Assembly: GCA_965205015.1 (NCBI GenBank)
Contig: OZ242029.1
Location: 1 to 64,000, forward strand
Origin: Candidatus Poribacteria bacterium
GTDB taxonomy: Bacteria; Poribacteria; WGA-4E; WGA-3G
DNA length: 64,000 nucleotides
Direction: 5' to 3'
Below the pieces are notes generated by a model, which had not been told where the DNA came from, did no database searches, and saw only the letters and a list, made by a program, of their open reading frames with translations. Positions 1-64,000 of this stretch are shown here, one piece after another. Both the position numbers and the translations under genes were made by a program. The first letter of the stretch is position 1. Each line of letters opens with the position of its first letter.

Positions 1-392
1 ATTATCTCAATCCGAGTTTGAGTTTCGGTGCGAATTATTCGTTTGTCAGTAAAGACCTTTTTGAGGATGTTGATGGACTCGGAGATATTGCACTCAACGC
101 GCCAAAAAATAAATTCGGGGTGAGTGTTCAATACCTTAACACCGATCTCGGATTAGGAGTGGGACTCCGAACGCGTTTTGTGGCTGGTTTCCCCGTGAGA
201 TCCGGGGTTTACGTGGGTGAGATTGAATCGTATTATACGATCGATTTAAACGCCGGTTACGAATTGCCAATCGGTCCCAGGCCCCGCCTTTCGTTGACGG
301 TCCAAAATCTACTGAACCGTAGGCACCAACAGTTTATCGGATCCCCAGAAATCGGGCGTTTGTCGATGGTGCGCTTGACGCAAACCTTCTAA
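1..392 (+). CDS. TonB-dependent receptor, C-terminal fragment (runs off window start)
   Basis: Beta-strand pattern, YTIDLNAGY, LTVQNLLN...Y-type motif, terminal Phe. Confidence 0.85.
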   Translation, partial: YLNPSLSFGANYSFVSKDLFEDVDGLGDIALNAPKNKFGVSVQYLNTDLGLGVGLRTRFVAGFPVRSGVYVGEIESYYTIDLNAGYELPIGPRPRLSLTVQNLLNRRHQQFIGSPEIGRLSMVRLTQTF

Positions 393-412
393 GCTTGAGA
401 TGTCGTAGCGTC

Positions 413-1231
413 CTATCTTCGCCTCGCTTTAACGGTGTACGTGGGCCACGAGAAATAGAAGTCATCACCTTCTGGCTGGACAGTGTAGTGCTCTCGTGCC
501 TCATCAGGCGAGAGTTGCGCAAACGCATCCCGAATCTCCTGCACGACCTCCGGGGGGTTTTGCTCCGGACGTACCCACCAAAGAAACGAAATCTGTGCGT
601 TTCGGAAATGTGCCGTCTTTTCAAGGGAAAATCCAGCATCTATAATCATCGCATCCCATTGCGAGGGCGGATAGCCGTATACGTGGGAGTTATCCCGGAG
701 TGCCTCCACGCGGTTCTGCCACGCTCTCAGTTTCTCTGATTCCGGTGAAACAGAATCCGTCATGCAGAAGAGTCCGTCTGTCCGTAACACCCGATGAACT
801 TCGCTTAAAAATGCCCGGACATCCTGAAAGTGATGTGGAGCCAATCGACAGGTTACTAAATCCAATGAGGCATCCGCGAACGGCAACGCCTCGGCAGCAG
901 CGATGGAAAATGCAATATTTTTTATCGCTTGCTCTTGTGCGAGTTCAACCGCCTTCTCGACCATTTCCGGGGTTAGGTCGGTCGCGACAACATGTGCCAC
1001 CTTGGGTGCGAGAGCAAACGCTGTGAAACCTGTTCCAGTAGCGATATCTAACGTCTGTTCCGTTCCTTTAGGGTCTGCAAAGTCGAGGAGTGCGTTTAGT
1101 GTATCCCCTTTGGCATGAACGCTACTTTGCGCATAGTAGTCGGCATGTTGGCTAAACTGGTCGCGAACTGTGCTATGGATAGTTTTTTTATTCTGCAAAT
1201 CCCTGAATCCTGTAAATTCTGGTTCTGACAA
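413..1231 (-). CDS. Class I SAM-dependent methyltransferase (UbiE-like)
   Basis: LDIATGTG motif I, AEALPFADASLDLV. Confidence 0.9.
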   Translation of the reverse strand: MSEPEFTGFRDLQNKKTIHSTVRDQFSQHADYYAQSSVHAKGDTLNALLDFADPKGTEQTLDIATGTGFTAFALAPKVAHVVATDLTPEMVEKAVELAQEQAIKNIAFSIAAAEALPFADASLDLVTCRLAPHHFQDVRAFLSEVHRVLRTDGLFCMTDSVSPESEKLRAWQNRVEALRDNSHVYGYPPSQWDAMIIDAGFSLEKTAHFRNAQISFLWWVRPEQNPPEVVQEIRDAFAQLSPDEAREHYTVQPEGDDFYFSWPTYTVKARRR

Positions 1232-2335
1232 TTAATTGAAAATGATAACCCCGCGCGCGTTCTCCCCCGCTTCCATATCCGCAAAAGCCTCATTAATTTG
1301 CTCAAGGCGATAGTGGCGTGTAATGAGTTCATCAAGTTTCAACTTGCCTTCTGCATACAGATTCAGAAGCTTCGGCATATCCACCCGCGGTTGACAGGAT
1401 CCATAAAATGAACCGATTAATCGTTTCTCACTTGAGACGAAACGTTGTGCCGGAATGCTGAATTCGGACTCATGATGTGCCATGCCTACAATGACGGCAC
1501 TCCCGGCAGGTCGGACCATATCATAAGCCTGCAGAATCGTCTTTGGATTCCCGATGACCTCAAATGCGTAATCGACACCTAAGCCATCTGTCAACTCGCG
1601 AACGGCTTCAACTGGATCATTTTCAGCGGCGTTAACGACATCCGTCGCCCCGAATTTTTTCGCAAAGTTGAGTTTCTTCTCCGCAATATCAACAGCGATA
1701 ATCCGTTCCGCTTGGGCAAGCACCGCCCCCTGAATAGCGTTCAAACCGACACCACCAGTCCCGATAACGGCTACGGTGCTGCCAGGCTCAACCTTTGCCG
1801 TGTTAAGCACTGCACCGACCCCTGTCGTCACACCACATCCTACGAGTGCAGCTTTCTCTAACGAATACCGTGGATCAATTTTGACGAGATTCTGTTGTGG
1901 GACAACCATGTATTCTGACATCGTTGCGATCCGCGCCATCTGGAGAATTCCATCACCGGAGCTGTTATGGAGGCGATAAGTACCATCCAATAAGAATCCG
2001 CGAGGCACATCATAACTTTCGCACAGGCAAACCCGTTCCATCTGACACATCCGACAACTGCCACAATAACTTACAAAAGACAAAATCACCCGATCCCCGG
2101 ACTGGAAACCGGTTACATCCTTGCCAACGTGCTCAATCACGCCAGCCCCCTCGTGTCCGAGGGCGACAGCTGCGTCGTAGTAGATGGTCCCGGTTACGAC
2201 AGATAGATCGGAATGACAAACACCACTCGCAGCAGTCCGAACGAGGACTTCGTTGTCCTTCGGATCATCTAACTCAAGCTCCTCAACAACGACGGGGTGG
2301 TTATGTTCATACATAACAGCGGCACGCGTTTTCAT
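1232..2335 (-). CDS. Zn-dependent alcohol dehydrogenase (MDR family)
   Basis: GVCHSD, GHEGAG, CGSCRMC structural Zn site, GTGGVG. Confidence 0.95.
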   Translation of the reverse strand: MKTRAAVMYEHNHPVVVEELELDDPKDNEVLVRTAASGVCHSDLSVVTGTIYYDAAVALGHEGAGVIEHVGKDVTGFQSGDRVILSFVSYCGSCRMCQMERVCLCESYDVPRGFLLDGTYRLHNSSGDGILQMARIATMSEYMVVPQQNLVKIDPRYSLEKAALVGCGVTTGVGAVLNTAKVEPGSTVAVIGTGGVGLNAIQGAVLAQAERIIAVDIAEKKLNFAKKFGATDVVNAAENDPVEAVRELTDGLGVDYAFEVIGNPKTILQAYDMVRPAGSAVIVGMAHHESEFSIPAQRFVSSEKRLIGSFYGSCQPRVDMPKLLNLYAEGKLKLDELITRHYRLEQINEAFADMEAGENARGVIIFN

Positions 2336-2381
2336 ATATTCTGGACTCCCTTGCCAGCTTCATCATAGGAGCGGGTCTTCA

Positions 2382-2654
2382 TCAACGATATGCTTGACTA
2401 CGATGTTTGATTCGATAAATTTCAACAAGGTGATGCTGATCATCTATTTGATAGAGGATTCGGTAATCCCTAATTCGGATTCGCCAATGAGAACCTGTCT
2501 GCCCTGAAAGTTTGACGACTCCAGATGGACGTGGGTTATTTGCTAATTGTATTAACAGCGTATCAATGCGTCTCCTAATGGCCTGTGGCAATCTTCTCAA
2601 TGCTTGTTCAGCCCGACGTTTTAAAGAGACAGTATAGCGCGTTGGGGCAGTCAA
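2382..2654 (-). CDS. Type II toxin, RelE/ParE family
   Basis: NPRPSGVVKLSG, WRIRIRDYRILYQIDD, IKHRSQAYR. Confidence 0.9.
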   Translation of the reverse strand: MTAPTRYTVSLKRRAEQALRRLPQAIRRRIDTLLIQLANNPRPSGVVKLSGQTGSHWRIRIRDYRILYQIDDQHHLVEIYRIKHRSQAYR

Positions 2655-2857
2655 AGTTTCCCTTCTTTTTTTAACTCGGCTCGAATTTCCCGATAGTCGC
2701 GAGAATCTGTCTCAGTTTCAACCGCCGCATCCATCTCTAAAATGTCTTCTAAATCCTCCAGATGCTCTATGAGAAGGCGATACTCTTTCATTGATAAAAC
2801 GACAGCAGTTTTTCTGCCTTTGGTGTTGACAAGATATTTTGGGTTGATATTGAGCAT
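2651..2857 (-). CDS. Cognate antitoxin (small acidic protein)
   Basis: 68 aa from ATG 2857 with GGAGAGGG RBS; 4-nt overlap with the toxin; KTAVVLSMKEY...EDLEDILE. Confidence 0.8.
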   Translation of the reverse strand: MLNINPKYLVNTKGRKTAVVLSMKEYRLLIEHLEDLEDILEMDAAVETETDSRDYREIRAELKKEGKL

Positions 2858-2904
2858 AAAGATTTCCCTCTCCTCCATCATCAATAGACGCATCCACGCT
2901 GCAC

Positions 2905-3705
2905 CTACAACAAGGATGCCAGATAACTTCTCGCCTTACGCATGGAATCAACCGGATCCGATTCGCCTTCATAGACCACCGAGAGGCATCCATTATAGTT
3001 AACCCCGCGCAGAATATTTAAAACGCGAGGATAATCCAACCATTCCTCCACGCCGCTATCAATCTGATAAAACTTCGTACGGACATAAATGGCATGAGGT
3101 GCGGTCTGTTCAATACTTGCATAACAGTCATAGCCGGGATGCGGAGAACCTCGATGTCCACTCGCGCCGGGGGATCCTGCATACTGTCCAGTGTCTAAGA
3201 TATGTGTGAAATAGGGATGATCCGTTTCATTCAGCGCCCGTAAAACAGCGGCACCATCGCGTGTAACGTTGTTGTGGTTGTGATTCTGTAAACCGACGAG
3301 GATTCCTGATTCATAACCGTATTCAGCAACCTCCGTGAAGGCTTCAATCATCGGTGGCCACAAAGTCTCTTCATCATCGCAATCTTCAGGAACATAAGCG
3401 GCAAAGACTCGGACCAGCGGGCAACTCATAAAAGCGGCAACGTCAATCCATTGCTTGATGAGCGCAATTTGTTCCGAATGTTCAGCAACAGGACGCCCAA
3501 AGTTATTGCTAACCCCAATATAACCTAACGGTAATCCTTTCCGCGCAAGATCTTTCTTCAGGTCCCGTAGATAGTTTGCATCAGTGGATTCAAACGCGCT
3601 TGAATGTAACTCAATAACATCAAAACCGAGATCATACACGATCTGTGCGAAAGCAGAAGCAGTCGTATTTCTCACATTCAGAGACATCGTCCCTAATTTT
3701 ATCAT
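2905..3705 (-). CDS. Sugar phosphate isomerase/epimerase family TIM-barrel protein
   Basis: GFDVIEL, LQNHNH, LDTGQY, SVVYEG; AAGGAG RBS before ATG 3705. Confidence 0.85.
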   Translation of the reverse strand: MIKLGTMSLNVRNTTASAFAQIVYDLGFDVIELHSSAFESTDANYLRDLKKDLARKGLPLGYIGVSNNFGRPVAEHSEQIALIKQWIDVAAFMSCPLVRVFAAYVPEDCDDEETLWPPMIEAFTEVAEYGYESGILVGLQNHNHNNVTRDGAAVLRALNETDHPYFTHILDTGQYAGSPGASGHRGSPHPGYDCYASIEQTAPHAIYVRTKFYQIDSGVEEWLDYPRVLNILRGVNYNGCLSVVYEGESDPVDSMRKARSYLASLL

Positions 3706-3742
3706 AAGAATACTCTCCTTTTTTCTCTTAATGGGCATACTA

Positions 3743-4648
3743 TCAAGGGGGGTCGTCTAACTCGTCCTCTGTCCTATCGGCATATTCTTGAAGGGATATC
3801 CGGGCTTGCTGATGTAATGCTGAGAGGAATTTCCGGAAGGTTTGCTGAAGATTATGAAGTTGATACCGGTCCTCCTCAAGGTCCTGAATTCGTGAATCGA
3901 AAATATCAAACCGATTGAGTCTGTCGAAAATATCTTCAATCAGGTTCTGGATTTCACTGAATCGCCGCCGTTCGTCTTCAATCTGCTTTTGCGCTCTTTC
4001 AAGTTGCCGAATTTTATCTGACATATCCGTGAGTTCTACGCGCGCCTGCGTCAACTCTTTTTGGAGATTTTGCGTAAAACTTATTAATTTCTCTAAGGTA
4101 TTGGTTGTTTTATAAACCGGCTGTCCCGTATTACTCACATCTGTTTGCTCCTGAATCGGTGGGTCCGTTTCTGGTAGCAATGGTGCCTCCATTTCCTCCG
4201 GTTGGTCCACCAACTCAGGGGCATCTGTACCGTCAAAAATGCCTATTAACTTAATGTGATATGAAAATAGGGTATAAGCTTCTCTCCGTTCGCTGTATGT
4301 AACCTGCACCCGTATCTCTTCATCTACCTTCAAGGCACCAAGACGAGCATGTATATTCCGAATCACTACCTCATTGTACCCGAATGAGTTATTTTTTCTT
4401 GGATTCAACCGCCGGAGGTATCGGTAAAGTTCTAACCCATCGGCGCTCTCGCGTTCCAATCCTTCGGTCGTTAAAACGCCGACGACTTCAGAATCGTCAG
4501 AATCTGATGACCCATACTCGTCAGGTATGACGATATCCAGCGGCACCTCTCCGTGAACAGCCTTCATCCCGAGAACCCATTCCGTTGCCGATGTTCTACT
4601 GCTATATACAATGAAGTCGTAGGTAATTGCCATAGTTATCTCTCTCAT
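3743..4648 (-). CDS. Hypothetical protein with C-terminal coiled coil
   Basis: Long ORF in an operon-like run; heptad-rich C-terminal half; no family recognised. Confidence 0.7.
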   Translation of the reverse strand: MREITMAITYDFIVYSSRTSATEWVLGMKAVHGEVPLDIVIPDEYGSSDSDDSEVVGVLTTEGLERESADGLELYRYLRRLNPRKNNSFGYNEVVIRNIHARLGALKVDEEIRVQVTYSERREAYTLFSYHIKLIGIFDGTDAPELVDQPEEMEAPLLPETDPPIQEQTDVSNTGQPVYKTTNTLEKLISFTQNLQKELTQARVELTDMSDKIRQLERAQKQIEDERRRFSEIQNLIEDIFDRLNRFDIFDSRIQDLEEDRYQLHNLQQTFRKFLSALHQQARISLQEYADRTEDELDDPP

Positions 4649-4737
4649 GAAAGCATTTATTTTTATAAACGCGATCTCTGAATCCTGATCCCTTTCCTGC
4701 GGGTTACCCCTTAAATTAGGACCCTAACTTTCGCGAA

Positions 4738-5607
4738 CTACGTCTGTAATCTTGACATGACCTGTGGAAGTTTCGGTATACAAGAGGTACCAATCCCTTC
4801 TACAGCGAAAGATGCAACACAATGTGCGAAGTTCAGTGCTTCCTTGACAGAACGACTTTGATAATAACGAATCAAAAAAGCCGTCGCGAAAACATCACCA
4901 GCCCCCGTCGGATCCACCTCTGTTACGGAGTAGGCAGCGGATTCAAGCTGCGTCCCATTTTGAAAAAGGGTTGCACCCTGCGCCCCTTGCGTCAAAACAA
5001 CGATTGAGGTTAACCCGATATATTTTTCAAGTTCATCTGGATAACTGCGGAGATCCTCATCACTGAGGATTAATATATCAATATGCGGTAAGATGTCCCT
5101 CGCTGTACCCCATCGCTTTGCCTCAACTTTACCAGTGGCATCCCACTCTCGGAGCCAACCTTGCGGCGTTGCCCCTATTAACGTTTCGTCGCTGAAACAG
5201 TGAACGACTTCCGCGGAAACCTCATCTGCAATCGGACACAAATAGGCTATATCACTCGTACGCCATTCAGCAGGGATGTCGTTCCCCTTTAGTTGTTGTG
5301 CGACCCCAAGGATAAATTGCTGCCGGCGTCCCTTCACGTCATATTGGTTATCAAATATTGTTGTGTCCGGAGACTCATGATAGACTGTTGTTATGCCGTC
5401 CAAAAGTGAATTCTTCCGGTCAAAGTCCGAACCAACAGCTGTAACCGCTCGCGCATGGTGCCCGAGGTTTCGCGCAGTGAGTGTTGAATACGAAGCAGAT
5501 CCACCAAGGATATAACCCTTTGGCGAGACATCATAACAGAAGTGACCGACCGATAGAAAAGTCGTAGGCATCGGAGAGGATATATTCATTTTGGCGTTAT
5601 AATTCAA
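4738..5607 (-). CDS. PfkB family carbohydrate kinase
   Basis: GGSASY N-terminal motif and DPTGAGDVF signature; true start may be a few codons downstream. Confidence 0.9.
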   Translation of the reverse strand: MNYNAKMNISSPMPTTFLSVGHFCYDVSPKGYILGGSASYSTLTARNLGHHARAVTAVGSDFDRKNSLLDGITTVYHESPDTTIFDNQYDVKGRRQQFILGVAQQLKGNDIPAEWRTSDIAYLCPIADEVSAEVVHCFSDETLIGATPQGWLREWDATGKVEAKRWGTARDILPHIDILILSDEDLRSYPDELEKYIGLTSIVVLTQGAQGATLFQNGTQLESAAYSVTEVDPTGAGDVFATAFLIRYYQSRSVKEALNFAHCVASFAVEGIGTSCIPKLPQVMSRLQT

Positions 5608-5929
5608 AGACAGGCTCCATATGTGCCCACCATTCGTCCGGCTGTGCCTCCGTTACGGGTTCTTGAAAGGTTCTCATCAACGTATCCCACTCTTTGCACT
5701 TCGGGTTCTCTTCGAGATAGCGCGGAAAATCGCGTTCTATATCAAAGGTAGCAATCGTTTCCATCGCCATAAACAGACGGCACCCGAGCAGATAGATATT
5801 CATCTTCGTGATGCCAACTGCTTTCAGCGCATCAATCACTTCGGGCCAGGCATCTCGGTGATATGCTTTATATTTTTCAATAACGGAGGGATCGTTTTTG
5901 AGATTCAGTGTTAAGCCGTAGTGTTTCAT
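5597..5929 (-). CDS. L-rhamnose mutarotase family protein
   Basis: YKAYHRDAWPEV...GITKMNIY...WWAHMEPVF. Confidence 0.85.
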   Translation of the reverse strand: MKHYGLTLNLKNDPSVIEKYKAYHRDAWPEVIDALKAVGITKMNIYLLGCRLFMAMETIATFDIERDFPRYLEENPKCKEWDTLMRTFQEPVTEAQPDEWWAHMEPVFEL

Positions 5930-6026
5930 TTTCGTTTTTCCACTGTCTTTCGGATTATTTCAGCAGAGTCAAACGCGAGCCTCGGTTGCTGAATAAACCG
6001 AAACTCTCTTTCTATCCAATATTTAT

Positions 6027-6098
6027 ATGATACCAAATTTCAATATTTTCGTCAACTTTTTTCTTCACTTGAAGTAAGAGTATACATAGTGCTATAAT
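6027..6098. promoter_or_regulatory. Divergent sigma70-like promoters
   Basis: Minus strand: TTGACG-17-TATCAT (6055..6027). Plus strand: TTGAAG-18-TATAAT with TGn extension (6069..6098). Confidence 0.6.
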
Positions 6099-6155
6099 AA
6101 TTTTTGGACGTACAGACAGTACCTAAAGACTCCATCAAGGCAGGTAAAACCAAAA

Positions 6156-7235
6156 ATGAAGGGACCCCTTAGGAAAAACATCCCAAATGCCCTTCTCATT
6201 TCCATCGGGCTTCATATTCTCCTGATGATGCTACTTGGGACTTTATACCGACAAAGACTCGAGTGGCAGCCCAAACCGGTCACGGAATTTGACATCGTCA
6301 AGATTCGATTGCGGAGTTCCGCGCGTCCATTGAAAAAACTTCGCCACCTGCCACTACAACCCTCTACAATTCCTGAAAACATGCAACAGATGGAAACAGT
6401 CGAAGTACAACCTCCCGCGCTCCAAACCTCAGCGGCACCTGTATCGCATCAAGACACCACTGTCGAACTACAAACCCCCGAACTTGCCGCGACTCTGCCC
6501 GGGGAACGCACCTATGGAAAGGGGGTACAGGGTAAACCTGTATCAGGATTAGGCAGCAGTGGTGGAGGAAGTGGAGTGGGGTCCCGTATATCAAGTCATG
6601 GAAAAGCCGGCAGCACGACGCGTGGGTTTTTAGGCGGAACGAATGAGCAACCCGCTTCTGATATTGGAGGACTCACGCTGCCCGATTTGGCACTCACCAA
6701 AATCGGGAAACATATCGTCGCAAACCGAGGGACGGATCTCGTTGACATCGTCTTTGTTATTGACGGCAGTGGGAGTATGAAAAACGATGTCGCCGCAGTG
6801 CGCGAGCACCTCAGTGCTATGACAGACCTTTTCGACAACGCCAACATCGACTTCACTCTCGGCATCGTTACCTTCCGAACTGGAACAGGGTACGGTTTAC
6901 TCGGTTTGGACTTTGAAGTGATCCCTCAAACGCGTTCCGTCTCCCAGATTAAAAAGGTGTTAGCGCAGTTGAAATTCCGCGGAGACGAAAACGGTTTAGA
7001 CGCACTCATCCGAGCCGCCGATGAGATTACATTCCGACAAGACGCTGAGGTCCATTTCATATTTGTCACAGATGAATATGTAAGCGGCGCGTACTCTTCA
7101 ATAGACGTGATGGTAAAGATGAAAACTGCTAAAATCAAGGTAGATGTTATCGGACGCGATGAACCGTTTCAGAAGTTTATTGCAAAGAGTACAGGCGGCT
7201 TATGGCTCCCGATTTCAAGTCTCACGATCCAGTAA
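6156..7235 (+). CDS. Membrane-anchored VWA-domain protein
   Basis: N-terminal TM (SIGLHILL), Pro/Gly linker, MIDAS motif DGSGS in DIVFVIDGSGSM, FVTDE. Confidence 0.85.
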   Translation: MKGPLRKNIPNALLISIGLHILLMMLLGTLYRQRLEWQPKPVTEFDIVKIRLRSSARPLKKLRHLPLQPSTIPENMQQMETVEVQPPALQTSAAPVSHQDTTVELQTPELAATLPGERTYGKGVQGKPVSGLGSSGGGSGVGSRISSHGKAGSTTRGFLGGTNEQPASDIGGLTLPDLALTKIGKHIVANRGTDLVDIVFVIDGSGSMKNDVAAVREHLSAMTDLFDNANIDFTLGIVTFRTGTGYGLLGLDFEVIPQTRSVSQIKKVLAQLKFRGDENGLDALIRAADEITFRQDAEVHFIFVTDEYVSGAYSSIDVMVKMKTAKIKVDVIGRDEPFQKFIAKSTGGLWLPISSLTIQ

Positions 7236-7263
7236 AACTACAATCAAATAGCGGTGACAACCG

Positions 7264-8802
7264 ATGCACATCAAGGATAAACACTACGCTTTGGGATTGG
7301 CGCTTCTTTTTCTTGGCGTCAGTGCTTTTACCGCCAGCCACCATGAAATGTGGCGCGACGAGATTCAGGCATGGCTGATCGCACGAGACAGCGGCTCCGT
7401 CCTCGAACTGTTCGCCCATCTCAAATATGAGGGACATCCGGGATTGTGGCACCTGTGTCTCATGCCACTTACACGTATCACGCACGCTCCTGTCATTATG
7501 CAGGTGTTCCACCTCCTGATTGCGGGGGTTACCGTTTACCTCTTTGTTCGCTACGCGCCTTTCAACCGCCTCCAGAAATTCCTTTTCTGTTTCGGCTACT
7601 TCGTCCTCTATGAATACGCGATTCTCGCGAGAAACTATGCCCTCGGACTTCTGCTGATAATCGTCTTCTGCATCCTCTTCAAGGCGCGTTACAAACGCTT
7701 TATTTCGGTGGGATGTGTGCTATTTCTTTTGGCACATACGAGTGTTCACGCCTTAATTCTCACCGTAGCAATAGGCGTCGCGCTCTGCTGCGAATACGTT
7801 TGCCACTGTTGCCGCCTCAACCCCTTTGTCCAAGAAGGCGAAACGACCGCAGACAAACGAGCCGTCTGGATCGGGTTCACCCTTATTGGAATCGGTATTA
7901 TGACCTCGGTTTTGCAGCTCAATCCGCCCTCAGATACAGGTTTCGCTGTGGAATGGAAATTTGCCTACGAATCGGAGGAACTCAGCAAGGTTATCCACCT
8001 GATTTCTCGTGCATTTCTCCCCATCCCTGAATTCTCGCTTAATTTTTGGAACAAGCACCAATTAGAAACGTACCCCATCTTCCAATCTATCCAAATCCCG
8101 TTGTGCTGTCTTCTGATGTTTTGCGGCGTGCTGTTATTCCTCAAGCGTCCGACTGCCCTTCTCATATATCTTGTGGCGATGTTTGGACTCTTATCCTTTT
8201 TTTACATCAAGTATTACGGTAGCATGCGGCACCACGGATTCCTGTTTATCACACTCCTAATGACGGGTTGGATACATAAAGACTGCCCTGAGATAAACCT
8301 TCGATTCGAAATTCTCAATGAATTACCGCAACGGTGGTTTTCCCCGTTTTTCACCTTCATCTTTATCTGTCATTTCATCGGAGGCATAACCGCCACTGTA
8401 TTAGAGCACCGACACGTCTTCTCTTACGGGAAACAGGTGGCTGAATATATCAATGCAAACGACATGCAAGATATGCAGATGGTCGGGGAGATAGATTACG
8501 CCGCCAGCACCATTGTCGGATACCTCGAAAAAGATGAAATTCATTACGTACACGGCAATCGTCCAGGCTCTTTTGTCAGATGGGATAACGTCCGCATGCC
8601 TGATGCCGATATCCCAGACATCGAAGTAATTGAGATAGCAAACACCCTGCGCACTCAGACATCTCAGGATATTCTCATTATCATGAACCGTGCTTTGGAG
8701 CCGGAACTGATTGCACAACATAACCTTAATCCACTCACCGAATTTATAGGTTCAATCGTTGATGACGAAGGCTTCTATCTCTACCGAATGCCAGCCCTTT
8801 GA
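7264..8802 (+). CDS. Polytopic membrane protein, probable GT-C-type glycosyltransferase
   Basis: Many TM segments; WRDE acidic motif in first loop, YEGHPGLW, ARNYAL. Confidence 0.6.
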   Translation: MHIKDKHYALGLALLFLGVSAFTASHHEMWRDEIQAWLIARDSGSVLELFAHLKYEGHPGLWHLCLMPLTRITHAPVIMQVFHLLIAGVTVYLFVRYAPFNRLQKFLFCFGYFVLYEYAILARNYALGLLLIIVFCILFKARYKRFISVGCVLFLLAHTSVHALILTVAIGVALCCEYVCHCCRLNPFVQEGETTADKRAVWIGFTLIGIGIMTSVLQLNPPSDTGFAVEWKFAYESEELSKVIHLISRAFLPIPEFSLNFWNKHQLETYPIFQSIQIPLCCLLMFCGVLLFLKRPTALLIYLVAMFGLLSFFYIKYYGSMRHHGFLFITLLMTGWIHKDCPEINLRFEILNELPQRWFSPFFTFIFICHFIGGITATVLEHRHVFSYGKQVAEYINANDMQDMQMVGEIDYAASTIVGYLEKDEIHYVHGNRPGSFVRWDNVRMPDADIPDIEVIEIANTLRTQTSQDILIIMNRALEPELIAQHNLNPLTEFIGSIVDDEGFYLYRMPAL

Positions 8803-8827
8803 CATCCGCTCGGCGTTACGCTATAAT
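8799..8827 (+). promoter_or_regulatory. Perfect-consensus sigma70 promoter for the Uma2 gene
   Basis: TTGACA-17 nt-TATAAT; the -35 box overlaps the upstream stop codon. Confidence 0.75.
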
Positions 8828-8858
8828 GCAAATTATCAACAAATTACCGGAGGGAATC

Positions 8859-9449
8859 ATGGCAGCCCGCGGCGCACAAACCTATCTCACACCCGAGGAA
8901 TACATTGCCTTAGAACGCAAAGCGATACCCGACGCTGACACTATCAGAAGTGAATACGTGAACGGTGAAATCATCGCAATGTCCGGAGCAAGTCGAGCAC
9001 ACAATCTTATTACAGGTAATATCTCTGGTGAACTCCGCGCCCAGTTAAAAAGCGGGAAGTGTGAAGTCTACGCCAACGAGATGCGGGTAAGTTCCCAGCT
9101 CACTTCGTCTTATTTCTATCCAGATGTCGTTGTCGTTTGTGAGGAACCCCGCTTTGAAGATGATGTCTTCGACACGCTTCTCAATCCGATTCTCCTGGTA
9201 GAAGTCCTCTCACCCTCAACCGAGGCGTTCGATCGGGGTGAAAAATTCGCACACTACCGACAACTCACATCGTTGCAGGAATATGTCCTTGTCGCCCAAG
9301 ACCAGATGCTTGTCGAACACTACCGCCGCCAAGAAAAACAGTGGATTCTCACTGATTTCCGAAAAGGTGAGGAAATTCTGTCGCTTCCCTCCATCCAATG
9401 CGAATTGCCCTTGCAGGAAATCTACAACCGCGTCACGTTTCCTGATTAG
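8859..9449 (+). CDS. Uma2 family (PD-(D/E)xK) endonuclease
   Basis: SEYVNGEIIAMSGASRAHN, YPDVVVVC, VEVLSPST, DRGEKF; GGAGGG RBS. Confidence 0.92.
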   Translation: MAARGAQTYLTPEEYIALERKAIPDADTIRSEYVNGEIIAMSGASRAHNLITGNISGELRAQLKSGKCEVYANEMRVSSQLTSSYFYPDVVVVCEEPRFEDDVFDTLLNPILLVEVLSPSTEAFDRGEKFAHYRQLTSLQEYVLVAQDQMLVEHYRRQEKQWILTDFRKGEEILSLPSIQCELPLQEIYNRVTFPD

Positions 9450-9582
9450 GACTTCCGTATTGTTTTAGATTTCCATTTAGGCTCAGGCACAACCGCCGAC
9501 GTTGCTTAAAGGAAAAGCCTTTACATCTCCTGTTCAACATGGCGAACCGAAAACTAAACCCCTTATACGCAAAACTTTTTGC

Positions 9583-9611
9583 TTGACAGAATTTGCAAGA
9601 AGTGCTACCAT
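9583..9611 (+). promoter_or_regulatory. sigma70-like promoter upstream of def
   Basis: TTGACA-17-TACCAT with TGn extension. Confidence 0.6.
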
Positions 9612-9667
9612 AATTAGATGTTATTTTCGTCGGAGATACACCCGAAAATGGAGAGTTTTCCAAGTAC

Positions 9668-10267
9668 ATGCCGAAACGTAAAAGAAAGCCCAGAAACACC
9701 GATGCCTCGGATGTGAATGGAGAAGATAACATCGTGCTGCGTGAGACAGCACCCCTGCAACTTCGCTACTATGGCGACCCAGTCCTTCGGAAAAGAGCCA
9801 AACCGGTTGCAGAGATCACAGAGGCAGAACTCCAACTCGCTGAACAGATGTTGATGACACTCGAGGCTACAGGCAATGGAATCGGGCTTGCCGCAACGCA
9901 AGTTGGTGTTTTGAAGAGACTTATCATCGTCAACATTGGTGAAGTTGACGACGAGGTATACGAACCGCTGGTGCTGTTTAATCCCGAAATTCTTAGTGCT
10001 GAGGGAGAAATTGTTGCTGAGGAAGGATGCCTCAGTATTCCCGATGTGACGGCTGATGTGAAACGTCCAGAGCGAATTGTCATTGAAGGGATTGATGTCC
10101 AGCGGGAACCTATCCGTATTGAAGCCGATGGTTTACTCGCACGCGTTCTGCTACACGAAATAGATCATCTTAACGGTGTACTTTTCATTGACCGGATCGG
10201 CGGATTAAAGCGTCGTTTGCTGAGTGATGAATTGCTGAAACTGCAACAGGCTCAGCACCCCTCTTAA
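9668..10267 (+). CDS. def: Peptide deformylase
   Basis: GIGLAATQVG, EGCLS, HEIDHLNG. Confidence 0.97.
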   Translation: MPKRKRKPRNTDASDVNGEDNIVLRETAPLQLRYYGDPVLRKRAKPVAEITEAELQLAEQMLMTLEATGNGIGLAATQVGVLKRLIIVNIGEVDDEVYEPLVLFNPEILSAEGEIVAEEGCLSIPDVTADVKRPERIVIEGIDVQREPIRIEADGLLARVLLHEIDHLNGVLFIDRIGGLKRRLLSDELLKLQQAQHPS

Positions 10268-10268
10268 A

Positions 10269-10298
10269 AGTAGTAGGCACGTTTCGTCGTGCCGTTAC
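10269..10298. repeat. GTAG-type REP-like palindrome
   Basis: AGTAGTAGGCAC-loop-GTGCCGTTAC; near-identical inverted copy at 50442..50470. Confidence 0.7.
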
Positions 10299-10312
10299 AT
10301 ATTGAGCAGTTT

Positions 10313-11137
10313 ATGAAAATTGAACCTATCCTACAAACAAAACTGGACGACCTCTATGCGTGCTTGCAGACGTATGAGAAGGTCATTGTTGCATTTTCCG
10401 GGGGTGTTGATAGCACATTTCTGGCAGAGGCGGCACAACACGCACTCGGTGAGAATGCGCTTGCCGTTACCGCCATTTCGGACTCCTATCCGATCCGAGA
10501 AATGCGAGCCGCGCAAGACATCGCCAAACAGATCGGGATCCGCTTCGAAACCGTCCACACGCAAGAATTAGACCTGGAGGGCTACGCAAGTAACCCAACG
10601 AACCGATGCTTTTTCTGCAAGACGGAGTTGTTCGATAAGTTACGTCCCATCGCTGAAAAATATGACGTGGGAACGATTGTTTACGGCGCAATTCCAGACG
10701 ATGTCGGGGACCATCGCCCAGGTATGGATGCCGCGAAGCAGATGGGTATCCAAGCCCCTTTAATCGATGTTGACCTGACGAAAGCAGAGATTCGCCAGAT
10801 TTCAAAGGTGTGGAACCTCCCAACATGGGATAAACCGGCGTTCGCTTGTCTCTCCTCACGGTTCCCTTACGGGATGCGTATCACCCGTGAACTCCTGCGG
10901 CAGGTAGATGCTGCCGAGCAATTCCTCTACGATTTAGGCATCCGTCAATTCCGTGTCCGACACCATGGCGACCTCGCACGCATTGAACTCGAAGCGGAGG
11001 AGATCTCGCGGATGCTTTCAAAGACCGTGCGCCGTGACATCAGCACACACTTCAAAACACTCGGATATACGCATGTCGCACTCGACCTGCAGGGGTATCG
11101 TTCCGGGAGCCTGAACGAGGGAGTCACGACTTCGTAA
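10313..11137 (+). CDS. larE: ATP-dependent sacrificial sulfur transferase LarE
   Basis: PP-loop AFSGGVDS, NRCFFCK, DHRPG, ACLSSRFPYG, GYRSGSLN. Confidence 0.93.
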   Translation: MKIEPILQTKLDDLYACLQTYEKVIVAFSGGVDSTFLAEAAQHALGENALAVTAISDSYPIREMRAAQDIAKQIGIRFETVHTQELDLEGYASNPTNRCFFCKTELFDKLRPIAEKYDVGTIVYGAIPDDVGDHRPGMDAAKQMGIQAPLIDVDLTKAEIRQISKVWNLPTWDKPAFACLSSRFPYGMRITRELLRQVDAAEQFLYDLGIRQFRVRHHGDLARIELEAEEISRMLSKTVRRDISTHFKTLGYTHVALDLQGYRSGSLNEGVTTS

Positions 11138-11140
11138 TAT

Positions 11141-12475
11141 ATGTCCAATCAACAAACACAACAACTTATCGGCGTAGAGACTTTTAGTTGGAAGAAGTGG
11201 GATGCTTGTACACACTGCGGACTCTGTCTACCAACCTGCCCAACCTATCGAGAATTAGGTTTAGAAACGGATTCACCGAGGGGTAGACTCTATCTCATGG
11301 GGAGTGCCTTCAAGAACGAAGATGCCACCCCACTTAACGAAGAATGGTCAGAATATATCTATCGGTGCTTAGACTGCCGAGCGTGTGAAACCGCCTGTCC
11401 TTCGGGTGTTCACTTCGGAGAACTGCTTGAGGAGGCACGCGCCATCTATGAACAGAACGCACCCCGCTCCGCAGCGTACCGATTCTGGACGAACCTCGTC
11501 TTTAAACAAATTCTACCGAATAAAGAACGATTGGACCTGATCTTTGAGTTGATGTGGCTCTATCAGCGACTCGGTATCCGATGGCTGGTTCAAAAAACGG
11601 GTATCCTGAAACTGATGGGACAACTCGGGCAGATGGAATCATTACTTCCGAAGATCCCATCACCGCGATTGAAATATACGATACGCGACATTACACCCGC
11701 GGAAGGTGAAACGCGTTACCGTGTCGGATTCATACCCGGGTGCATCATGAACCAAGTCTTCACTGAAACGAACGTTGCAACCATTCGAGTCTTGACACAG
11801 AATGGCTGTGAAGTGGTTACCCCACGCCAGCAGACCTGCTGTGGTGCGTTACACCTTCACAACGGGGTGCGAGATGTTGCTTCGTCTCTCGCGAAGCAGA
11901 ACATTGATGCATTTGAAGCGGAGGCTTTAGACGCGATTATTATCAATTCTGCCGGTTGTGGTGCAACGCTCAAGGAATACGAGGCACTTTTAGAAGGCGA
12001 TACGGCTTACGCCGAAAAAGCGGAACGCTTCAGTCATAAGATGCGAGACATCAGCGAATTCTTAGCAGAGATCGAGATGGTCGCGCCCAGAGGAAAAATC
12101 GAAAGGCGCGTTACCTACGATGAACCTTGCCATCTCCTTCACGGACAAAGCGTCCAGGCACAACCCCGCAAGGTTCTCCAAGCGATACCTGGCTTGGAAC
12201 TGATTGAATTGACCGAATCCGAATGGTGTTGCGGGAGTGCTGGCATCTATAACATCACACAACCCGAACTGTCACAGGAAATTTTAGAACGGAAGATGAC
12301 GCATATCGCCGAAACCGATGCGGATATCGTCGCGACAGGAAATCCCGGGTGTTTGCTTCAGATTCAACTCGGCATTCAAAAGCACGGATTACCCATGAAA
12401 GCGATCCATCCCGTGAATCTCTTAGACTATGCTTATCGTGGTATCGCCCCAGAGGATTTTATGCCTGAGCAGTGA
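11141..12475 (+). CDS. glcF: Glycolate oxidase Fe-S subunit-like (two 4Fe-4S sites plus CCG domains)
   Basis: CTHCGLCLPTCP, CLDCRACETACP, TCCGAL, WCCGSAG. Confidence 0.85.
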   Translation: MSNQQTQQLIGVETFSWKKWDACTHCGLCLPTCPTYRELGLETDSPRGRLYLMGSAFKNEDATPLNEEWSEYIYRCLDCRACETACPSGVHFGELLEEARAIYEQNAPRSAAYRFWTNLVFKQILPNKERLDLIFELMWLYQRLGIRWLVQKTGILKLMGQLGQMESLLPKIPSPRLKYTIRDITPAEGETRYRVGFIPGCIMNQVFTETNVATIRVLTQNGCEVVTPRQQTCCGALHLHNGVRDVASSLAKQNIDAFEAEALDAIIINSAGCGATLKEYEALLEGDTAYAEKAERFSHKMRDISEFLAEIEMVAPRGKIERRVTYDEPCHLLHGQSVQAQPRKVLQAIPGLELIELTESEWCCGSAGIYNITQPELSQEILERKMTHIAETDADIVATGNPGCLLQIQLGIQKHGLPMKAIHPVNLLDYAYRGIAPEDFMPEQ

Positions 12476-12543
12476 GAGCATCAGAAAGCTACCTCAACAG
12501 AAACATGAATCTAATCGAAAAACGAGGCATATAAATCAAAATA

Positions 12544-13122
12544 ATGTTTTTATCAGACAAAGATATTATCCAGTATATGAACAAGGGGAAAATCAAAATC
12601 TCCCCCACGCCCGACTTGGAAACACAACTCGGTAGTTGCTCTATCGACTTTAGATTGAGCAACACGTTTCGTGTGTTTGAGCATAGCAAATACCCATACA
12701 TCGATCTGCGTGCGGAGATTGATATCAACGACCTGATGCGGCGGGTTGATGTCCCCGACGGGGATGCCTTCACGATGCAGCCGGGTGAGTTTGTCTTGGC
12801 AGCAACGCAGGAAACACTTGAATTAGCAGACGATGTACTCGCACGGCTTGAAGGCAGAAGCAGTTTGGGGAGGCTCGGCATTATCGTTCACAGCACCGCC
12901 GGGCTCTTTGATCCGGGTTGGATCGGCATCCCTACTTTAGAGTTAGGGAATCTCGGGCGTATGCCGGTTAAGTTATATCCCGGTATGCGGATCTGTGCGT
13001 TCACCTTCGCGCAGCTTTCTTCAAGTGCCCATGTACCGTATCAACTCAAACCTGCGAACAAATATGCGGGACAAGACGGACCAGAAACAAGCCGTTTTGC
13101 CAAAGATGTTGAATTCTTGTAG
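12544..13122 (+). CDS. dcd: dCTP deaminase
   Basis: LEGRSSLGRLG, AGLFDPGW, LELGN, KYAGQ. Confidence 0.95.
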   Translation: MFLSDKDIIQYMNKGKIKISPTPDLETQLGSCSIDFRLSNTFRVFEHSKYPYIDLRAEIDINDLMRRVDVPDGDAFTMQPGEFVLAATQETLELADDVLARLEGRSSLGRLGIIVHSTAGLFDPGWIGIPTLELGNLGRMPVKLYPGMRICAFTFAQLSSSAHVPYQLKPANKYAGQDGPETSRFAKDVEFL

Positions 13123-13176
13123 GAACGACCCAACGGTCACAATCTTGGTAGAAGTGATCTTTAAGTTGGGACGCCG

Positions 13177-13216
13177 CGCGCAAAAAACGGGCAATGCCAT
13201 GCCTAATAATTTAGCA
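13177..13216. promoter_or_regulatory. Two NtrC-like enhancer sites
   Basis: CGCGCAAAAAACGGGCA (13177..13193) and TGCCTAATAATTTAGCA (13200..13216); YGC-N11-GCA spacing, about 190-220 nt upstream of the sigma54 start. Confidence 0.55.
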
Positions 13217-13373
13217 ATATCTTGAAATGTTTATTATTAGAAGTTAACAAAAAATCGCGGCAGCACTGCATTCACGCTGCCTCTCTCGCTTTGCCCTCTG
13301 TGTCTCGTGATCGCACACGAGAATTAACCTATTTTCGCCAACGAATGCTGTTCCATGCACAATTACAGTTGAT

Positions 13374-13389
13374 TGGCATAAATTTTGCT
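13374..13389 (+). promoter_or_regulatory. sigma54 (-24/-12) promoter of glnA
   Basis: TGGCAT-AAATT-TTGCT, exact GG-N10-GC spacing. Confidence 0.85.
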
Positions 13390-13647
13390 TACTTAAGCAT
13401 TCAGTAAGACGCTCGTCAAGTGGTATGAGTTGCGCCTTCAGTTGACGAAGCTAGGACATTTTTCTGAGTTATCGAAACGGGTTTAGGATGACCAAGGTTT
13501 TCGTGCCGCGTCTCCTTACACCGTTTTATCAGATTGTAGCCTCGGTCCCCGGATCGAGAAAGTTTTGATTTTTGATAGCAAGTTTCGGTTATCAAGTTAC
13601 GCCGAAAAGTGTCGGCTTCAACTTAGCCGGAATTAGGAGGATATGTA

Positions 13648-15063
13648 ATGACACCAAGTGAGGTGGTTGCACTTGCAAAAGACAACGATATAAAGATAAT
13701 CGACCTAAAATTCATGGATCTGCCGGGGATGTGGCAACACTTCTCCATGATGGCAGATGAGTTGACCGAAGACCTTTTTGAAGAGGGTGCCGGTTTTGAC
13801 GGTTCGAGTATCCGCGGTTTCCAGGCAATTAACGAGAGCGATATGTTGCTCTTCCCAGATCCGGCGACCGCCCTCATCGACCCCGTCTGCAAGGTGCCGA
13901 CGTTAAGCATCACGTGTAACATCAAAGATCCGATTACGTTGGAGAACTATACACGCGACGTCCGGCATATTGCTCAGAAAGCAGAGGCGTATCTCCAATC
14001 CACTGGAATTGCGGATACAAGCTACTGGGGTCCTGAGGCAGAATTCTATCTCCTGAACGACATCCGCTACGGGCAAGACCAACATTCCGGCTTCTATTCT
14101 GTCGATTCTGTTGAAGGCAGTTGGAATTCGGGACGTGAAGAGAACCCGAACCTTGGATATAAACCGCGGTATAAAGAGGGTTATTTCCCGGTACCGCCGT
14201 CCGATACACTTCAAGACCTCCGCTCAGAGATCTGTCTCAAGCTCATGGAAGCCGGCGTTGATGTGGAAGTTCACCACCACGAAGTCGGAACCGCAGGTCA
14301 AGGCGAAATTGATATCCGCTTTGGTGAGTTAACCGAGACTGGCGATAAGATTGCGTTGTATAAGTACATCATCAAGAATATGGCGCGCGCAAACAATTTG
14401 GTCGCTACCTTCATGCCGAAACCGCTCTTCCAAGACAACGGTTCTGGAATGCACGTCCACCAAAGTCTCTGGAAAAACGGCAAGAACATCTTCTACGATC
14501 CACAGGGATATTCACTCCTGAGTGAAGATGCACTCTATTACATCGGTGGCTTGCTCACGCATGCCCGCTCGCTCTGTGCAATCATCGCTCCAACAACCAA
14601 CTCCTACAAGCGGTTGGTCCCAGGATATGAAGCACCCGTGAACATCGCTTACTCACAACGTAACCGTAGCGCATGTGTCCGTATTCCCGTCTACTCAAAG
14701 AGCGAGAAGGCGAAACGGGTCGAATTCCGGACACCGGATCCGTCCTGTAATCCTTACCTCGCCTTCAGTGCCCTGCTTATGGCAGGACTCGACGGCATAC
14801 AGAATCGCATCCATCCGGGTGACCCCCTGGACAAAGACCTCTATGACCTTGAACCCGAAGAACTCGCGGACATCGAATCTACGCCAGTGTCCCTCGGTGA
14901 TTCCTTGGATGCCTTAGAGGAAGACCACGAATATCTCCTCAAAGGCGATGTGTTCACCCAAGATGTCTTGGATACCTGGATTGATTACAAACGCGAAAAT
15001 GAGGTCGATGCAATCAACATGCGACCGCATCCCTACGAATTCTTCCTCTATCACGACATTTAG
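13648..15063 (+). CDS. glnA: Glutamine synthetase type I
   Basis: [47 protein letters not shown]; AGGAGG RBS. Confidence 0.98.
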
Positions 15064-15082
15064 GTCGTGCGAACTCGGGTGT

Positions 15083-15170
15083 CACGCCATCACAACGACC
15101 GTGATGGCGTGATTCTACAGAGGATCTGAAATATCACACTACAGGGCGGATTTAAAGATCCGCCCATAGT
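15083..15170. terminator. Two strong stem-loops between glnA and glnB
   Basis: TCACGCCATCAC/GTGATGGCGTGA and GGGCGGAT/ATCCGCCC; no long U-tract, so possibly mRNA stabilisers rather than terminators. Confidence 0.5.
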
Positions 15171-15184
15171 ACCCGTATCTGTAA

Positions 15185-15604
<420 letters not shown>

Positions 15605-15627
15605 CTTTCTATTCTATTTTTTCCGTC

Positions 15628-15662
15628 AGAGGCGGGTACTACACCCGCCTCTTTATTTTTTT
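15628..15662 (+). terminator. Intrinsic terminator between convergent genes
   Basis: AGAGGCGGGT-loop-ACCCGCCTCT followed by a T-run. Confidence 0.8.
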
Positions 15663-17013
15663 AACCCAATATCGACGCAACGAGTGCCTCCATCGCTGGC
15701 ACTGTCCCAACAGCCGGCAGTGAGGACTTCGCTGCCCACGTCTCGTATCCACCCTCCTCTATCAACGCCTTATCCGTGCAGATGTAGCCGATATACCCAT
15801 TTGCCAAGCTGACGAGAAACGTTGGATTCGCATCGGATTTCGCCTTGATGTTCATTCCTGTTTCAACGAACACCTCACCCGGTAATGCGACAATCGCCGC
15901 TTCACCCAGACGGATGACTTGAACAGGAGCGGTCATCTGTGTCGGTAACTTTGCCAATCGCTGGCATTCGAGCGCGTAGACATCAACCAGTGCCTGCGGT
16001 ATCGGTTCCCCGACGACCCAACTAAACGGACCCGTTTCGTAGGCATCGTAAGTGCCTTGCGGCACAGACAACACCTGTTCAGCAATTTTAAGGTCCTCAG
16101 CCGTAATCTCTTTACGGTGGAACGTCAACGTGGCAAGATCGCCACTGAGATCAAGCGTTTCGTGCATCTCCATGAGTTGCTTCTCAACAATAAAATGTCC
16201 AGCGAGAACGTTTGCCATTTTCACCGCCTGCTGATGCCCGCTCGCTGTCCATTTTGTCCGTCCACTGAAGTCGGTATTGTTAATCTGCCCCGATGCGGCG
16301 TTCCAGAGGAGCGAGATGCATGTATCCCCCAGATAGTGTCGCATCAGTCGATCAAAGTGTCCAAAATAGTCTGCGGAGAGAGCATTGCCGTTGTCTGTAC
16401 CGATATAGTGGAGCGAAAAGTTCGCAACCGCCGCGATCGGAGTCCCATCATCGGTAGCCTCAACGAACATCATCGCCACCTCCGGATCGATTGTACCGGT
16501 CGGCTTCACAAGATCTGGGTGTTCGATACCGGGGTTAAAACGGACAGTCCCATCTTTCATGTGCCATCGCCGATTGAAGGTGATGCGTTCCTCATCAACA
16601 CTGGCGAATCCTATCCGTGCCGGCTTGAGTCGCCACACTGCGAGTTCAACCGCATCGGCGATTTTCAGCGGCACCCATTCGGTATACCCCGGATCCTCAT
16701 CAACACCGAGTAGATCGGCAATGGCGACGGCGGTATGCGTATGCGTCGCATTCACCATAACATGCGCTGCTGGAATATCGCATCTATCGGCGATACGTGC
16801 TTTGGCAGCATCCGCGACTTTCTCTGGTATAGCGATGAGATCGCAGGTAACGATTGCAATACGGGTTGTGCCGTTATCAATGACGACTGCTTTGGCAAAA
16901 AGTTCGTCATCAACATTTTCAGCGTATCTCGGTCGGAAACCGCCCGGTATTCTTGTGCCAAGGGGTGGCGTGATATTCGCGCTCGCGCTTCCTGCTTTAA
17001 GAGTTATCGACAT
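15661..17013 (-). CDS. Neutral/alkaline ceramidase-like hydrolase
   Basis: ATHTHTA, NRRW, NFSLH, SADYFG, LPGEVF, LANGYIGY, GGYET. Confidence 0.75.
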   Translation of the reverse strand: MSITLKAGSASANITPPLGTRIPGGFRPRYAENVDDELFAKAVVIDNGTTRIAIVTCDLIAIPEKVADAAKARIADRCDIPAAHVMVNATHTHTAVAIADLLGVDEDPGYTEWVPLKIADAVELAVWRLKPARIGFASVDEERITFNRRWHMKDGTVRFNPGIEHPDLVKPTGTIDPEVAMMFVEATDDGTPIAAVANFSLHYIGTDNGNALSADYFGHFDRLMRHYLGDTCISLLWNAASGQINNTDFSGRTKWTASGHQQAVKMANVLAGHFIVEKQLMEMHETLDLSGDLATLTFHRKEITAEDLKIAEQVLSVPQGTYDAYETGPFSWVVGEPIPQALVDVYALECQRLAKLPTQMTAPVQVIRLGEAAIVALPGEVFVETGMNIKAKSDANPTFLVSLANGYIGYICTDKALIEEGGYETWAAKSSLPAVGTVPAMEALVASILG

Positions 17014-17025
17014 TATTCAGCCTCC

Positions 17026-18498
17026 TTAATCCGAACTTCGTGAAGAATTGAGATTCACCTCACAGATAAGATCACCCTGTAAGCGGAATGGGATATGTAC
17101 CCCTGTCTGCGTGAGATAAAGTGCCTCCGGGGTCATGGTATCTACAGTGCCTCGCAAAACGACGGACGAACCGATCGAGCGTTCCGCAATGACATCCGCC
17201 AACTTCTCCCGGAGTTTGGTGAGCTGATCCTCCAATGGAAAGACGAGTTTCTCTTCAACCGTTGCTCGGAGGTCGGGAAAAAACCCTTTTCCTACGGTTT
17301 GTGCAATATCCAAGAGTAGACTTTGTGTCGTTAGTGTATAGTCAAATTCAGCAACAGAAACAGACATCGTTGTCGCGTTATATACAGGCGTCCCGAGCAG
17401 ATAGAGTTGCCCCTCCGCACCGAATGAGGGCATACTGAATTCAATTCCCGCGGCGAGCTGGGTACCACTACCGTAGAGCGTTAAATTTTTTACGAGTGTA
17501 TCAATTCCCTTGAGTTTGCGCAGTTTTTCAACTCGGGGCTTCGCAAAACTTTCAATCCCGGCGTAGGTTATCTCAATCGGTGCCATGATGTGGTAGCCGG
17601 ATTCAAGGTGATCCACGAAGTGGATATCTGGCAAGTCGGTGATTGTATGCTCGGAAGAATCCGTTAATACACCTCCCATATTCGCTTGAATATAGGCTTC
17701 TATACCGAAGCTAAACGAGAGCGTTTTCCCATCACTCGACAACCGTTGCGCGAAGATTTTTAGAGGCTCTATGGTAAGCGCGATGGGCCGCTTCCGATTG
17801 AAGGTTATCGGTTCGTGGAGTCTTGCCCATAAACCGGCGACGCGTGTCTTTACATCTATGTTGGTGATGTACTTGATGATACGGTCCTCTAATTTGGGGA
17901 GGACAGTCTCCCGTACTAATTCGGTAAGAATCCGACGCACCGAAATTGTAATGCCCAAAATCTTAATTTCGGCTTTCTGGATGGAAATATCGGAGGTCGT
18001 TTTGGCAGTAATACGCCAATCCGAGTTAAGGGTCGGGGTAAGGGTTAGCGAGGCAGTCGCGGTGCCTTCAATATCTTCACGTTTTTGGATTACCTGTCCC
18101 AAGACTTTTTTCGAGACGCGCGCCCACCCATTGAACCGGAACGGAATGTTTACCGATATAGTCCCATCTGCCGCGCCTGTCATCATGAGAGGGTCAAGAT
18201 CCAGTTTGATCGCGGCTGTAAGTGCGCCGTCTTTTCGTTGGATAGGTTTACTGAGATAGTCTCTGAGTGTGGATTCCGCTAACGTCTTGACATCCTGTAT
18301 CGGCAGATTTGCCTTCACAGCAATGACTGAGGAGGTCGGAGGCGGCAAGGGAATAGGGGTAACTTCTCGTGGCGGTGCGGGTGCTTCGATGGTGAGATCG
18401 GAGTCGCGCGGCATGGGGAAGAACAACATAACGCAGATTAACACAACGCCAACGGAAACCACGCCCACAATGAGTTGTATTCGCATCTGCTTTGTCAT
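17026..18498 (-). CDS. DUF4403-like membrane-anchored protein
   Basis: N-terminal TM plus Pro-rich linker, beta-rich body, GQLYLLGTPVY. Confidence 0.65.
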   Translation of the reverse strand: MTKQMRIQLIVGVVSVGVVLICVMLFFPMPRDSDLTIEAPAPPREVTPIPLPPPTSSVIAVKANLPIQDVKTLAESTLRDYLSKPIQRKDGALTAAIKLDLDPLMMTGAADGTISVNIPFRFNGWARVSKKVLGQVIQKREDIEGTATASLTLTPTLNSDWRITAKTTSDISIQKAEIKILGITISVRRILTELVRETVLPKLEDRIIKYITNIDVKTRVAGLWARLHEPITFNRKRPIALTIEPLKIFAQRLSSDGKTLSFSFGIEAYIQANMGGVLTDSSEHTITDLPDIHFVDHLESGYHIMAPIEITYAGIESFAKPRVEKLRKLKGIDTLVKNLTLYGSGTQLAAGIEFSMPSFGAEGQLYLLGTPVYNATTMSVSVAEFDYTLTTQSLLLDIAQTVGKGFFPDLRATVEEKLVFPLEDQLTKLREKLADVIAERSIGSSVVLRGTVDTMTPEALYLTQTGVHIPFRLQGDLICEVNLNSSRSSD

Positions 18499-18589
18499 CC
18501 AATTTTACGGTTTGGAAACCCAAGTCTTTAGACTTGGGAGGAAAAACCGTCCTCGTGTGTGAGGCCAAGGCGTTTTTTGAAAAAAACAC

Positions 18590-18618
18590 TTGACAGTCTA
18601 AGTAATTTGTGGTTTAAT
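18590..18618 (+). promoter_or_regulatory. sigma70-like promoter inside the element driving tnpB
   Basis: TTGACA-17-TTTAAT with TG extension. Confidence 0.65.
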
Positions 18619-18715
18619 ATATATTACCAGTTGGCAGACATGACAAGCGTAATCGCAAGGTTACGTGTCTGCCCACCCACTTGTCAGGGGTTAAAGACTG
18701 GTAGCTGGTAACACT

Positions 18716-19258
18716 GTGAGAACCTACAAATATCAGATACGCGAGCATCGACACTATAAACGTTTGTGCAACATGCTTGATGAACTTGGCGATGTCCATA
18801 ACCACTTCCTTGCTCTGGAGAAGCGGTATTACCGTATCTATGGGAAATACGCCGGTCGTTTTCGCCTGCAACCGCATCTGACGAAGTTGCTCCAACGCAC
18901 CCATAAACACTGGGCATGGATACCTCGCGATACGCTTGATGCGGTGATTATCCGTATCCATATCGGTTATGAACGCTTCTTTGATTGGATCAAAAAAGGC
19001 AGACGTGGCAGACGTGTCGGTCCCCCGAAGTTTAAACTGAGGTTCAAGTGTTTCAAACATAAGCGTGAGTTTGTTCAAGTCGGACGCTGGACAACTACAA
19101 CGAAACCGTGTTCGGATTGTGGCTACAAAAACGAAAATCTTTCACTCTCTGATAGGCAGTGGAGGTGTTCTGAGTGTGGTTTACACCACGATAGGGACGT
19201 AAACGCTGCGATAAACATCTTGAGGGCTGCCTTGGGTCCCTCTGTGGAGCAGATGTAA
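18716..19258 (+). pseudogene. tnpB: TnpB with in-frame internal deletion (180 aa)
   Basis: N-terminal RTYKY/helical region to PKFK joined directly to TTKPCSDCG...CSECG..HDRDVNAAINI; RuvC-I and RuvC-II motifs absent. Confidence 0.85.
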
Positions 19259-19281
19259 GTCCTTCCTTAGAAGGCGAACTG

Positions 19282-20493
19282 CTACGAAGCACAAGCCCAA
19301 CCCTTTAGGTTTGGGTACCTTGACGATCGCAACCTTGGAATACCGCTTGAGATTTTATGTTCTCGGTCAATACGAAACGGATGAATGTCAAAATCGGTCT
19401 TACCGTTCTGGACGAGTTCGCTCAGAATACGTCCGACGAGGGCACAAAACTTGAAGCCGTGCCCTGAAAAACCTGCCGCAATCAGCAGATCCGGACAGTG
19501 CGGGTGCGCGTCAATGATAAAGTCTTCGTCTGGTGTTTCAGTATAGAGACAGACTTCGGTATGCGTGGTTTTTCCGAGTTCTGGGAGGCGTTCTTGGACG
19601 TAAGCATCTATATGGGCACTATAATCTGCGTCAGGCGTGCGTTCGGGTATATCAGGGGAGATGACCTGTCCTCTCCCGTGCCGGGCAATTTTTAACCCAC
19701 CCCCTTTATCATAAGAACCAAAAGCCGGAACGGCATAGATAAATTCCCCATCAGGGGTCACTTCCGTAAAGACTGGAAACCGGTCTGGTTGGAAACGTTT
19801 GCTGTCTGTCGGCTGATAGTAGCAGACCTGTTGTTTTGTAACCGTGAGCGGGAGATTCAGTTCCGCGAGTAGGGTGCCAGCCCATGCCCCTGCTGTCACG
19901 ATGACTTTCCTACCATGAAATTGACTATTTTCAGTCCGAACAGTCGGGACATCTGTCTGCCAATCCACATTGGTTACCCGGGTCTTTTCCCGGAGTGTCG
20001 CCCCGTGTTGCTCTGCCAACCGCAAGTGGGTGGAGACACACTCGGAGGCATGGAGAAAACCCGTGTCCTTCTGATAGAGGATCTCCATATCATCCGTCAA
20101 TCGGAATTGTGGAAAACGTTCCGCTAACTGTGCCGCATCCCACCACTCGGATTCAACGCCTGCAGCATCTAAACTTTGCCGTGTTGCGCGTCCATACGGG
20201 TTTCCCTTCGCGCCGATACCTACACTCCCCGTGATAAACAGCAGCGGTTTCCCCGATACCGCTTCGAGGTCGCGCCATTCGGCGTAGGCGGTTTTCATCA
20301 ATTCGGTGTAGAAGGGTTTATCGTAGAAGAATCGGATAATCCGGGTTTCACCGTGCGAACTGCCGAACGTGTGTCCACGCTGAAATTGTTCTAAGACAAG
20401 CACTTCTGCACCAGATTTAGCGAGATGGTATGCGGTCGCGCTCCCCATACCACCAGCACCGATAACGATTGCATCATAGATATGATCGTTCAT
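19282..20493 (-). CDS. solA: N-methyl-L-tryptophan oxidase / monomeric sarcosine oxidase
   Basis: GAGGMG, GSSHGETRIIR, CLYTETPDEDFIID, GFSGHGFKF; last ~14 codons come from the IS right end. Confidence 0.9.
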   Translation of the reverse strand: MNDHIYDAIVIGAGGMGSATAYHLAKSGAEVLVLEQFQRGHTFGSSHGETRIIRFFYDKPFYTELMKTAYAEWRDLEAVSGKPLLFITGSVGIGAKGNPYGRATRQSLDAAGVESEWWDAAQLAERFPQFRLTDDMEILYQKDTGFLHASECVSTHLRLAEQHGATLREKTRVTNVDWQTDVPTVRTENSQFHGRKVIVTAGAWAGTLLAELNLPLTVTKQQVCYYQPTDSKRFQPDRFPVFTEVTPDGEFIYAVPAFGSYDKGGGLKIARHGRGQVISPDIPERTPDADYSAHIDAYVQERLPELGKTTHTEVCLYTETPDEDFIIDAHPHCPDLLIAAGFSGHGFKFCALVGRILSELVQNGKTDFDIHPFRIDREHKISSGIPRLRSSRYPNLKGWACAS

Positions 20494-20501
20494 TTTTTTA
20501 T

Positions 20502-20612
20502 TGGCTGTCGGAAACTGTCGGCTGTCGGCTTGCCTCACAGTGAGAGTTACAAGAGGGTTTGATTAAACGAAAACCTCTTAACTGATAACCGATAACTGAC
20601 AACCGAAAACTA
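20502..20612. repeat. Heptamer-armed palindromic intergenic repeat
   Basis: Left arm (GCTGTCG)n-like, right arm ACTGATA ACCGATA ACTGACA ACCGAAA, inner hairpin AAGAGG..CCTCTT. Confidence 0.75.
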
Positions 20613-21362
20613 TTAAAATGGATTCGGGACAGTCGTGAAATTCTGGTACCGGTCTTCGCCGCGCAGCAGAATCGGTTTCCAAGGACGCTTCAGTGAATTC
20701 TCCTCAGCCTGCCGCACCGATGGGTCTATGTAGCGAATCGTCAAGCCACACCTTCGACGCGTGGAATGGTTCGGTAGACTCCCGTGGATCATCTGTCCGT
20801 GGTGGATGGACATCTCACCGGCTTTTAGCACTAAATCTACGGCGGTCTCCGCCTCCGTCTCAGTGACCGGGACCTCCTGATTGATGCTCAACAAGTTGCC
20901 CGCCTGTTGAGACGTCCCGTGTTCCTTAATACCACGCTGATGGCTCCCGGGGATGACCTGCATGCAGCCGTTACCTATATCGCTGTCGTCTATGGCATAC
21001 CAAGCGGTAATTGCATTCGGCGGTTCAAGCCCCCAATACGTCACGTCTTGATGCCACGCCACGAACTTGTCGCGGGGACCGTACTTGCAGAAGAAGTGGG
21101 TCGCTAACAGCATCACATCGGGACCGATAAGTGCCTCAATGACATCCACGATTTTTGGATGCGTCGCGAGCTCCCAGATAAATTGATAGTCGAAATGCCA
21201 ATCAACGAGACCGATCTCACATTTCTCTTTGCCGACTTCTGCTTCTAACGCATCATAGGCTTGCCGATGGCGCGTTGCTTCAACTTCATCGGAAACATGG
21301 ATACCGGTCAAGAATCCGTCTTCTCGGTAATTTTTAGCGAGTTGTGCATTCGTCGTTTCCAT
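20613..21362 (-). CDS. Phytanoyl-CoA dioxygenase (PhyH) family protein
   Basis: WHQD...IPGSH...IHGS..N...RR; canonical HxD...H triad. Confidence 0.92.
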   Translation of the reverse strand: METTNAQLAKNYREDGFLTGIHVSDEVEATRHRQAYDALEAEVGKEKCEIGLVDWHFDYQFIWELATHPKIVDVIEALIGPDVMLLATHFFCKYGPRDKFVAWHQDVTYWGLEPPNAITAWYAIDDSDIGNGCMQVIPGSHQRGIKEHGTSQQAGNLLSINQEVPVTETEAETAVDLVLKAGEMSIHHGQMIHGSLPNHSTRRRCGLTIRYIDPSVRQAEENSLKRPWKPILLRGEDRYQNFTTVPNPF

Positions 21363-21396
21363 TTTTTAATCATTCCTTGCGGTTCGGTCAGGAGAG

Positions 21397-22284
21397 TTAG
21401 GAAAGTTCCGGAAGTTTGCACTGGCGGAACCATTGTGAACCTTCCGGCGGCGATTCTTCTGGATCTTTCATCGTTTCAAACGTTTTCAAAGCCGGTGATA
21501 CAGTTTCTGCCCATATCTGTTCGACGTGCTCAAAAGTTACAGGCTGGCGTTCAGGAATCTCCTGTTGTTCGTAAGCCGTCAGCAATTCCTGCATCTTTCT
21601 TCCGAGCCATTCGACTTCATCAGCCACCATACGTTCACCAATACGTCGGTCTGACTCAAAAGCATTCGATCCCATCGCAAAATGCGGTCCCTGTGCGTCT
21701 GGTGCAGGCATCCGCGACATATCAACACAGTCCGGCTCCAACGCCCATAGCAGTGAGGTCTCAACTCTACCGGCATGATCTCCTCCGTTCCCCTGCTGAT
21801 CGAACCCCGGCGTGTTTGCCTCGAAATCGGGAAGCCCGTAGAGGCGCATCGCGAAGTGCGGTTGAATTAGGGATAGGAGGGTCTTGAGGTCCTGCCAATT
21901 CGGTCCGTAGTGTCCCGTGAGAAAGATCGCGGCGTGGAATCCAAGGGCATCGGCGGCGCGGACATGATAGCAGACGTTTTTGAAGTGTTGCCACGCCGGC
22001 ATCGCAGTGAGCCAACTGCGAACTTCCCCAACATTCCGATATGCCCAGTTCGCATACATGCCGTGTTCATGGATATGCCAATAATCGGGAGGCGCGACGA
22101 TACCGCCGTGGGTTTGCGCTGCACGACAAGCGATTGCATGTGCTTTGAGTGCATCCAGCCCTACAGTATTCTGCGGACCGTGCGGTTCACAGAGTCCATA
22201 AGTGAAATAGACAGCAGGACAGTCGTTGAACGCAGCTTCTAATTGATCCGGGAACATCCGTTCCCAACGTACCTCTTTTGGCAT
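21397..22284 (-). CDS. Creatininase family protein
   Basis: GLCEPHG...GLD, TGHYG, DHAGRVETS. Confidence 0.85.
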   Translation of the reverse strand: MPKEVRWERMFPDQLEAAFNDCPAVYFTYGLCEPHGPQNTVGLDALKAHAIACRAAQTHGGIVAPPDYWHIHEHGMYANWAYRNVGEVRSWLTAMPAWQHFKNVCYHVRAADALGFHAAIFLTGHYGPNWQDLKTLLSLIQPHFAMRLYGLPDFEANTPGFDQQGNGGDHAGRVETSLLWALEPDCVDMSRMPAPDAQGPHFAMGSNAFESDRRIGERMVADEVEWLGRKMQELLTAYEQQEIPERQPVTFEHVEQIWAETVSPALKTFETMKDPEESPPEGSQWFRQCKLPELS

Positions 22285-22301
22285 TCGTATTTCCTCTTAA
22301 A

Positions 22302-22418
22302 TGGTCATCGGTTATCGGGACTTGGTTGCAAGGATGGAAGGGAGGAAGGTTGGTCCCCATTTTTCCAGTCCTCCTATCTTCCATTCCGGTCTCTTTCTGA
22401 CAACCGATAACTGACAAC
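22302..22418. repeat. Heptamer-armed palindromic repeat with GGAAGG/CCTTCC inner arms
   Basis: GGTCATC GGTTATC ... GGATGGAAGGGAGGAAGG ... CTTCCATTCC ... CTGACAA CCGATAA CTGACAA. Confidence 0.75.
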
Positions 22419-23278
22419 TAATATCCCATATTGAGCGTTTGGCAGATTTTCTTGGCACCTGTAAGACGGGGTTGTAATTCAAATGCCATTTTCAAAACCG
22501 TCCGTGCCTCCGGGAACCGCTCAATTTCAACGTAGAACTCCGCAATTTTTTTATACATCCATGCAGTCTCGCGTTTCGAGAGTTTCAATTCACGGATTTT
22601 TGTTAACGGAATTGGGTGCGTTTGGTCGTAACCCTCGACACTGAAATGGTAGAGGTAAATGAACTTGAGGCGATCTTTGACTTCTCGGATAAAGTGTCTG
22701 AAGCAGGGACGCTTTGCTTCGGCAGACAACAGAGATTCATAAATTAGCATTGCCTGCTCAATCTTTCGGTACCGATCAAGAACGGAAGACGGGTCGCCAT
22801 TGGAAAACCCGAGTTTCTGATATGCTTCGGCGACAAGAAATTCACAATCCCGACTCTCTTCGTAACTAAGGAAGTCGTCAATGCGCAACTCCTTCCCAAT
22901 CTTCTGAGAGTGGTGCTGCAGCTGCTCATACATGGAAACCCCGGTTTCATAATTGTGATGGAGCAACGCTTGCAACAGCAATTCCAACTTGGCGTAGGTC
23001 TGGTTGAGTCTATTCAGCCTGTCAAGATAGACTTCATGGGACCTCTGCTGCCGTTCGATCGTCCGTAGCGTCCGATCATAGTCAGATTTCCGTTTTTTGT
23101 CTTGGAGCGTGTTATAAGCACTACAGACTTCGCGGAACATCTTCTCCGCAAAAGCGGTCCGCTCCGGATTTTTATCGGGATGGTAACGTTTTGCGAGGTT
23201 CCGATAGGCTCTCTTTATTTCCTGAGCGGTGGCATCCCGCCCGACTTCTAAGATTTGATAGTAATCTGGAATCTGCAT
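22418..23278 (-). CDS. DnaJ (J-domain) protein with helical/TPR-like C-terminus
   Basis: DYYQILEV...AYRNLAKRYHPDKN. Confidence 0.88.
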   Translation of the reverse strand: MQIPDYYQILEVGRDATAQEIKRAYRNLAKRYHPDKNPERTAFAEKMFREVCSAYNTLQDKKRKSDYDRTLRTIERQQRSHEVYLDRLNRLNQTYAKLELLLQALLHHNYETGVSMYEQLQHHSQKIGKELRIDDFLSYEESRDCEFLVAEAYQKLGFSNGDPSSVLDRYRKIEQAMLIYESLLSAEAKRPCFRHFIREVKDRLKFIYLYHFSVEGYDQTHPIPLTKIRELKLSKRETAWMYKKIAEFYVEIERFPEARTVLKMAFELQPRLTGAKKICQTLNMGY

Positions 23279-23467
23279 TATGGATACGACATTTTTGATA
23301 GATACAGTATTATAATTCCATAGATTCCAGAATTTGTCAAGCGGAAATTGAGGGATTTAGAGTTATGTACGGTACAGCTTATAATTACCCACACGGTGTG
23401 AAGGGACGAGGTAGAGCCACCTCACCAACGAAAGCTGCTTCTGCTCCGTAGCGATCGGGAGATGGTT

Positions 23468-26400
23468 CTACAATACCTCGCGTAAGAAACGGGCAGTATG
23501 GGATTCCTGTACCGACGCTACCTCTTCTGGTGTACCCATCGCAACGACTTCGCCGCCATCTTTACTACCTTCAGGTCCCAAGTCGATGATCCAGTCTGCA
23601 GATTTGATAACGTCGATATTATGCTCGACAGCGATAATCGTGTTGCCCGCATCGACGAGTCGGTTCAGCACTTTGAGAAGTTTCTGGATATCGTCGAAAT
23701 GGAGCCCTGTCGTCGGCTCGTCCATGATATAGAGCGTTGAACCCGTTTGACGACGCGCTAATTCCTTCGCAAGTTTGACACGCTGTGCCTCACCGCCGGA
23801 GAGCGTCGTCGCGGGCTGACCTAATTCAATGTACCCCAAACCGACATCTGCTAACATCTGGAGGGTCCGACAGATGCGTGGATGTTCGCTGAAGAATACG
23901 AGTGCCTCATCTACCGTCATATTTAAGACCTCAGCGATATTTTTGTCGTTGTAACGGATTTCAAGGGTCTCCAAACTATAGCCGGTGCTATTACACGTCT
24001 CACACGGCATCCATACATCAGGGAGGAAATGCATCTCAACGCGATTGAAACGATGCCCCTCACAGACATGACACTGTCCCGAGGCAAGGTTGAAACTGAA
24101 CCTGCCCATACTATACCCACGCATTTTGGCATCGTGTTGCTCAGCGAAAAGTTCACGGATTTTCGTGAAGAGGTCTGTATAGGTTGCTGGATTCGAGCGC
24201 GGCGTTTCTCCGATCGCCTTCTGGTCTACATTGATGAGACGCTTGATATAACTAACACCGCGGATGCTGTCATACGCCGGTAGCCCGTAATCGTTATATA
24301 TCGGTTCTCGGTCATTGCCACCGAGAAAGTGAGTATAGCGACGATCTTCGGCATTGTTCGTTTTGATAGAACTACGACTTTCAAGGGCAGGTTTTAGGGT
24401 ACCTTCAACGAGCGAACTCTTTCCACACCCTGAAACCCCAGTTACACAAGTGAGCGTTCCGAGTGGAATCTTGACATCAATGTCTTTGAGATTATTCGTT
24501 TTTGCCCCGAATATTGCCAACTGTTTGCCTATGCCTTCACGCCGAGTTTCCGGAACAGGAATCTCCACCTCATTGGAAAGATAGGCTTGCGTCACTGATT
24601 GCTGATCGCTGACCGCTGATCCCTGAAAGGTATCCGGTGTGCCGATAGCGACAATCTCACCCCCGCCTTTGCCGGCTTGGGGACCGAAATCAATCACATG
24701 ATCGGCGGCTAATATCGTATCGCGGTCGTGTTCAACAACGAGGACACTGTTGCCGATATCACGGAGTTCCTTGAGTGCAGCAATCAGGCGTTCCTGGTCA
24801 CGGGGATGTAAACCGATGCTCGGTTCGTCAAGAATATAGGTTACGCCAGTGAGACCGCTACCGAGTTGGCTTGCGAGTTGGATTCTACGCATTTCACCAC
24901 CGGAAAGCGTCGGCGCCCCGCGGTCTAACGCCAGATAGCCGAGACCAATATCTTCCAAGAACTGGAGTCGCGTCCGAATTTGGTGTAGGACTTCAGCTTC
25001 AAATTCAGGTGAAGTATGAATGTGAAGTGCCGGATGTGTCGCTCTTGAGGTTGACACTCCTTTCGTGCCCGGGAGATCACTCTCACCGTTTTGTGCGTCG
25101 TCAGCGACTTGGACTTCAATCTGTTTCAGACGTGTGTTGAAGAATTCAACAATCTCGGTAATCGACAATGCCATCAATTCAGAGACGGTTATATTCTCGA
25201 ATCTGACGCAACTCGGAAAGGGTTTCAATCGTGTACCGTGGCATTGGTTGCAAGCATTATAGGGTGGATGCATGCTCCTTCCGCGCCCATCACAGAAATC
25301 GCACGCCCCGATTTTGTTGTTAAAAGAGAAGTGGCGCGGCGTCAATTGCCCGAAGTTATTGCCACAAGAACGACACATCGCATGTTCACTAAGGAAATGC
25401 CGTCCCGTTGTTTGTCCGCGTTCCCTTTTCTCGATGAGTACGAACCCACCACTTTGAAGGAGTGCTAACTCCACCGCCTCCGTAAAGCGGCTTTTTTCTT
25501 CATCCACAAGTTCCACACGGTCGATGACGATAAAAATTTCATGGTGAATACCTCTACTCAGTTTTGGTGTTTCATCAAGTCGGTGAATTTCGCCGTCAAT
25601 TTGAACGCGCACAAACCCTGCTCGTTGCAATCGCCGAAACACATCGGCATACTCCTCGTTCCCTTTCAAACCGAACGCCGATTCACCCGCATTCACGTCA
25701 ACAATTTTACCCCTCGACACGCCTTCTTCACCTTCCGGAAGCAGCAAGAAGTTCGTGAGCGGTGCGAGGACATCCACCCGTTGTTCGCGAAGGATCTCAA
25801 AAACCTGCTCCGTTATCTCCTCAGCAGTCTGCGGCTGGACTTCCACTTGGCAATCGGGACAGTAGGGTTTGCCCCATCTGGCGTAGAGCGTGCGGAGTCC
25901 ATCGTGTATCTCCGTAATCGTCGCGACAGTGGACCTTGGGTTCTGCCCAGCATTGGCATGCGAAATAGCAATCGCGGGGGAAAGTCCGTCAATCTTTGAG
26001 ACCTTCGGCTTTTCCATTTGTCCTATAAACTGACGGGCGTAAGTACTGAGCGTTTCAATATAGCGGCGCTGCCCCTCGGCGTACACCGTATCAAGGGCAA
26101 GCGATGTCTTACCGGAACCGCTCACACCGGTCAATGCAGTCATTTTTCGGTGCGGAATATCGATGTCAATATTTTTGAGATTATTTTCCGTAGCGCCCCG
26201 CACAGCAATGTATTGGCTCTCGGCTGTCAGCCTTCGGCTCTCAGCATTTGGATGGAAGGGTGGAAGGGTGAAAGCCCCCTCTTTCCGTTCTTCCATCCTT
26301 CCAATCTCTTGCTGACTGCTGATCACTGACTGCTGACCGCTATTCTGCCAGATATCAAAATCACCCCGGAGTGCCCGCCCGGTATAAGACTCAGGCATCC

Positions 26401-29257
26401 CTGCGATCTGTTCAGGGGTCCCTACAGCAACGATAGTGCCACCCTCAACGCCGCCTTCGGGTCCTAAATCAATGAGATAATCTGCGGAGTTGACGACTTC
26501 CAGATTATGCTCAACAACGACAACCGTATTACCGTCGTCTACGAGTCGATGCAGTATCGTCAACAGTTTATTTACATCATCAAAGTGCAAGCCGGTTGTG
26601 GGTTCATCAAGGATATAGAGCGTTTTACCCGTACCGCGTTTGGAGAGTTCCCGCGAGAGTTTGATACGTTGCGCTTCACCACCTGAAAGCGTGGGAGCGG
26701 GTTGGCCGAGTTTAATATAATCCAACCCCACATCGTGGAGCAGTTTCAACCCTCTTGCGACCTTCGGAATATCGGCGAAATGTTCAAGGGCAGTATCAAT
26801 ATCCATTTCAAGGACTTCAGAGATGTTTTTCCCCTTGTATTTAATGGTAAGCGTCTCGCTGTTGAAGCGTTTACCTTCGCACACCTCACACTCCACCCAA
26901 ACATCAGAGAGCAGTCCCATATCAACTTTTTTCGCCCCGTTCCCGTTACACGCTTCACATCTGCCGCCAGCGACGTTGAAACTAAACCGTCCGGGTTTAT
27001 AGCCTCGCAACTTCGCATCAGGCAACCCCGCATAGAGTGCGCGAATATTGTCAAAGACCTTTGTATAGGTTGCTGCGTTAGAACGCGGCGTGCGTCCGAT
27101 AGGTGCCATGTCGATGTTGATAATTTTGTCAATGACCTCAGAGACTGGAACGTTTTTCCCTTCGATGACACCCTGAATATCGTCGTAATCCCCGGGCACA
27201 GTCTTTGCCTTCATGAGGTCGCGGGCGAGGGCACTGTAGAGAATATCGTGAATTAAGGAACTCTTTCCTGACCCACTCACACCTGTTACACAACAGAGCG
27301 TACCCAGCGGTATTTTAGGGCTGATCCCTTGGAGATTGTTTTGACGTGCGTTACAGATTTGTACCCACCTATCCCCTATCGAACGGCGGGATTCCGGCTG
27401 CACGATCACCTTATCGCCTCGGAGATATTGCGCCGTGAGTGTATTGCTCTCCTCCATGAACTGTGCTGGCGTGCCGATATCCGTTATCTGTCCACCCTTA
27501 ATACCTGCGCCTGGACCGAAATCAACAATCAGGTCAGCCAGCAACATCGTCGCCTCATCGTGTTCAACGACGATAACAGTGTTGCCCTGATCTCGCAAGT
27601 TTAAGAGGGTCATAAGCAAACCGGCGTGGTCGCGGGCGTGTAAACCGATACTCGGTTCATCAAGAACGTAGGTGACATCCCGTAACCCCGCGCCCACCTG
27701 ACTCGCAAGGCGAATACGCTGTGCTTCGCCGCCAGAGAGCGTCGGCGCAGGACGTGCGAGCGTCAAGTATCCCAAACCTACATCCATAAGAAATCCGAGC
27801 CGTCCTCGAATCTCTTTTAAGAGTTCCGAGGCGATGAACGTCTCCCGCTCTGGAAGTTCCAACTCACCGAAGAATTGGGCTGCGTCCTGAATGGACATTT
27901 CAAGGACATCCGTTATGGAGGTATCGCCTATCGTCACGGCTTTTACCCACGGGTTCAGTCGAGTACCATCACAGGTCCTGCAGGACATTTTGACGAAATA
28001 GTCGGGATAGGTGTCCTCATCCGTTTCATCGTCATCTTCAAAGCGGTACCGCTGTTCTTCAGTTGGAATAACTCCGTGAAAATGGACCCGATACTGCCGT
28101 TTTTGATTTCGCCCTCTGTGTCTACCTGTACTGGGGGGAGTAATCGTAAGAATATCATCACCAGTGCCGTAGAGAATGGCATGTTGTTGTTCCGATGTGA
28201 GGTATTTCCAAGGGGTTTTAATATCAAATCCGAGGTGTTTTGCGAGCGCTTCAGCGATTACTTTTTCCTTGACGGTATTTCGTGTATTCAGAGGTCCCCA
28301 CAGATTTATGGCACCTTGCATGATGGAAAGGGTATCATCCGGAACGATCAACTTTGGCAAGATTCCCATTTCTACGCCTAAACCCCGACAATTCTCGCAC
28401 ATTCCATCGGGGTTGTTGAAAGAGAAGTGTCGAGGTTCCGGTTTGACGAAACTGATCCGGCAGTGCGCGCAGGTGTAATCTTCGCTAAACAGCAGGTCGT
28501 CGTCCTCGGACGCAAACGGAGATACCTCGCCCTCAATGGGAATCACGTGAACAAGGAGACTTCCGTCCCCACGCATGAGAGCAGTCTCCACGGCTTGGGC
28601 GACGCGAGCTTCAATGCCGTCTTTGATAACAATCCGGTCAATGACGACATCGATGTCATGACGTTGATTGGGATTCAAGGTGAGACCCGGTCGGAGCTCG
28701 TAAATCTCACCGTCGATTCGCAACCTCGCGAAACCCGCTTTGCGCAAATCTTCAAGTTCTCTTTCGTGTGCGCCGCGGGACCCCCTGAGAATGGGGGCTA
28801 AAATGATAAGTCTGGTGCGTTCTGGATAGTCAATCAAAGCTTGGACGATATCCGCGGGAGTCTGTGAACCGACTTCACGTCCGCATTCGGGACAGTGGAA
28901 TTGTCCTACGCGGGCATAAAGCACACGGAGATAGTCGTAGACCTCGGTCACAGTTGCCACCGTGGAACGCGGGTTATGTCCCGTTGAACCCTGATCAATG
29001 GCGATAGATGGCGATAGCCCAACAATCTCGTCTACATCCGGTTTGCCGAGCTGCCCTAAAAATTGCCGAGCATACGCCGACAAAGACTCGATATATCGTC
29101 GTTGCCCTTCGGCGTAAACGGTATCAATTGCCATCGAAGACTTACCCGAACCACTCACACCCGTGAAGACGATGAGTTTGTCTTTCGGAAGTTGGACATC
29201 AATATTTCTTAGATTGTGCTCGCGCGCACCCTGCACGAGAATCGATTCTTCCATCAT
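23468..29257 (-). CDS. uvrA: Excinuclease ABC subunit A, tandem-duplicated (two UvrA units fused, ~1930 aa)
   Basis: Four Walker A motifs ([17 protein letters not shown]), four LSGGE signatures, Zn fingers; two complete UvrA modules. Confidence 0.95.
26214..26342. repeat. Heptamer-armed palindromic repeat inserted in-frame in the uvrA inter-module linker
   Basis: Same architecture as the intergenic copies at 22302 and 51436; translated as [23 protein letters not shown]...[11 protein letters not shown]. Confidence 0.8.
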
Positions 29258-29347
29258 TGTATGATTTCCTACGGCGTCGCTATTACGGGTCAAGGGTTCA
29301 TGAAGAAATAAGCCCAGTTGGACAAAGTCCTCTTTAACTGATAACGA

Positions 29348-30265
29348 TTACATATCTGAAAAACCGCCCAACTCTTTGAGTTTGCGCGGATCTTTGCGCC
29401 AATTGGCTTTAACTGTCACGTAGAGTTCTAAAAAGACGCGGGTGTCTAAGAATTTCTCAATATCAATGCGTGCAAGTTCGCCGACCCGTTTAATCAACTT
29501 GCCGCCCTTACCGATGATAATTTGCTTTTGTGTCTGGCGTTCTGCATAAACGATGGCTCGGATATAGATGATTTCATCTGACGTCTGCGTCCGGCGTTTT
29601 TCAAATTCTTCAACAACGACAGCAGAGGCGTAAGGGATTTCACGTTGGGTCATGAGCATAATCTTTTCACGAACGGTCTCAGCGATGAAGAAGCGTTCAG
29701 GAAGGTCGCTAAGTTGGTCTTCTGGAAAATAGCGGGGTCCCAGCGGTAGGTAAGCTTCAATCTGCTCAAGAAGGAGCGGCACACCATCGGAAGTTAATGC
29801 GGAGATAGGTATCATGTGTGTGAACGCAAACTTCTGGCTGTAGTCCTCAAAAATAGGGAGTAAGGTTGGCTTTGCAACGAGATCTACCTTATTGAGAACC
29901 AAAATAACTGTGGATTCGGCACGCTTGAGACGTTTTAGGACCCTCTCTTCAATCTTAGGGTCTGGGCGCGTTACATCAATCACAAAAAGGACGACATCGG
30001 CGTCTCCCAGAGCCCCATACGCGGTTTTGACCATCTCGCTTTGTAAGCGGTACTTGGGATTCATCAGCCCGGGTGTATCGACAAAAATAATTTGATGGGT
30101 GTCGGTGGTGACAATCCCGCGAATCTGATTCCGAGTCGTTTGTGGTTTCGGGGTGACGATAGCGAGTTTCTGCCCTAAAATGGTATTGAGCAGGGTGGAT
30201 TTACCGACGTTAGGTGCGCCGATAATGCTAACGTACCCGGATTTGAAGCTTTGATTTTCGTCCAT
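29348..30265 (-). CDS. era: GTPase Era
   Basis: GAPNVGKST, PQTTR, DTPG, NKVD, IIGKGG KH domain. Confidence 0.96.
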   Translation of the reverse strand: MDENQSFKSGYVSIIGAPNVGKSTLLNTILGQKLAIVTPKPQTTRNQIRGIVTTDTHQIIFVDTPGLMNPKYRLQSEMVKTAYGALGDADVVLFVIDVTRPDPKIEERVLKRLKRAESTVILVLNKVDLVAKPTLLPIFEDYSQKFAFTHMIPISALTSDGVPLLLEQIEAYLPLGPRYFPEDQLSDLPERFFIAETVREKIMLMTQREIPYASAVVVEEFEKRRTQTSDEIIYIRAIVYAERQTQKQIIIGKGGKLIKRVGELARIDIEKFLDTRVFLELYVTVKANWRKDPRKLKELGGFSDM

Positions 30266-30379
30266 AATTCTCAAAGATAAATGGATATTGCGTTATATCT
30301 GGGTCGCGGAAGGTGCTGATATAGGGTCTTAACGCACATAAGCAAAACCCCATCTTTTACACTCATAAACTTAATATAT

Positions 30380-30408
30380 ATTATACCAAATCGGGTAACC
30401 AAAATCAA
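30380..30408 (-). promoter_or_regulatory. sigma70-like promoter upstream of era
   Basis: TTGATT-17-TATAAT with TGn on the minus strand. Confidence 0.6.
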
Positions 30409-30417
30409 GGAAAAGTT

Positions 30418-31044
30418 TTAGGAATTTAAAGAGGCGTTCTGCTCTTCAATTTGATGCAATGCCTCGCTAATGTAGCGACGAATCCATTCGCTGTCGGTAG
30501 TTTCTGCCAATGCGTTGAGCGCGGAAATGGCTTGTGGATTACCGATCCTGCCTAAAGCGACGACAGCGGCGGAACAGACGGCTCTGTCGGTGTCCCAGAT
30601 GCTGCTCATGAGTGCCTTTATGATCTGGACAGGTGGGTTTGAAACCCTCTCTTCGTCGAGTCCTAATTCGCCAAGCGCAACAACAGTGGCGCATCGCATG
30701 TCAACTTCTTCGTCTTGTAAAAACGGGATGAGAACCGCAACCGCGCGTTCATCACGAATTTTCCCGAGGGAGGAAATAGCGAAACGACGAACGGTCGAAT
30801 TGCTATCACTTAAGGCGTTGATGAGCGGCGCGACGGCATGAACATCGCCGACACCTCCTAATCCTTCAGCGGCATAAGCCCGCATTTCGGAGGATTCCGA
30901 TTGTAGTTTTCGGAGCAATACGTGCGTTGGAATATACCGCCAATTCCTGACAGGACCGTCTCGATGTGAGAGCAACTTGATGAATTTTCGGACTTTTTGC
31001 TGCAGGGACAAATTTGAAGCAGCGTCTACAGTTTCGCGCGTCAT
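30418..31044 (-). CDS. HEAT/PBS-lyase repeat protein
   Basis: Repeated VR..A..ALG.IG...AV..LI..L.D units. Confidence 0.9.
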   Translation of the reverse strand: MTRETVDAASNLSLQQKVRKFIKLLSHRDGPVRNWRYIPTHVLLRKLQSESSEMRAYAAEGLGGVGDVHAVAPLINALSDSNSTVRRFAISSLGKIRDERAVAVLIPFLQDEEVDMRCATVVALGELGLDEERVSNPPVQIIKALMSSIWDTDRAVCSAAVVALGRIGNPQAISALNALAETTDSEWIRRYISEALHQIEEQNASLNS

Positions 31045-31107
31045 AGTGCCACCTCGCTCACTTTGGCAACTTAAAATTCGCCAAAGAATTCGTTTCGCGA
31101 TACCAAA

Positions 31108-31363
31108 TTAAGACTTAATCAGTCTCTCATATTCGTCGTGTCTACCGATCCAAACCCAAGTAAAGTCGCTCCCATCTTTAAGCGCGGAGTGCTCTATGAT
31201 CTTGTCCTACGCGCGCTGACCAATAGTTCCCAACTTTTTTAAAGTGGAGGGACAAGTGCCGCGGGTTTTCTAAGAGCAGACGAAAATTCTCTCTTGCAAC
31301 CCTTTGAACGGGTTCTGGGAGATGCTCAAAATATCTCCAAAAACGCGGCGTCGTTCTGTGCAC
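31108..31363 (-). pseudogene. RelE/HigB-like toxin, frameshifted
   Basis: HRTTPRFW...PRHLSLHFKKVG.YWSARVG.DHRAL then one extra base at ~31186; WVWIGRHDEYERLI continues in the next frame to a stop at 31108. Confidence 0.8.
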
Positions 31364-31573
31364 CTAAAGATCCTCAAGCTTCTTAAGTGTCCCTTTTTCC
31401 TTCGCCTCACGAGCTTCCGCAATTAAAAAATCCAGCTTGCCTGCGTTTGAATCCTCTTCAATCTGCCGATCGCATTCGTCCCACTCTAACTCGTTGAACC
31501 ATTGTCCCAATTGTTGGTAGTCGGTTTTAGAAAGAGCCAGAATATCTTCTTGGATTTTTGCAATGTTTGGCAC
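31364..31573 (-). CDS. Putative antitoxin
   Basis: Small acidic ORF abutting the toxin; WDECDRQIEEDSNAGKLDFL. Confidence 0.75.
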   Translation of the reverse strand: MPNIAKIQEDILALSKTDYQQLGQWFNELEWDECDRQIEEDSNAGKLDFLIAEAREAKEKGTLKKLEDL

Positions 31574-31739
31574 CGTGTTTTCTCCTTTGTCAGGGTGTCA
31601 CCTTACAGATACGAAGTAAAGGCTGAGCAAGATAATTATACCATAGAGTGGGTCGAAGGCGCAATTTTTTTAACCACGCTTGCGTCGGACATGCCGTCAA
31701 AAACCGCGATAGTGGCACGTCAGATAGATTCAGACCAAA

Positions 31740-32933
31740 TTAGAGATTGATACCCAATTCACTCGCAATAGTGTAGACATCTTTGTCACCACGACCCGAA
31801 AGGCAAACAGCGATGATCTTGTCTTTACCGAGTTTAGGTGCCAACTCACGCAGATAGGCGATGGCATGTGCGGATTCCAATGCGGGAATAATGCCCTCTG
31901 TCTCCGATAACAATCGGAATCCCTCTACAGCCTCTGCATCCGTAACCGGCACGTATTCCGCTCTACCCGTTTCACGATAATAACTGTGTTCCGGCCCGAC
32001 ACCGGGATAATCTAATCCCGCAGAGATCGAGTGTGCGGGGGTTATCTGACCGTCATCTTCCTGCAACAGGTAGCACTTCGCACCGTGAAAGACACCGACG
32101 CTGCCAGCCGTGAGAGGCGCAGCATGTCGTCCGCTTCGGATGCTCTCGCCTGCGGCTTCCACACCGATAAGTCGGACGGATTCATCGGCATAGAAGGGAT
32201 AGAACATACCGAGTGAATTGCTCCCACCCCCGACACAGGCGACGACACACTCTGGGAGTGTACCTTCTTGCGCTAAAATCTGTGATCTCGCTTCGTCACC
32301 AATGACGGATTGGAAGTCTCGGACGATCATCGGATAAGGGTGCGCGCCGACAACTGAACCGAGAAGTAGATAAGTGGTTCGGACGTTTGTGACCCAATCG
32401 CGGAAGCAGGCGTTGATCGCATCCTTGAGGGTCCGCGACCCGGAGTTAACCGGCACGACCTTTGTCCCCATCAGTTGCATACGGAAAACGTTGAGTGCCT
32501 GCCGTTCTATGTCTTCCTCACCCATATATACCTCGCAGTCCATACCGAACTTCGCGGCGACAGTGGCTGTTGCGACACCGTGTTGTCCCGCCCCGGTTTC
32601 AGCGATGATGCGTTTTTTGCCCATCCAGCGTGCGAGGAGGATTTGACCGATTGCGCTGTTAATTTTGTGCGCACCTGTATGGTTGAGGTCTTCCCGTTTG
32701 AGATATATTTTCGCGCCGCCGAGCGTTTCTGTCAAATGTTCGGCATAATACAGTGGATTTGGCCTCCCCACATATTCACGGAGGTAGTACCGAAACTCCT
32801 GTTGGAAGTCGTGATTGTCTTTCAACTTTATGTATGCTTCTTCCAGTTCCAAAAGGGCGGGCATGAGCGTTTCGGGGACGTATCTGCCTCCGAATTGCCC
32901 GAAATGCCCTGTTGCGTCAGGGAGTTGTTGCAT
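31740..32933 (-). CDS. trpB: Tryptophan synthase beta chain
   Basis: [50 protein letters not shown]. Confidence 0.98.
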
Positions 32934-32937
32934 TTTT

Positions 32938-33948
32938 TTATTTATTCCTTTTAAAATTTGCACGGAGATTCGACTGTTCCAGAACCGATAGGTTCACAAC
33001 GGACTCTGGCAGTTTTCCGGTTAGGACCTCCACGACACATGTGGCGGCAGCAATTTCCAAGTCAAGAATCGATTCCTCCGACATAAAAGCGGCGTGCGGT
33101 GTAGCGACAACGTTGTCGAAGGTCAGTAGTTCTTCGCCCTGTTCAGGAGGTTCGGTTTCCAATACGTCCAACCCTGCTCCGGCGATCTCAACGTTCCGAA
33201 GTGCGACAGTGAGTGCGGCGGTGTCTACGATACCCCCACGCGCCGTGTTAATCAGATAAGCCGTCGGTTTCATCGCCCGAAATTCCGCTTCGCCAAACAT
33301 GCCTTGCGTTTCCGGTGTCAGTGGCGCATGGATAGTGATAAAATCAGACGCTGCGAGGAGTTCTGAAAATGAGACCTTTTCGGCACCATATTGCTGAATC
33401 AATTCAGGATCAGTGCGTGGCGAACAGACGTTGATTGTAAACCCAAACGCCTTCGCTTTCGGCACAATTGACCGCGCAATCCGTCCGAATCCGATGACCC
33501 CGAGCGTTTTCCCTTGAATTCTGCGCATCGCTGGTCCGATGTTCTGCTCCCATGTACCCCCTTTGACTGCCCGATCAAAGCGCGAGATTTTTCTCGCACA
33601 CGCCAGCAGCAACCCCATCGCGTGGTCGGAGACCTCATCAATACAATACGCCGGGACATTGGTGACAACGATACCGTGTTCCGTAGCAACTTCCACATCG
33701 ATGTTGTCTAATCCGATACCGCAACGCCCAATAATCTGACAATTTTCAGCAGCGGCAATGACGGGCGCACGTACCGGTTTCCAGCAGGTAAGGATGCCGT
33801 CCATAGTTGGCGCAAGCGTTAGGAGTTCTGCTTCATCGCCAGTCTCTGCAGCGATGAGTTCTGCCCCGATTTCAGCGAGCACCCGTCGTTCGGGTTCTAT
33901 AGAGGGCCAGGCGTAATCGGTGATGAGGACTTTCCAGTTGTTTTGCAT
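32938..33948 (-). CDS. D-2-hydroxyacid dehydrogenase (CtBP-like)
   Basis: [34 protein letters not shown]. Confidence 0.92.
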
Positions 33949-33978
33949 ATTTTCCTTTCAGATACGCCAGCGCACTGA

Positions 33979-34521
33979 CTATGGTGATTCGGACTGTGAC
34001 CTATCCCGCCCTCTGAAAGCTTCATTCTCTGACCTTAACTGCTTGAGTTCTCCCAAAACTTCGCTATGGACTGCGTAAAGTTCTTCAACCGAGGTCTGCA
34101 GGCGTTCTTGCCCGCGTTGTCTAAACGCTATGATCAGTTGTGGAATACCAAGCGCAGCTATAACTAACGCAAACAGCCATCCTAACACCGTAAAAGCAAA
34201 GTTGATCCGCTTGTCTACTTCGTCAATACGGTTGTTAATCTGTGCAAACTGTGAATTGATTTGAGCAAATTGTGAGTTAACTTCTGATATTTTTGCATCC
34301 GCGTACATCTTCATCCGTTCTTCGGAGGCTTGTATTGCAGCAGTCATTTCGGCTCGAAGCCGTTGTTCCGATTCAGCGATTTCCGTACGTAGCCGTTGTT
34401 CCGAACTGACTACCTCGACTTTAACGATTTCTCGGATGCGCTGCAGATCTGAGTCGCTGAGTTCTGAGAAAGCGGGTGTAACGAAAAATAGCAACATTCC
34501 TAAGCAGATTACGTTTCTCAT
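33979..34521 (-). CDS. Signal-peptide-bearing coiled-coil protein with a TM anchor
   Basis: Signal peptide, SEQRLRxE x2 and NSQFAQI x2 repeats, TM helix, short coiled tail. Confidence 0.7.
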   Translation of the reverse strand: MRNVICLGMLLFFVTPAFSELSDSDLQRIREIVKVEVVSSEQRLRTEIAESEQRLRAEMTAAIQASEERMKMYADAKISEVNSQFAQINSQFAQINNRIDEVDKRINFAFTVLGWLFALVIAALGIPQLIIAFRQRGQERLQTSVEELYAVHSEVLGELKQLRSENEAFRGRDRSQSESP

Positions 34522-34546
34522 AAGAGATCTTTCCTTAGACTCGTAT

Positions 34547-35929
34547 CTATAAGAAGACCTTGCCGGGGTTCATTAAGTTTAGCGGATCCAAAGCATTTTT
34601 GATAGCACGCATTAAATCGATTGCGGATCCGTGTTCCTTTTCTAATGCCTTTCGTTTGCCGATACCAACACCGTGTTCGCCGGTGCAGGTGCCTCCCATC
34701 TCCAAGGCAACATCTACAATCTGATGGCTGAGTTTTTGTGCCTCTGCCAATTCATCGGCGTTATCCGCCTCAAGCGGAAAGACGACATGGAAATTCCCGT
34801 CTCCAACGTGTCCGAGGAGCGACGGGTCCAGATCTGATTTAGCGAGAAGTGCTTTCGTTTTAGCGATGCACTCGGCGAGTTCAGATATCGGGACGCAGAC
34901 ATCAGTGACGTAGCCGACGGAACCCGGACGGCGGTTCAAAGCGGCATAGTAGCTATCGTATCGGGCTTGCCAGAGACGTTTGCGTTCATTTTCGTCCGTT
35001 GCCCACCGGAAATCGCCACTCCCGTGTGCTGCTGCGATCGTCCCCGCAATCTCCGAACTCTCTGCAACGGTGTGCGCCGAGCCGTGGAACTCAAAGAAGA
35101 GTGTCGGTGCAACTTCGTACGCCAACCCAGCGTATGTGTTGACGGCATCCATCTGGCGTTCATCTAACAGCTCAATACGAGCAATACTCACCCCTCTACC
35201 TATGAGTCCAATAACGGTGTCTACCGCTGCGGCTATGGTTGGAAAGGCACAGACAGCAGAGGCAACCGCTTCCGGTAACCGTGTTAATTTAAGCGTGACT
35301 TCAGTAATAATCCCCAATGTGCCTTCAGAACCGATGAAAAGACGTGTGAGATCGTAACCTGCGGCAGACTTTCGAGCCCTGCTCCCCGTCTGGACGATGG
35401 ATCCATCCGCAGTAACAACAGTCAAACCGAGGACGTTATCGAGCATTGTGCCATATCGGACAGCACTTGTCCCAGAGGCACGCGTCGCTGCCATCCCGCC
35501 CAATGAGGCATCCGCACCCGGATCAACGGAGAAATGGAGTTGTGTCTCGATCTCTGCGAGATGTGTGTTCAATTGCAACCGTGTTACACCCGCTTGGACA
35601 GTCGCATCCCTATCGTCTTGACTGACGCGAAGGATACGGTTCATTTCGTTCAGAGCAATACAGAGCGCGCCTTCAGTTGTGACAACAGCCCCTTCAACAC
35701 CCGTACCGGTCCCGTAAGGGACAATCGGCATTTTATATTTCGCACAGATTTTAACAATTTCGGCGACTTCAGCGTTAGTTTTCGGGAAGGCGACGGCATC
35801 CGGGAGCGTGCCTCGGTGATAGGAGGCATCGCGTGCGTGCGCATCCCGGACGGCACTATCCCTACTGAAGCGTGCTCCGAGCAGATTCTGGAGTTCCTTA
35901 TGAGAATGCTTTAAGTCGTGTTGATTCAT
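34547..35929 (-). CDS. FAD-linked oxidase (D-lactate dehydrogenase/GlcD family)
   Basis: DPGADASLGG, GYDLTRLFIGSEGTLG, GHVGDGNFH, GEHGVG, NPGK. Confidence 0.93.
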   Translation of the reverse strand: MNQHDLKHSHKELQNLLGARFSRDSAVRDAHARDASYHRGTLPDAVAFPKTNAEVAEIVKICAKYKMPIVPYGTGTGVEGAVVTTEGALCIALNEMNRILRVSQDDRDATVQAGVTRLQLNTHLAEIETQLHFSVDPGADASLGGMAATRASGTSAVRYGTMLDNVLGLTVVTADGSIVQTGSRARKSAAGYDLTRLFIGSEGTLGIITEVTLKLTRLPEAVASAVCAFPTIAAAVDTVIGLIGRGVSIARIELLDERQMDAVNTYAGLAYEVAPTLFFEFHGSAHTVAESSEIAGTIAAAHGSGDFRWATDENERKRLWQARYDSYYAALNRRPGSVGYVTDVCVPISELAECIAKTKALLAKSDLDPSLLGHVGDGNFHVVFPLEADNADELAEAQKLSHQIVDVALEMGGTCTGEHGVGIGKRKALEKEHGSAIDLMRAIKNALDPLNLMNPGKVFL

Positions 35930-36125
35930 GCTATCTGCATTTTAGCACAATTTGAGGATGATGGCAAGCGGAAAGTATTGGAAACAGGCGTTTTGCTAAT
36001 AAAAAACCTTCACAGATCAGACGATCCGATCTTTAAAATAAAACTACACTGGAACAATGCAGTTGGGGCACGAAGCCATTCTCCTTGTAGAGAAACCAGG
36101 CGAGATATCGTCTTCCATACTCGGG

Positions 36126-39100
36126 TTACGGCAAGGTGTCCCCATCCGGTTCTTGGAAGATTGGAGAGAGATAAGCAGGATCAGCGGGGTCGCGGAAAAG
36201 GATATGCCATTCTTCTGCAAATTCCTGTCTCTCAATACCTTCTCTGCGGCGGAGCGCTTGAAAATCAGTTTTTGAGATAATAAAGGAATCCATCTGTACA
36301 TGTTCACCACGGAAGCGTTCATAAGAGAGAGTCCGTAGTCTTTTGAAAAGAGTGATTTTCTCATTATGCTCGTTGATGGCATCATGCCCCATGCCGTGCG
36401 GTTCAATGAAAACGATACGCTGTCTCGCGCCTTCGGTTATCCACAGGATAAAGTCGGGATAAAATCCTTCATTCTGATAGAAGCCAATACCTTTGCCGCG
36501 ACTCTGGTTGCGTAAGAGGAAAACCTCCCTTTTCGCGAGAAGTTCCTCGTGTTGCTGACGGACGTAACTTCGCAGATCCTCTACAAAGAGTTTCTCACTT
36601 TCTTCTAAGGCAGGCGGTGTCGTTCGCCACGAATCATTGGCATTAGTAATCGCGAGGAGCGGTTGATAGAGATGCCGATCATTATAGGCGTTGGGTAGAT
36701 CGGTTACATTAGGTCCGTATATTTCACCACTCTCTATTAGATTTTGGATTTGGGGCTCAAGTTCATATGCTTCGTCTCGGGGTATATAGATACTCCAATT
36801 TGTGAAGTTATCATCGTCTTCCTTTAAGGTGTCCAATCTTACCCTGTTGCCACTCCACTGTTTCTGAATAATACGGTAGAATTTCGCGATATACTTGCGG
36901 AGCAGTGTAATTACTAATTCTTCTAAGCGAGTGACCTCTTCCAGCGATGTTGGCTTGACTTCTGATTCCGCCATGACGGTAAGGCCGTACAGCTCTTGGT
37001 CTGGATCCATGATTGTTTGAAGACTTTGGATATCAAAGATGAGATTGTGAAACCGCTTCGCCTGCTTGTATTCAAGTAACTCTAAATATACCTTTTGCCA
37101 ATCTAATAGTTCCAAGATTTCTTTTCCAATCCTGCGCGCCAAGGTTGCTGTTGACTGACTTCCATGGATGCCTTGTTGTGAACTACTCCCGATAACCTCA
37201 ACGATTTGTGTCGTGTGGGTGATATAGGCGGCAATATTAACAGTGAGTGGGACACACTGTCCTTTAGCAGCCTCATCGTAAGGATCAACTTCTGGAACAA
37301 AAAGGCGACGCTCGAGGAAACTTTCATTAGAGATAATAGGAATCTCCATCTGGATAGGTTCATCGAGTTCTATACCTTCGCGCATGAGATAATCTCGGAA
37401 TTGTGCCATAAAGTTGGCACGAACAGCAAAGATATTCAAAGTTTCTAAGAGAGATATATTGGATGGATGCTCGCCATCAAGGGCAGCACTGCGTTTGAGG
37501 CTCATATCTTTTCCACGAAGGCGGACCCCCCTACCAAACAATTGGATAATCTGGGAACCTTCCTGTCTACCGATATTGAGGAGTCCCATCGCAGTGACGC
37601 GCCAGCTGTCCCAGCCTTCAATGAACTTTTTTGCTCCAATGAGAATATTGATTGAACTATCGGGTTTGTTGATGTCATTGAAAAGGCTTTCCGTGAGGAC
37701 ATCTTCGGAATCCATTTCAATGCCTACGTCATCACTACGAACGAGTTTTTTGAAAGCAGCAGTATCCCCAATGTAGATGAGCCCAAATCCCTCCCTCCCT
37801 TGTGTCGTTCTCAATGCGATTTCACCTTGCGCGTTTCGGATGTCTTGCAGGTGCAATGCCCCGCTTGTGTCAGTATGAAATACCTCGTTAAGAATGTCAG
37901 TGTAAATTTGCTCTGGTGTTTCGTCAAATCCATTGAGATAGCCGAGTCGGTTTTGAAAGACATCATCGCCGTTGTCATCAGATAAACCAGAATTGCTGCT
38001 AAGTATCTTTTCAATAGCATCAATTGCACAATTTCCTTCATTCTTCAGAAATTTGTGCAGAAAACGAATGACATTAAGAACATCAGAACGGGCGCGGCGG
38101 TTTTCGGTATAGACAGCGTTAACCTTACTACCGACGAATGCCCATAAGGGTGAGTCTAACCCGTAGGTACGCACTGCTTCTGTGTGCTGTTTGAAATAGC
38201 GTCGTTGTTCGTAGAAACTAAGGAGATTTCCCAAAAGCAGTATTTCGGTTTGGGTCTCTTCATCATACTTGACATTGAGGATGCGGAAATTCTTTCCGTA
38301 TCCGTCGTCGTAGAAATATCGGTATGAGTAGTCAAAGACAATGGCCTTGCCGTATTCCTCAACGAGGTCCGCATTTTTGGCAGCGGCGAGTGCTTGTCCA
38401 AAGGTCGCACTATATTCAAAGGTAAAGCCGGTTTCACCGAGTTTCTCACGAATTTTGCGCCAGACTTCGCCGCCACTGCCTTTGTGCCCTTCATCCACAA
38501 AAATAAGGTTATTCCCCTCAAATGCTTCAACTTCAACACTTTCGCCTTCACCTATCTTTTCCTCAACCAACTTTGTAATCTCAATGACTTGGACGGCATT
38601 TTTCGCATGTCGAGCCTTGTTTCCTTCTCTACTAAACCGTTCACTCCGGATGTCAGAGTATGCCATTTCCCGCATGTGTTGTTCGCTTAAGCCTTCATTG
38701 GGTGTGATAAGAACAACGTGGTCCAATTCCTTTTTGCTGTAGTGAAGAAACTGATGGTAATTGATGTGCATGATGAGGGTTTTACCGGCACCTGTTGCCA
38801 TCCAGAACGCGAGTTTTTCGAGGTCCGCGTCTATGAAGTGTGTATCCATGGGATCGCTGGGGGCTCTCACATCATTACGTCTTTGGACAAAAACGTTGAG
38901 TTGGCGCAGAAGTTCCGCGGGTCTATTGAATTTCCAGTCCAAGAAAATTTCGGTGTAGAGGAGTGCAAGGTATTGAAAATAGCGAAGAACAATTGGCTGT
39001 GAGCGCGTGTCGTTTATGACGGACAGATGCCGTTTGATGTTAGAATCGTAAACTGGGAGTGCTTCCGCCATCAATGATTTTGGTTGTACACGCGAGACGA

Positions 39101-39266
39101 GAAATGTGCAGATTGGGGAATGTCCATCTGGATTGAATCCCTCGTCCACATTTTTCAAGTCGTTGAGGAGGTCGCGCGTGGTTTTATACCCAAAGAGGTC
39201 ATTGAACCACGCGTGGAGGATGAGATGATTGTCGAGTTTTTTGATATGTGTTTTGTTCCCAGGCAT
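36126..39266 (-). CDS. res: Type III restriction enzyme Res subunit (SF2 helicase plus PD-(D/E)xK nuclease)
   Basis: MATGAGKT, VDEGH, YSATF, EGWD, QLFGRGVR, FYPDFILW...IEP. Confidence 0.9.
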   Translation of the reverse strand: MPGNKTHIKKLDNHLILHAWFNDLFGYKTTRDLLNDLKNVDEGFNPDGHSPICTFLVSRVQPKSLMAEALPVYDSNIKRHLSVINDTRSQPIVLRYFQYLALLYTEIFLDWKFNRPAELLRQLNVFVQRRNDVRAPSDPMDTHFIDADLEKLAFWMATGAGKTLIMHINYHQFLHYSKKELDHVVLITPNEGLSEQHMREMAYSDIRSERFSREGNKARHAKNAVQVIEITKLVEEKIGEGESVEVEAFEGNNLIFVDEGHKGSGGEVWRKIREKLGETGFTFEYSATFGQALAAAKNADLVEEYGKAIVFDYSYRYFYDDGYGKNFRILNVKYDEETQTEILLLGNLLSFYEQRRYFKQHTEAVRTYGLDSPLWAFVGSKVNAVYTENRRARSDVLNVIRFLHKFLKNEGNCAIDAIEKILSSNSGLSDDNGDDVFQNRLGYLNGFDETPEQIYTDILNEVFHTDTSGALHLQDIRNAQGEIALRTTQGREGFGLIYIGDTAAFKKLVRSDDVGIEMDSEDVLTESLFNDINKPDSSINILIGAKKFIEGWDSWRVTAMGLLNIGRQEGSQIIQLFGRGVRLRGKDMSLKRSAALDGEHPSNISLLETLNIFAVRANFMAQFRDYLMREGIELDEPIQMEIPIISNESFLERRLFVPEVDPYDEAAKGQCVPLTVNIAAYITHTTQIVEVIGSSSQQGIHGSQSTATLARRIGKEILELLDWQKVYLELLEYKQAKRFHNLIFDIQSLQTIMDPDQELYGLTVMAESEVKPTSLEEVTRLEELVITLLRKYIAKFYRIIQKQWSGNRVRLDTLKEDDDNFTNWSIYIPRDEAYELEPQIQNLIESGEIYGPNVTDLPNAYNDRHLYQPLLAITNANDSWRTTPPALEESEKLFVEDLRSYVRQQHEELLAKREVFLLRNQSRGKGIGFYQNEGFYPDFILWITEGARQRIVFIEPHGMGHDAINEHNEKITLFKRLRTLSYERFRGEHVQMDSFIISKTDFQALRRREGIERQEFAEEWHILFRDPADPAYLSPIFQEPDGDTLP

Positions 39267-39279
39267 ATCCTTTGTGCCT

Positions 39280-39638
39280 TTACTGTCTGGAAGATGCGGC
39301 TTTGCTGACTACCTCAACGATTTGCGGGGCGGCATTGCGAAAAACTTCAGGGGCAATTTCTCGGAACGTCTTTTCGAGCTCTTCATCCTTGAATACGTTC
39401 TCGAAACTGCTGTCGCTGAACGCCCCTTATCCAGATCTATCGGAACAGCCTTTTTTTGTTCAATCCCGTTAAAGGCATAAAGGACCCGCGCGAATGGAAT
39501 CCGTCCGTACGCTTTTCCGTAAGGTATTTCTACTCTCAGGAACTCTATTAATTCGCTACCAGATACAAGTTCCTTGAGAGAAACAGTCTGGATTTGGTAA
39601 GGTGCCATCTTAATAGGTTGTGTTTGATATTTGGACAT
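39280..39638 (-). pseudogene. Small unknown gene between mod and res, apparently frameshifted at a G4 run
   Basis: GGAG RBS; adding one G at 39423..39426 gives a 119-aa frame ending 13 nt before the res ATG. Confidence 0.6.
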
Positions 39639-39703
39639 AACGGTTTCTCCTAAATATTAACTCGATAAATCAATCGCCATCTCAAAAGTGTAACATTTTT
39701 ATC

Positions 39704-42700
39704 TCATACAAACATCAATCGTTTGAAAAGCGGATCTAAGGATTCTGCCCCTGGAACGATGCTGTCTGTGTTGACATATACCTCGTTTGCACCTTCTGTG
39801 AGTTCGTGTTCTTGAATGAAACGATAATCTCGCTCCCAATCTTGTTGTTCCCATCCTGCGGTTTCACGCCATATTATGACGATCGGATTTTGCGTTACCT
39901 CGCCTTTGTAGACGAGGTAACGTCGATCATCATCATAAAGGCATTGTCGAGTTTTCACCGAAACGCCCAAGAGGTAGTTGAAAGTTTCAGGTAGATCCAC
40001 AGATTGTGTCTGAGTCTGCATATCTTTGACGATGTTGAGTTGATAGTTGAACGGATTTTGGAGCTTGGATATGTTAAGGAGGCTTGGACTTTCCTTTGTA
40101 TGACTTTCCAACATATAACTTAATTGGTGTTCGTCAAGGAACAGATTCTTATGTTCGGTTTCGCTAAGTTCGATGTTGTTGAGAGCATCTTCATAAGATT
40201 CAATGCGTTGGTATTTGATGATATGGGAAAAACGACTTTCACGGGAGACTGGTTTTGCCTCTTTCCACTTTTCGGCATAGATGGCTTTTTTGACGCGCGG
40301 TTTGAGGACAGTGTCGAAATGATGTCCCATCTCAATGAGGATATATTTACGCTTTCCACCATCTTGGCGATTGAGGTTTATGGTTGCGTGGGCGGTGGTA
40401 CCAGATCCCCCAAAGTAATCAAGCACGATTTCATTCTTACCGACGGAGGAAACGTTGAGACAATCTTCAACAAGGTGAATAGATTTAGGAAACATGAATG
40501 CCAGACTATCACCGAGTATATTTGTTAAAAAGATAGTTCCATATTGCGTTGATGAATACTCCGTTTTACCCCACCATGTTTTTGGTAGCATGCCCTCTTC
40601 GTTTAGATACCGTTTAACAGCAATTCGAATATTGCCATTGCGATCAGTTTTTGCAATAGTATCCGACAGTTTTTCTTGTAATGTTTCAACGCCATATCCC
40701 CACGTCATCTCTTCACCGTCTGATCTGATTGGTAACACTTTTGTTTCACCTTGAAACGGAGATTCCAAGAGATCCCATTGTCGTCTCTCGCTATCCCATT
40801 CCATGTGAGGAATCCGAATTCGTTTATCCTTGACAAAGAGCGGATAGAATAAACGAGGACGTGCCGTTCGGAAAGCGTTGGGACCTCCACCACTTCTAAG
40901 TCCTTTCCATACAAAGAGGCGACCCTGTTCATCAATTTCAGCATTCTCAAGTTGTTCTTTTGTTCTTTCAAGACGACCAACTTGCGCCGCTCCTGTTGAT
41001 CTAAAGAACATCGCATATTCATGGGCAGGAGCAAAGCCTGTTGGTCTTTGACGACCTGCTGGATTGGAACAAACTGCGACAATTCCGAGTTCGTTCTCCT
41101 TACCAAAGAGATTCTGGAGTAACTGCCGTAGATTAGCGGCTTCTACGTCGTCAATTGCTGCACAAAAGATGCCATTATCTGCCAACAACCCCTGGGAGAC
41201 TGAAATCCGATCTGCCATCAACGACATCCAAGATGAATCTTTGTAGTTGTTTTTGTAAAGAATTGCTGAAGCATCAGTGTTGTAAGGTGGATCAATGTAG
41301 ACCGCTTTCAAGGATTCGCGATATTTCTCCAACAGCAGGTTTAATCCTTGAAAGTTTTCACCGTGAATTAGCAAGCCACCTATCTCGTTGTCTATATCGT
41401 CAAAATGCGTCAAGAGGCGATCTATGAAATCAGAATCAAAATGACGGGTGTCCAAGACAAGGTTCGGATTTTCCTTGAGGAAGTCAACGGAGAGTGGTTC
41501 GGTGTAATCGGCACCGATAAGATCGTTGTTTATTTCGTGAATCGCAAAGAGGTGTTTCCACTCCTCAAGTTGAGCTGTGCTTTGTATGATTTCGGGATAG
41601 AATTCTTCTGGAACGCGGTCGAGTGTGAGGCAGTAGTCGGTGGAGAGAATTAACTTCTTTTTCAGCCAGAGGCACTTTTGAAATTCTTCGATATGGGAAA
41701 GGAAATCTATAATTTGGGTGGAAATGCAGTGGATGAGTTTCGCGGTTTCAAGCCAATTGTTACTATTTGTTAACAATAAGTTTACTACACCCCCCCCCCT
41801 TTTTTAACGTTTGTTAAAATTAAACTTGACAATGGGATAACCTCGTTTTTGATGTAAATATCGAGTTCGCGGCTGAGGAATCCCTTGAGGTCTTTGTGGA
41901 TGAAGAAGTCTGCGGTGTTGCGGCGGGTGTAGATACGGAGGTGTTTTTTGAGGGTGGTTATACCGTCCATTTGATGATCAAGTGCAGAAAGCGCATTATA
42001 GTGGTCAGTCAATTTTCCCATGATTTCGGGTTCAGCAGCTTCAATGATTTGGTCCTGCTGTTTTTGACCCCTGTAGATTTTCTTTTCTTCATCAGTGAGA
42101 GGACGGTATTCAAAGGGAATGCATATCTCATTGTTTTCTGGCTTATAGTTTGTCTCAGCAGATAAGGGAATAAAGAAGCGTTTCACGCCTTTGACGTTGT
42201 CCTTTTCAACATCTACATCGCGAAGGTCAAAGGTAACAGTAACACCTTGGGATTTGAATCTATAGGTGGAGAAATGTTCACCGCTCTTGACATAGTATTG
42301 GTCTCGGTTTGCCCAGTGGAGATAGACCTCTTCACCGTTGTATGGGACAGCGTAGCGTTCGGTTTGGGAATAACGTCTGCGTGGAATGAAGTCTCCGTTA
42401 TCGTAGTATCGTGAAAAAAAGGTGTAGAGATGGTTATAGACGGCATCTTCACGCTGGTCGCGATTTTGTGGGGAACCGTGTTGTTCTCTCGCTTCAAGGT
42501 ATTGCTGGATAAGCGGTCTTTCTCTGTATGCCTCATTGATGAGATTGCCATCAGCATCCAACATTTCCTCTCCGAGATTGCTACCCAACTCCCTGACTTG
42601 ATTCTCAAGTTCTGTAATATGCTCGCGTACAGATTCTGCTTCGGTGTTTGCTTCAAGTGCATTGTTAACGATAGTGGGTAATTCTTCGTCGACGAAGGCT

Positions 42701-42816
42701 TGGATTTGATTGCGTCGATAGTTGATGATGCGGTAGATACCGAAGTCAAGGTCGGCAGCATCTGCGCGGAAAAGTTGCTGGAGGAGATTTTGTAGTTTTT
42801 GTAAGGATTCTTTCAT
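39704..42816 (-). CDS. mod: Type III DNA methyltransferase Mod, split into two ORFs (41785..42816 and 39704..41776) at a G10 tract
   Basis: DLDFGIYRI and LHWANRDQYY N-terminal family motifs; YIDPPYN and LDYFGGSGTT catalytic motifs; frame break exactly at C10 41790..41799. Confidence 0.9.
41790..41799 (-). repeat. Poly-G10 homopolymer (simple sequence repeat) in mod
   Basis: C10 on the plus strand followed by T6; the longest G/C homopolymer I noticed in the window. Confidence 0.9.
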
Positions 42817-42905
42817 ACTTTTCTGATTTCGCTGTCTGAAAATGGTAGTTTTAGATTATACACTAATTTTTGTGAAATGTAAAAACCTGAATACTGCGGA
42901 TGCAT

Positions 42906-43412
42906 TCAGGTTTCATTGCGGGCGTTTATTTCCATCAGTTTTTCACGTGCCAATATTTCAAAGACCGGCATCACTCTTTCGACGAGTTCAGCGTGTCGTC
43001 CGGACAAACGATCATGTGCTGTTTGGAGTGCCTTGTGTTCTCTGGTAAGAGCATCGAGCCCAGCTCGAAGGGTCGCGTTTTCCTCTTTCAAGATTTCGTG
43101 TTCTTTCTGGAGCGCATTATACCGCCGATCCGCCGCACTTTGGAAACCGCTAAACTCCTCCTGAAGCGCATTATACCGCCGATCCGCCGCACTTTGGAAA
43201 CCGCTAAACTCCTCCTGAAGCGTATTATACTGCCGATCCGCCGCACCTTGAAAACTGCTAAACTCGCGTTGAAGGCTTTCATGTTCCACCCGAAGGGCGT
43301 TGTATCGTTCGTCCTCGCGCTTTTTGACAAACCAACCCGTAACCAAAGCAACTATGCCGAAACTAAATATCCCTATATCTATGAGACTGATGGTAGCCCA
43401 ACTGAAATCCAT
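42906..43412 (-). CDS. Membrane-anchored coiled-coil protein with 18-aa tandem repeats
   Basis: N-terminal TM; LQEEFSGFQSAADRRYNA repeats; GGAG RBS; TTGACA-17-TAAACT upstream. Confidence 0.75.
   Translation of the reverse strand: MDFSWATISLIDIGIFSFGIVALVTGWFVKKREDERYNALRVEHESLQREFSSFQGAADRQYNTLQEEFSGFQSAADRRYNALQEEFSGFQSAADRRYNALQKEHEILKEENATLRAGLDALTREHKALQTAHDRLSGRHAELVERVMPVFEILAREKLMEINARNET
43111..43272. repeat. 54-bp tandem repeat x3 (two identical copies, one diverged)
   Basis: Units 43111..43164, 43165..43218, 43219..43272. Confidence 0.9.
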
Positions 43413-43556
43413 TTCTTTTTCTCCGTCGCCTTATTGTCCTTCTGGCTTCTGTGATTGCAGGATTGCCATCATGTTCGCGTCAGCTCACATTAAGTTTAAC
43501 ATTTTCAGGCAGGACTGTCAAGAAAAATTGTGGACTGCGAATTTTCATGGAATTCG

Positions 43557-44684
43557 CTAACTTCTAAAGAGATTCAGGTATTTCTCCAAGACAAAGAGAC
43601 GGTTTCGGGAATGACCTGTAGTCTCCTTCAGTATACCAAGTTCTGTCAAGGATTTTAGGAGCCGATTCGCGCTTGAAAAACTAATGTTTAACTCCTTTTC
43701 AACCCACCTCGCGTTAACAATGGGCGTTCCATACATAAGTTGAAGCAATTTTTGTGCTTTTTTCGATCGAGAGCCAAGCGTTAGGATTTTGGTATCATAT
43801 TCTTGACGAAGTGCAATGATTGCTTTAAAAGTCCTCAGCCCGTGTTGAGCGGTCTCAACGATTCCGATTAAGAAAAATACGATCCACTGTTCCAAGTCAT
43901 TTGCAGTGCGAACCCGAGTGAGCGAATTGTAGTATGAAACCTTGTTTTTCTCAAAAAAGGTGGATGCATAAAGTGCTGGTTTGCTAAGTAACTGTGCATC
44001 AATGAGTTGCAAAACGATTAACAATCTGCCACACCTACCGTTTCCATCAAGGAAAGGGTGGATGGTTTCAAACTGATAATGCGTAATGGCGATTTTGATA
44101 AGGAATGGCAGTTGTAGCGATGAGTTGTGCCAAAATTTTTCTAAATCACTTAGGAGGTCTGGAAGTTCTTCCGGTGAGGGAGGAACAAAAAGAGCATTGG
44201 CAAGTGATGAACCACCGATCCAATTTTGACTCCTGCGAATTTCACCCGGTGCCTTATGTTTTCCACGAACACCAGACAGTAATATTTTATGGACATCTTT
44301 GAGAAGTCGCATTGAAATCGGGATTCTTGGGAGTTCAGCTATTGCGAAATTCATGGCTGCAATATAATTTTGGACATCTTGCCAATCATCCTGTCTGACT
44401 GGAGGAATCTCCGATTGTGGCAGAACAATCTCACTAATCTCAGTTTTTGTGCCCTCAATCAGATTAGAGTCTATCGCTTCTTTTGCAACGCTCATTGGAA
44501 TCGCAAAATCGACATCTGGTACAATTTCCGCATAAGCGTTGAGTGCTCCCAAGAGATTTGCAGCTTGTTCGACCAACTGATCTATTTGACGATTTTCCCA
44601 AGTAAACGGACAGTTTATGGAGGATGGGTTAAAACTTTTGTATTCTCGTTGCTGTCGGTATGCGCCCGCTATAAAATTTTTCAT
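43557..44684 (-). CDS. Fic family protein (with C-terminal HTH)
   Basis: HPFLDGNGRCGR Fic motif; SNLIEG inhibitory motif. Confidence 0.93.
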   Translation of the reverse strand: MKNFIAGAYRQQREYKSFNPSSINCPFTWENRQIDQLVEQAANLLGALNAYAEIVPDVDFAIPMSVAKEAIDSNLIEGTKTEISEIVLPQSEIPPVRQDDWQDVQNYIAAMNFAIAELPRIPISMRLLKDVHKILLSGVRGKHKAPGEIRRSQNWIGGSSLANALFVPPSPEELPDLLSDLEKFWHNSSLQLPFLIKIAITHYQFETIHPFLDGNGRCGRLLIVLQLIDAQLLSKPALYASTFFEKNKVSYYNSLTRVRTANDLEQWIVFFLIGIVETAQHGLRTFKAIIALRQEYDTKILTLGSRSKKAQKLLQLMYGTPIVNARWVEKELNISFSSANRLLKSLTELGILKETTGHSRNRLFVLEKYLNLFRS

Positions 44685-44834
44685 ATTGCCGTTTTCGCCT
44701 CTTTTTGAAAACAGTAAATTCGCATTGTCATTTTTCCCCGTTTTTGATAATCCCAGATTCCATATTATAACGTTTGTTCAAGGAGATATCAAGGGATTAT
44801 AGTAAAACCGAATAATTAAGTGCACTTGAGGATC

Positions 44835-44859
44835 GGTGCGGTTAGGAAACCCCACCTAC
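44835..44859. repeat. GTAG-type REP-like palindrome
   Basis: Reverse complement GTAGGTGGGGTT-TCCT-AACCGCACC; related copy at 47191..47220. Confidence 0.6.
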
Positions 44860-44900
44860 CGGGGGACGGTATCCATTCTGGGCCCGATCAAAGGGAAAGA

Positions 44901-45887
44901 TTATGGTGTCGGAGTTATGGCGTTGTGGACTTCGTTGACAATCGCATCGGGTTCTATCCCTTCGCCTTGTCCCTCGAAGTTGAGAAGGATACGGTGACGG
45001 AGAGCGGGAAGCAATACAGCATCAATATCCGAAAAGGCAACGTTGTAACGCTCATCGAGAAGCGCATTGATTTTAGCAGTAAGGGCTATCGCCTGGACAC
45101 TCCGAATCCCCGCACCGAGATGGACATAGCGTTTAACGATCTCCGGTGCGTCCTCGGAATCCGGATGCGTGCCCCGGACAACTCGGATGATGTGTCGTTC
45201 GACATGCTCGGCGATGATAACCTGTGGCACGAGGTGACGCATCTCGTTGAGCGTCTCGGCATTCGTTACCTTGTCGATCGTGACCTCAGCCCCGGATGTA
45301 GTGCGACGTAGGATTTCCACTATCTCATCTTCGCTTGGAAAGTCGATGAGGAGTTTGAAGAGGAACCGGTCGAGTTGTGCCTCTGGGAGCGGGTAGGTAC
45401 CCTCCATTTCCAACGGGTTCTGTGTGGCAAGAACACAAAACGGTTCCTCTAATGTGTGGCTGGTGCGTCCAACGGTGACAGTCCGCTCTTGCATCGCTTC
45501 GAGGAGCGCCGATTGCGTGCGCGGTGTGGCGCGGTTAATCTCGTCAGCGAGGATGAGTTGAGAGAAGATCGGTCCCTGTTGGAATTCAAACTGCCTGCTA
45601 CCCTGTTCATCCTCAATGAGAAGGGTTGTACCTGTGATGTCGGAGGGCATCATGTCCGGTGTAAATTGGATACGCTTGAAGGAGAGGTCGAGTGCTTCGC
45701 TGAGGGTATAGATGAGTTGCGTTTTCCCCAAACCGGGGATCCCCTCAAGGAGGGCGTGACCATTGGCGAGTAGACAGAAGAGTACACCTTCGATGATAGC
45801 GTCTTGACCCACAATACGTTTCTGGACTTCGGCTTTGACGTTATAAAAGGTTTCTCGGAACTGCTGGATTTGGGTTTCTAAGTTCAT
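44901..45887 (-). CDS. MoxR family AAA+ ATPase
   Basis: GIPGLGKT, RIQFTPD, ADEINRA, ATQNPLE.EGTYPLPEAQLDRF. Confidence 0.95.
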   Translation of the reverse strand: MNLETQIQQFRETFYNVKAEVQKRIVGQDAIIEGVLFCLLANGHALLEGIPGLGKTQLIYTLSEALDLSFKRIQFTPDMMPSDITGTTLLIEDEQGSRQFEFQQGPIFSQLILADEINRATPRTQSALLEAMQERTVTVGRTSHTLEEPFCVLATQNPLEMEGTYPLPEAQLDRFLFKLLIDFPSEDEIVEILRRTTSGAEVTIDKVTNAETLNEMRHLVPQVIIAEHVERHIIRVVRGTHPDSEDAPEIVKRYVHLGAGIRSVQAIALTAKINALLDERYNVAFSDIDAVLLPALRHRILLNFEGQGEGIEPDAIVNEVHNAITPTP

Positions 45888-45894
45888 GTTTTTT

Positions 45895-45985
45895 GGGCGA
45901 GGTCGGAAACCTCGCCAGCAGATAACATCGAGGTTAAACACCTCCACATCAGATATAAGCGCGCTTGGAAAGCGCGCCCACCGGG
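45895..45985. repeat. Cluster of REP-like hairpins
   Basis: GGCGAGGT-cggaa-ACCTCGCC, GAGGT..ACCTC, GCGCGCTT-ggaa-AGCGCGC. Confidence 0.6.
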
Positions 45986-45993
45986 ATGCGATT

Positions 45994-47043
45994 CTACCAA
46001 TTGTCTCTCGTAACGTAGAGAGACCGGTTTTCCATGGGGAGCGTAATGTGTTTACCGCCGAGTCGATGCGATTCAATCATGCCCATGAGCGTCTCTATAC
46101 TCCGACGCGCGAGGTGGACGGGTCCTTTCGTTTCCCGGTCTTCGTCGAGTGCCTCGGCGATATCGGTGATGCCCATGACAGTGCCCGTCGCGCGGGATGT
46201 CTCTGGGAACGGCACTTCTTCAAAGAAGCTCCCGTCTTTTTTTCTGAATTGGATCTCTCTACTATTGTTTTGTATACGGATCTTACCGGCGGTGCCGCAG
46301 ACCTCATATTCGGGTCCAGTGCCTGCGGTGTTATAGCCGTGAACCCCGTTGGAATAACGGATGTAACCACAGCCGATACCCGGGTCAGCGTTGAGGCGGT
46401 TACCATCCCAATCTGAATCGTTGCATATAATCGCGCCTGTTACGAAATCTACTTCCGGATCACCGGCGAGAAAGAGGAGCATGTCTGCGGCGTGCGTCAA
46501 ACCCCAAAGCGCGGAGCCAGATCCGTATTGGGCGATAGAGCATAAGACATTACCGATTTCACCAGCATCCACAAACTCACGCACTTTGCGATAGATCGGC
46601 ATGTAGCGACGCTGCGTGCCATAGTTGAATTTGACACCGTGTTTTTGAACGATGTCTACCATGATGTCCGCCTCTTCCATGGAGCAGCAGAGCGGTTTTT
46701 CACAGTAGATGCCCTTGACCCCATTTTCGGCGGCAAAGACAGTCATGTCGGCGTGTGGACCGGGACGCGTGGCGATACAGACGATGTCGGGTTTCTCTTT
46801 CTCGATCATCTCTTGGTAGTCTGTATAAGCGCGCTCGGCTCCGTAGCGTTGCCTGATGGCTTCGGCTTTCTCAGCAAAGACATCTGAGACGGCGACGAGA
46901 TCCGTTCGTTCACAGGCGACAGCGGCGGCCGCGTGCGAGAAGGGTTGCCAAATAAAACTATCGTCTCTGCCTTCGACTTCGTCGTCAATGGTCGCGCCCA
47001 TCCGTCCGCATCCGATGAGACAGGCTTTATATGTGCGTGGCAT
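45994..47043 (-). CDS. Gfo/Idh/MocA oxidoreductase
   Basis: IGCGRMG, CEKPL. Confidence 0.9.
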   Translation of the reverse strand: MPRTYKACLIGCGRMGATIDDEVEGRDDSFIWQPFSHAAAAVACERTDLVAVSDVFAEKAEAIRQRYGAERAYTDYQEMIEKEKPDIVCIATRPGPHADMTVFAAENGVKGIYCEKPLCCSMEEADIMVDIVQKHGVKFNYGTQRRYMPIYRKVREFVDAGEIGNVLCSIAQYGSGSALWGLTHAADMLLFLAGDPEVDFVTGAIICNDSDWDGNRLNADPGIGCGYIRYSNGVHGYNTAGTGPEYEVCGTAGKIRIQNNSREIQFRKKDGSFFEEVPFPETSRATGTVMGITDIAEALDEDRETKGPVHLARRSIETLMGMIESHRLGGKHITLPMENRSLYVTRDNW

Positions 47044-47247
47044 AATTTTCTCCTATAAACATAATATCCTGATAGAGTTGCAGGTCAGCTGCAAGATTTC
47101 TGAGCGGATTACCTATTGTGTTCAATCCAACCTACGCTTCTAACATGCTATCAAAACCAGAACCCCTTGTCAAGTCTATTGAGATTATCCGGTGCGGTTG
47201 GAATGCAGCAAAACCGCACCCATCGTAATTGGGAAAAGTCGAAAAAA

Positions 47248-48702
47248 TTACTCACCCGTGTAGAGTTTCCCGAAGTAGGGGCGGTAGCCCGCGGGTCCAG
47301 GATAGCCATCCCAGTAATGCGCATCGGTTGGAAAAGTGTCCTCACCACCACTCCGTAGCCATGCCATCAGGGCAGGATCGGTCCCACGACGTTCAATTTC
47401 ATCAATAGCGGCGGCGTGCAGTTTGGCGACGACATCGGGATGTTCACTGGCAACATCGTCCAATCCACCGAGTCGGACGAGTTTGGAGTTTTCAGGTTTC
47501 GTACCGACCTCTAAACTCCACTCACGGTCGAAGATAGTGAAGAGATTGAGATTCGGATTCTCTGTGCTGTTCTCCCACCGCTCAATACTGCCACCAGAGA
47601 GTGCCAGCTGCCTTTCACCGGCTTCCCCATTACGCGCCGGGGTTACGATGTCGTGTCCTTCAATGCCATCGGGACGTGCTTCACCTAAGATATTGAGAAT
47701 TGTTGGGAAGAAGTCTTGCGGTTGGACGATGACGTTGCTTCTCCCCGTATCTCCCTCGGGCAGCCGAATAAAGAGCGGGACGTGCGTCTCCTGCTGACGG
47801 ACGGGTTGTCCCTTACCAAACCTACCGCGCTCACCGACATTTGTGCCGTGATCAGCGGTAAAGATGACAGCAGTATTCTTGTCAAGCCCTGTGGATTCAA
47901 GTGCGTCAAGGAATTGCCCGAAACAGTGGTCCATCCATGTCGTTTTCGCGGCGTATTGCGCTTTGATGTGCTGTTTCGCTTCATCCGAAAGTTTCGCATT
48001 ACCCCGTGCCCCGAGGCTGCGCGGATCGACGCGTCCGTCGTAACCCGGACGGGTATCGTATTTTTTCATAAACTCGAGTGGTGCATCCCAAGGTTCGTGT
48101 GGATCGAAACAGTCTATCCAGAGGAAGAAATTATCCCGTTTGGCGTTGTCCTTGAGGAATTGCGCCGCCGTGTTGAAGAGTCTTGCGCAGTTCCAATCCT
48201 CAGGTTTTTTGCGGTTTCTGTTTGCGCGTGCGTAGCTGCGGAGCATCCCCGATTCAGCAGCTTTGTCATCAATACAATCGAAGAGTGGTTGACGCGTCCA
48301 GTTGTCGGGCCACACCACGGTATCGGTAATCCAATCCCTGTCGACCTCTGCACCGCGAACGAATGTCCATGCATGGAAGGGCCAATCGAAGTTATGGCCA
48401 CCATTGACGAGATGCGGTGTATCGTGAATGAGTTGCGTTGCGTAGCCGTTTCCCGCGAGCGTCCACGGTAGCGTTTGGCGTTCGTGTCGAAGCGGTTTCC
48501 ATGGGTGGATGGGCGCACCGTATTGTCCAGTGATAACATCAGTTCGGTAGGGGATCGTTGGAAAACTGGCGCAGAAGGCGTAGTCAAATGCCAACGCTTC
48601 CGAGGCAAACCGATCGATGTTGGGTGTCTCTATCCAGTCATTCCCATTTGCGCCGATGTAGTCATAGCGGAGTGTATCAATAACAATATAAGCGAGATTC
48701 AT
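47248..48702 (-). CDS. Sulfatase-like hydrolase (alkaline phosphatase superfamily) with Thr at the nucleophile position
   Basis: IDTLRYD, TPNID, TIPYR in place of C/SxPxR, DPHEPW, ADHG. Confidence 0.85.
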   Translation of the reverse strand: MNLAYIVIDTLRYDYIGANGNDWIETPNIDRFASEALAFDYAFCASFPTIPYRTDVITGQYGAPIHPWKPLRHERQTLPWTLAGNGYATQLIHDTPHLVNGGHNFDWPFHAWTFVRGAEVDRDWITDTVVWPDNWTRQPLFDCIDDKAAESGMLRSYARANRNRKKPEDWNCARLFNTAAQFLKDNAKRDNFFLWIDCFDPHEPWDAPLEFMKKYDTRPGYDGRVDPRSLGARGNAKLSDEAKQHIKAQYAAKTTWMDHCFGQFLDALESTGLDKNTAVIFTADHGTNVGERGRFGKGQPVRQQETHVPLFIRLPEGDTGRSNVIVQPQDFFPTILNILGEARPDGIEGHDIVTPARNGEAGERQLALSGGSIERWENSTENPNLNLFTIFDREWSLEVGTKPENSKLVRLGGLDDVASEHPDVVAKLHAAAIDEIERRGTDPALMAWLRSGGEDTFPTDAHYWDGYPGPAGYRPYFGKLYTGE

Positions 48703-48720
48703 TTCTATCTTTCCTTTTAT

Positions 48721-48846
48721 TGGCTGTCGGCTTTCAGGTCGCTTCGCTTTCGGCTGTCAGTAGTATCTGTAGTAGTTGTTGAAGTTGTGTTCGCCGCAAA
48801 TGGCTCTTGTCCGACTGCCGACCGCTGACCACCGATCGCCAACGAC
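48721..48846. repeat. Heptamer-armed palindromic intergenic repeat
   Basis: GGCTGTC GGCTTTC ... GGCTGTC / CCGACTG CCGACCG CTGACCA CCGATCG. Confidence 0.7.
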
Positions 48847-48847
48847 C

Positions 48848-49594
48848 TTACCATTTTGGGATTGCGCCGAGTAAGAGCTGCTGTTGTGGTGTGCCTTCTG
48901 CTCGGAGTTTCGTGACGCGAGGACCATCAAAGGGTTCACGCGATTTCATCCACGCGTTCTGGTAGCACATCAGGCAAACACGTCGACATTGTGAAGAATT
49001 GTTAGCCGCCCCCCGATGCCATGTCCATCCATCGAACATAACCGCCTGTCCGGGGGACACGAGCACCCGCTTTTCATCCGGCAATTCGACAGGCGTCGGT
49101 GGCGGACGGAACGGGGCGCGGTGGCTGCCGGGTTGGATAACCGTGGGACCGTTCTCGTCGGTGACCTCGTCGAGATAATAGCCGCAGTTAATCTGTGCCG
49201 GGAGACTCCCGTAAGGCGTTCCATTCGGAGCGACGGGCCAGGGACCATCGCGATGCCAATGCTGATCCGGCGTTCCGGGCTCGGTAATACGTGCTGTCGC
49301 GCTGTGGAGCTGAACACACGTCCCCAATATGGCTTCCATCCGCTTCAGGACAGGCGGATTGTCCAACAGAAATGCGAACCGATCGTCTTCCTCAAGCAGT
49401 TCACCGATGAATTGACTTTTGTTGTTGCGTTCGTAACTCTCATCGAGTGCCGCTCGGAGCGACTCAATTTGTGCCGGTGTCGCGGCGTTATCGACGACGA
49501 GATAACCCCAATTGAGAAAAAAATTAACTTCTTGTTGCAGTTGGTGATCGAGTTCGACGTTGAGTGTCGGTGGCACGACGCTTGGATTTGCCAT
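48848..49594 (-). CDS. PhyH family dioxygenase
   Basis: WHRD, QPGSH, TWHRG..N...RR. Confidence 0.9.
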   Translation of the reverse strand: MANPSVVPPTLNVELDHQLQQEVNFFLNWGYLVVDNAATPAQIESLRAALDESYERNNKSQFIGELLEEDDRFAFLLDNPPVLKRMEAILGTCVQLHSATARITEPGTPDQHWHRDGPWPVAPNGTPYGSLPAQINCGYYLDEVTDENGPTVIQPGSHRAPFRPPPTPVELPDEKRVLVSPGQAVMFDGWTWHRGAANNSSQCRRVCLMCYQNAWMKSREPFDGPRVTKLRAEGTPQQQLLLGAIPKW

Positions 49595-49597
49595 CGG

Positions 49598-50422
49598 TTA
49601 CGCCTCCTTAATTGCATCGCGGTCGGCGGTTGCCCACTCTTCCCAGCGGTCTTCGTCGGAATGGAGGAAGCCAGAGTTACATCGCGGTTGGAGTTGCTCA
49701 TCCACGCCGAGGAGTCGCATGTGTTGATGATTATTGGTAGCTTTCGCAGTTTCCAACAACTTTTGGGTATGCGGACCCGTGTGATGATCGGTGTGTTTCA
49801 GCCAGGTCAGGTTATAATAGATGCTGAAGAAATAGCGTAAGTTTCCAGAGGTATTCGGGGTCCCGGAGTGAATGAGTCCGTTATGTGTGATGACGACATC
49901 ACCAGCTCCCATGTGGACCAGTGTTTCGTCGGGATGCGGGACACTCCGTTGTGAATCTTCCATCGTAATCGGCTTTCGATGCGAACCGACAATGACGCGA
50001 AGGGGTCCGTATTCATCCGTCAAATCTTGCAAATAAGAGATAGCGTTGATGGCGTTCGGGCGATGATAGGCATCGGTAAAAGGAACGTGTGCCCAGCGAT
50101 CGCGGTGCCATCCAGAGACCCTGCCTTCCGCTTTTTCTTTTTCCATTGATGGAAAGGCAGCGAGTGTGAGGTTATCCAATTGCACAAAGGGACCCATCAC
50201 TCTCTCTACAAATTCAAGAATCGTAGGGTGTGAGACAGCGGGCCACATCAGTTCTGGTGCCAATTCAAGCGTATTTCCGAACCATGTTTGTCCGTCGTTG
50301 GCTGCGGAGAGTTCTCGATGTTTCTCGCGCCAACTTTGCATCTGAGGCTCGTCAAAAACTTTCTCAAAGATTGCAAAGCCATCGGTTTTATAGGCTTCAA
50401 ATTGTGCGTCTACTGTCGGCAT
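49598..50422 (-). CDS. PhyH family dioxygenase
   Basis: WHRD, VGSH, LIHSG. Confidence 0.9.
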   Translation of the reverse strand: MPTVDAQFEAYKTDGFAIFEKVFDEPQMQSWREKHRELSAANDGQTWFGNTLELAPELMWPAVSHPTILEFVERVMGPFVQLDNLTLAAFPSMEKEKAEGRVSGWHRDRWAHVPFTDAYHRPNAINAISYLQDLTDEYGPLRVIVGSHRKPITMEDSQRSVPHPDETLVHMGAGDVVITHNGLIHSGTPNTSGNLRYFFSIYYNLTWLKHTDHHTGPHTQKLLETAKATNNHQHMRLLGVDEQLQPRCNSGFLHSDEDRWEEWATADRDAIKEA

Positions 50423-50470
50423 TAGAGTGTTCCTGTTAATTGTTACGGCACACGGCGTGTGCCTACTACT

Positions 50471-51421
50471 TTAGCGTAATCCACTGAGGATTGCATCGGC
50501 GAGTTCCATCGTTTTAACAGCCTCATCAAGATTAGCAGCTGGGAACGAAACAGGCGTATCAGACTTGACACAATCCAAGAAATACCTGTTCTGTTCAACA
50601 GTACCACCCGTGCCTGCTTCGGTGATTTCGTGTTGTGTGCCATCACAGAAAACGGTTCCGCGGGAAACCCCCTCCAGATAAGCGGAGATGTCTCTGCCGT
50701 GAATCTCGTAGCGTTCAAGGCGCGCGTCCGTGGTGTAGTTAGCGATATGTTGGGCGACACAGCCGTTATCAAACAGGATCAGTGCGGCGTGGACATCTTT
50801 GTAATCTGAGATGGTCCGCTGAACAACACTATGGACTTCTTGAACATCGGCTTCGGCGACGGCACGAATTGTATCAAGGGCATGGATAGGTGTCTCCAGA
50901 AACATATTGTCCATCAAATGTTCCGGAAATCTACCGCCTTGTGCCAATCGGGTGATGCTCTTGTGAAATTCGCCGACGATTTGCGTCACAGGACCGCGGG
51001 CGGTCACTTGGCGTTTCGCTTCAACGATGATCGGGTGAAAACGGCGGTTCCAGCCCACCATCCCTTTCGCACCTGTCCGTTCTGCTGCAGTCCGCAAAGC
51101 AACTGTCTCTGCAACACTCATCCCTGGCGGTTTTTCCAAAAGCGTATGCACACCGCGTTCAAAACAGGGGAGTGCCGCCTCACCGTTGAGGTGCGCCGGT
51201 GTAGCAACAAAGATAGCGTCCAAGGTTTCATTGTCCAATAACGCCTCAATGCTTTCGTACTTCGCTGAGACATTGAACATTTCCGCGGCGGTGTCGCGTG
51301 CCCCTTCAACGGGATCGCAGACGGCAACGAGATCCGTATCGTCAAATTCCGAAAGGATTTTCATGTGACCGCGGCCCCTACCGCCGCAGCCGATGACAGC
51401 AACTCGTAGTTTCGACATCAT
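50471..51421 (-). CDS. Gfo/Idh/MocA oxidoreductase
   Basis: IGCGGRG, LEKPP, GWNRRF. Confidence 0.9.
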   Translation of the reverse strand: MMSKLRVAVIGCGGRGRGHMKILSEFDDTDLVAVCDPVEGARDTAAEMFNVSAKYESIEALLDNETLDAIFVATPAHLNGEAALPCFERGVHTLLEKPPGMSVAETVALRTAAERTGAKGMVGWNRRFHPIIVEAKRQVTARGPVTQIVGEFHKSITRLAQGGRFPEHLMDNMFLETPIHALDTIRAVAEADVQEVHSVVQRTISDYKDVHAALILFDNGCVAQHIANYTTDARLERYEIHGRDISAYLEGVSRGTVFCDGTQHEITEAGTGGTVEQNRYFLDCVKSDTPVSFPAANLDEAVKTMELADAILSGLR

Positions 51422-51435
51422 TTTCTCCTTCAAAT

Positions 51436-51588
51436 GGTTATCAGTTATCGGTTATCAGTTACAAGAGAGAATAGAAGAAACCGGGAAGGTTGGAAAAGTG
51501 GAAGGTTGGAAGGGGAGCCCATTCTTCCACTCTTCTCTTCCAGCCTTCCCTTCTTACCTTCCAACCATAATACCGATTGCTGACTGCC
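51436..51588. repeat. Heptamer-armed palindromic repeat with GGAAGG/CCTTCC inner arms
   Basis: GGTTATC AGTTATC GGTTATC ... GGAAGGTTGGAA x2 ... CTTCC repeats ... CCGATTG CTGACTG. Confidence 0.75.
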
Positions 51589-51595
51589 TTTTTCC

Positions 51596-52384
51596 TTAGT
51601 GCCGGATGTGCGGTGCCTCCATGACTTCCCGCTGCTCGGGGGACATATCCTCAATATAATCGGGATACGTAACCTCGTGTGCTCCGGTGCCATAAGACTG
51701 GAATCCAGGACTGAACTTGTAGAGCAGTGCGCGCCGTTGATGGCTACCCTTCCACGGAAGCGTCCCGTGCGTCAACGTTTCGGTGAAAATCACGGCATCG
51801 CCGGCTTTTGCGTTGACTTCAAGCACCTGATTCTGATACTGCTCGTAACGTTTCATACTGCTCGGACACGGAAGGTTCGCCTTATGACTACCCGGAACGA
51901 TCGCCAACCCCCCATCGCCGGGTCCCTCGTCAGCGAGCATGTATTCAACGACAGTCAAACCCGTGTAGATGCGACCATATTTGAAAAAGTAGGCTTCAGA
52001 GAAATTCGGACGCTCAATCCCACCTCCGTGTAAAGTACCACCTTCCGTGCCTTTCTCCATAGCAATCAAACCAGGACCGTGATCCAGCCGATACTGTTTG
52101 CCTAAAATCTCTTCAAGACACGGTTTAACCTTGGAATGGACGAGCAAATTTCGGAACGGTTCACACCAAGGTTTCTCCCAGGCGAGCATGCCCCCCATGT
52201 CCATCCGGTGTGCCGTGCCAGAAAGTGCTGTCGAGCCGCCTGCCAAAGAGGTATCGCGTTCCCTAAGTCCTTCAATGTGATGGTCGATGGCAGCGTTGCA
52301 CTCGGCGACCTCTTCTGCCGTCAAAGCGTTTTCGATGATGAGGTATCCAGTCAAATCGAAGAGATATTTTTGATCTTCGTTCAT
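51596..52384 (-). CDS. PhyH family Fe/2OG enzyme with HxG instead of HxD
   Basis: GYLIIENAL, TLHGGG, GGLAIVPGSH, AGDAVIF..TLTHGT. Confidence 0.85.
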   Translation of the reverse strand: MNEDQKYLFDLTGYLIIENALTAEEVAECNAAIDHHIEGLRERDTSLAGGSTALSGTAHRMDMGGMLAWEKPWCEPFRNLLVHSKVKPCLEEILGKQYRLDHGPGLIAMEKGTEGGTLHGGGIERPNFSEAYFFKYGRIYTGLTVVEYMLADEGPGDGGLAIVPGSHKANLPCPSSMKRYEQYQNQVLEVNAKAGDAVIFTETLTHGTLPWKGSHQRRALLYKFSPGFQSYGTGAHEVTYPDYIEDMSPEQREVMEAPHIRH

Positions 52385-52422
52385 TGATGCTCCCTCCTTT
52401 TTTAATTATCTACAAGGTAAAA

Positions 52423-53487
52423 TTAAAAACCTGTTGCTTCGGCAACACTCTGCGGTCTACCCGTTGCATCCCCACCGAGCCATCGATAGGGACGTGGATA
52501 GAGTGCTAAAGATCTGTCCTCAAGCGGGAGTTTGACGGGTGTGCTATTTCGGGTTGCAGAGAGTTTCGCAGCAATGGCAACCTCCAACGCTTGTCGGAGA
52601 TCCGCGCCCGTAATCCACGGGTCTCCGTTGCCATCGACAGCCGCTAAGAAGGAACGAATCGAGCCTGTCAGGTAACTGAATTCGTTCCACGGATATGGAC
52701 TATAGTTGGGATCAGTTCGGACGCGATTGCCGTGAGGGTCGTAGCCCTTGAATATTTCAGGTGGATTCCAATCCCATCGGACGAGGCATTCCTCTGTCCA
52801 AACATCTACACCTCGGCAAGATGTTGGTGTCCCGAAGACACCGCATTCCAGTCCATTCGTAAGAAGAAAACGTCCGTTGATAATTAGACCTTCATCGGTC
52901 TCTGCGTTTAACGCTTCAGGCGGAGTCCCCCACGCGATGATCTCCTCGACTTCAGCGTTAGCGAACAGACGGAGCACGGAGATGTGTTGGCATCCACCCC
53001 CAGAGATCTCGCCCCCGAACCCGTGAACGCTCGCGCCCCTGATTTCTCCAAATTCACCGCTGTGGAGCCGAGATGCCGCCTCTTGAACCTCATTCATTGC
53101 CCGCTGCAGATTGCCCCCCGCGAAGACGACACCCCGCTCAGCACATACGTCAACCATCGCATCGGCATCCTGTAAGCATCCGGCAATCGGTTTCTCCGTA
53201 GAGATCCCTCTGACACCGGCTTCCGCACACGCAACCACCACATCTTTCATGTATTTTGTGGGCGTGACAACCACCGCGATGTCCGGGACCGCGTCCTTCA
53301 GCAACGCTTCTACATCTGGATAAAGAGCCGCAACGTCAAAACGCGCACCGAGCACATCACGCCGCTGCGCATTCGCATCGACGATCGCGACAATTTCTGT
53401 GTCGGGATACGTCGTGTATGCCTCGGCGTAGTTTTGTCCCATCCGTCCACACCCAATAATGGCTACACGATATTTGGTGTTCCTCAT
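52423..53487 (-). CDS. Gfo/Idh/MocA oxidoreductase
   Basis: IGCGRMG, TEKPI; C-terminus similar to that of 45994..47043. Confidence 0.9.
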   Translation of the reverse strand: MRNTKYRVAIIGCGRMGQNYAEAYTTYPDTEIVAIVDANAQRRDVLGARFDVAALYPDVEALLKDAVPDIAVVVTPTKYMKDVVVACAEAGVRGISTEKPIAGCLQDADAMVDVCAERGVVFAGGNLQRAMNEVQEAASRLHSGEFGEIRGASVHGFGGEISGGGCQHISVLRLFANAEVEEIIAWGTPPEALNAETDEGLIINGRFLLTNGLECGVFGTPTSCRGVDVWTEECLVRWDWNPPEIFKGYDPHGNRVRTDPNYSPYPWNEFSYLTGSIRSFLAAVDGNGDPWITGADLRQALEVAIAAKLSATRNSTPVKLPLEDRSLALYPRPYRWLGGDATGRPQSVAEATGF

Positions 53488-53508
53488 TTTTAGACTCCTT
53501 AATCGCGT

Positions 53509-53537
53509 ATGTTAGCAAGGTACAAAAAGTATGTCAA
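53509..53537 (-). promoter_or_regulatory. sigma70-like promoter for the oxidoreductase/PhyH/sulfatase cluster
   Basis: TTGACA-17-TAACAT with TGn on the minus strand. Confidence 0.65.
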
Positions 53538-53596
53538 CGCAAAAGTGGATTTTTTAGGAGAGGTTTCGGGAGGGGATGCATTATCATGGGTTCCTC

Positions 53597-53810
53597 GTAG
53601 GTTGGGTTGAACGGGACTTCACCAGAACCTCGCTGTGCCCCGAAACCCTTGGACATACAAAAGCACATCAATACCCCTAACTCTATAGTGAAACCCAACG
53701 CACGCATTGAAAAGTTGGGTTTCGCTGAGTTTCTGTGATGTGGCAGGATTCTGGTAAAATTAGGGATTTCTTGGGTCTATCCCCGCTTCGGTCTATTCCG
53801 CTCAACCTAG
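53597..53810. repeat. REPIN-like REP doublet
   Basis: GTAGGTTGGGTTGAAC ... GAAACCCAAC ... GTTGGGTTTC ... CTCAACCTAG. Confidence 0.6.
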
Positions 53811-53867
53811 GGGAAACACCCACGCAAAAACATCTACGTCGATCCATGCCAAAAACTTTACACACCC

Positions 53868-53961
53868 AACGGGAAAGTACTTCTGAACGACGAGGACATT
53901 CTCATCACCATCGCAAGGACATCGGTTTCAATCCCCTACGAACGGGAAAGCCCATGTGAAC
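53868..53961 (-). CRISPR. Orphan mini-CRISPR: one 37-nt repeat, one 36-nt spacer, one partial degenerate repeat; AT-rich leader to the right (~53962..54250)
   Basis: Minus-strand repeat GTTCACATGGGCTTTCCCGTTCGTAGGGGATTGAAAC (ATTGAAAC end) at 53925..53961; 17/21 match at 53868..53888. Confidence 0.75.
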
Positions 53962-54345
53962 AGCACTCTTCTTCAGCCCAGTCAGTACGCGGGGCGGTAC
54001 ACACAAAACCAAACGCGAACTGCGCGAGACATTTTTTTCTCAAAAATTTGCCACTAAAATCCCACAACCCCCTACAAACATTAACCCAAACGCGATTTTT
54101 CGGCAAAAGCACCTTGGAAGTAAGGGCACATCTGGATTCGTGGACAATTTAAGCAGCGTCTGCATCCGATTGGTGAATCGCGTTTGTGCTTGTGAAGCGC
54201 ATCTGACCCCTTCTCAATTTGATGAAATGAAACAACCCATCGCACGCATCATTTGAAAATAGATGTCAGACATGCTATCATGTCCACCAAACAACATAAA
54301 CAGGCTTCAAGCCGAAACTTTATCCTCAGAAGGTAAACCTTACGC

Positions 54346-54899
54346 ATGACCTACCGCGATACCTTAGAAAAAATACGGCTTGCTTTCCCGCAACCTATAT
54401 CTGACCCGATCCACGATTCCTACTTTGTACATTCCATCATGCGCGCCTTGGACCAGGTGGATGCCCTTAAAACACATCTACCGATGCTCGGCGGTATCGT
54501 TCCCGGGAACTTTGAGGCAGCACGACAAACAACGCTCCCAGACACGATGTCCTCGGTTGAGGATGTCACTGCTGACCTTGTCAGTTATCTGCAAGGGATG
54601 ACGATCTTCGGACACCCTCGAACCCAGCAAAACGTGATACCCCCGCCGACGATTCCAAGTCTGATTGGTGTGCTTATCGCTTCGCTCTACAACCCCAATA
54701 TCGCCTGGGATGAATATAGTCGTCTGGTGGTGTCGTCATCTCCACAACCGACTGTTACCGGCACACGACTTACGGCGAACCGATTGTCGCATTGAAATCG
54801 TATATCCTCTCCCCGTTCGTCGATGAAACCGACGTGGAGACTGTCGTTGCGAAGGTCTTAGAAGCGAGAGAAAAAGTTGGGTTAGTTCAAACCGTATAA
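54346..54899 (+). pseudogene. PLP-dependent (group II) decarboxylase remnant with internal deletion
   Basis: N-terminal ~128 aa (GHPRTQQNVIPPPT..YNPN..WDEYS) joined out of frame at ~54728 to a C-terminal segment (ALKSYILSPF...KVLEAR*). Confidence 0.7.
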
Positions 54900-54971
54900 A
54901 TTTGCCCTACTACGAACCGGAGTGTTTTCCCAGAAACGTGTATCCTCCAAATATTTACAAGGTATCAAATT

Positions 54972-55172
54972 ATGCCTGAATTCATCACTTCCCCAATATT
55001 TTTGATAATCGCAGCAATACTCGGCATATTTCTCCTAATCGCTATTATCAAAGGCGCGGTCCGTGTCTTCATCTGGATCGCTATTATTGCTGTGATCCTT
55101 ATCGGGCTCGGCATTACCACACAAGCCGAACTCCGCGGGTGGTTCGAGAATCTCCTCAAAAGTATACAGTGA
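54972..55172 (+). CDS. Small two-TM membrane protein
   Basis: 66 aa, two hydrophobic helices, AAGG RBS. Confidence 0.65.
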   Translation: MPEFITSPIFLIIAAILGIFLLIAIIKGAVRVFIWIAIIAVILIGLGITTQAELRGWFENLLKSIQ

Positions 55173-55211
55173 CCGGCAGTGCGACTCAGCGTGTCGTTCT
55201 TCATCCATCTC

Positions 55212-55367
55212 TCAACCCACCTTGCGATCGGATCTGATGCGGTAGTGTCCGTATCCAAACGCGGTGTGATCCCCGATATGGAGATATTCACCGAGAGAAA
55301 TAAACGGCAGAAAAGGTCCCACCTCGCCTTCAAAACGGATAGTTCCGATGAACCCACTCATCGGAAC
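55212..55367 (-). pseudogene. cas6: Cas6 C-terminal fragment
   Basis: MSGFIGTIRFEGEVGPFLPFISLGEYLHIGDHTAFGYGHY matches the Cas6 G-rich loop GhGxxxxxGhG. Confidence 0.8.
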
Positions 55368-55563
55368 CGATGCTTCCGCCATCCCCCCTTCTGGTAACGG
55401 ATAACCGACAACTGAAAACTGACAACGCATTGCTAATTCGCGCTTGTTTTTTTTCGATGTTTGGCGTATAATTAGGCTTAACTGAAAACCTTTATTCACT
55501 TCGTTATTTCAAGAGGACGCTGCAACAACTGGATCGCGCTGATACATCGGAGGCGAGCGGAAA

Positions 55564-58290
55564 ATGGAAACCCGACAGATCGAAAAACAACTCAATCGCT
55601 ATGTCCCAGACCTGGACGTGTCTTTTGACAATTTGCAAAAACAGTTAGCTGCTTTCATTCAAGCGGAGCGAGAACAATTGAAAGCCCGCATCTTGAAAGG
55701 AGAAAATGGGTTCGCAGCCTGCAAAATTCACACGGCGATGTGGGATGCAGTCATTCAGAAAGTCTATGAGGTAGCCTCTTTCCAGATTCGGGATGAATAC
55801 CAGAAGCAGATCGAGGTGCTGAAGCAACTTCCAGATATTGTCATCAACGACTTAGAAACAGAAATGGAGGGATGGCGGCCGGATGTCGCCCTCTATGGGG
55901 TCGGCAGTTACGGCAGAAATGAACTCTGCTATTTTTCGGATGTGGACGTTATTTATACGTCCTCTGTGGACTTAGAGGATATTTACGATGAGAGCACCCT
56001 CGAACTCATCCGATGGTTCTACGACTTTTTTGACAGTCTCCACTCAGTGATTCCAGGGTTTGAGTTCAGCTTTATCTATCGCCCCCTGACAGATGTAGCC
56101 CAATGGAACTATCAGGATATGACGGCGTTGATCGATATGCGGTTTATCGCTGGCGATACATCGTTGACGGAACGCTTCCGGAAAGAGGTCAACTCTGGGA
56201 AATCGGATATTTCGCTTGTGCTGGATCTACTGAAATCAAAAGCAGATGCTTTTGAAGCGTCTGAGGATACGATCTATCTCAATCAACCGAACGTGAAAAC
56301 CGGGCGCGGCGGACTACGTACCCTTCAGTATGCCCTCTGGATATGCGGACTTCCTGATTTTACCTCAATCTCTGAACTCTACGAACGCTACGATGAAGGA
56401 CAGCTCATCTCGTCCCTGGATTTCATGTTCAAGGTGCGGAACCTTCTGCATGTACTCGCCGACGCACCCCATGACGACCTCACCTATCACCCCGAAAAAG
56501 GGGATGCGCTTCAAGCACAGATCGCTCAGGTGCTCGGATTCGCAGATGAAACCGATGAAGGACGCTACGCGTTCATGGCAGAATATTATGCAATGGCAAA
56601 ATTTCTGCATTTCAAAGCAGAACTGCTGATCCGAAAGATGTTAGCCAACGGGATTCCTATCTCAGATGTCCTCGCGGTAAGAACAGACACGCTGTATTGC
56701 ATTGACAATAACTTCGGTGAACTCGATGCAAATGAGCTCTTTACGCTCTTCACTTACTTCCAACAGTACGATTTCGAAATCGATGCATCCCTTGCCACAT
56801 TTATATCTCGGTATGTCCATGCCTTCAACTGGCATTCTTTCCGGAACCGAATGGCAGAGTTGATAAATATGCCGGGGGATGTAGAGAAGACCCTCACACG
56901 TCTGCACAGACTCAATATCCTGTCGCATCTCGGAGAAGGCGGAGAACTCTTTGAAAGGGCGATGATGACACGGAGCGAACGAAGTCTTGACCCGTATACA
57001 GTCGGGAAACATACACTCGTTGCCATTGGGCATCTCGATGAAATTCGCCGAACGGAACCGAGCAGTCCCTTTGGGGGCGGTGGCGGTTTCGGTTCGCCGA
57101 TGGGACCGTCGCCAACCTCTGAATTGGAGGAACTCAACACGGCGTTCCGCTCACTCTCAGATTCGGCACCCCTCTATATGGCACTCTTCCTGCACGATAT
57201 AGACAAACCCGATCCAACCCACCCAGCGACGGGTGCTGAAAAAGCGGAACGCATCGCCCCCGAATTTGGATTCAACGCACAGCAAACGGATGACATTTGC
57301 TTCCTCATTCGGGAACACCTGACAATGATAGAGTTGGCACGCTATCATCACTGGGATGAAAGTACGATCTCCGAATTCTGTAAGAAAGTCAACGCATTAG
57401 AGCGGTTGACGGCTCTGTATCTGCTCACGTATTGCGACTCCAAAGCGAACGGTTCACAGAACTTCAGCCACGTCGTTAAACACAATCTGAAGAGTTTGTA
57501 CGAGGTTGCTCGGACCCGCTTTGTTGGGCAGGAGGAAACGCAGTGGGGTGCCTTCGCACCTGTTGAAGAGTTCCAGCAATTCCTTCACCACATGCCGGTT
57601 TCCTATCGTATTAGTGTTTCTCCTGAAGAGATAGCCATGCACATCAAGATGACCTCACAGGTGTCCGAAGCCGCATCTACAGAAACAGGATCAACACCAA
57701 GCACCGGAATCATCCAATTTGTGGATCGACCCGGGTTTACTGAATTACACCTCTGTAGTCCGAGCCGCATCGGAAAGTTACACACGGTGAGCGGTCTCTT
57801 TTTTGCGAACGGTATAGATGTCCGAGACGCGCGCGTTTATACGAAACAGGATACCAACATCGAATTGGAAATCTATCGGCTTGTTCATCAGCCACCGCAT
57901 CATCGCGGGGAACCGATGCCCCTTGATGAGGAACTCAAACGGGACCTCGATTTTGACATCCGCGGACTTCTCGCAGAAGAGGTGACACTTGAACAGATTT
58001 TTGAGAGACGTTATGTCAATCTCACCGAAACTTGGCAAGTTGACGATGTGAGCGTTGAAACGGCACGTAACTATTCAGAAATTGTCGTCGTCGGTGAAGA
58101 AAAAGTCGGATTTCTTCACTATTTCAGCGGTATCTTAGCACAACTCGGATTGAACGTTGAGATGTGTAAATGCTCAGGATTAGGTGGACAGGCGATTGAT
58201 CGGTTCTACGTTCAACCCGTAGCGGATCCGAAAGCCGTGCACGCCGATATTATGGCGGCACTGGAATCTGAAAATGGAGCGGCATCTTGA
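55564..58290 (+). CDS. glnD: [Protein-PII] uridylyltransferase/uridylyl-removing enzyme
   Basis: GSYGRNEL..SDVD nucleotidyltransferase, PNVKTGRGGLR, YTVGKH/LHDIDK HD domain, two ACT-like domains. Confidence 0.88.
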   Translation: METRQIEKQLNRYVPDLDVSFDNLQKQLAAFIQAEREQLKARILKGENGFAACKIHTAMWDAVIQKVYEVASFQIRDEYQKQIEVLKQLPDIVINDLETEMEGWRPDVALYGVGSYGRNELCYFSDVDVIYTSSVDLEDIYDESTLELIRWFYDFFDSLHSVIPGFEFSFIYRPLTDVAQWNYQDMTALIDMRFIAGDTSLTERFRKEVNSGKSDISLVLDLLKSKADAFEASEDTIYLNQPNVKTGRGGLRTLQYALWICGLPDFTSISELYERYDEGQLISSLDFMFKVRNLLHVLADAPHDDLTYHPEKGDALQAQIAQVLGFADETDEGRYAFMAEYYAMAKFLHFKAELLIRKMLANGIPISDVLAVRTDTLYCIDNNFGELDANELFTLFTYFQQYDFEIDASLATFISRYVHAFNWHSFRNRMAELINMPGDVEKTLTRLHRLNILSHLGEGGELFERAMMTRSERSLDPYTVGKHTLVAIGHLDEIRRTEPSSPFGGGGGFGSPMGPSPTSELEELNTAFRSLSDSAPLYMALFLHDIDKPDPTHPATGAEKAERIAPEFGFNAQQTDDICFLIREHLTMIELARYHHWDESTISEFCKKVNALERLTALYLLTYCDSKANGSQNFSHVVKHNLKSLYEVARTRFVGQEETQWGAFAPVEEFQQFLHHMPVSYRISVSPEEIAMHIKMTSQVSEAASTETGSTPSTGIIQFVDRPGFTELHLCSPSRIGKLHTVSGLFFANGIDVRDARVYTKQDTNIELEIYRLVHQPPHHRGEPMPLDEELKRDLDFDIRGLLAEEVTLEQIFERRYVNLTETWQVDDVSVETARNYSEIVVVGEEKVGFLHYFSGILAQLGLNVEMCKCSGLGGQAIDRFYVQPVADPKAVHADIMAALESENGAAS

Positions 58291-58449
58291 TGGAAAACTC
58301 TTATTCATGCTGATCTTTTTTCTCTATAGAACAAAACGCGTAGCTCGTAACGAAATGGAGAGCGGATATAAGAAAGACATGTCAAAGTTCTGGGGGAAAC
58401 ACCCAAGCAAAAACACCCACACAGTTTAACCGCAAGGAATCATTAAAAA

Positions 58450-59208
58450 ATGAAAAAACGGGTACTTATTACGGGCGCCGCTGGCACAGTCGGCAGCGCG
58501 CTCTGGCAAGCATGGGAAAAACAGGACGCTTACACATTGACGTTGATGGATATTAATCCGATCATCGGTGCAAACTCGCGCGTCGCGCAAGCAGATATCC
58601 GGGACTACGCGGCGATGCAAGAATTGTGCCGCGATCAAGATGTATTGGTGCATCTGGCGTATGTCCGACAAGATTCGCTCGGAAAGGTGCCCGGTGAAGT
58701 CAGCGACATCGGTGCGTCAATGACGCTGTTTGAAGCCGCACGAGAAGGCGGCATTCAGAAGATTATATACGCCAGCACAAATCACGTTTCAGGATGGAAC
58801 GAGCGATTGAATTCGCCGCCTCGGTTCTCAACAGGCGATCAGTTTCGTCCCGATGGTTGGTACGGCGCGATGAAGGGTATGGCAGAGATCGCAGGTCGAT
58901 ATCTCGTTGACGCACACGATATGCGGTTCATCAGCATCCGTATCGGAAGTTTCAACGGCACGTACGAACCGAGTGGGATACGGCACTGTAGCACGTTGCT
59001 GACCCCACGAGACTGTGTGCAACTCTTCGGGCTGGCTGTCGACTACGCGGGACCCGTCAAATATCTGATCACGTACGGACGTTCGGCAAATTCTGATGGG
59101 TATCAGCAGAGCTATCTCGATATAAGCGGGGCGGTTGAGGTACTGGGGTATCAACCGCAAGACAATCTGGTGAAAACGCATCTCCATAAATTTTTGGAGG
59201 AACTGTAA
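58450..59208 (+). CDS. NAD-dependent epimerase/dehydratase (uronate dehydrogenase-like)
   Basis: ITGAAGTVG, YASTNH, RPDGWYGAMK, IRIGS. Confidence 0.88.
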   Translation: MKKRVLITGAAGTVGSALWQAWEKQDAYTLTLMDINPIIGANSRVAQADIRDYAAMQELCRDQDVLVHLAYVRQDSLGKVPGEVSDIGASMTLFEAAREGGIQKIIYASTNHVSGWNERLNSPPRFSTGDQFRPDGWYGAMKGMAEIAGRYLVDAHDMRFISIRIGSFNGTYEPSGIRHCSTLLTPRDCVQLFGLAVDYAGPVKYLITYGRSANSDGYQQSYLDISGAVEVLGYQPQDNLVKTHLHKFLEEL

Positions 59209-59352
59209 AACACGAAGCTACGCTTTCTCCGCAAGGTGAAATTAAAAATGAAGTTTCAAAAACGTTAGCACGTAATGAAATGGAGTGCGGATTTAAGGGA
59301 CCCACGTAAGAATCTAAATGCCCGTTATCTCTCCGCAAGGTAAAATTAAAAA

Positions 59353-60057
59353 ATGCGTGAAAATCCCGACTACAACGACCTTTACTACCAGAATACAACT
59401 GTCCACTCCCAAATCATCGACATCGTAACAGAACGCGTTGTGCCGTTAGGCGAATTTTCTGTGCCGATTGACTGGGAAGCGTTCTTCGGAAACTCGCAGC
59501 CCGTAGAAATAGAGATCGGATCCGGGAAAGGCCGCTTTCTGCTTGAAGCATCAAAACGGCACCCAGAGGTTAACTATATTGGCATTGAACGGGCACAAAA
59601 GTACGTCGCATTGACGCAGGAACGGTTTGAAAAGTACATGCGGCATTTCGGTGTCAATAGAACGTCAGGGACATTCGCAAACGTCCGTCTTGCATGGACG
59701 GATGCCAATTACTTCTTGACACGGTACGTGCCTACGGGATCTGTGCAAGCATATCACATCTATTTCCCAGACCCATGGCCCAAAAAGCGGCAGCGGAAAC
59801 GACGAATTTTTCGGAATCAAGACTTTCTGTCTGCCTTGGCATGCACACTCATTCCCAATAGCGGTAGACTCTATATTGCAACGGATTACGCGGAATACTT
59901 CCAAGAGATTCAGGAGCAGCTTTCCGGTCTATCCCTTCTGCATCCCGTTGCGGCGGATGTGAGTCCGGATCGGGATATCCCAACCAACTTTGAAATGAAA
60001 TACGTTTTGGAAGGTAGAGATATCTATCGGGCGGTTTACGAACGATTTTTGTCTTAG
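59353..60057 (+). CDS. trmB: tRNA (guanine-N7)-methyltransferase
   Basis: EIGSGKG, YFPDPWPKKR, ATDYAEY, TNFEMKY. Confidence 0.93.
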   Translation: MRENPDYNDLYYQNTTVHSQIIDIVTERVVPLGEFSVPIDWEAFFGNSQPVEIEIGSGKGRFLLEASKRHPEVNYIGIERAQKYVALTQERFEKYMRHFGVNRTSGTFANVRLAWTDANYFLTRYVPTGSVQAYHIYFPDPWPKKRQRKRRIFRNQDFLSALACTLIPNSGRLYIATDYAEYFQEIQEQLSGLSLLHPVAADVSPDRDIPTNFEMKYVLEGRDIYRAVYERFLS

Positions 60058-60090
60058 CACGAAACGAAAAACGGAGAAATCCTGGAAACC

Positions 60091-60669
60091 ATGGAAACTG
60101 CTGCGGCACAAGCCCTCTTCACACCTGAAGAATATCTCGCAAGAGAACGGAAGGCACTCACCAAAAGCGAATACCGGGACGGACAGATACATGCAATGCC
60201 GGGGGCGAGTCGTGCCCATAACCTCATCACAGTCCATGTCACTGGTGAACTTTACATACAATTGAGAACACGGACATGTGAAGTATATCCAAGTGATATG
60301 CGGGTGAAGGTGAGTGCTGCGGGACTGTATACCTATCCAGACATTATTGTTGTGTGCGATGAACCGCGTTTTGAAGATTCGCATTTTGATACGCTCTTGA
60401 ACCCGACTGTGCTGATAGAGGTACTTTCTCCGTCAACCGCCGCCTATGATCGGGGCGAGAAGTTTAGACGTTATCAATACCTTGATTCGTTATGTGAATA
60501 TATCCCCATTTCACAAGACAGGGTTCGGGTTGAACACTATTTGCGACGGGAACAGGGGTGGAATTTGACAGAATTTCATTCCTTAGCAGATGTTTGTCAA
60601 CTCACTTCAATCGGGTGTGAGTTATCCTTACAGGCAATTTATGCGAAAGTCCAATTCTCTCGGGGATAG
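60091..60669 (+). CDS. Uma2 family endonuclease
   Basis: Paralog of 8859..9449: GASRAHN, YPDIIVVC, EVLSPST. Confidence 0.92.
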   Translation: METAAAQALFTPEEYLARERKALTKSEYRDGQIHAMPGASRAHNLITVHVTGELYIQLRTRTCEVYPSDMRVKVSAAGLYTYPDIIVVCDEPRFEDSHFDTLLNPTVLIEVLSPSTAAYDRGEKFRRYQYLDSLCEYIPISQDRVRVEHYLRREQGWNLTEFHSLADVCQLTSIGCELSLQAIYAKVQFSRG

Positions 60670-60715
60670 ACACAACTGCTAAAGCGAATCGCAAACCGAC
60701 ACAGGAACATACGAA

Positions 60716-62572
60716 ATGAAGACAGAACAACATGACACTGCTATCCCTGAATTGTGGCAGGCTCTCCCGAATGCCCCAGGGGTTTATCTGATGAAAGCCT
60801 CCGACGGCACTGTCATCTATGTCGGAAAAGCGGTTCGTCTAAGAACTCGCGTACGCTCCTATTTTCGTGAGAAATTTACATCCGCGTTGACCTCACAGAT
60901 GATGCGGTATGTTACCGAGGTGGACTACATTGTCACAGAGACCGAAGTAGAAGCACTGATTTTAGAAAACAATCTGATTAAGGCGCATCAACCGCGCTAC
61001 AATGTGAAACTCAAAGACGATAAACGCTACCCGTATCTACGCGTGACCGTCAACGAACCCTTTCCCCGTATCCACATCACGCGCAAAGCCGAGAACGATG
61101 GGACGCGATATTTCGGACCCTTTGTCCACGTGCGTTCAACCCGCCAGATACTCAAACAGTTGACGAAGTTGTTTCCTATCCGCACGTGTACCCTACCCCT
61201 CGCGGAAGTGGGGAATAGGTATCGGGTGTGCCTCGATTATCACATTGGACGCTGTCCGGGTCCTTGTGCAGATAAGATTGATGTCCCAAACTATGACGAG
61301 ATAGTTCGGAAAGTGTGTCAATTCTTAAGTGGCAACACAGATGCCGTCGTCAAAGAATTAACGGAGCAGATGCAAGCCGCCGCAGAAGCACTCGACTTTG
61401 AGATGGCCGCGAAGTATCGGGATACACTTAAAGACGTTCAACAGGCGATTACAACACAGAACATGGACAGTGTCTCCGCCGCGGATGAGGACGTCATCGG
61501 TATCGCTGCGAGGGCTGATATTGCGTGCGTGCAACTTTTACGGGTGCGCGATGGTAAACTCCTTGAACGTGAACATTACTATCTCAACGATGTGGATCCA
61601 GAATCGCTCGCTGCCGCCTTAAGTGCTTTTATTTCACAGTATTATCAAAACGCCGTTTTTGTGCCAAAAACAGTCGTCCTGCCGATGCCGATTGCGTCGA
61701 TGGAACTCATTGAAAATTGGCTCAGCGAGAAACAGGGGAACCGTGTCGGATTGCATGTTCCGAGGGCAGGGAGACTCCGGAAGTTGCAAATTCTGGCAAC
61801 GAAAAACGCTGAGATCCTTCTGACGCAGCGCGAACAGAACGTGGTAGGGGCTGGGTCACCCAGCCCGTACAGCGGCATGGAGCCAGCACTCGTTGAACTC
61901 CAGGAATTGCTCGGGTTAAAACATCCGCTCCGACGCATTGAGGCGTACGATATTTCCAATCTCGGCGACAGGTTTGCGGTCGGATCCATGGTGGTTTTGG
62001 AAGATGGAAAGCCGGCTTCAGGAGAATACCGGCGGTTCAAGATCCGCTCCGTTAAAGGACAGAACGATTTTGCGATGATGCAAGAGGTCATCACGCGTCG
62101 CTTCCACCGTGCGCTCGCAAACGATGAAAAATTTAATAGCCTGCCAGATTTGATGCTCATTGATGGGGGAAAGGGACAGTTGAGTGCAGCACAAGCCGCT
62201 ATGAAAACCTTCGCATCATCTCGGCTCCCTGATATCCCCTTAATTGCACTCGCAAAGCGAATTGAAGAAATCTTCGTTCCCGGTCAATCGGAACCGATTG
62301 TATTGCGAGAGGATAACCCGACCTTACACATGATCCAACGGTTACGGGATGAAGCGCACCGGTTCGCGGTTACGTACCACCGGCAACTCCGCCAGAAATC
62401 GCTGAGTGTATCGGTGCTTGACGAGATCCCGAACCTCGGTCCGAAGCGGAAACAGGCACTGCTCCAGCATTTCGGTTCAATTGAAGCGATCCGAGCAGCA
62501 AGTTTAGATGGGTTGCTCTCTGTGAAAGGGATTCCACGCAGCGTCGCTGAGCATATTCGGAAGCACCTTTGA
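60716..62572 (+). CDS. uvrC: Excinuclease ABC subunit C
   Basis: GIY-YIG domain (PGVY..IYVGKA), RIEAYDISN, IDGGKGQ, RDEAHRFA, HhH. Confidence 0.97.
   Translation: MKTEQHDTAIPELWQALPNAPGVYLMKASDGTVIYVGKAVRLRTRVRSYFREKFTSALTSQMMRYVTEVDYIVTETEVEALILENNLIKAHQPRYNVKLKDDKRYPYLRVTVNEPFPRIHITRKAENDGTRYFGPFVHVRSTRQILKQLTKLFPIRTCTLPLAEVGNRYRVCLDYHIGRCPGPCADKIDVPNYDEIVRKVCQFLSGNTDAVVKELTEQMQAAAEALDFEMAAKYRDTLKDVQQAITTQNMDSVSAADEDVIGIAARADIACVQLLRVRDGKLLEREHYYLNDVDPESLAAALSAFISQYYQNAVFVPKTVVLPMPIASMELIENWLSEKQGNRVGLHVPRAGRLRKLQILATKNAEILLTQREQNVVGAGSPSPYSGMEPALVELQELLGLKHPLRRIEAYDISNLGDRFAVGSMVVLEDGKPASGEYRRFKIRSVKGQNDFAMMQEVITRRFHRALANDEKFNSLPDLMLIDGGKGQLSAAQAAMKTFASSRLPDIPLIALAKRIEEIFVPGQSEPIVLREDNPTLHMIQRLRDEAHRFAVTYHRQLRQKSLSVSVLDEIPNLGPKRKQALLQHFGSIEAIRAASLDGLLSVKGIPRSVAEHIRKHL
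61844..61870. repeat. 27-nt GTAG-type REP palindrome in-frame within uvrC
   Basis: GTAGGGGCTGGG-TCA-CCCAGCCCGTAC (11/12 bp stem), encoding VGAGSPSPY. Confidence 0.75.
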
Positions 62573-62849
62573 TCCACCGGTCCGCAGCGGTGTGCTGGGC
62601 TGCACGGATGTGGGCAATTTGTTCGACCAGATGCCCGAATTTGTGCAGTTTCAACGTTCGGATCAGCAGCCTACGGTGTTTTTATTTGGCATATTATTTG
62701 CAACATAAACGCTAAAGGCTTACCCGCAAGGAAAAATTAAAACATAAATCAGCCAAAAAACGCAGCCCATAACGAAGGGACGGGCGACTCAAACACAAAA
62801 AGCATCAAGTAACGGAAACGCTAACTTACCCGCAAGGAAAAATTAAAAC

Positions 62850-64000
62850 ATGCGCGAAAGAAACATCAAAATCATCACAATATTGCTCATTTTGCTGAGC
62901 GTCGCGGCGTTGCACATAAAACTCTACCGGTTCGCGGAGATAACGCACGACGGTGCGTTGCAGGTGTTGGTCTGTTTAGGGCGTGTTATTAAAATAGACA
63001 CAAGCGACGAGGCGGATCAGGTTTTATCTGTCCGTATTCTCTCTGGACAGTTTCGTGGAGAGACTGTCCAAGTGAACAACGTCTGGACGGGACGTGCCTT
63101 CGGAGACCGCGTATTACATAAAGGGGATGTGCTGTTCCTCGACATCCCACTCCGAGACCCGACACGCCCGAAAATTGACACCGTATCCATGCGCGAGTAC
63201 TTCCGAACACCGTTCCTGCTGTATCTGGCGGGGATGTTAGGCGTCTTGATGATACTCGTCGCGGGAATGAAAGGGGTCCGTGCGATTTTGACCCTGTTTG
63301 TCACCGCTTTCGCTGTCCTTTACCTCCTGGTGCCGCTGACCATCAGCGGTTACAACCCGATCGCAGTCGCCCTTTTAATTGCGACCTTACTCACGTTCTC
63401 GACCTTCCTCCTCATTACAGGATTTAGTTTTAAGGTAATTTCCGGTGTCCTTGGGACACTCGGAGGCTTAGCCGCTGTTGGTGTCTTATCAATCCTCAGC
63501 CAACACGCAATGGCATTGACTGGGTTAGCACAAGAATTTGGTTTCTTGGAACTCGGTGTCGCGTTATGGCGGACACCCGAATCGCATCAGTGGAATTTCA
63601 CAGGCATTTTGTCTGCTGGCATCATTCTGGGCGCAGTCGGTGCGATGATGGATGTGAGTATGTCCATCTCTTCAAGCGTCCATGAAGTCAAGCAGGTGAA
63701 TCCGAACATCACCGCTCAACAGGCGATCCGTGCTGGACTCAATGTCGGCAGAGACATTATGGGAACGATGGCGGATACGCTCATCTTTGCCTACCTCGGG
63801 GCGCACATGATGACGATGCTACTGCCACGCATTGATTTCCCCGAAGTCGGTACCCTCTATCCATTTCTCCGACTCGTCAACGATGAAGCCACAGCCGTCG
63901 CGATTGTTCAAGCCGTCGTAGGAACTATTGGCTTGGTGCTCACGGTTCCGATTGCGGCGTCGGTTGCTGGATTCCTTACCCAGTACACGAAGGTAGATAA
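62850..64000 (+). CDS. YibE/F family membrane protein (runs off window end; absent from the ORF track)
   Basis: Open frame from ATG 62850; GMKGVRA, GAMMDVSMSISS, NVGRDIMGTMADTLIFAY, GLVLTVP. Confidence 0.88.
   Translation, partial: MRERNIKIITILLILLSVAALHIKLYRFAEITHDGALQVLVCLGRVIKIDTSDEADQVLSVRILSGQFRGETVQVNNVWTGRAFGDRVLHKGDVLFLDIPLRDPTRPKIDTVSMREYFRTPFLLYLAGMLGVLMILVAGMKGVRAILTLFVTAFAVLYLLVPLTISGYNPIAVALLIATLLTFSTFLLITGFSFKVISGVLGTLGGLAAVGVLSILSQHAMALTGLAQEFGFLELGVALWRTPESHQWNFTGILSAGIILGAVGAMMDVSMSISSSVHEVKQVNPNITAQQAIRAGLNVGRDIMGTMADTLIFAYLGAHMMTMLLPRIDFPEVGTLYPFLRLVNDEATAVAIVQAVVGTIGLVLTVPIAASVAGFLTQYTKVD

Follow-up and report, generated by a model that had tools for sequence, protein, structure and literature searches.

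A tnpB-only insertion sequence of Poribacteria carries, between the predicted promoter and the start codon of tnpB, an RNA leader whose pseudoknotted fold has been maintained by compensatory base changes in related copies. The 5' arm that closes the fold has two alternative partners, both supported by covariation. The place of the leader between the promoter and the start codon is fixed, and only elements that carry tnpB alone have it. It represents a new RNA family of a functional kind already known, a transposon leader that probably controls expression of the element's protein, of unusual bistable, pseudoknotted design. We interpret it as a cis-acting, bistable gate on tnpB translation that also protects the 5' end of the mRNA; we favor this interpretation with modest confidence, and the effect on translation is inferred.

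Cas12 descends from TnpB, a compact genome-editing nuclease. Close study has been given to the guide RNA of TnpB, but our searches turned up nothing on control of its synthesis from the 5' end. Our literature search found no paper on TnpB in Poribacteria and, within the titles and opening lines of abstracts that it covered (most subscription journals lay outside its coverage), no tnpB 5' leader. Scans against Rfam at E values up to 10 returned only chance snoRNA and miRNA matches elsewhere and none at the motif, and no known riboswitch class gave an Rfam 15 match. We take the IS605-orfB motifs to be in the library scanned because they are named in the Rfam 15 paper. The original prediction of an undescribed structured RNA carried by an insertion sequence family is therefore supported by homologues, Rfam, and the literature, where "undescribed" means not found in these searches.

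Fold and covariation of the tnpB leader

The leader was identified in a 64,000-nucleotide stretch of a Candidatus Poribacteria contig (OZ242029.1; here, the window). Three helices had been predicted between 18633 and 18686, and P1, P2, and P3 are present there exactly as described. The full fold is larger, spanning 18625 to 18710 (Table 1): the three pairings are real, but the original prediction had missed P0, the duplicated 3' arm of P0, and P4, the features that point to translational control. The segment CACCCA had been read as a linker; its ACCC instead pairs with GGGU to form P4. P2 (7 bp) crosses P1 and is a bulge-to-hairpin-loop pairing that joins the bulge between P1 and P3 to the loop of P4, and the leader as a whole consists of two three-way junctions, P0/P1/P4 and P1/P2/P3. 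The nested part alone has a folding energy of -34 kcal/mol (z = -2.33), and the 41-nt core is unique in the window and absent from all of 100 shuffles. A 50-codon reading frame (18559 to 18711) runs across the motif; a leader peptide was rejected because the 1- to 3-nt insertions and deletions in P1 and the free variation of P2 fit pairing, not coding.

Table 1. Positions in the window of the leader, the insertion sequence that carries it, and the flanking genes
Feature	Position	Strand	Remarks
DUF4403 gene	17026-18498	-	Flanks the insertion
Whole insertion sequence	18499-19324	+	826 bp; IS200/IS605 type, tnpB only; inserted after TCAT
Left-end subterminal hairpin	18519-18538	+	8-bp stem, TTTA loop; read from sequence
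Predicted sigma-70-type promoter	18590-18618	+	TTGACA (18590-18595), 17-nt spacer, TG-n-TTTAAT ending at 18618
P0 5' arm	18625-18631	+	At predicted first transcribed bases; pairs with 18697-18703
P1 5' strand	18633-18640	+	8 bp with 18666-18673
P2 5' strand (pseudoknot)	18641-18647	+	7-nt bulge between P1 and P3; pairs with 18680-18686
P3 hairpin	18648-18665	+	7 bp (18648-18654/18659-18665), one U-G wobble; GCAA tetraloop
P1 3' strand	18666-18673	+	Partner of 18633-18640
P4 hairpin	18675-18691	+	ACCC (18675-18678)/GGGU (18688-18691); 9-nt loop contains P2 3' strand (18680-18686)
Unpaired joiner UAAAG	18692-18696	+	Two A's invariant, neighbors nearly invariant
P0 3' arm, copy 1	18697-18703	+	Pairs with 18625-18631
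P0 3' arm, copy 2	18704-18710	+	Alternative partner of 5' arm (P0'); 5 nt upstream of start codon
tnpB remnant	18716-19258	+	180 aa, GTG start; Pfam Cas12f1-like TNB domain
3' guide RNA (omega-RNA) scaffold and right end	~19125-19324	+	Element terminates ...CCTTGAC
FAD-dependent oxidoreductase gene	19282-20538	-	Flanks the insertion
Right-end hairpin	19296-19315	+	Stem/CTTTA-loop design matching the left-end hairpin

To assess conservation, we used two alignments. A protein-guided scan returned more than 545 relatives, every one in a record titled Candidatus or uncultured Poribacteria. Of the 77 loci retained, 51 contained the leader according to nhmmer, as did the window itself. With one leader (L039, which has a long insertion) excluded, the remaining 51 were aligned independently with MAFFT. 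Standard pairs filled 95.9% of the 1,679 pair cells, and 26 of the 33 pairs showed compensatory changes on both sides. None of 500 shuffles matched the real value on any of four measures, and partners slid out of register paired in only 24 to 44% of cells. A covariance model (R1) was then built on P0, P1, P3, and P4 only, with P2 excluded. R1 gave 64 matches in 78 sources, all on the tnpB strand and adjoining a tnpB match; in this alignment 95.9% of cells were paired and 29 of 33 pairs were compensatory, again against 0 of 500 shuffles. The copies are related and the shuffle counts overstate significance, so the argument for conservation is carried by the slid controls and by the many pair types.

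Support extends to every helix. P0 was paired in 92% of cells, with compensatory change in 7 of 7 pairs, and P1 in 95 to 100% across the helix's three blocks. P2 was paired in 94 to 97% of cells, and its four central pairs each occurred as 4 or 5 pair types, although this helix was absent from R1. P3 was paired in 99.7 to 99.8% of cells (7 of 7 pairs compensatory); it is 7 bp long in all 64 leaders, and P1 follows with no spare nucleotide. P4 was paired in 95% of cells, including U-G wobbles and swaps of A-U to U-A. About 20 unpaired or sequence-fixed positions are conserved as well. G-U cells exceed A-C cells (93 versus 19), which indicates that the structured strand is the sense strand. The GNRA cap ascribed to P3 holds for the window, where the loop is GCAA, but is not conserved, as only 28 of the 64 leaders have a GNRA-type loop and GCTT, TCTT, and others occur elsewhere.

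Two irregularities were seen among the leaders. The apex of P3 tolerates an insertion of 28 to 30 nt in 4 of the 64; the insertions at this site (L015, L028, L039, and L046) are G+C-rich, replace the tetraloop, come from different genomes, and could form an extra hairpin. In six leaders (L022, L023, L025, L046, L049, and L068), the 5' strand of P1 is of one type (GGCAGACA) and the 3' strand of another (…TGTCGGTTTCC), leaving P1 partly mismatched; these may be recombinants between copies or decaying copies.

At six loci, tnpB is preceded by a leader of different sequence and the same architecture, which we refer to as subfamily 2. A covariance model for it (R2) gave 29 matches in five genomes, representing 21 distinct sequences, in which 95.8% of cells were paired and 28 of 34 pairs were compensatory. 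P4 is CCG/CGG in this subfamily, and CAG/CTG in one copy. R2 scored 21 subfamily 1 leaders at 27 to 41 bits, and R1 scored the subfamily 2 leader of L054 at 32.6 bits. Since each model finds the leaders of the other subfamily, at lower scores, we consider the two to be one family. The three pairings first predicted are thus kept among homologous leaders of both subfamilies, with abundant compensatory change.

Promoter and distribution of the leader

In relatives, a TTGACA-17-TATAAT or TATACT promoter occupies the same place as the promoter predicted in the window and always ends 6 nt upstream of P0; that of L037 scored 12 out of 12. Transcription starting at the first base of P0 is a prediction from this conserved promoter, not a measurement. 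The promoter of the window, which has a weaker -10 box, escaped a simple scan, and this counts against the gate; the same scan flagged no terminator between the left-end hairpin and the promoter. RNA libraries do not resolve the point, as this evidence consists of small-share runs kept as contigs, which carry no information on starts, ends, cleavage, or strand. Contigs also cover DNA upstream of the predicted transcription start, and differences in depth between bins cannot be interpreted, since the conserved parts collect matches from paralogous copies.

The leader is present in 68 of the 77 genome loci (63 found by R1 and 5 by R2 alone). Three of the others (L058, L059, and L061) are cut before the TnpB N terminus, and two (L065 and L069) are broken genes without a leader match. 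In L007 and L010 (~2960 to 3003), the ATG of tnpB comes only 6 nt after the -10 box; tnpB is intact and the left-end hairpin is kept, and the leader is absent. This arrangement implies that their tnpB mRNA would be leaderless or nearly so, and it indicates that the leader is dispensable for keeping tnpB. An RNase P-like RNA suspected upstream of these two genes was ruled out, as the sequence is the element's ordinary left end.

In L073 (1724 to 3252) and L075, a gene for the Y1 transposase, tnpA (PF01797, 2e-38; 139 aa), lies directly upstream of tnpB. The tnpA stop codon overlaps the tnpB start codon (ATGA), and tnpA has a plain, short leader with no fold. These are autonomous relatives and a likely source of the transposase that moves the many tnpB-only copies. 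Because they lack the fold, we assign the leader to the tnpB-only derivatives, which are called IS1341 type, a name that also occurs in the title of PMC4615843.

The leader-bearing insertion sequence is abundant in sponge-associated Poribacteria. At least 79 of 150 sampled genomes of the phylum have a match, with scoring limited to 27 per genome, and three genomes have 31, 32, and 53 R1 matches. In metagenomes (80 loci, with TnpB relatives at 28 to 86% identity), the leader was found only in the relatives at 86% and 56%, and inspection by eye of the regions upstream of 18 more distant relatives (28 to 47% identical) revealed nothing leader-like. The leader is a covariation-proven RNA fold that occurs only in TnpB-only elements, with dozens of copies per genome. 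This suggests that the loss of tnpA was accompanied by the gain of a module dedicated to both expressing the nuclease and holding it in check.

Alternative closing helices and models of function

The 5' arm of P0 has a second partner. Copy 2 of the 3' arm abuts copy 1 in 62 of 64 leaders, and its pairing with the 5' arm is also kept (89% of cells paired, 7 of 7 pairs compensatory). At arm positions 2 to 7, copy 2 still pairs in 35 of the 37 cells where the two copies differ, which argues for selection on this pairing itself, not mere identity of a repeat. Arm position 1 is usually unpaired with copy 2, and P0' is accordingly mostly 6 bp. Forced-fold energies, in which the pseudoknot P2 is ignored, gave a median of 1.05 kcal/mol in favor of P0; 47 of 62 leaders favored P0 and 15 favored P0'.

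Copy 2 lies close to the start of tnpB. The start codon is 4 to 7 nt downstream of copy 2 in all 62 subfamily 1 leaders and exactly 5 nt downstream in 46. None of these 62 has a motif resembling a Shine-Dalgarno (SD) sequence, so there is no SD sequence to hide and "occlusion" in this subfamily rests only on a helix 4 to 7 nt from the start codon. In subfamily 2, the two copies of the P0 arm are 7 to 9 nt apart, and a GGAG-like motif was seen by eye between them in several rows. There, copy 2 forms at least 7 bp covering ATG or GTG in 14 of the 21 distinct leaders; the remaining 7 are low-scoring or truncated copies. As a separate observation on the coding sequence, an A-rich tract immediately downstream of the leader gives many subfamily 1 tnpB copies an N-terminal extension rich in Lys and Arg (such as MKKRKRKQKR...), and the window copy and others begin directly with M-R-T-Y-K-Y, without the extension.

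We envisage the gate as follows. The first ~86 nt of the tnpB mRNA would fold into a compact, pseudoknotted domain whose 5' arm, the first 7 nt of the transcript, could pair with either of two tandem complementary segments. In P0 (copy 1), the domain would be closed and the start region single-stranded, leaving initiation open. In P0' (copy 2), a helix would stand 4 to 7 nt upstream of the start codon or, in subfamily 2, cover it, and initiation would be closed. A base-paired 5' terminus slows 5'-end-dependent decay, and burial of the 5' end in a helix would protect the mRNA. The balance might be shifted by the folding state of the pseudoknot core, by bound TnpB, or by the ribosome. In this scheme the start of transcription at P0, two states that differ in translation, and the existence of something that shifts the balance are inferences.

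Several observations favor an RNA that acts in cis on tnpB expression over a DNA site used in transposition: the leader is in fixed phase with the promoter and start codon, its pairs are asymmetric between strands, tnpA-bearing elements lack it, and the element has separate and complete TnpA hairpins and omega-RNA. A bistable gate fits a 5' arm that lies at the transcript start and has two selected, nearly isoenergetic partners, the second near or on the start codon. Other points count against the gate. A plain repressor hairpin needs neither two junctions nor a pseudoknot, and this complexity may reflect some further function or a partner yet to be identified. In addition, subfamily 1 lacks an SD sequence, L007 and L010 keep tnpB without the leader, the window copy may be a relic, and the energy comparison leaves out P2.

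The nearest functional analogue of the leader, judged by analogy only, is the left end of IS200. There, a stem-loop in the 5' untranslated region (UTR) hides the SD sequence of tnpA and limits its translation (PMC4513863), and the tnpA 5' UTR is also reported to be processed into a small RNA (PMC5435999 and PMC12594629). IS200 belongs to the same superfamily and, like the Poribacteria element, has a structured left-end segment between the (predicted) transcription start and the start codon. The IS200 structure is one long hairpin that hides a strong tnpA SD sequence, together with an antisense RNA, whereas the leader precedes tnpB, combines a pseudoknot with two three-way junctions, can be closed by either of two helices, and in subfamily 1 has no SD sequence. 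We found no relation between the two in Rfam or in sequence. Further parallels are hok-type toxin mRNAs and the rpsO and alpha-operon leaders, in which a 5' segment has two partners or a pseudoknot at the start codon traps or blocks the ribosome. The leader shares no sequence or fold with these, and their effectors (processing and ribosomal proteins) are known, whereas that of the leader is not.

A core this elaborate and this conserved in sequence suggests that the leader has a partner, for which TnpB is the obvious candidate. In a specific form of the gate that names this effector, TnpB, alone or with its guide RNA, would bind the core, shift P0 to P0', and repress its own translation. Ribosomal proteins S4 and S15 and T4 gp32 follow the same autoregulatory logic, each binding a pseudoknot in its own mRNA. 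Occlusion would require a much simpler fold, and the ~20 conserved unpaired or sequence-fixed positions, like the presence of the leader only where tnpB has its own promoter, would suit an operator of this kind. TnpB also binds RNA, and a pseudoknot is present in its natural ligand (PMC10097598). Comparison of the leader with the omega-RNA and the rest of the element, however, revealed no similarity or complementarity beyond shuffled controls, the consensus fold of the omega-RNA bears no obvious likeness to the leader, and there are no binding data; we regard autoregulation by TnpB as unlikely. These comparisons also led us to reject the leader as a mimic or antisense partner of the omega-RNA. 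The omega-RNA of the same element likewise has covarying helices and is presumably bound by TnpB, but its place is the 3' end, where it runs across the tnpB stop codon and the right end as far as the transposon boundary, the point at which the guide starts; the leader lies at the 5' end and has no adjacent guide.

A bolder and still tentative possibility, to which we give somewhat more room, is that the leader is a true sensor, with a core that is aptamer-like for TnpB, the TnpB-guide complex, or a small molecule and whose occupancy moves the arm from copy 1 to copy 2 and turns translation off, or, alternatively, that it is a new class of self-cleaving ribozyme. If the sensor is real, it would be the first known feedback switch in the mRNA of a transposon-encoded RNA-guided nuclease. 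The leader accommodates two junctions, a pseudoknot, and a closing helix that shifts register in ~86 nt, a size suited to structural work, and it is a possible portable translation switch.

It is doubtful that the leader is instead cut from the mRNA to persist as a stable small RNA that regulates targets of the host or the transposon in trans. A precedent is reported for the 5' end of the IS200 tnpA transcript (PMC5435999 and PMC12594629), the leader is a compact, closed, and stable domain, and its conserved single-stranded UAAAG joiner could serve as a seed. Yet a 5' arm that covaries with two 3' segments and a fixed spacing of 4 to 7 nt from the start codon are cis features that would be superfluous in trans, and the sequences of P0 and P2 differ between copies inside one genome. 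The contigs from RNA libraries do not distinguish a separate RNA.

Self-cleavage in the 5' UTR by a ribozyme of a new class, taken on its own, seems very unlikely. HDV-like ribozymes have the nested double-pseudoknot strand order P1-P2-P3-P3'-P1'-(P4)-P2', and the leader, whose P1, P2, and P3 are supported by covariation, shares the order P1-P2-P3-P3'-P1'-P2'; its stems vary freely while its junction nucleotides are fixed, as could be expected of a catalytic core. As had been suspected at the outset, the likeness ends with the strand order. In HDV, P3 is ~3 bp and L3 forms P1.1 with J1/4, whereas the leader has a 7-bp P3 with a variable tetraloop and no possible P1.1. A G-U pair closes P1 at the HDV cleavage site and the 5' leader is unpaired; here P1 begins with G-C in 61 of 64 leaders, and the upstream 7 nt are taken up by P0. 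Also unlike HDV, the upstream arm closes the domain and P4 encloses a strand of P2. No Rfam ribozyme model, including those of the HDV/CPEB3 type, matched at E values up to 10, and by the defining features of that family, as far as they can be read from sequence, the leader is not an HDV-like ribozyme. More generally, the junctions of zero nucleotides leave no obvious scissile linker, and cleavage would render the selected second copy of the P0 arm pointless.

That the structure acts as single-stranded DNA in transposition, as a left-end element recognized by TnpA, is barely tenable. IS200/IS605 transposition works through folded single-stranded ends, and the structured strand is the sense strand, the same strand as both end hairpins; against this, TnpA-type hairpins are separately present, and similar, at both ends of the element, whereas the leader has no right-end counterpart (no R1 or R2 match at any right end, or at any other place in the 77 loci, every match adjoining a tnpB match on its strand), autonomous tnpA-tnpB relatives lack it, L007 and L010 keep the left-end hairpin without it, and phasing to a promoter and start codon would be meaningless for DNA. 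A kissing interaction between UAAAG and the CUUUA loops of the end hairpins was also considered and rejected, since by eye the variants of the two do not covary.

The insertion sequence and its target site

The ends of the insertion sequence are fixed by an empty site. Contigs of three runs, all from one study, join 18498 directly to 19325 without ambiguity, which defines the 826-bp element. Similarity between copies begins and stops at the same two end points, the left start lying just past a conserved TCAT. The left-end hairpin is kept in the left ends of relatives, with a covarying stem; it is the counterpart of the right-end hairpin and the presumed site of TnpA recognition in single-stranded DNA. 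The paired hairpins match the pattern expected for TnpA-recognized IS200/IS605 ends. Downstream of tnpB, ~63 nt past the stop codon are conserved among copies up to a sharp end at ...CCTTGAC (19324), and the omega-RNA region shows covariation in its consensus fold; a right end and omega-RNA of this kind are typical of TnpB elements.

The window tnpB is an in-frame deletion derivative, as its relatives encode proteins of 367 to 400 aa with OrfB_IS605 and TNB domains. Set against relatives of 385 to 388 aa, it lacks ~205 internal codons, corresponding to about residues 107 to 315 of a 385-aa relative and spanning the OrfB_IS605 match, and retains the N terminus, the zinc ribbon, and the C-terminal DRDVNAA motif. 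The length of these relatives rules out a conserved family of mini-TnpB proteins. The deletion has spared the leader and the two ends of the element, but this copy may be a relic.

The element lies where the stop and start codons of the two flanking genes overlap by 4 bases (minus strand, ATGA; plus strand, TCAT), at 18494 to 18498 and 19325 to 19330. Joining 18498 to 19325 restores ...TC ATG A, with the frame worked out by hand, and the insertion thus splits a translationally coupled oxidoreductase/DUF4403 pair. The last 14 codons of the oxidoreductase open reading frame are now encoded by the right end of the element. TTCAT or TCAT precedes many other copies (L002, L006, L014, L016, L027, and others), often within a T-rich "TTTTCATC," and these sequences suggest a TCAT-type target or transposon-adjacent motif that would often coincide with start codons of genes on the opposite strand.
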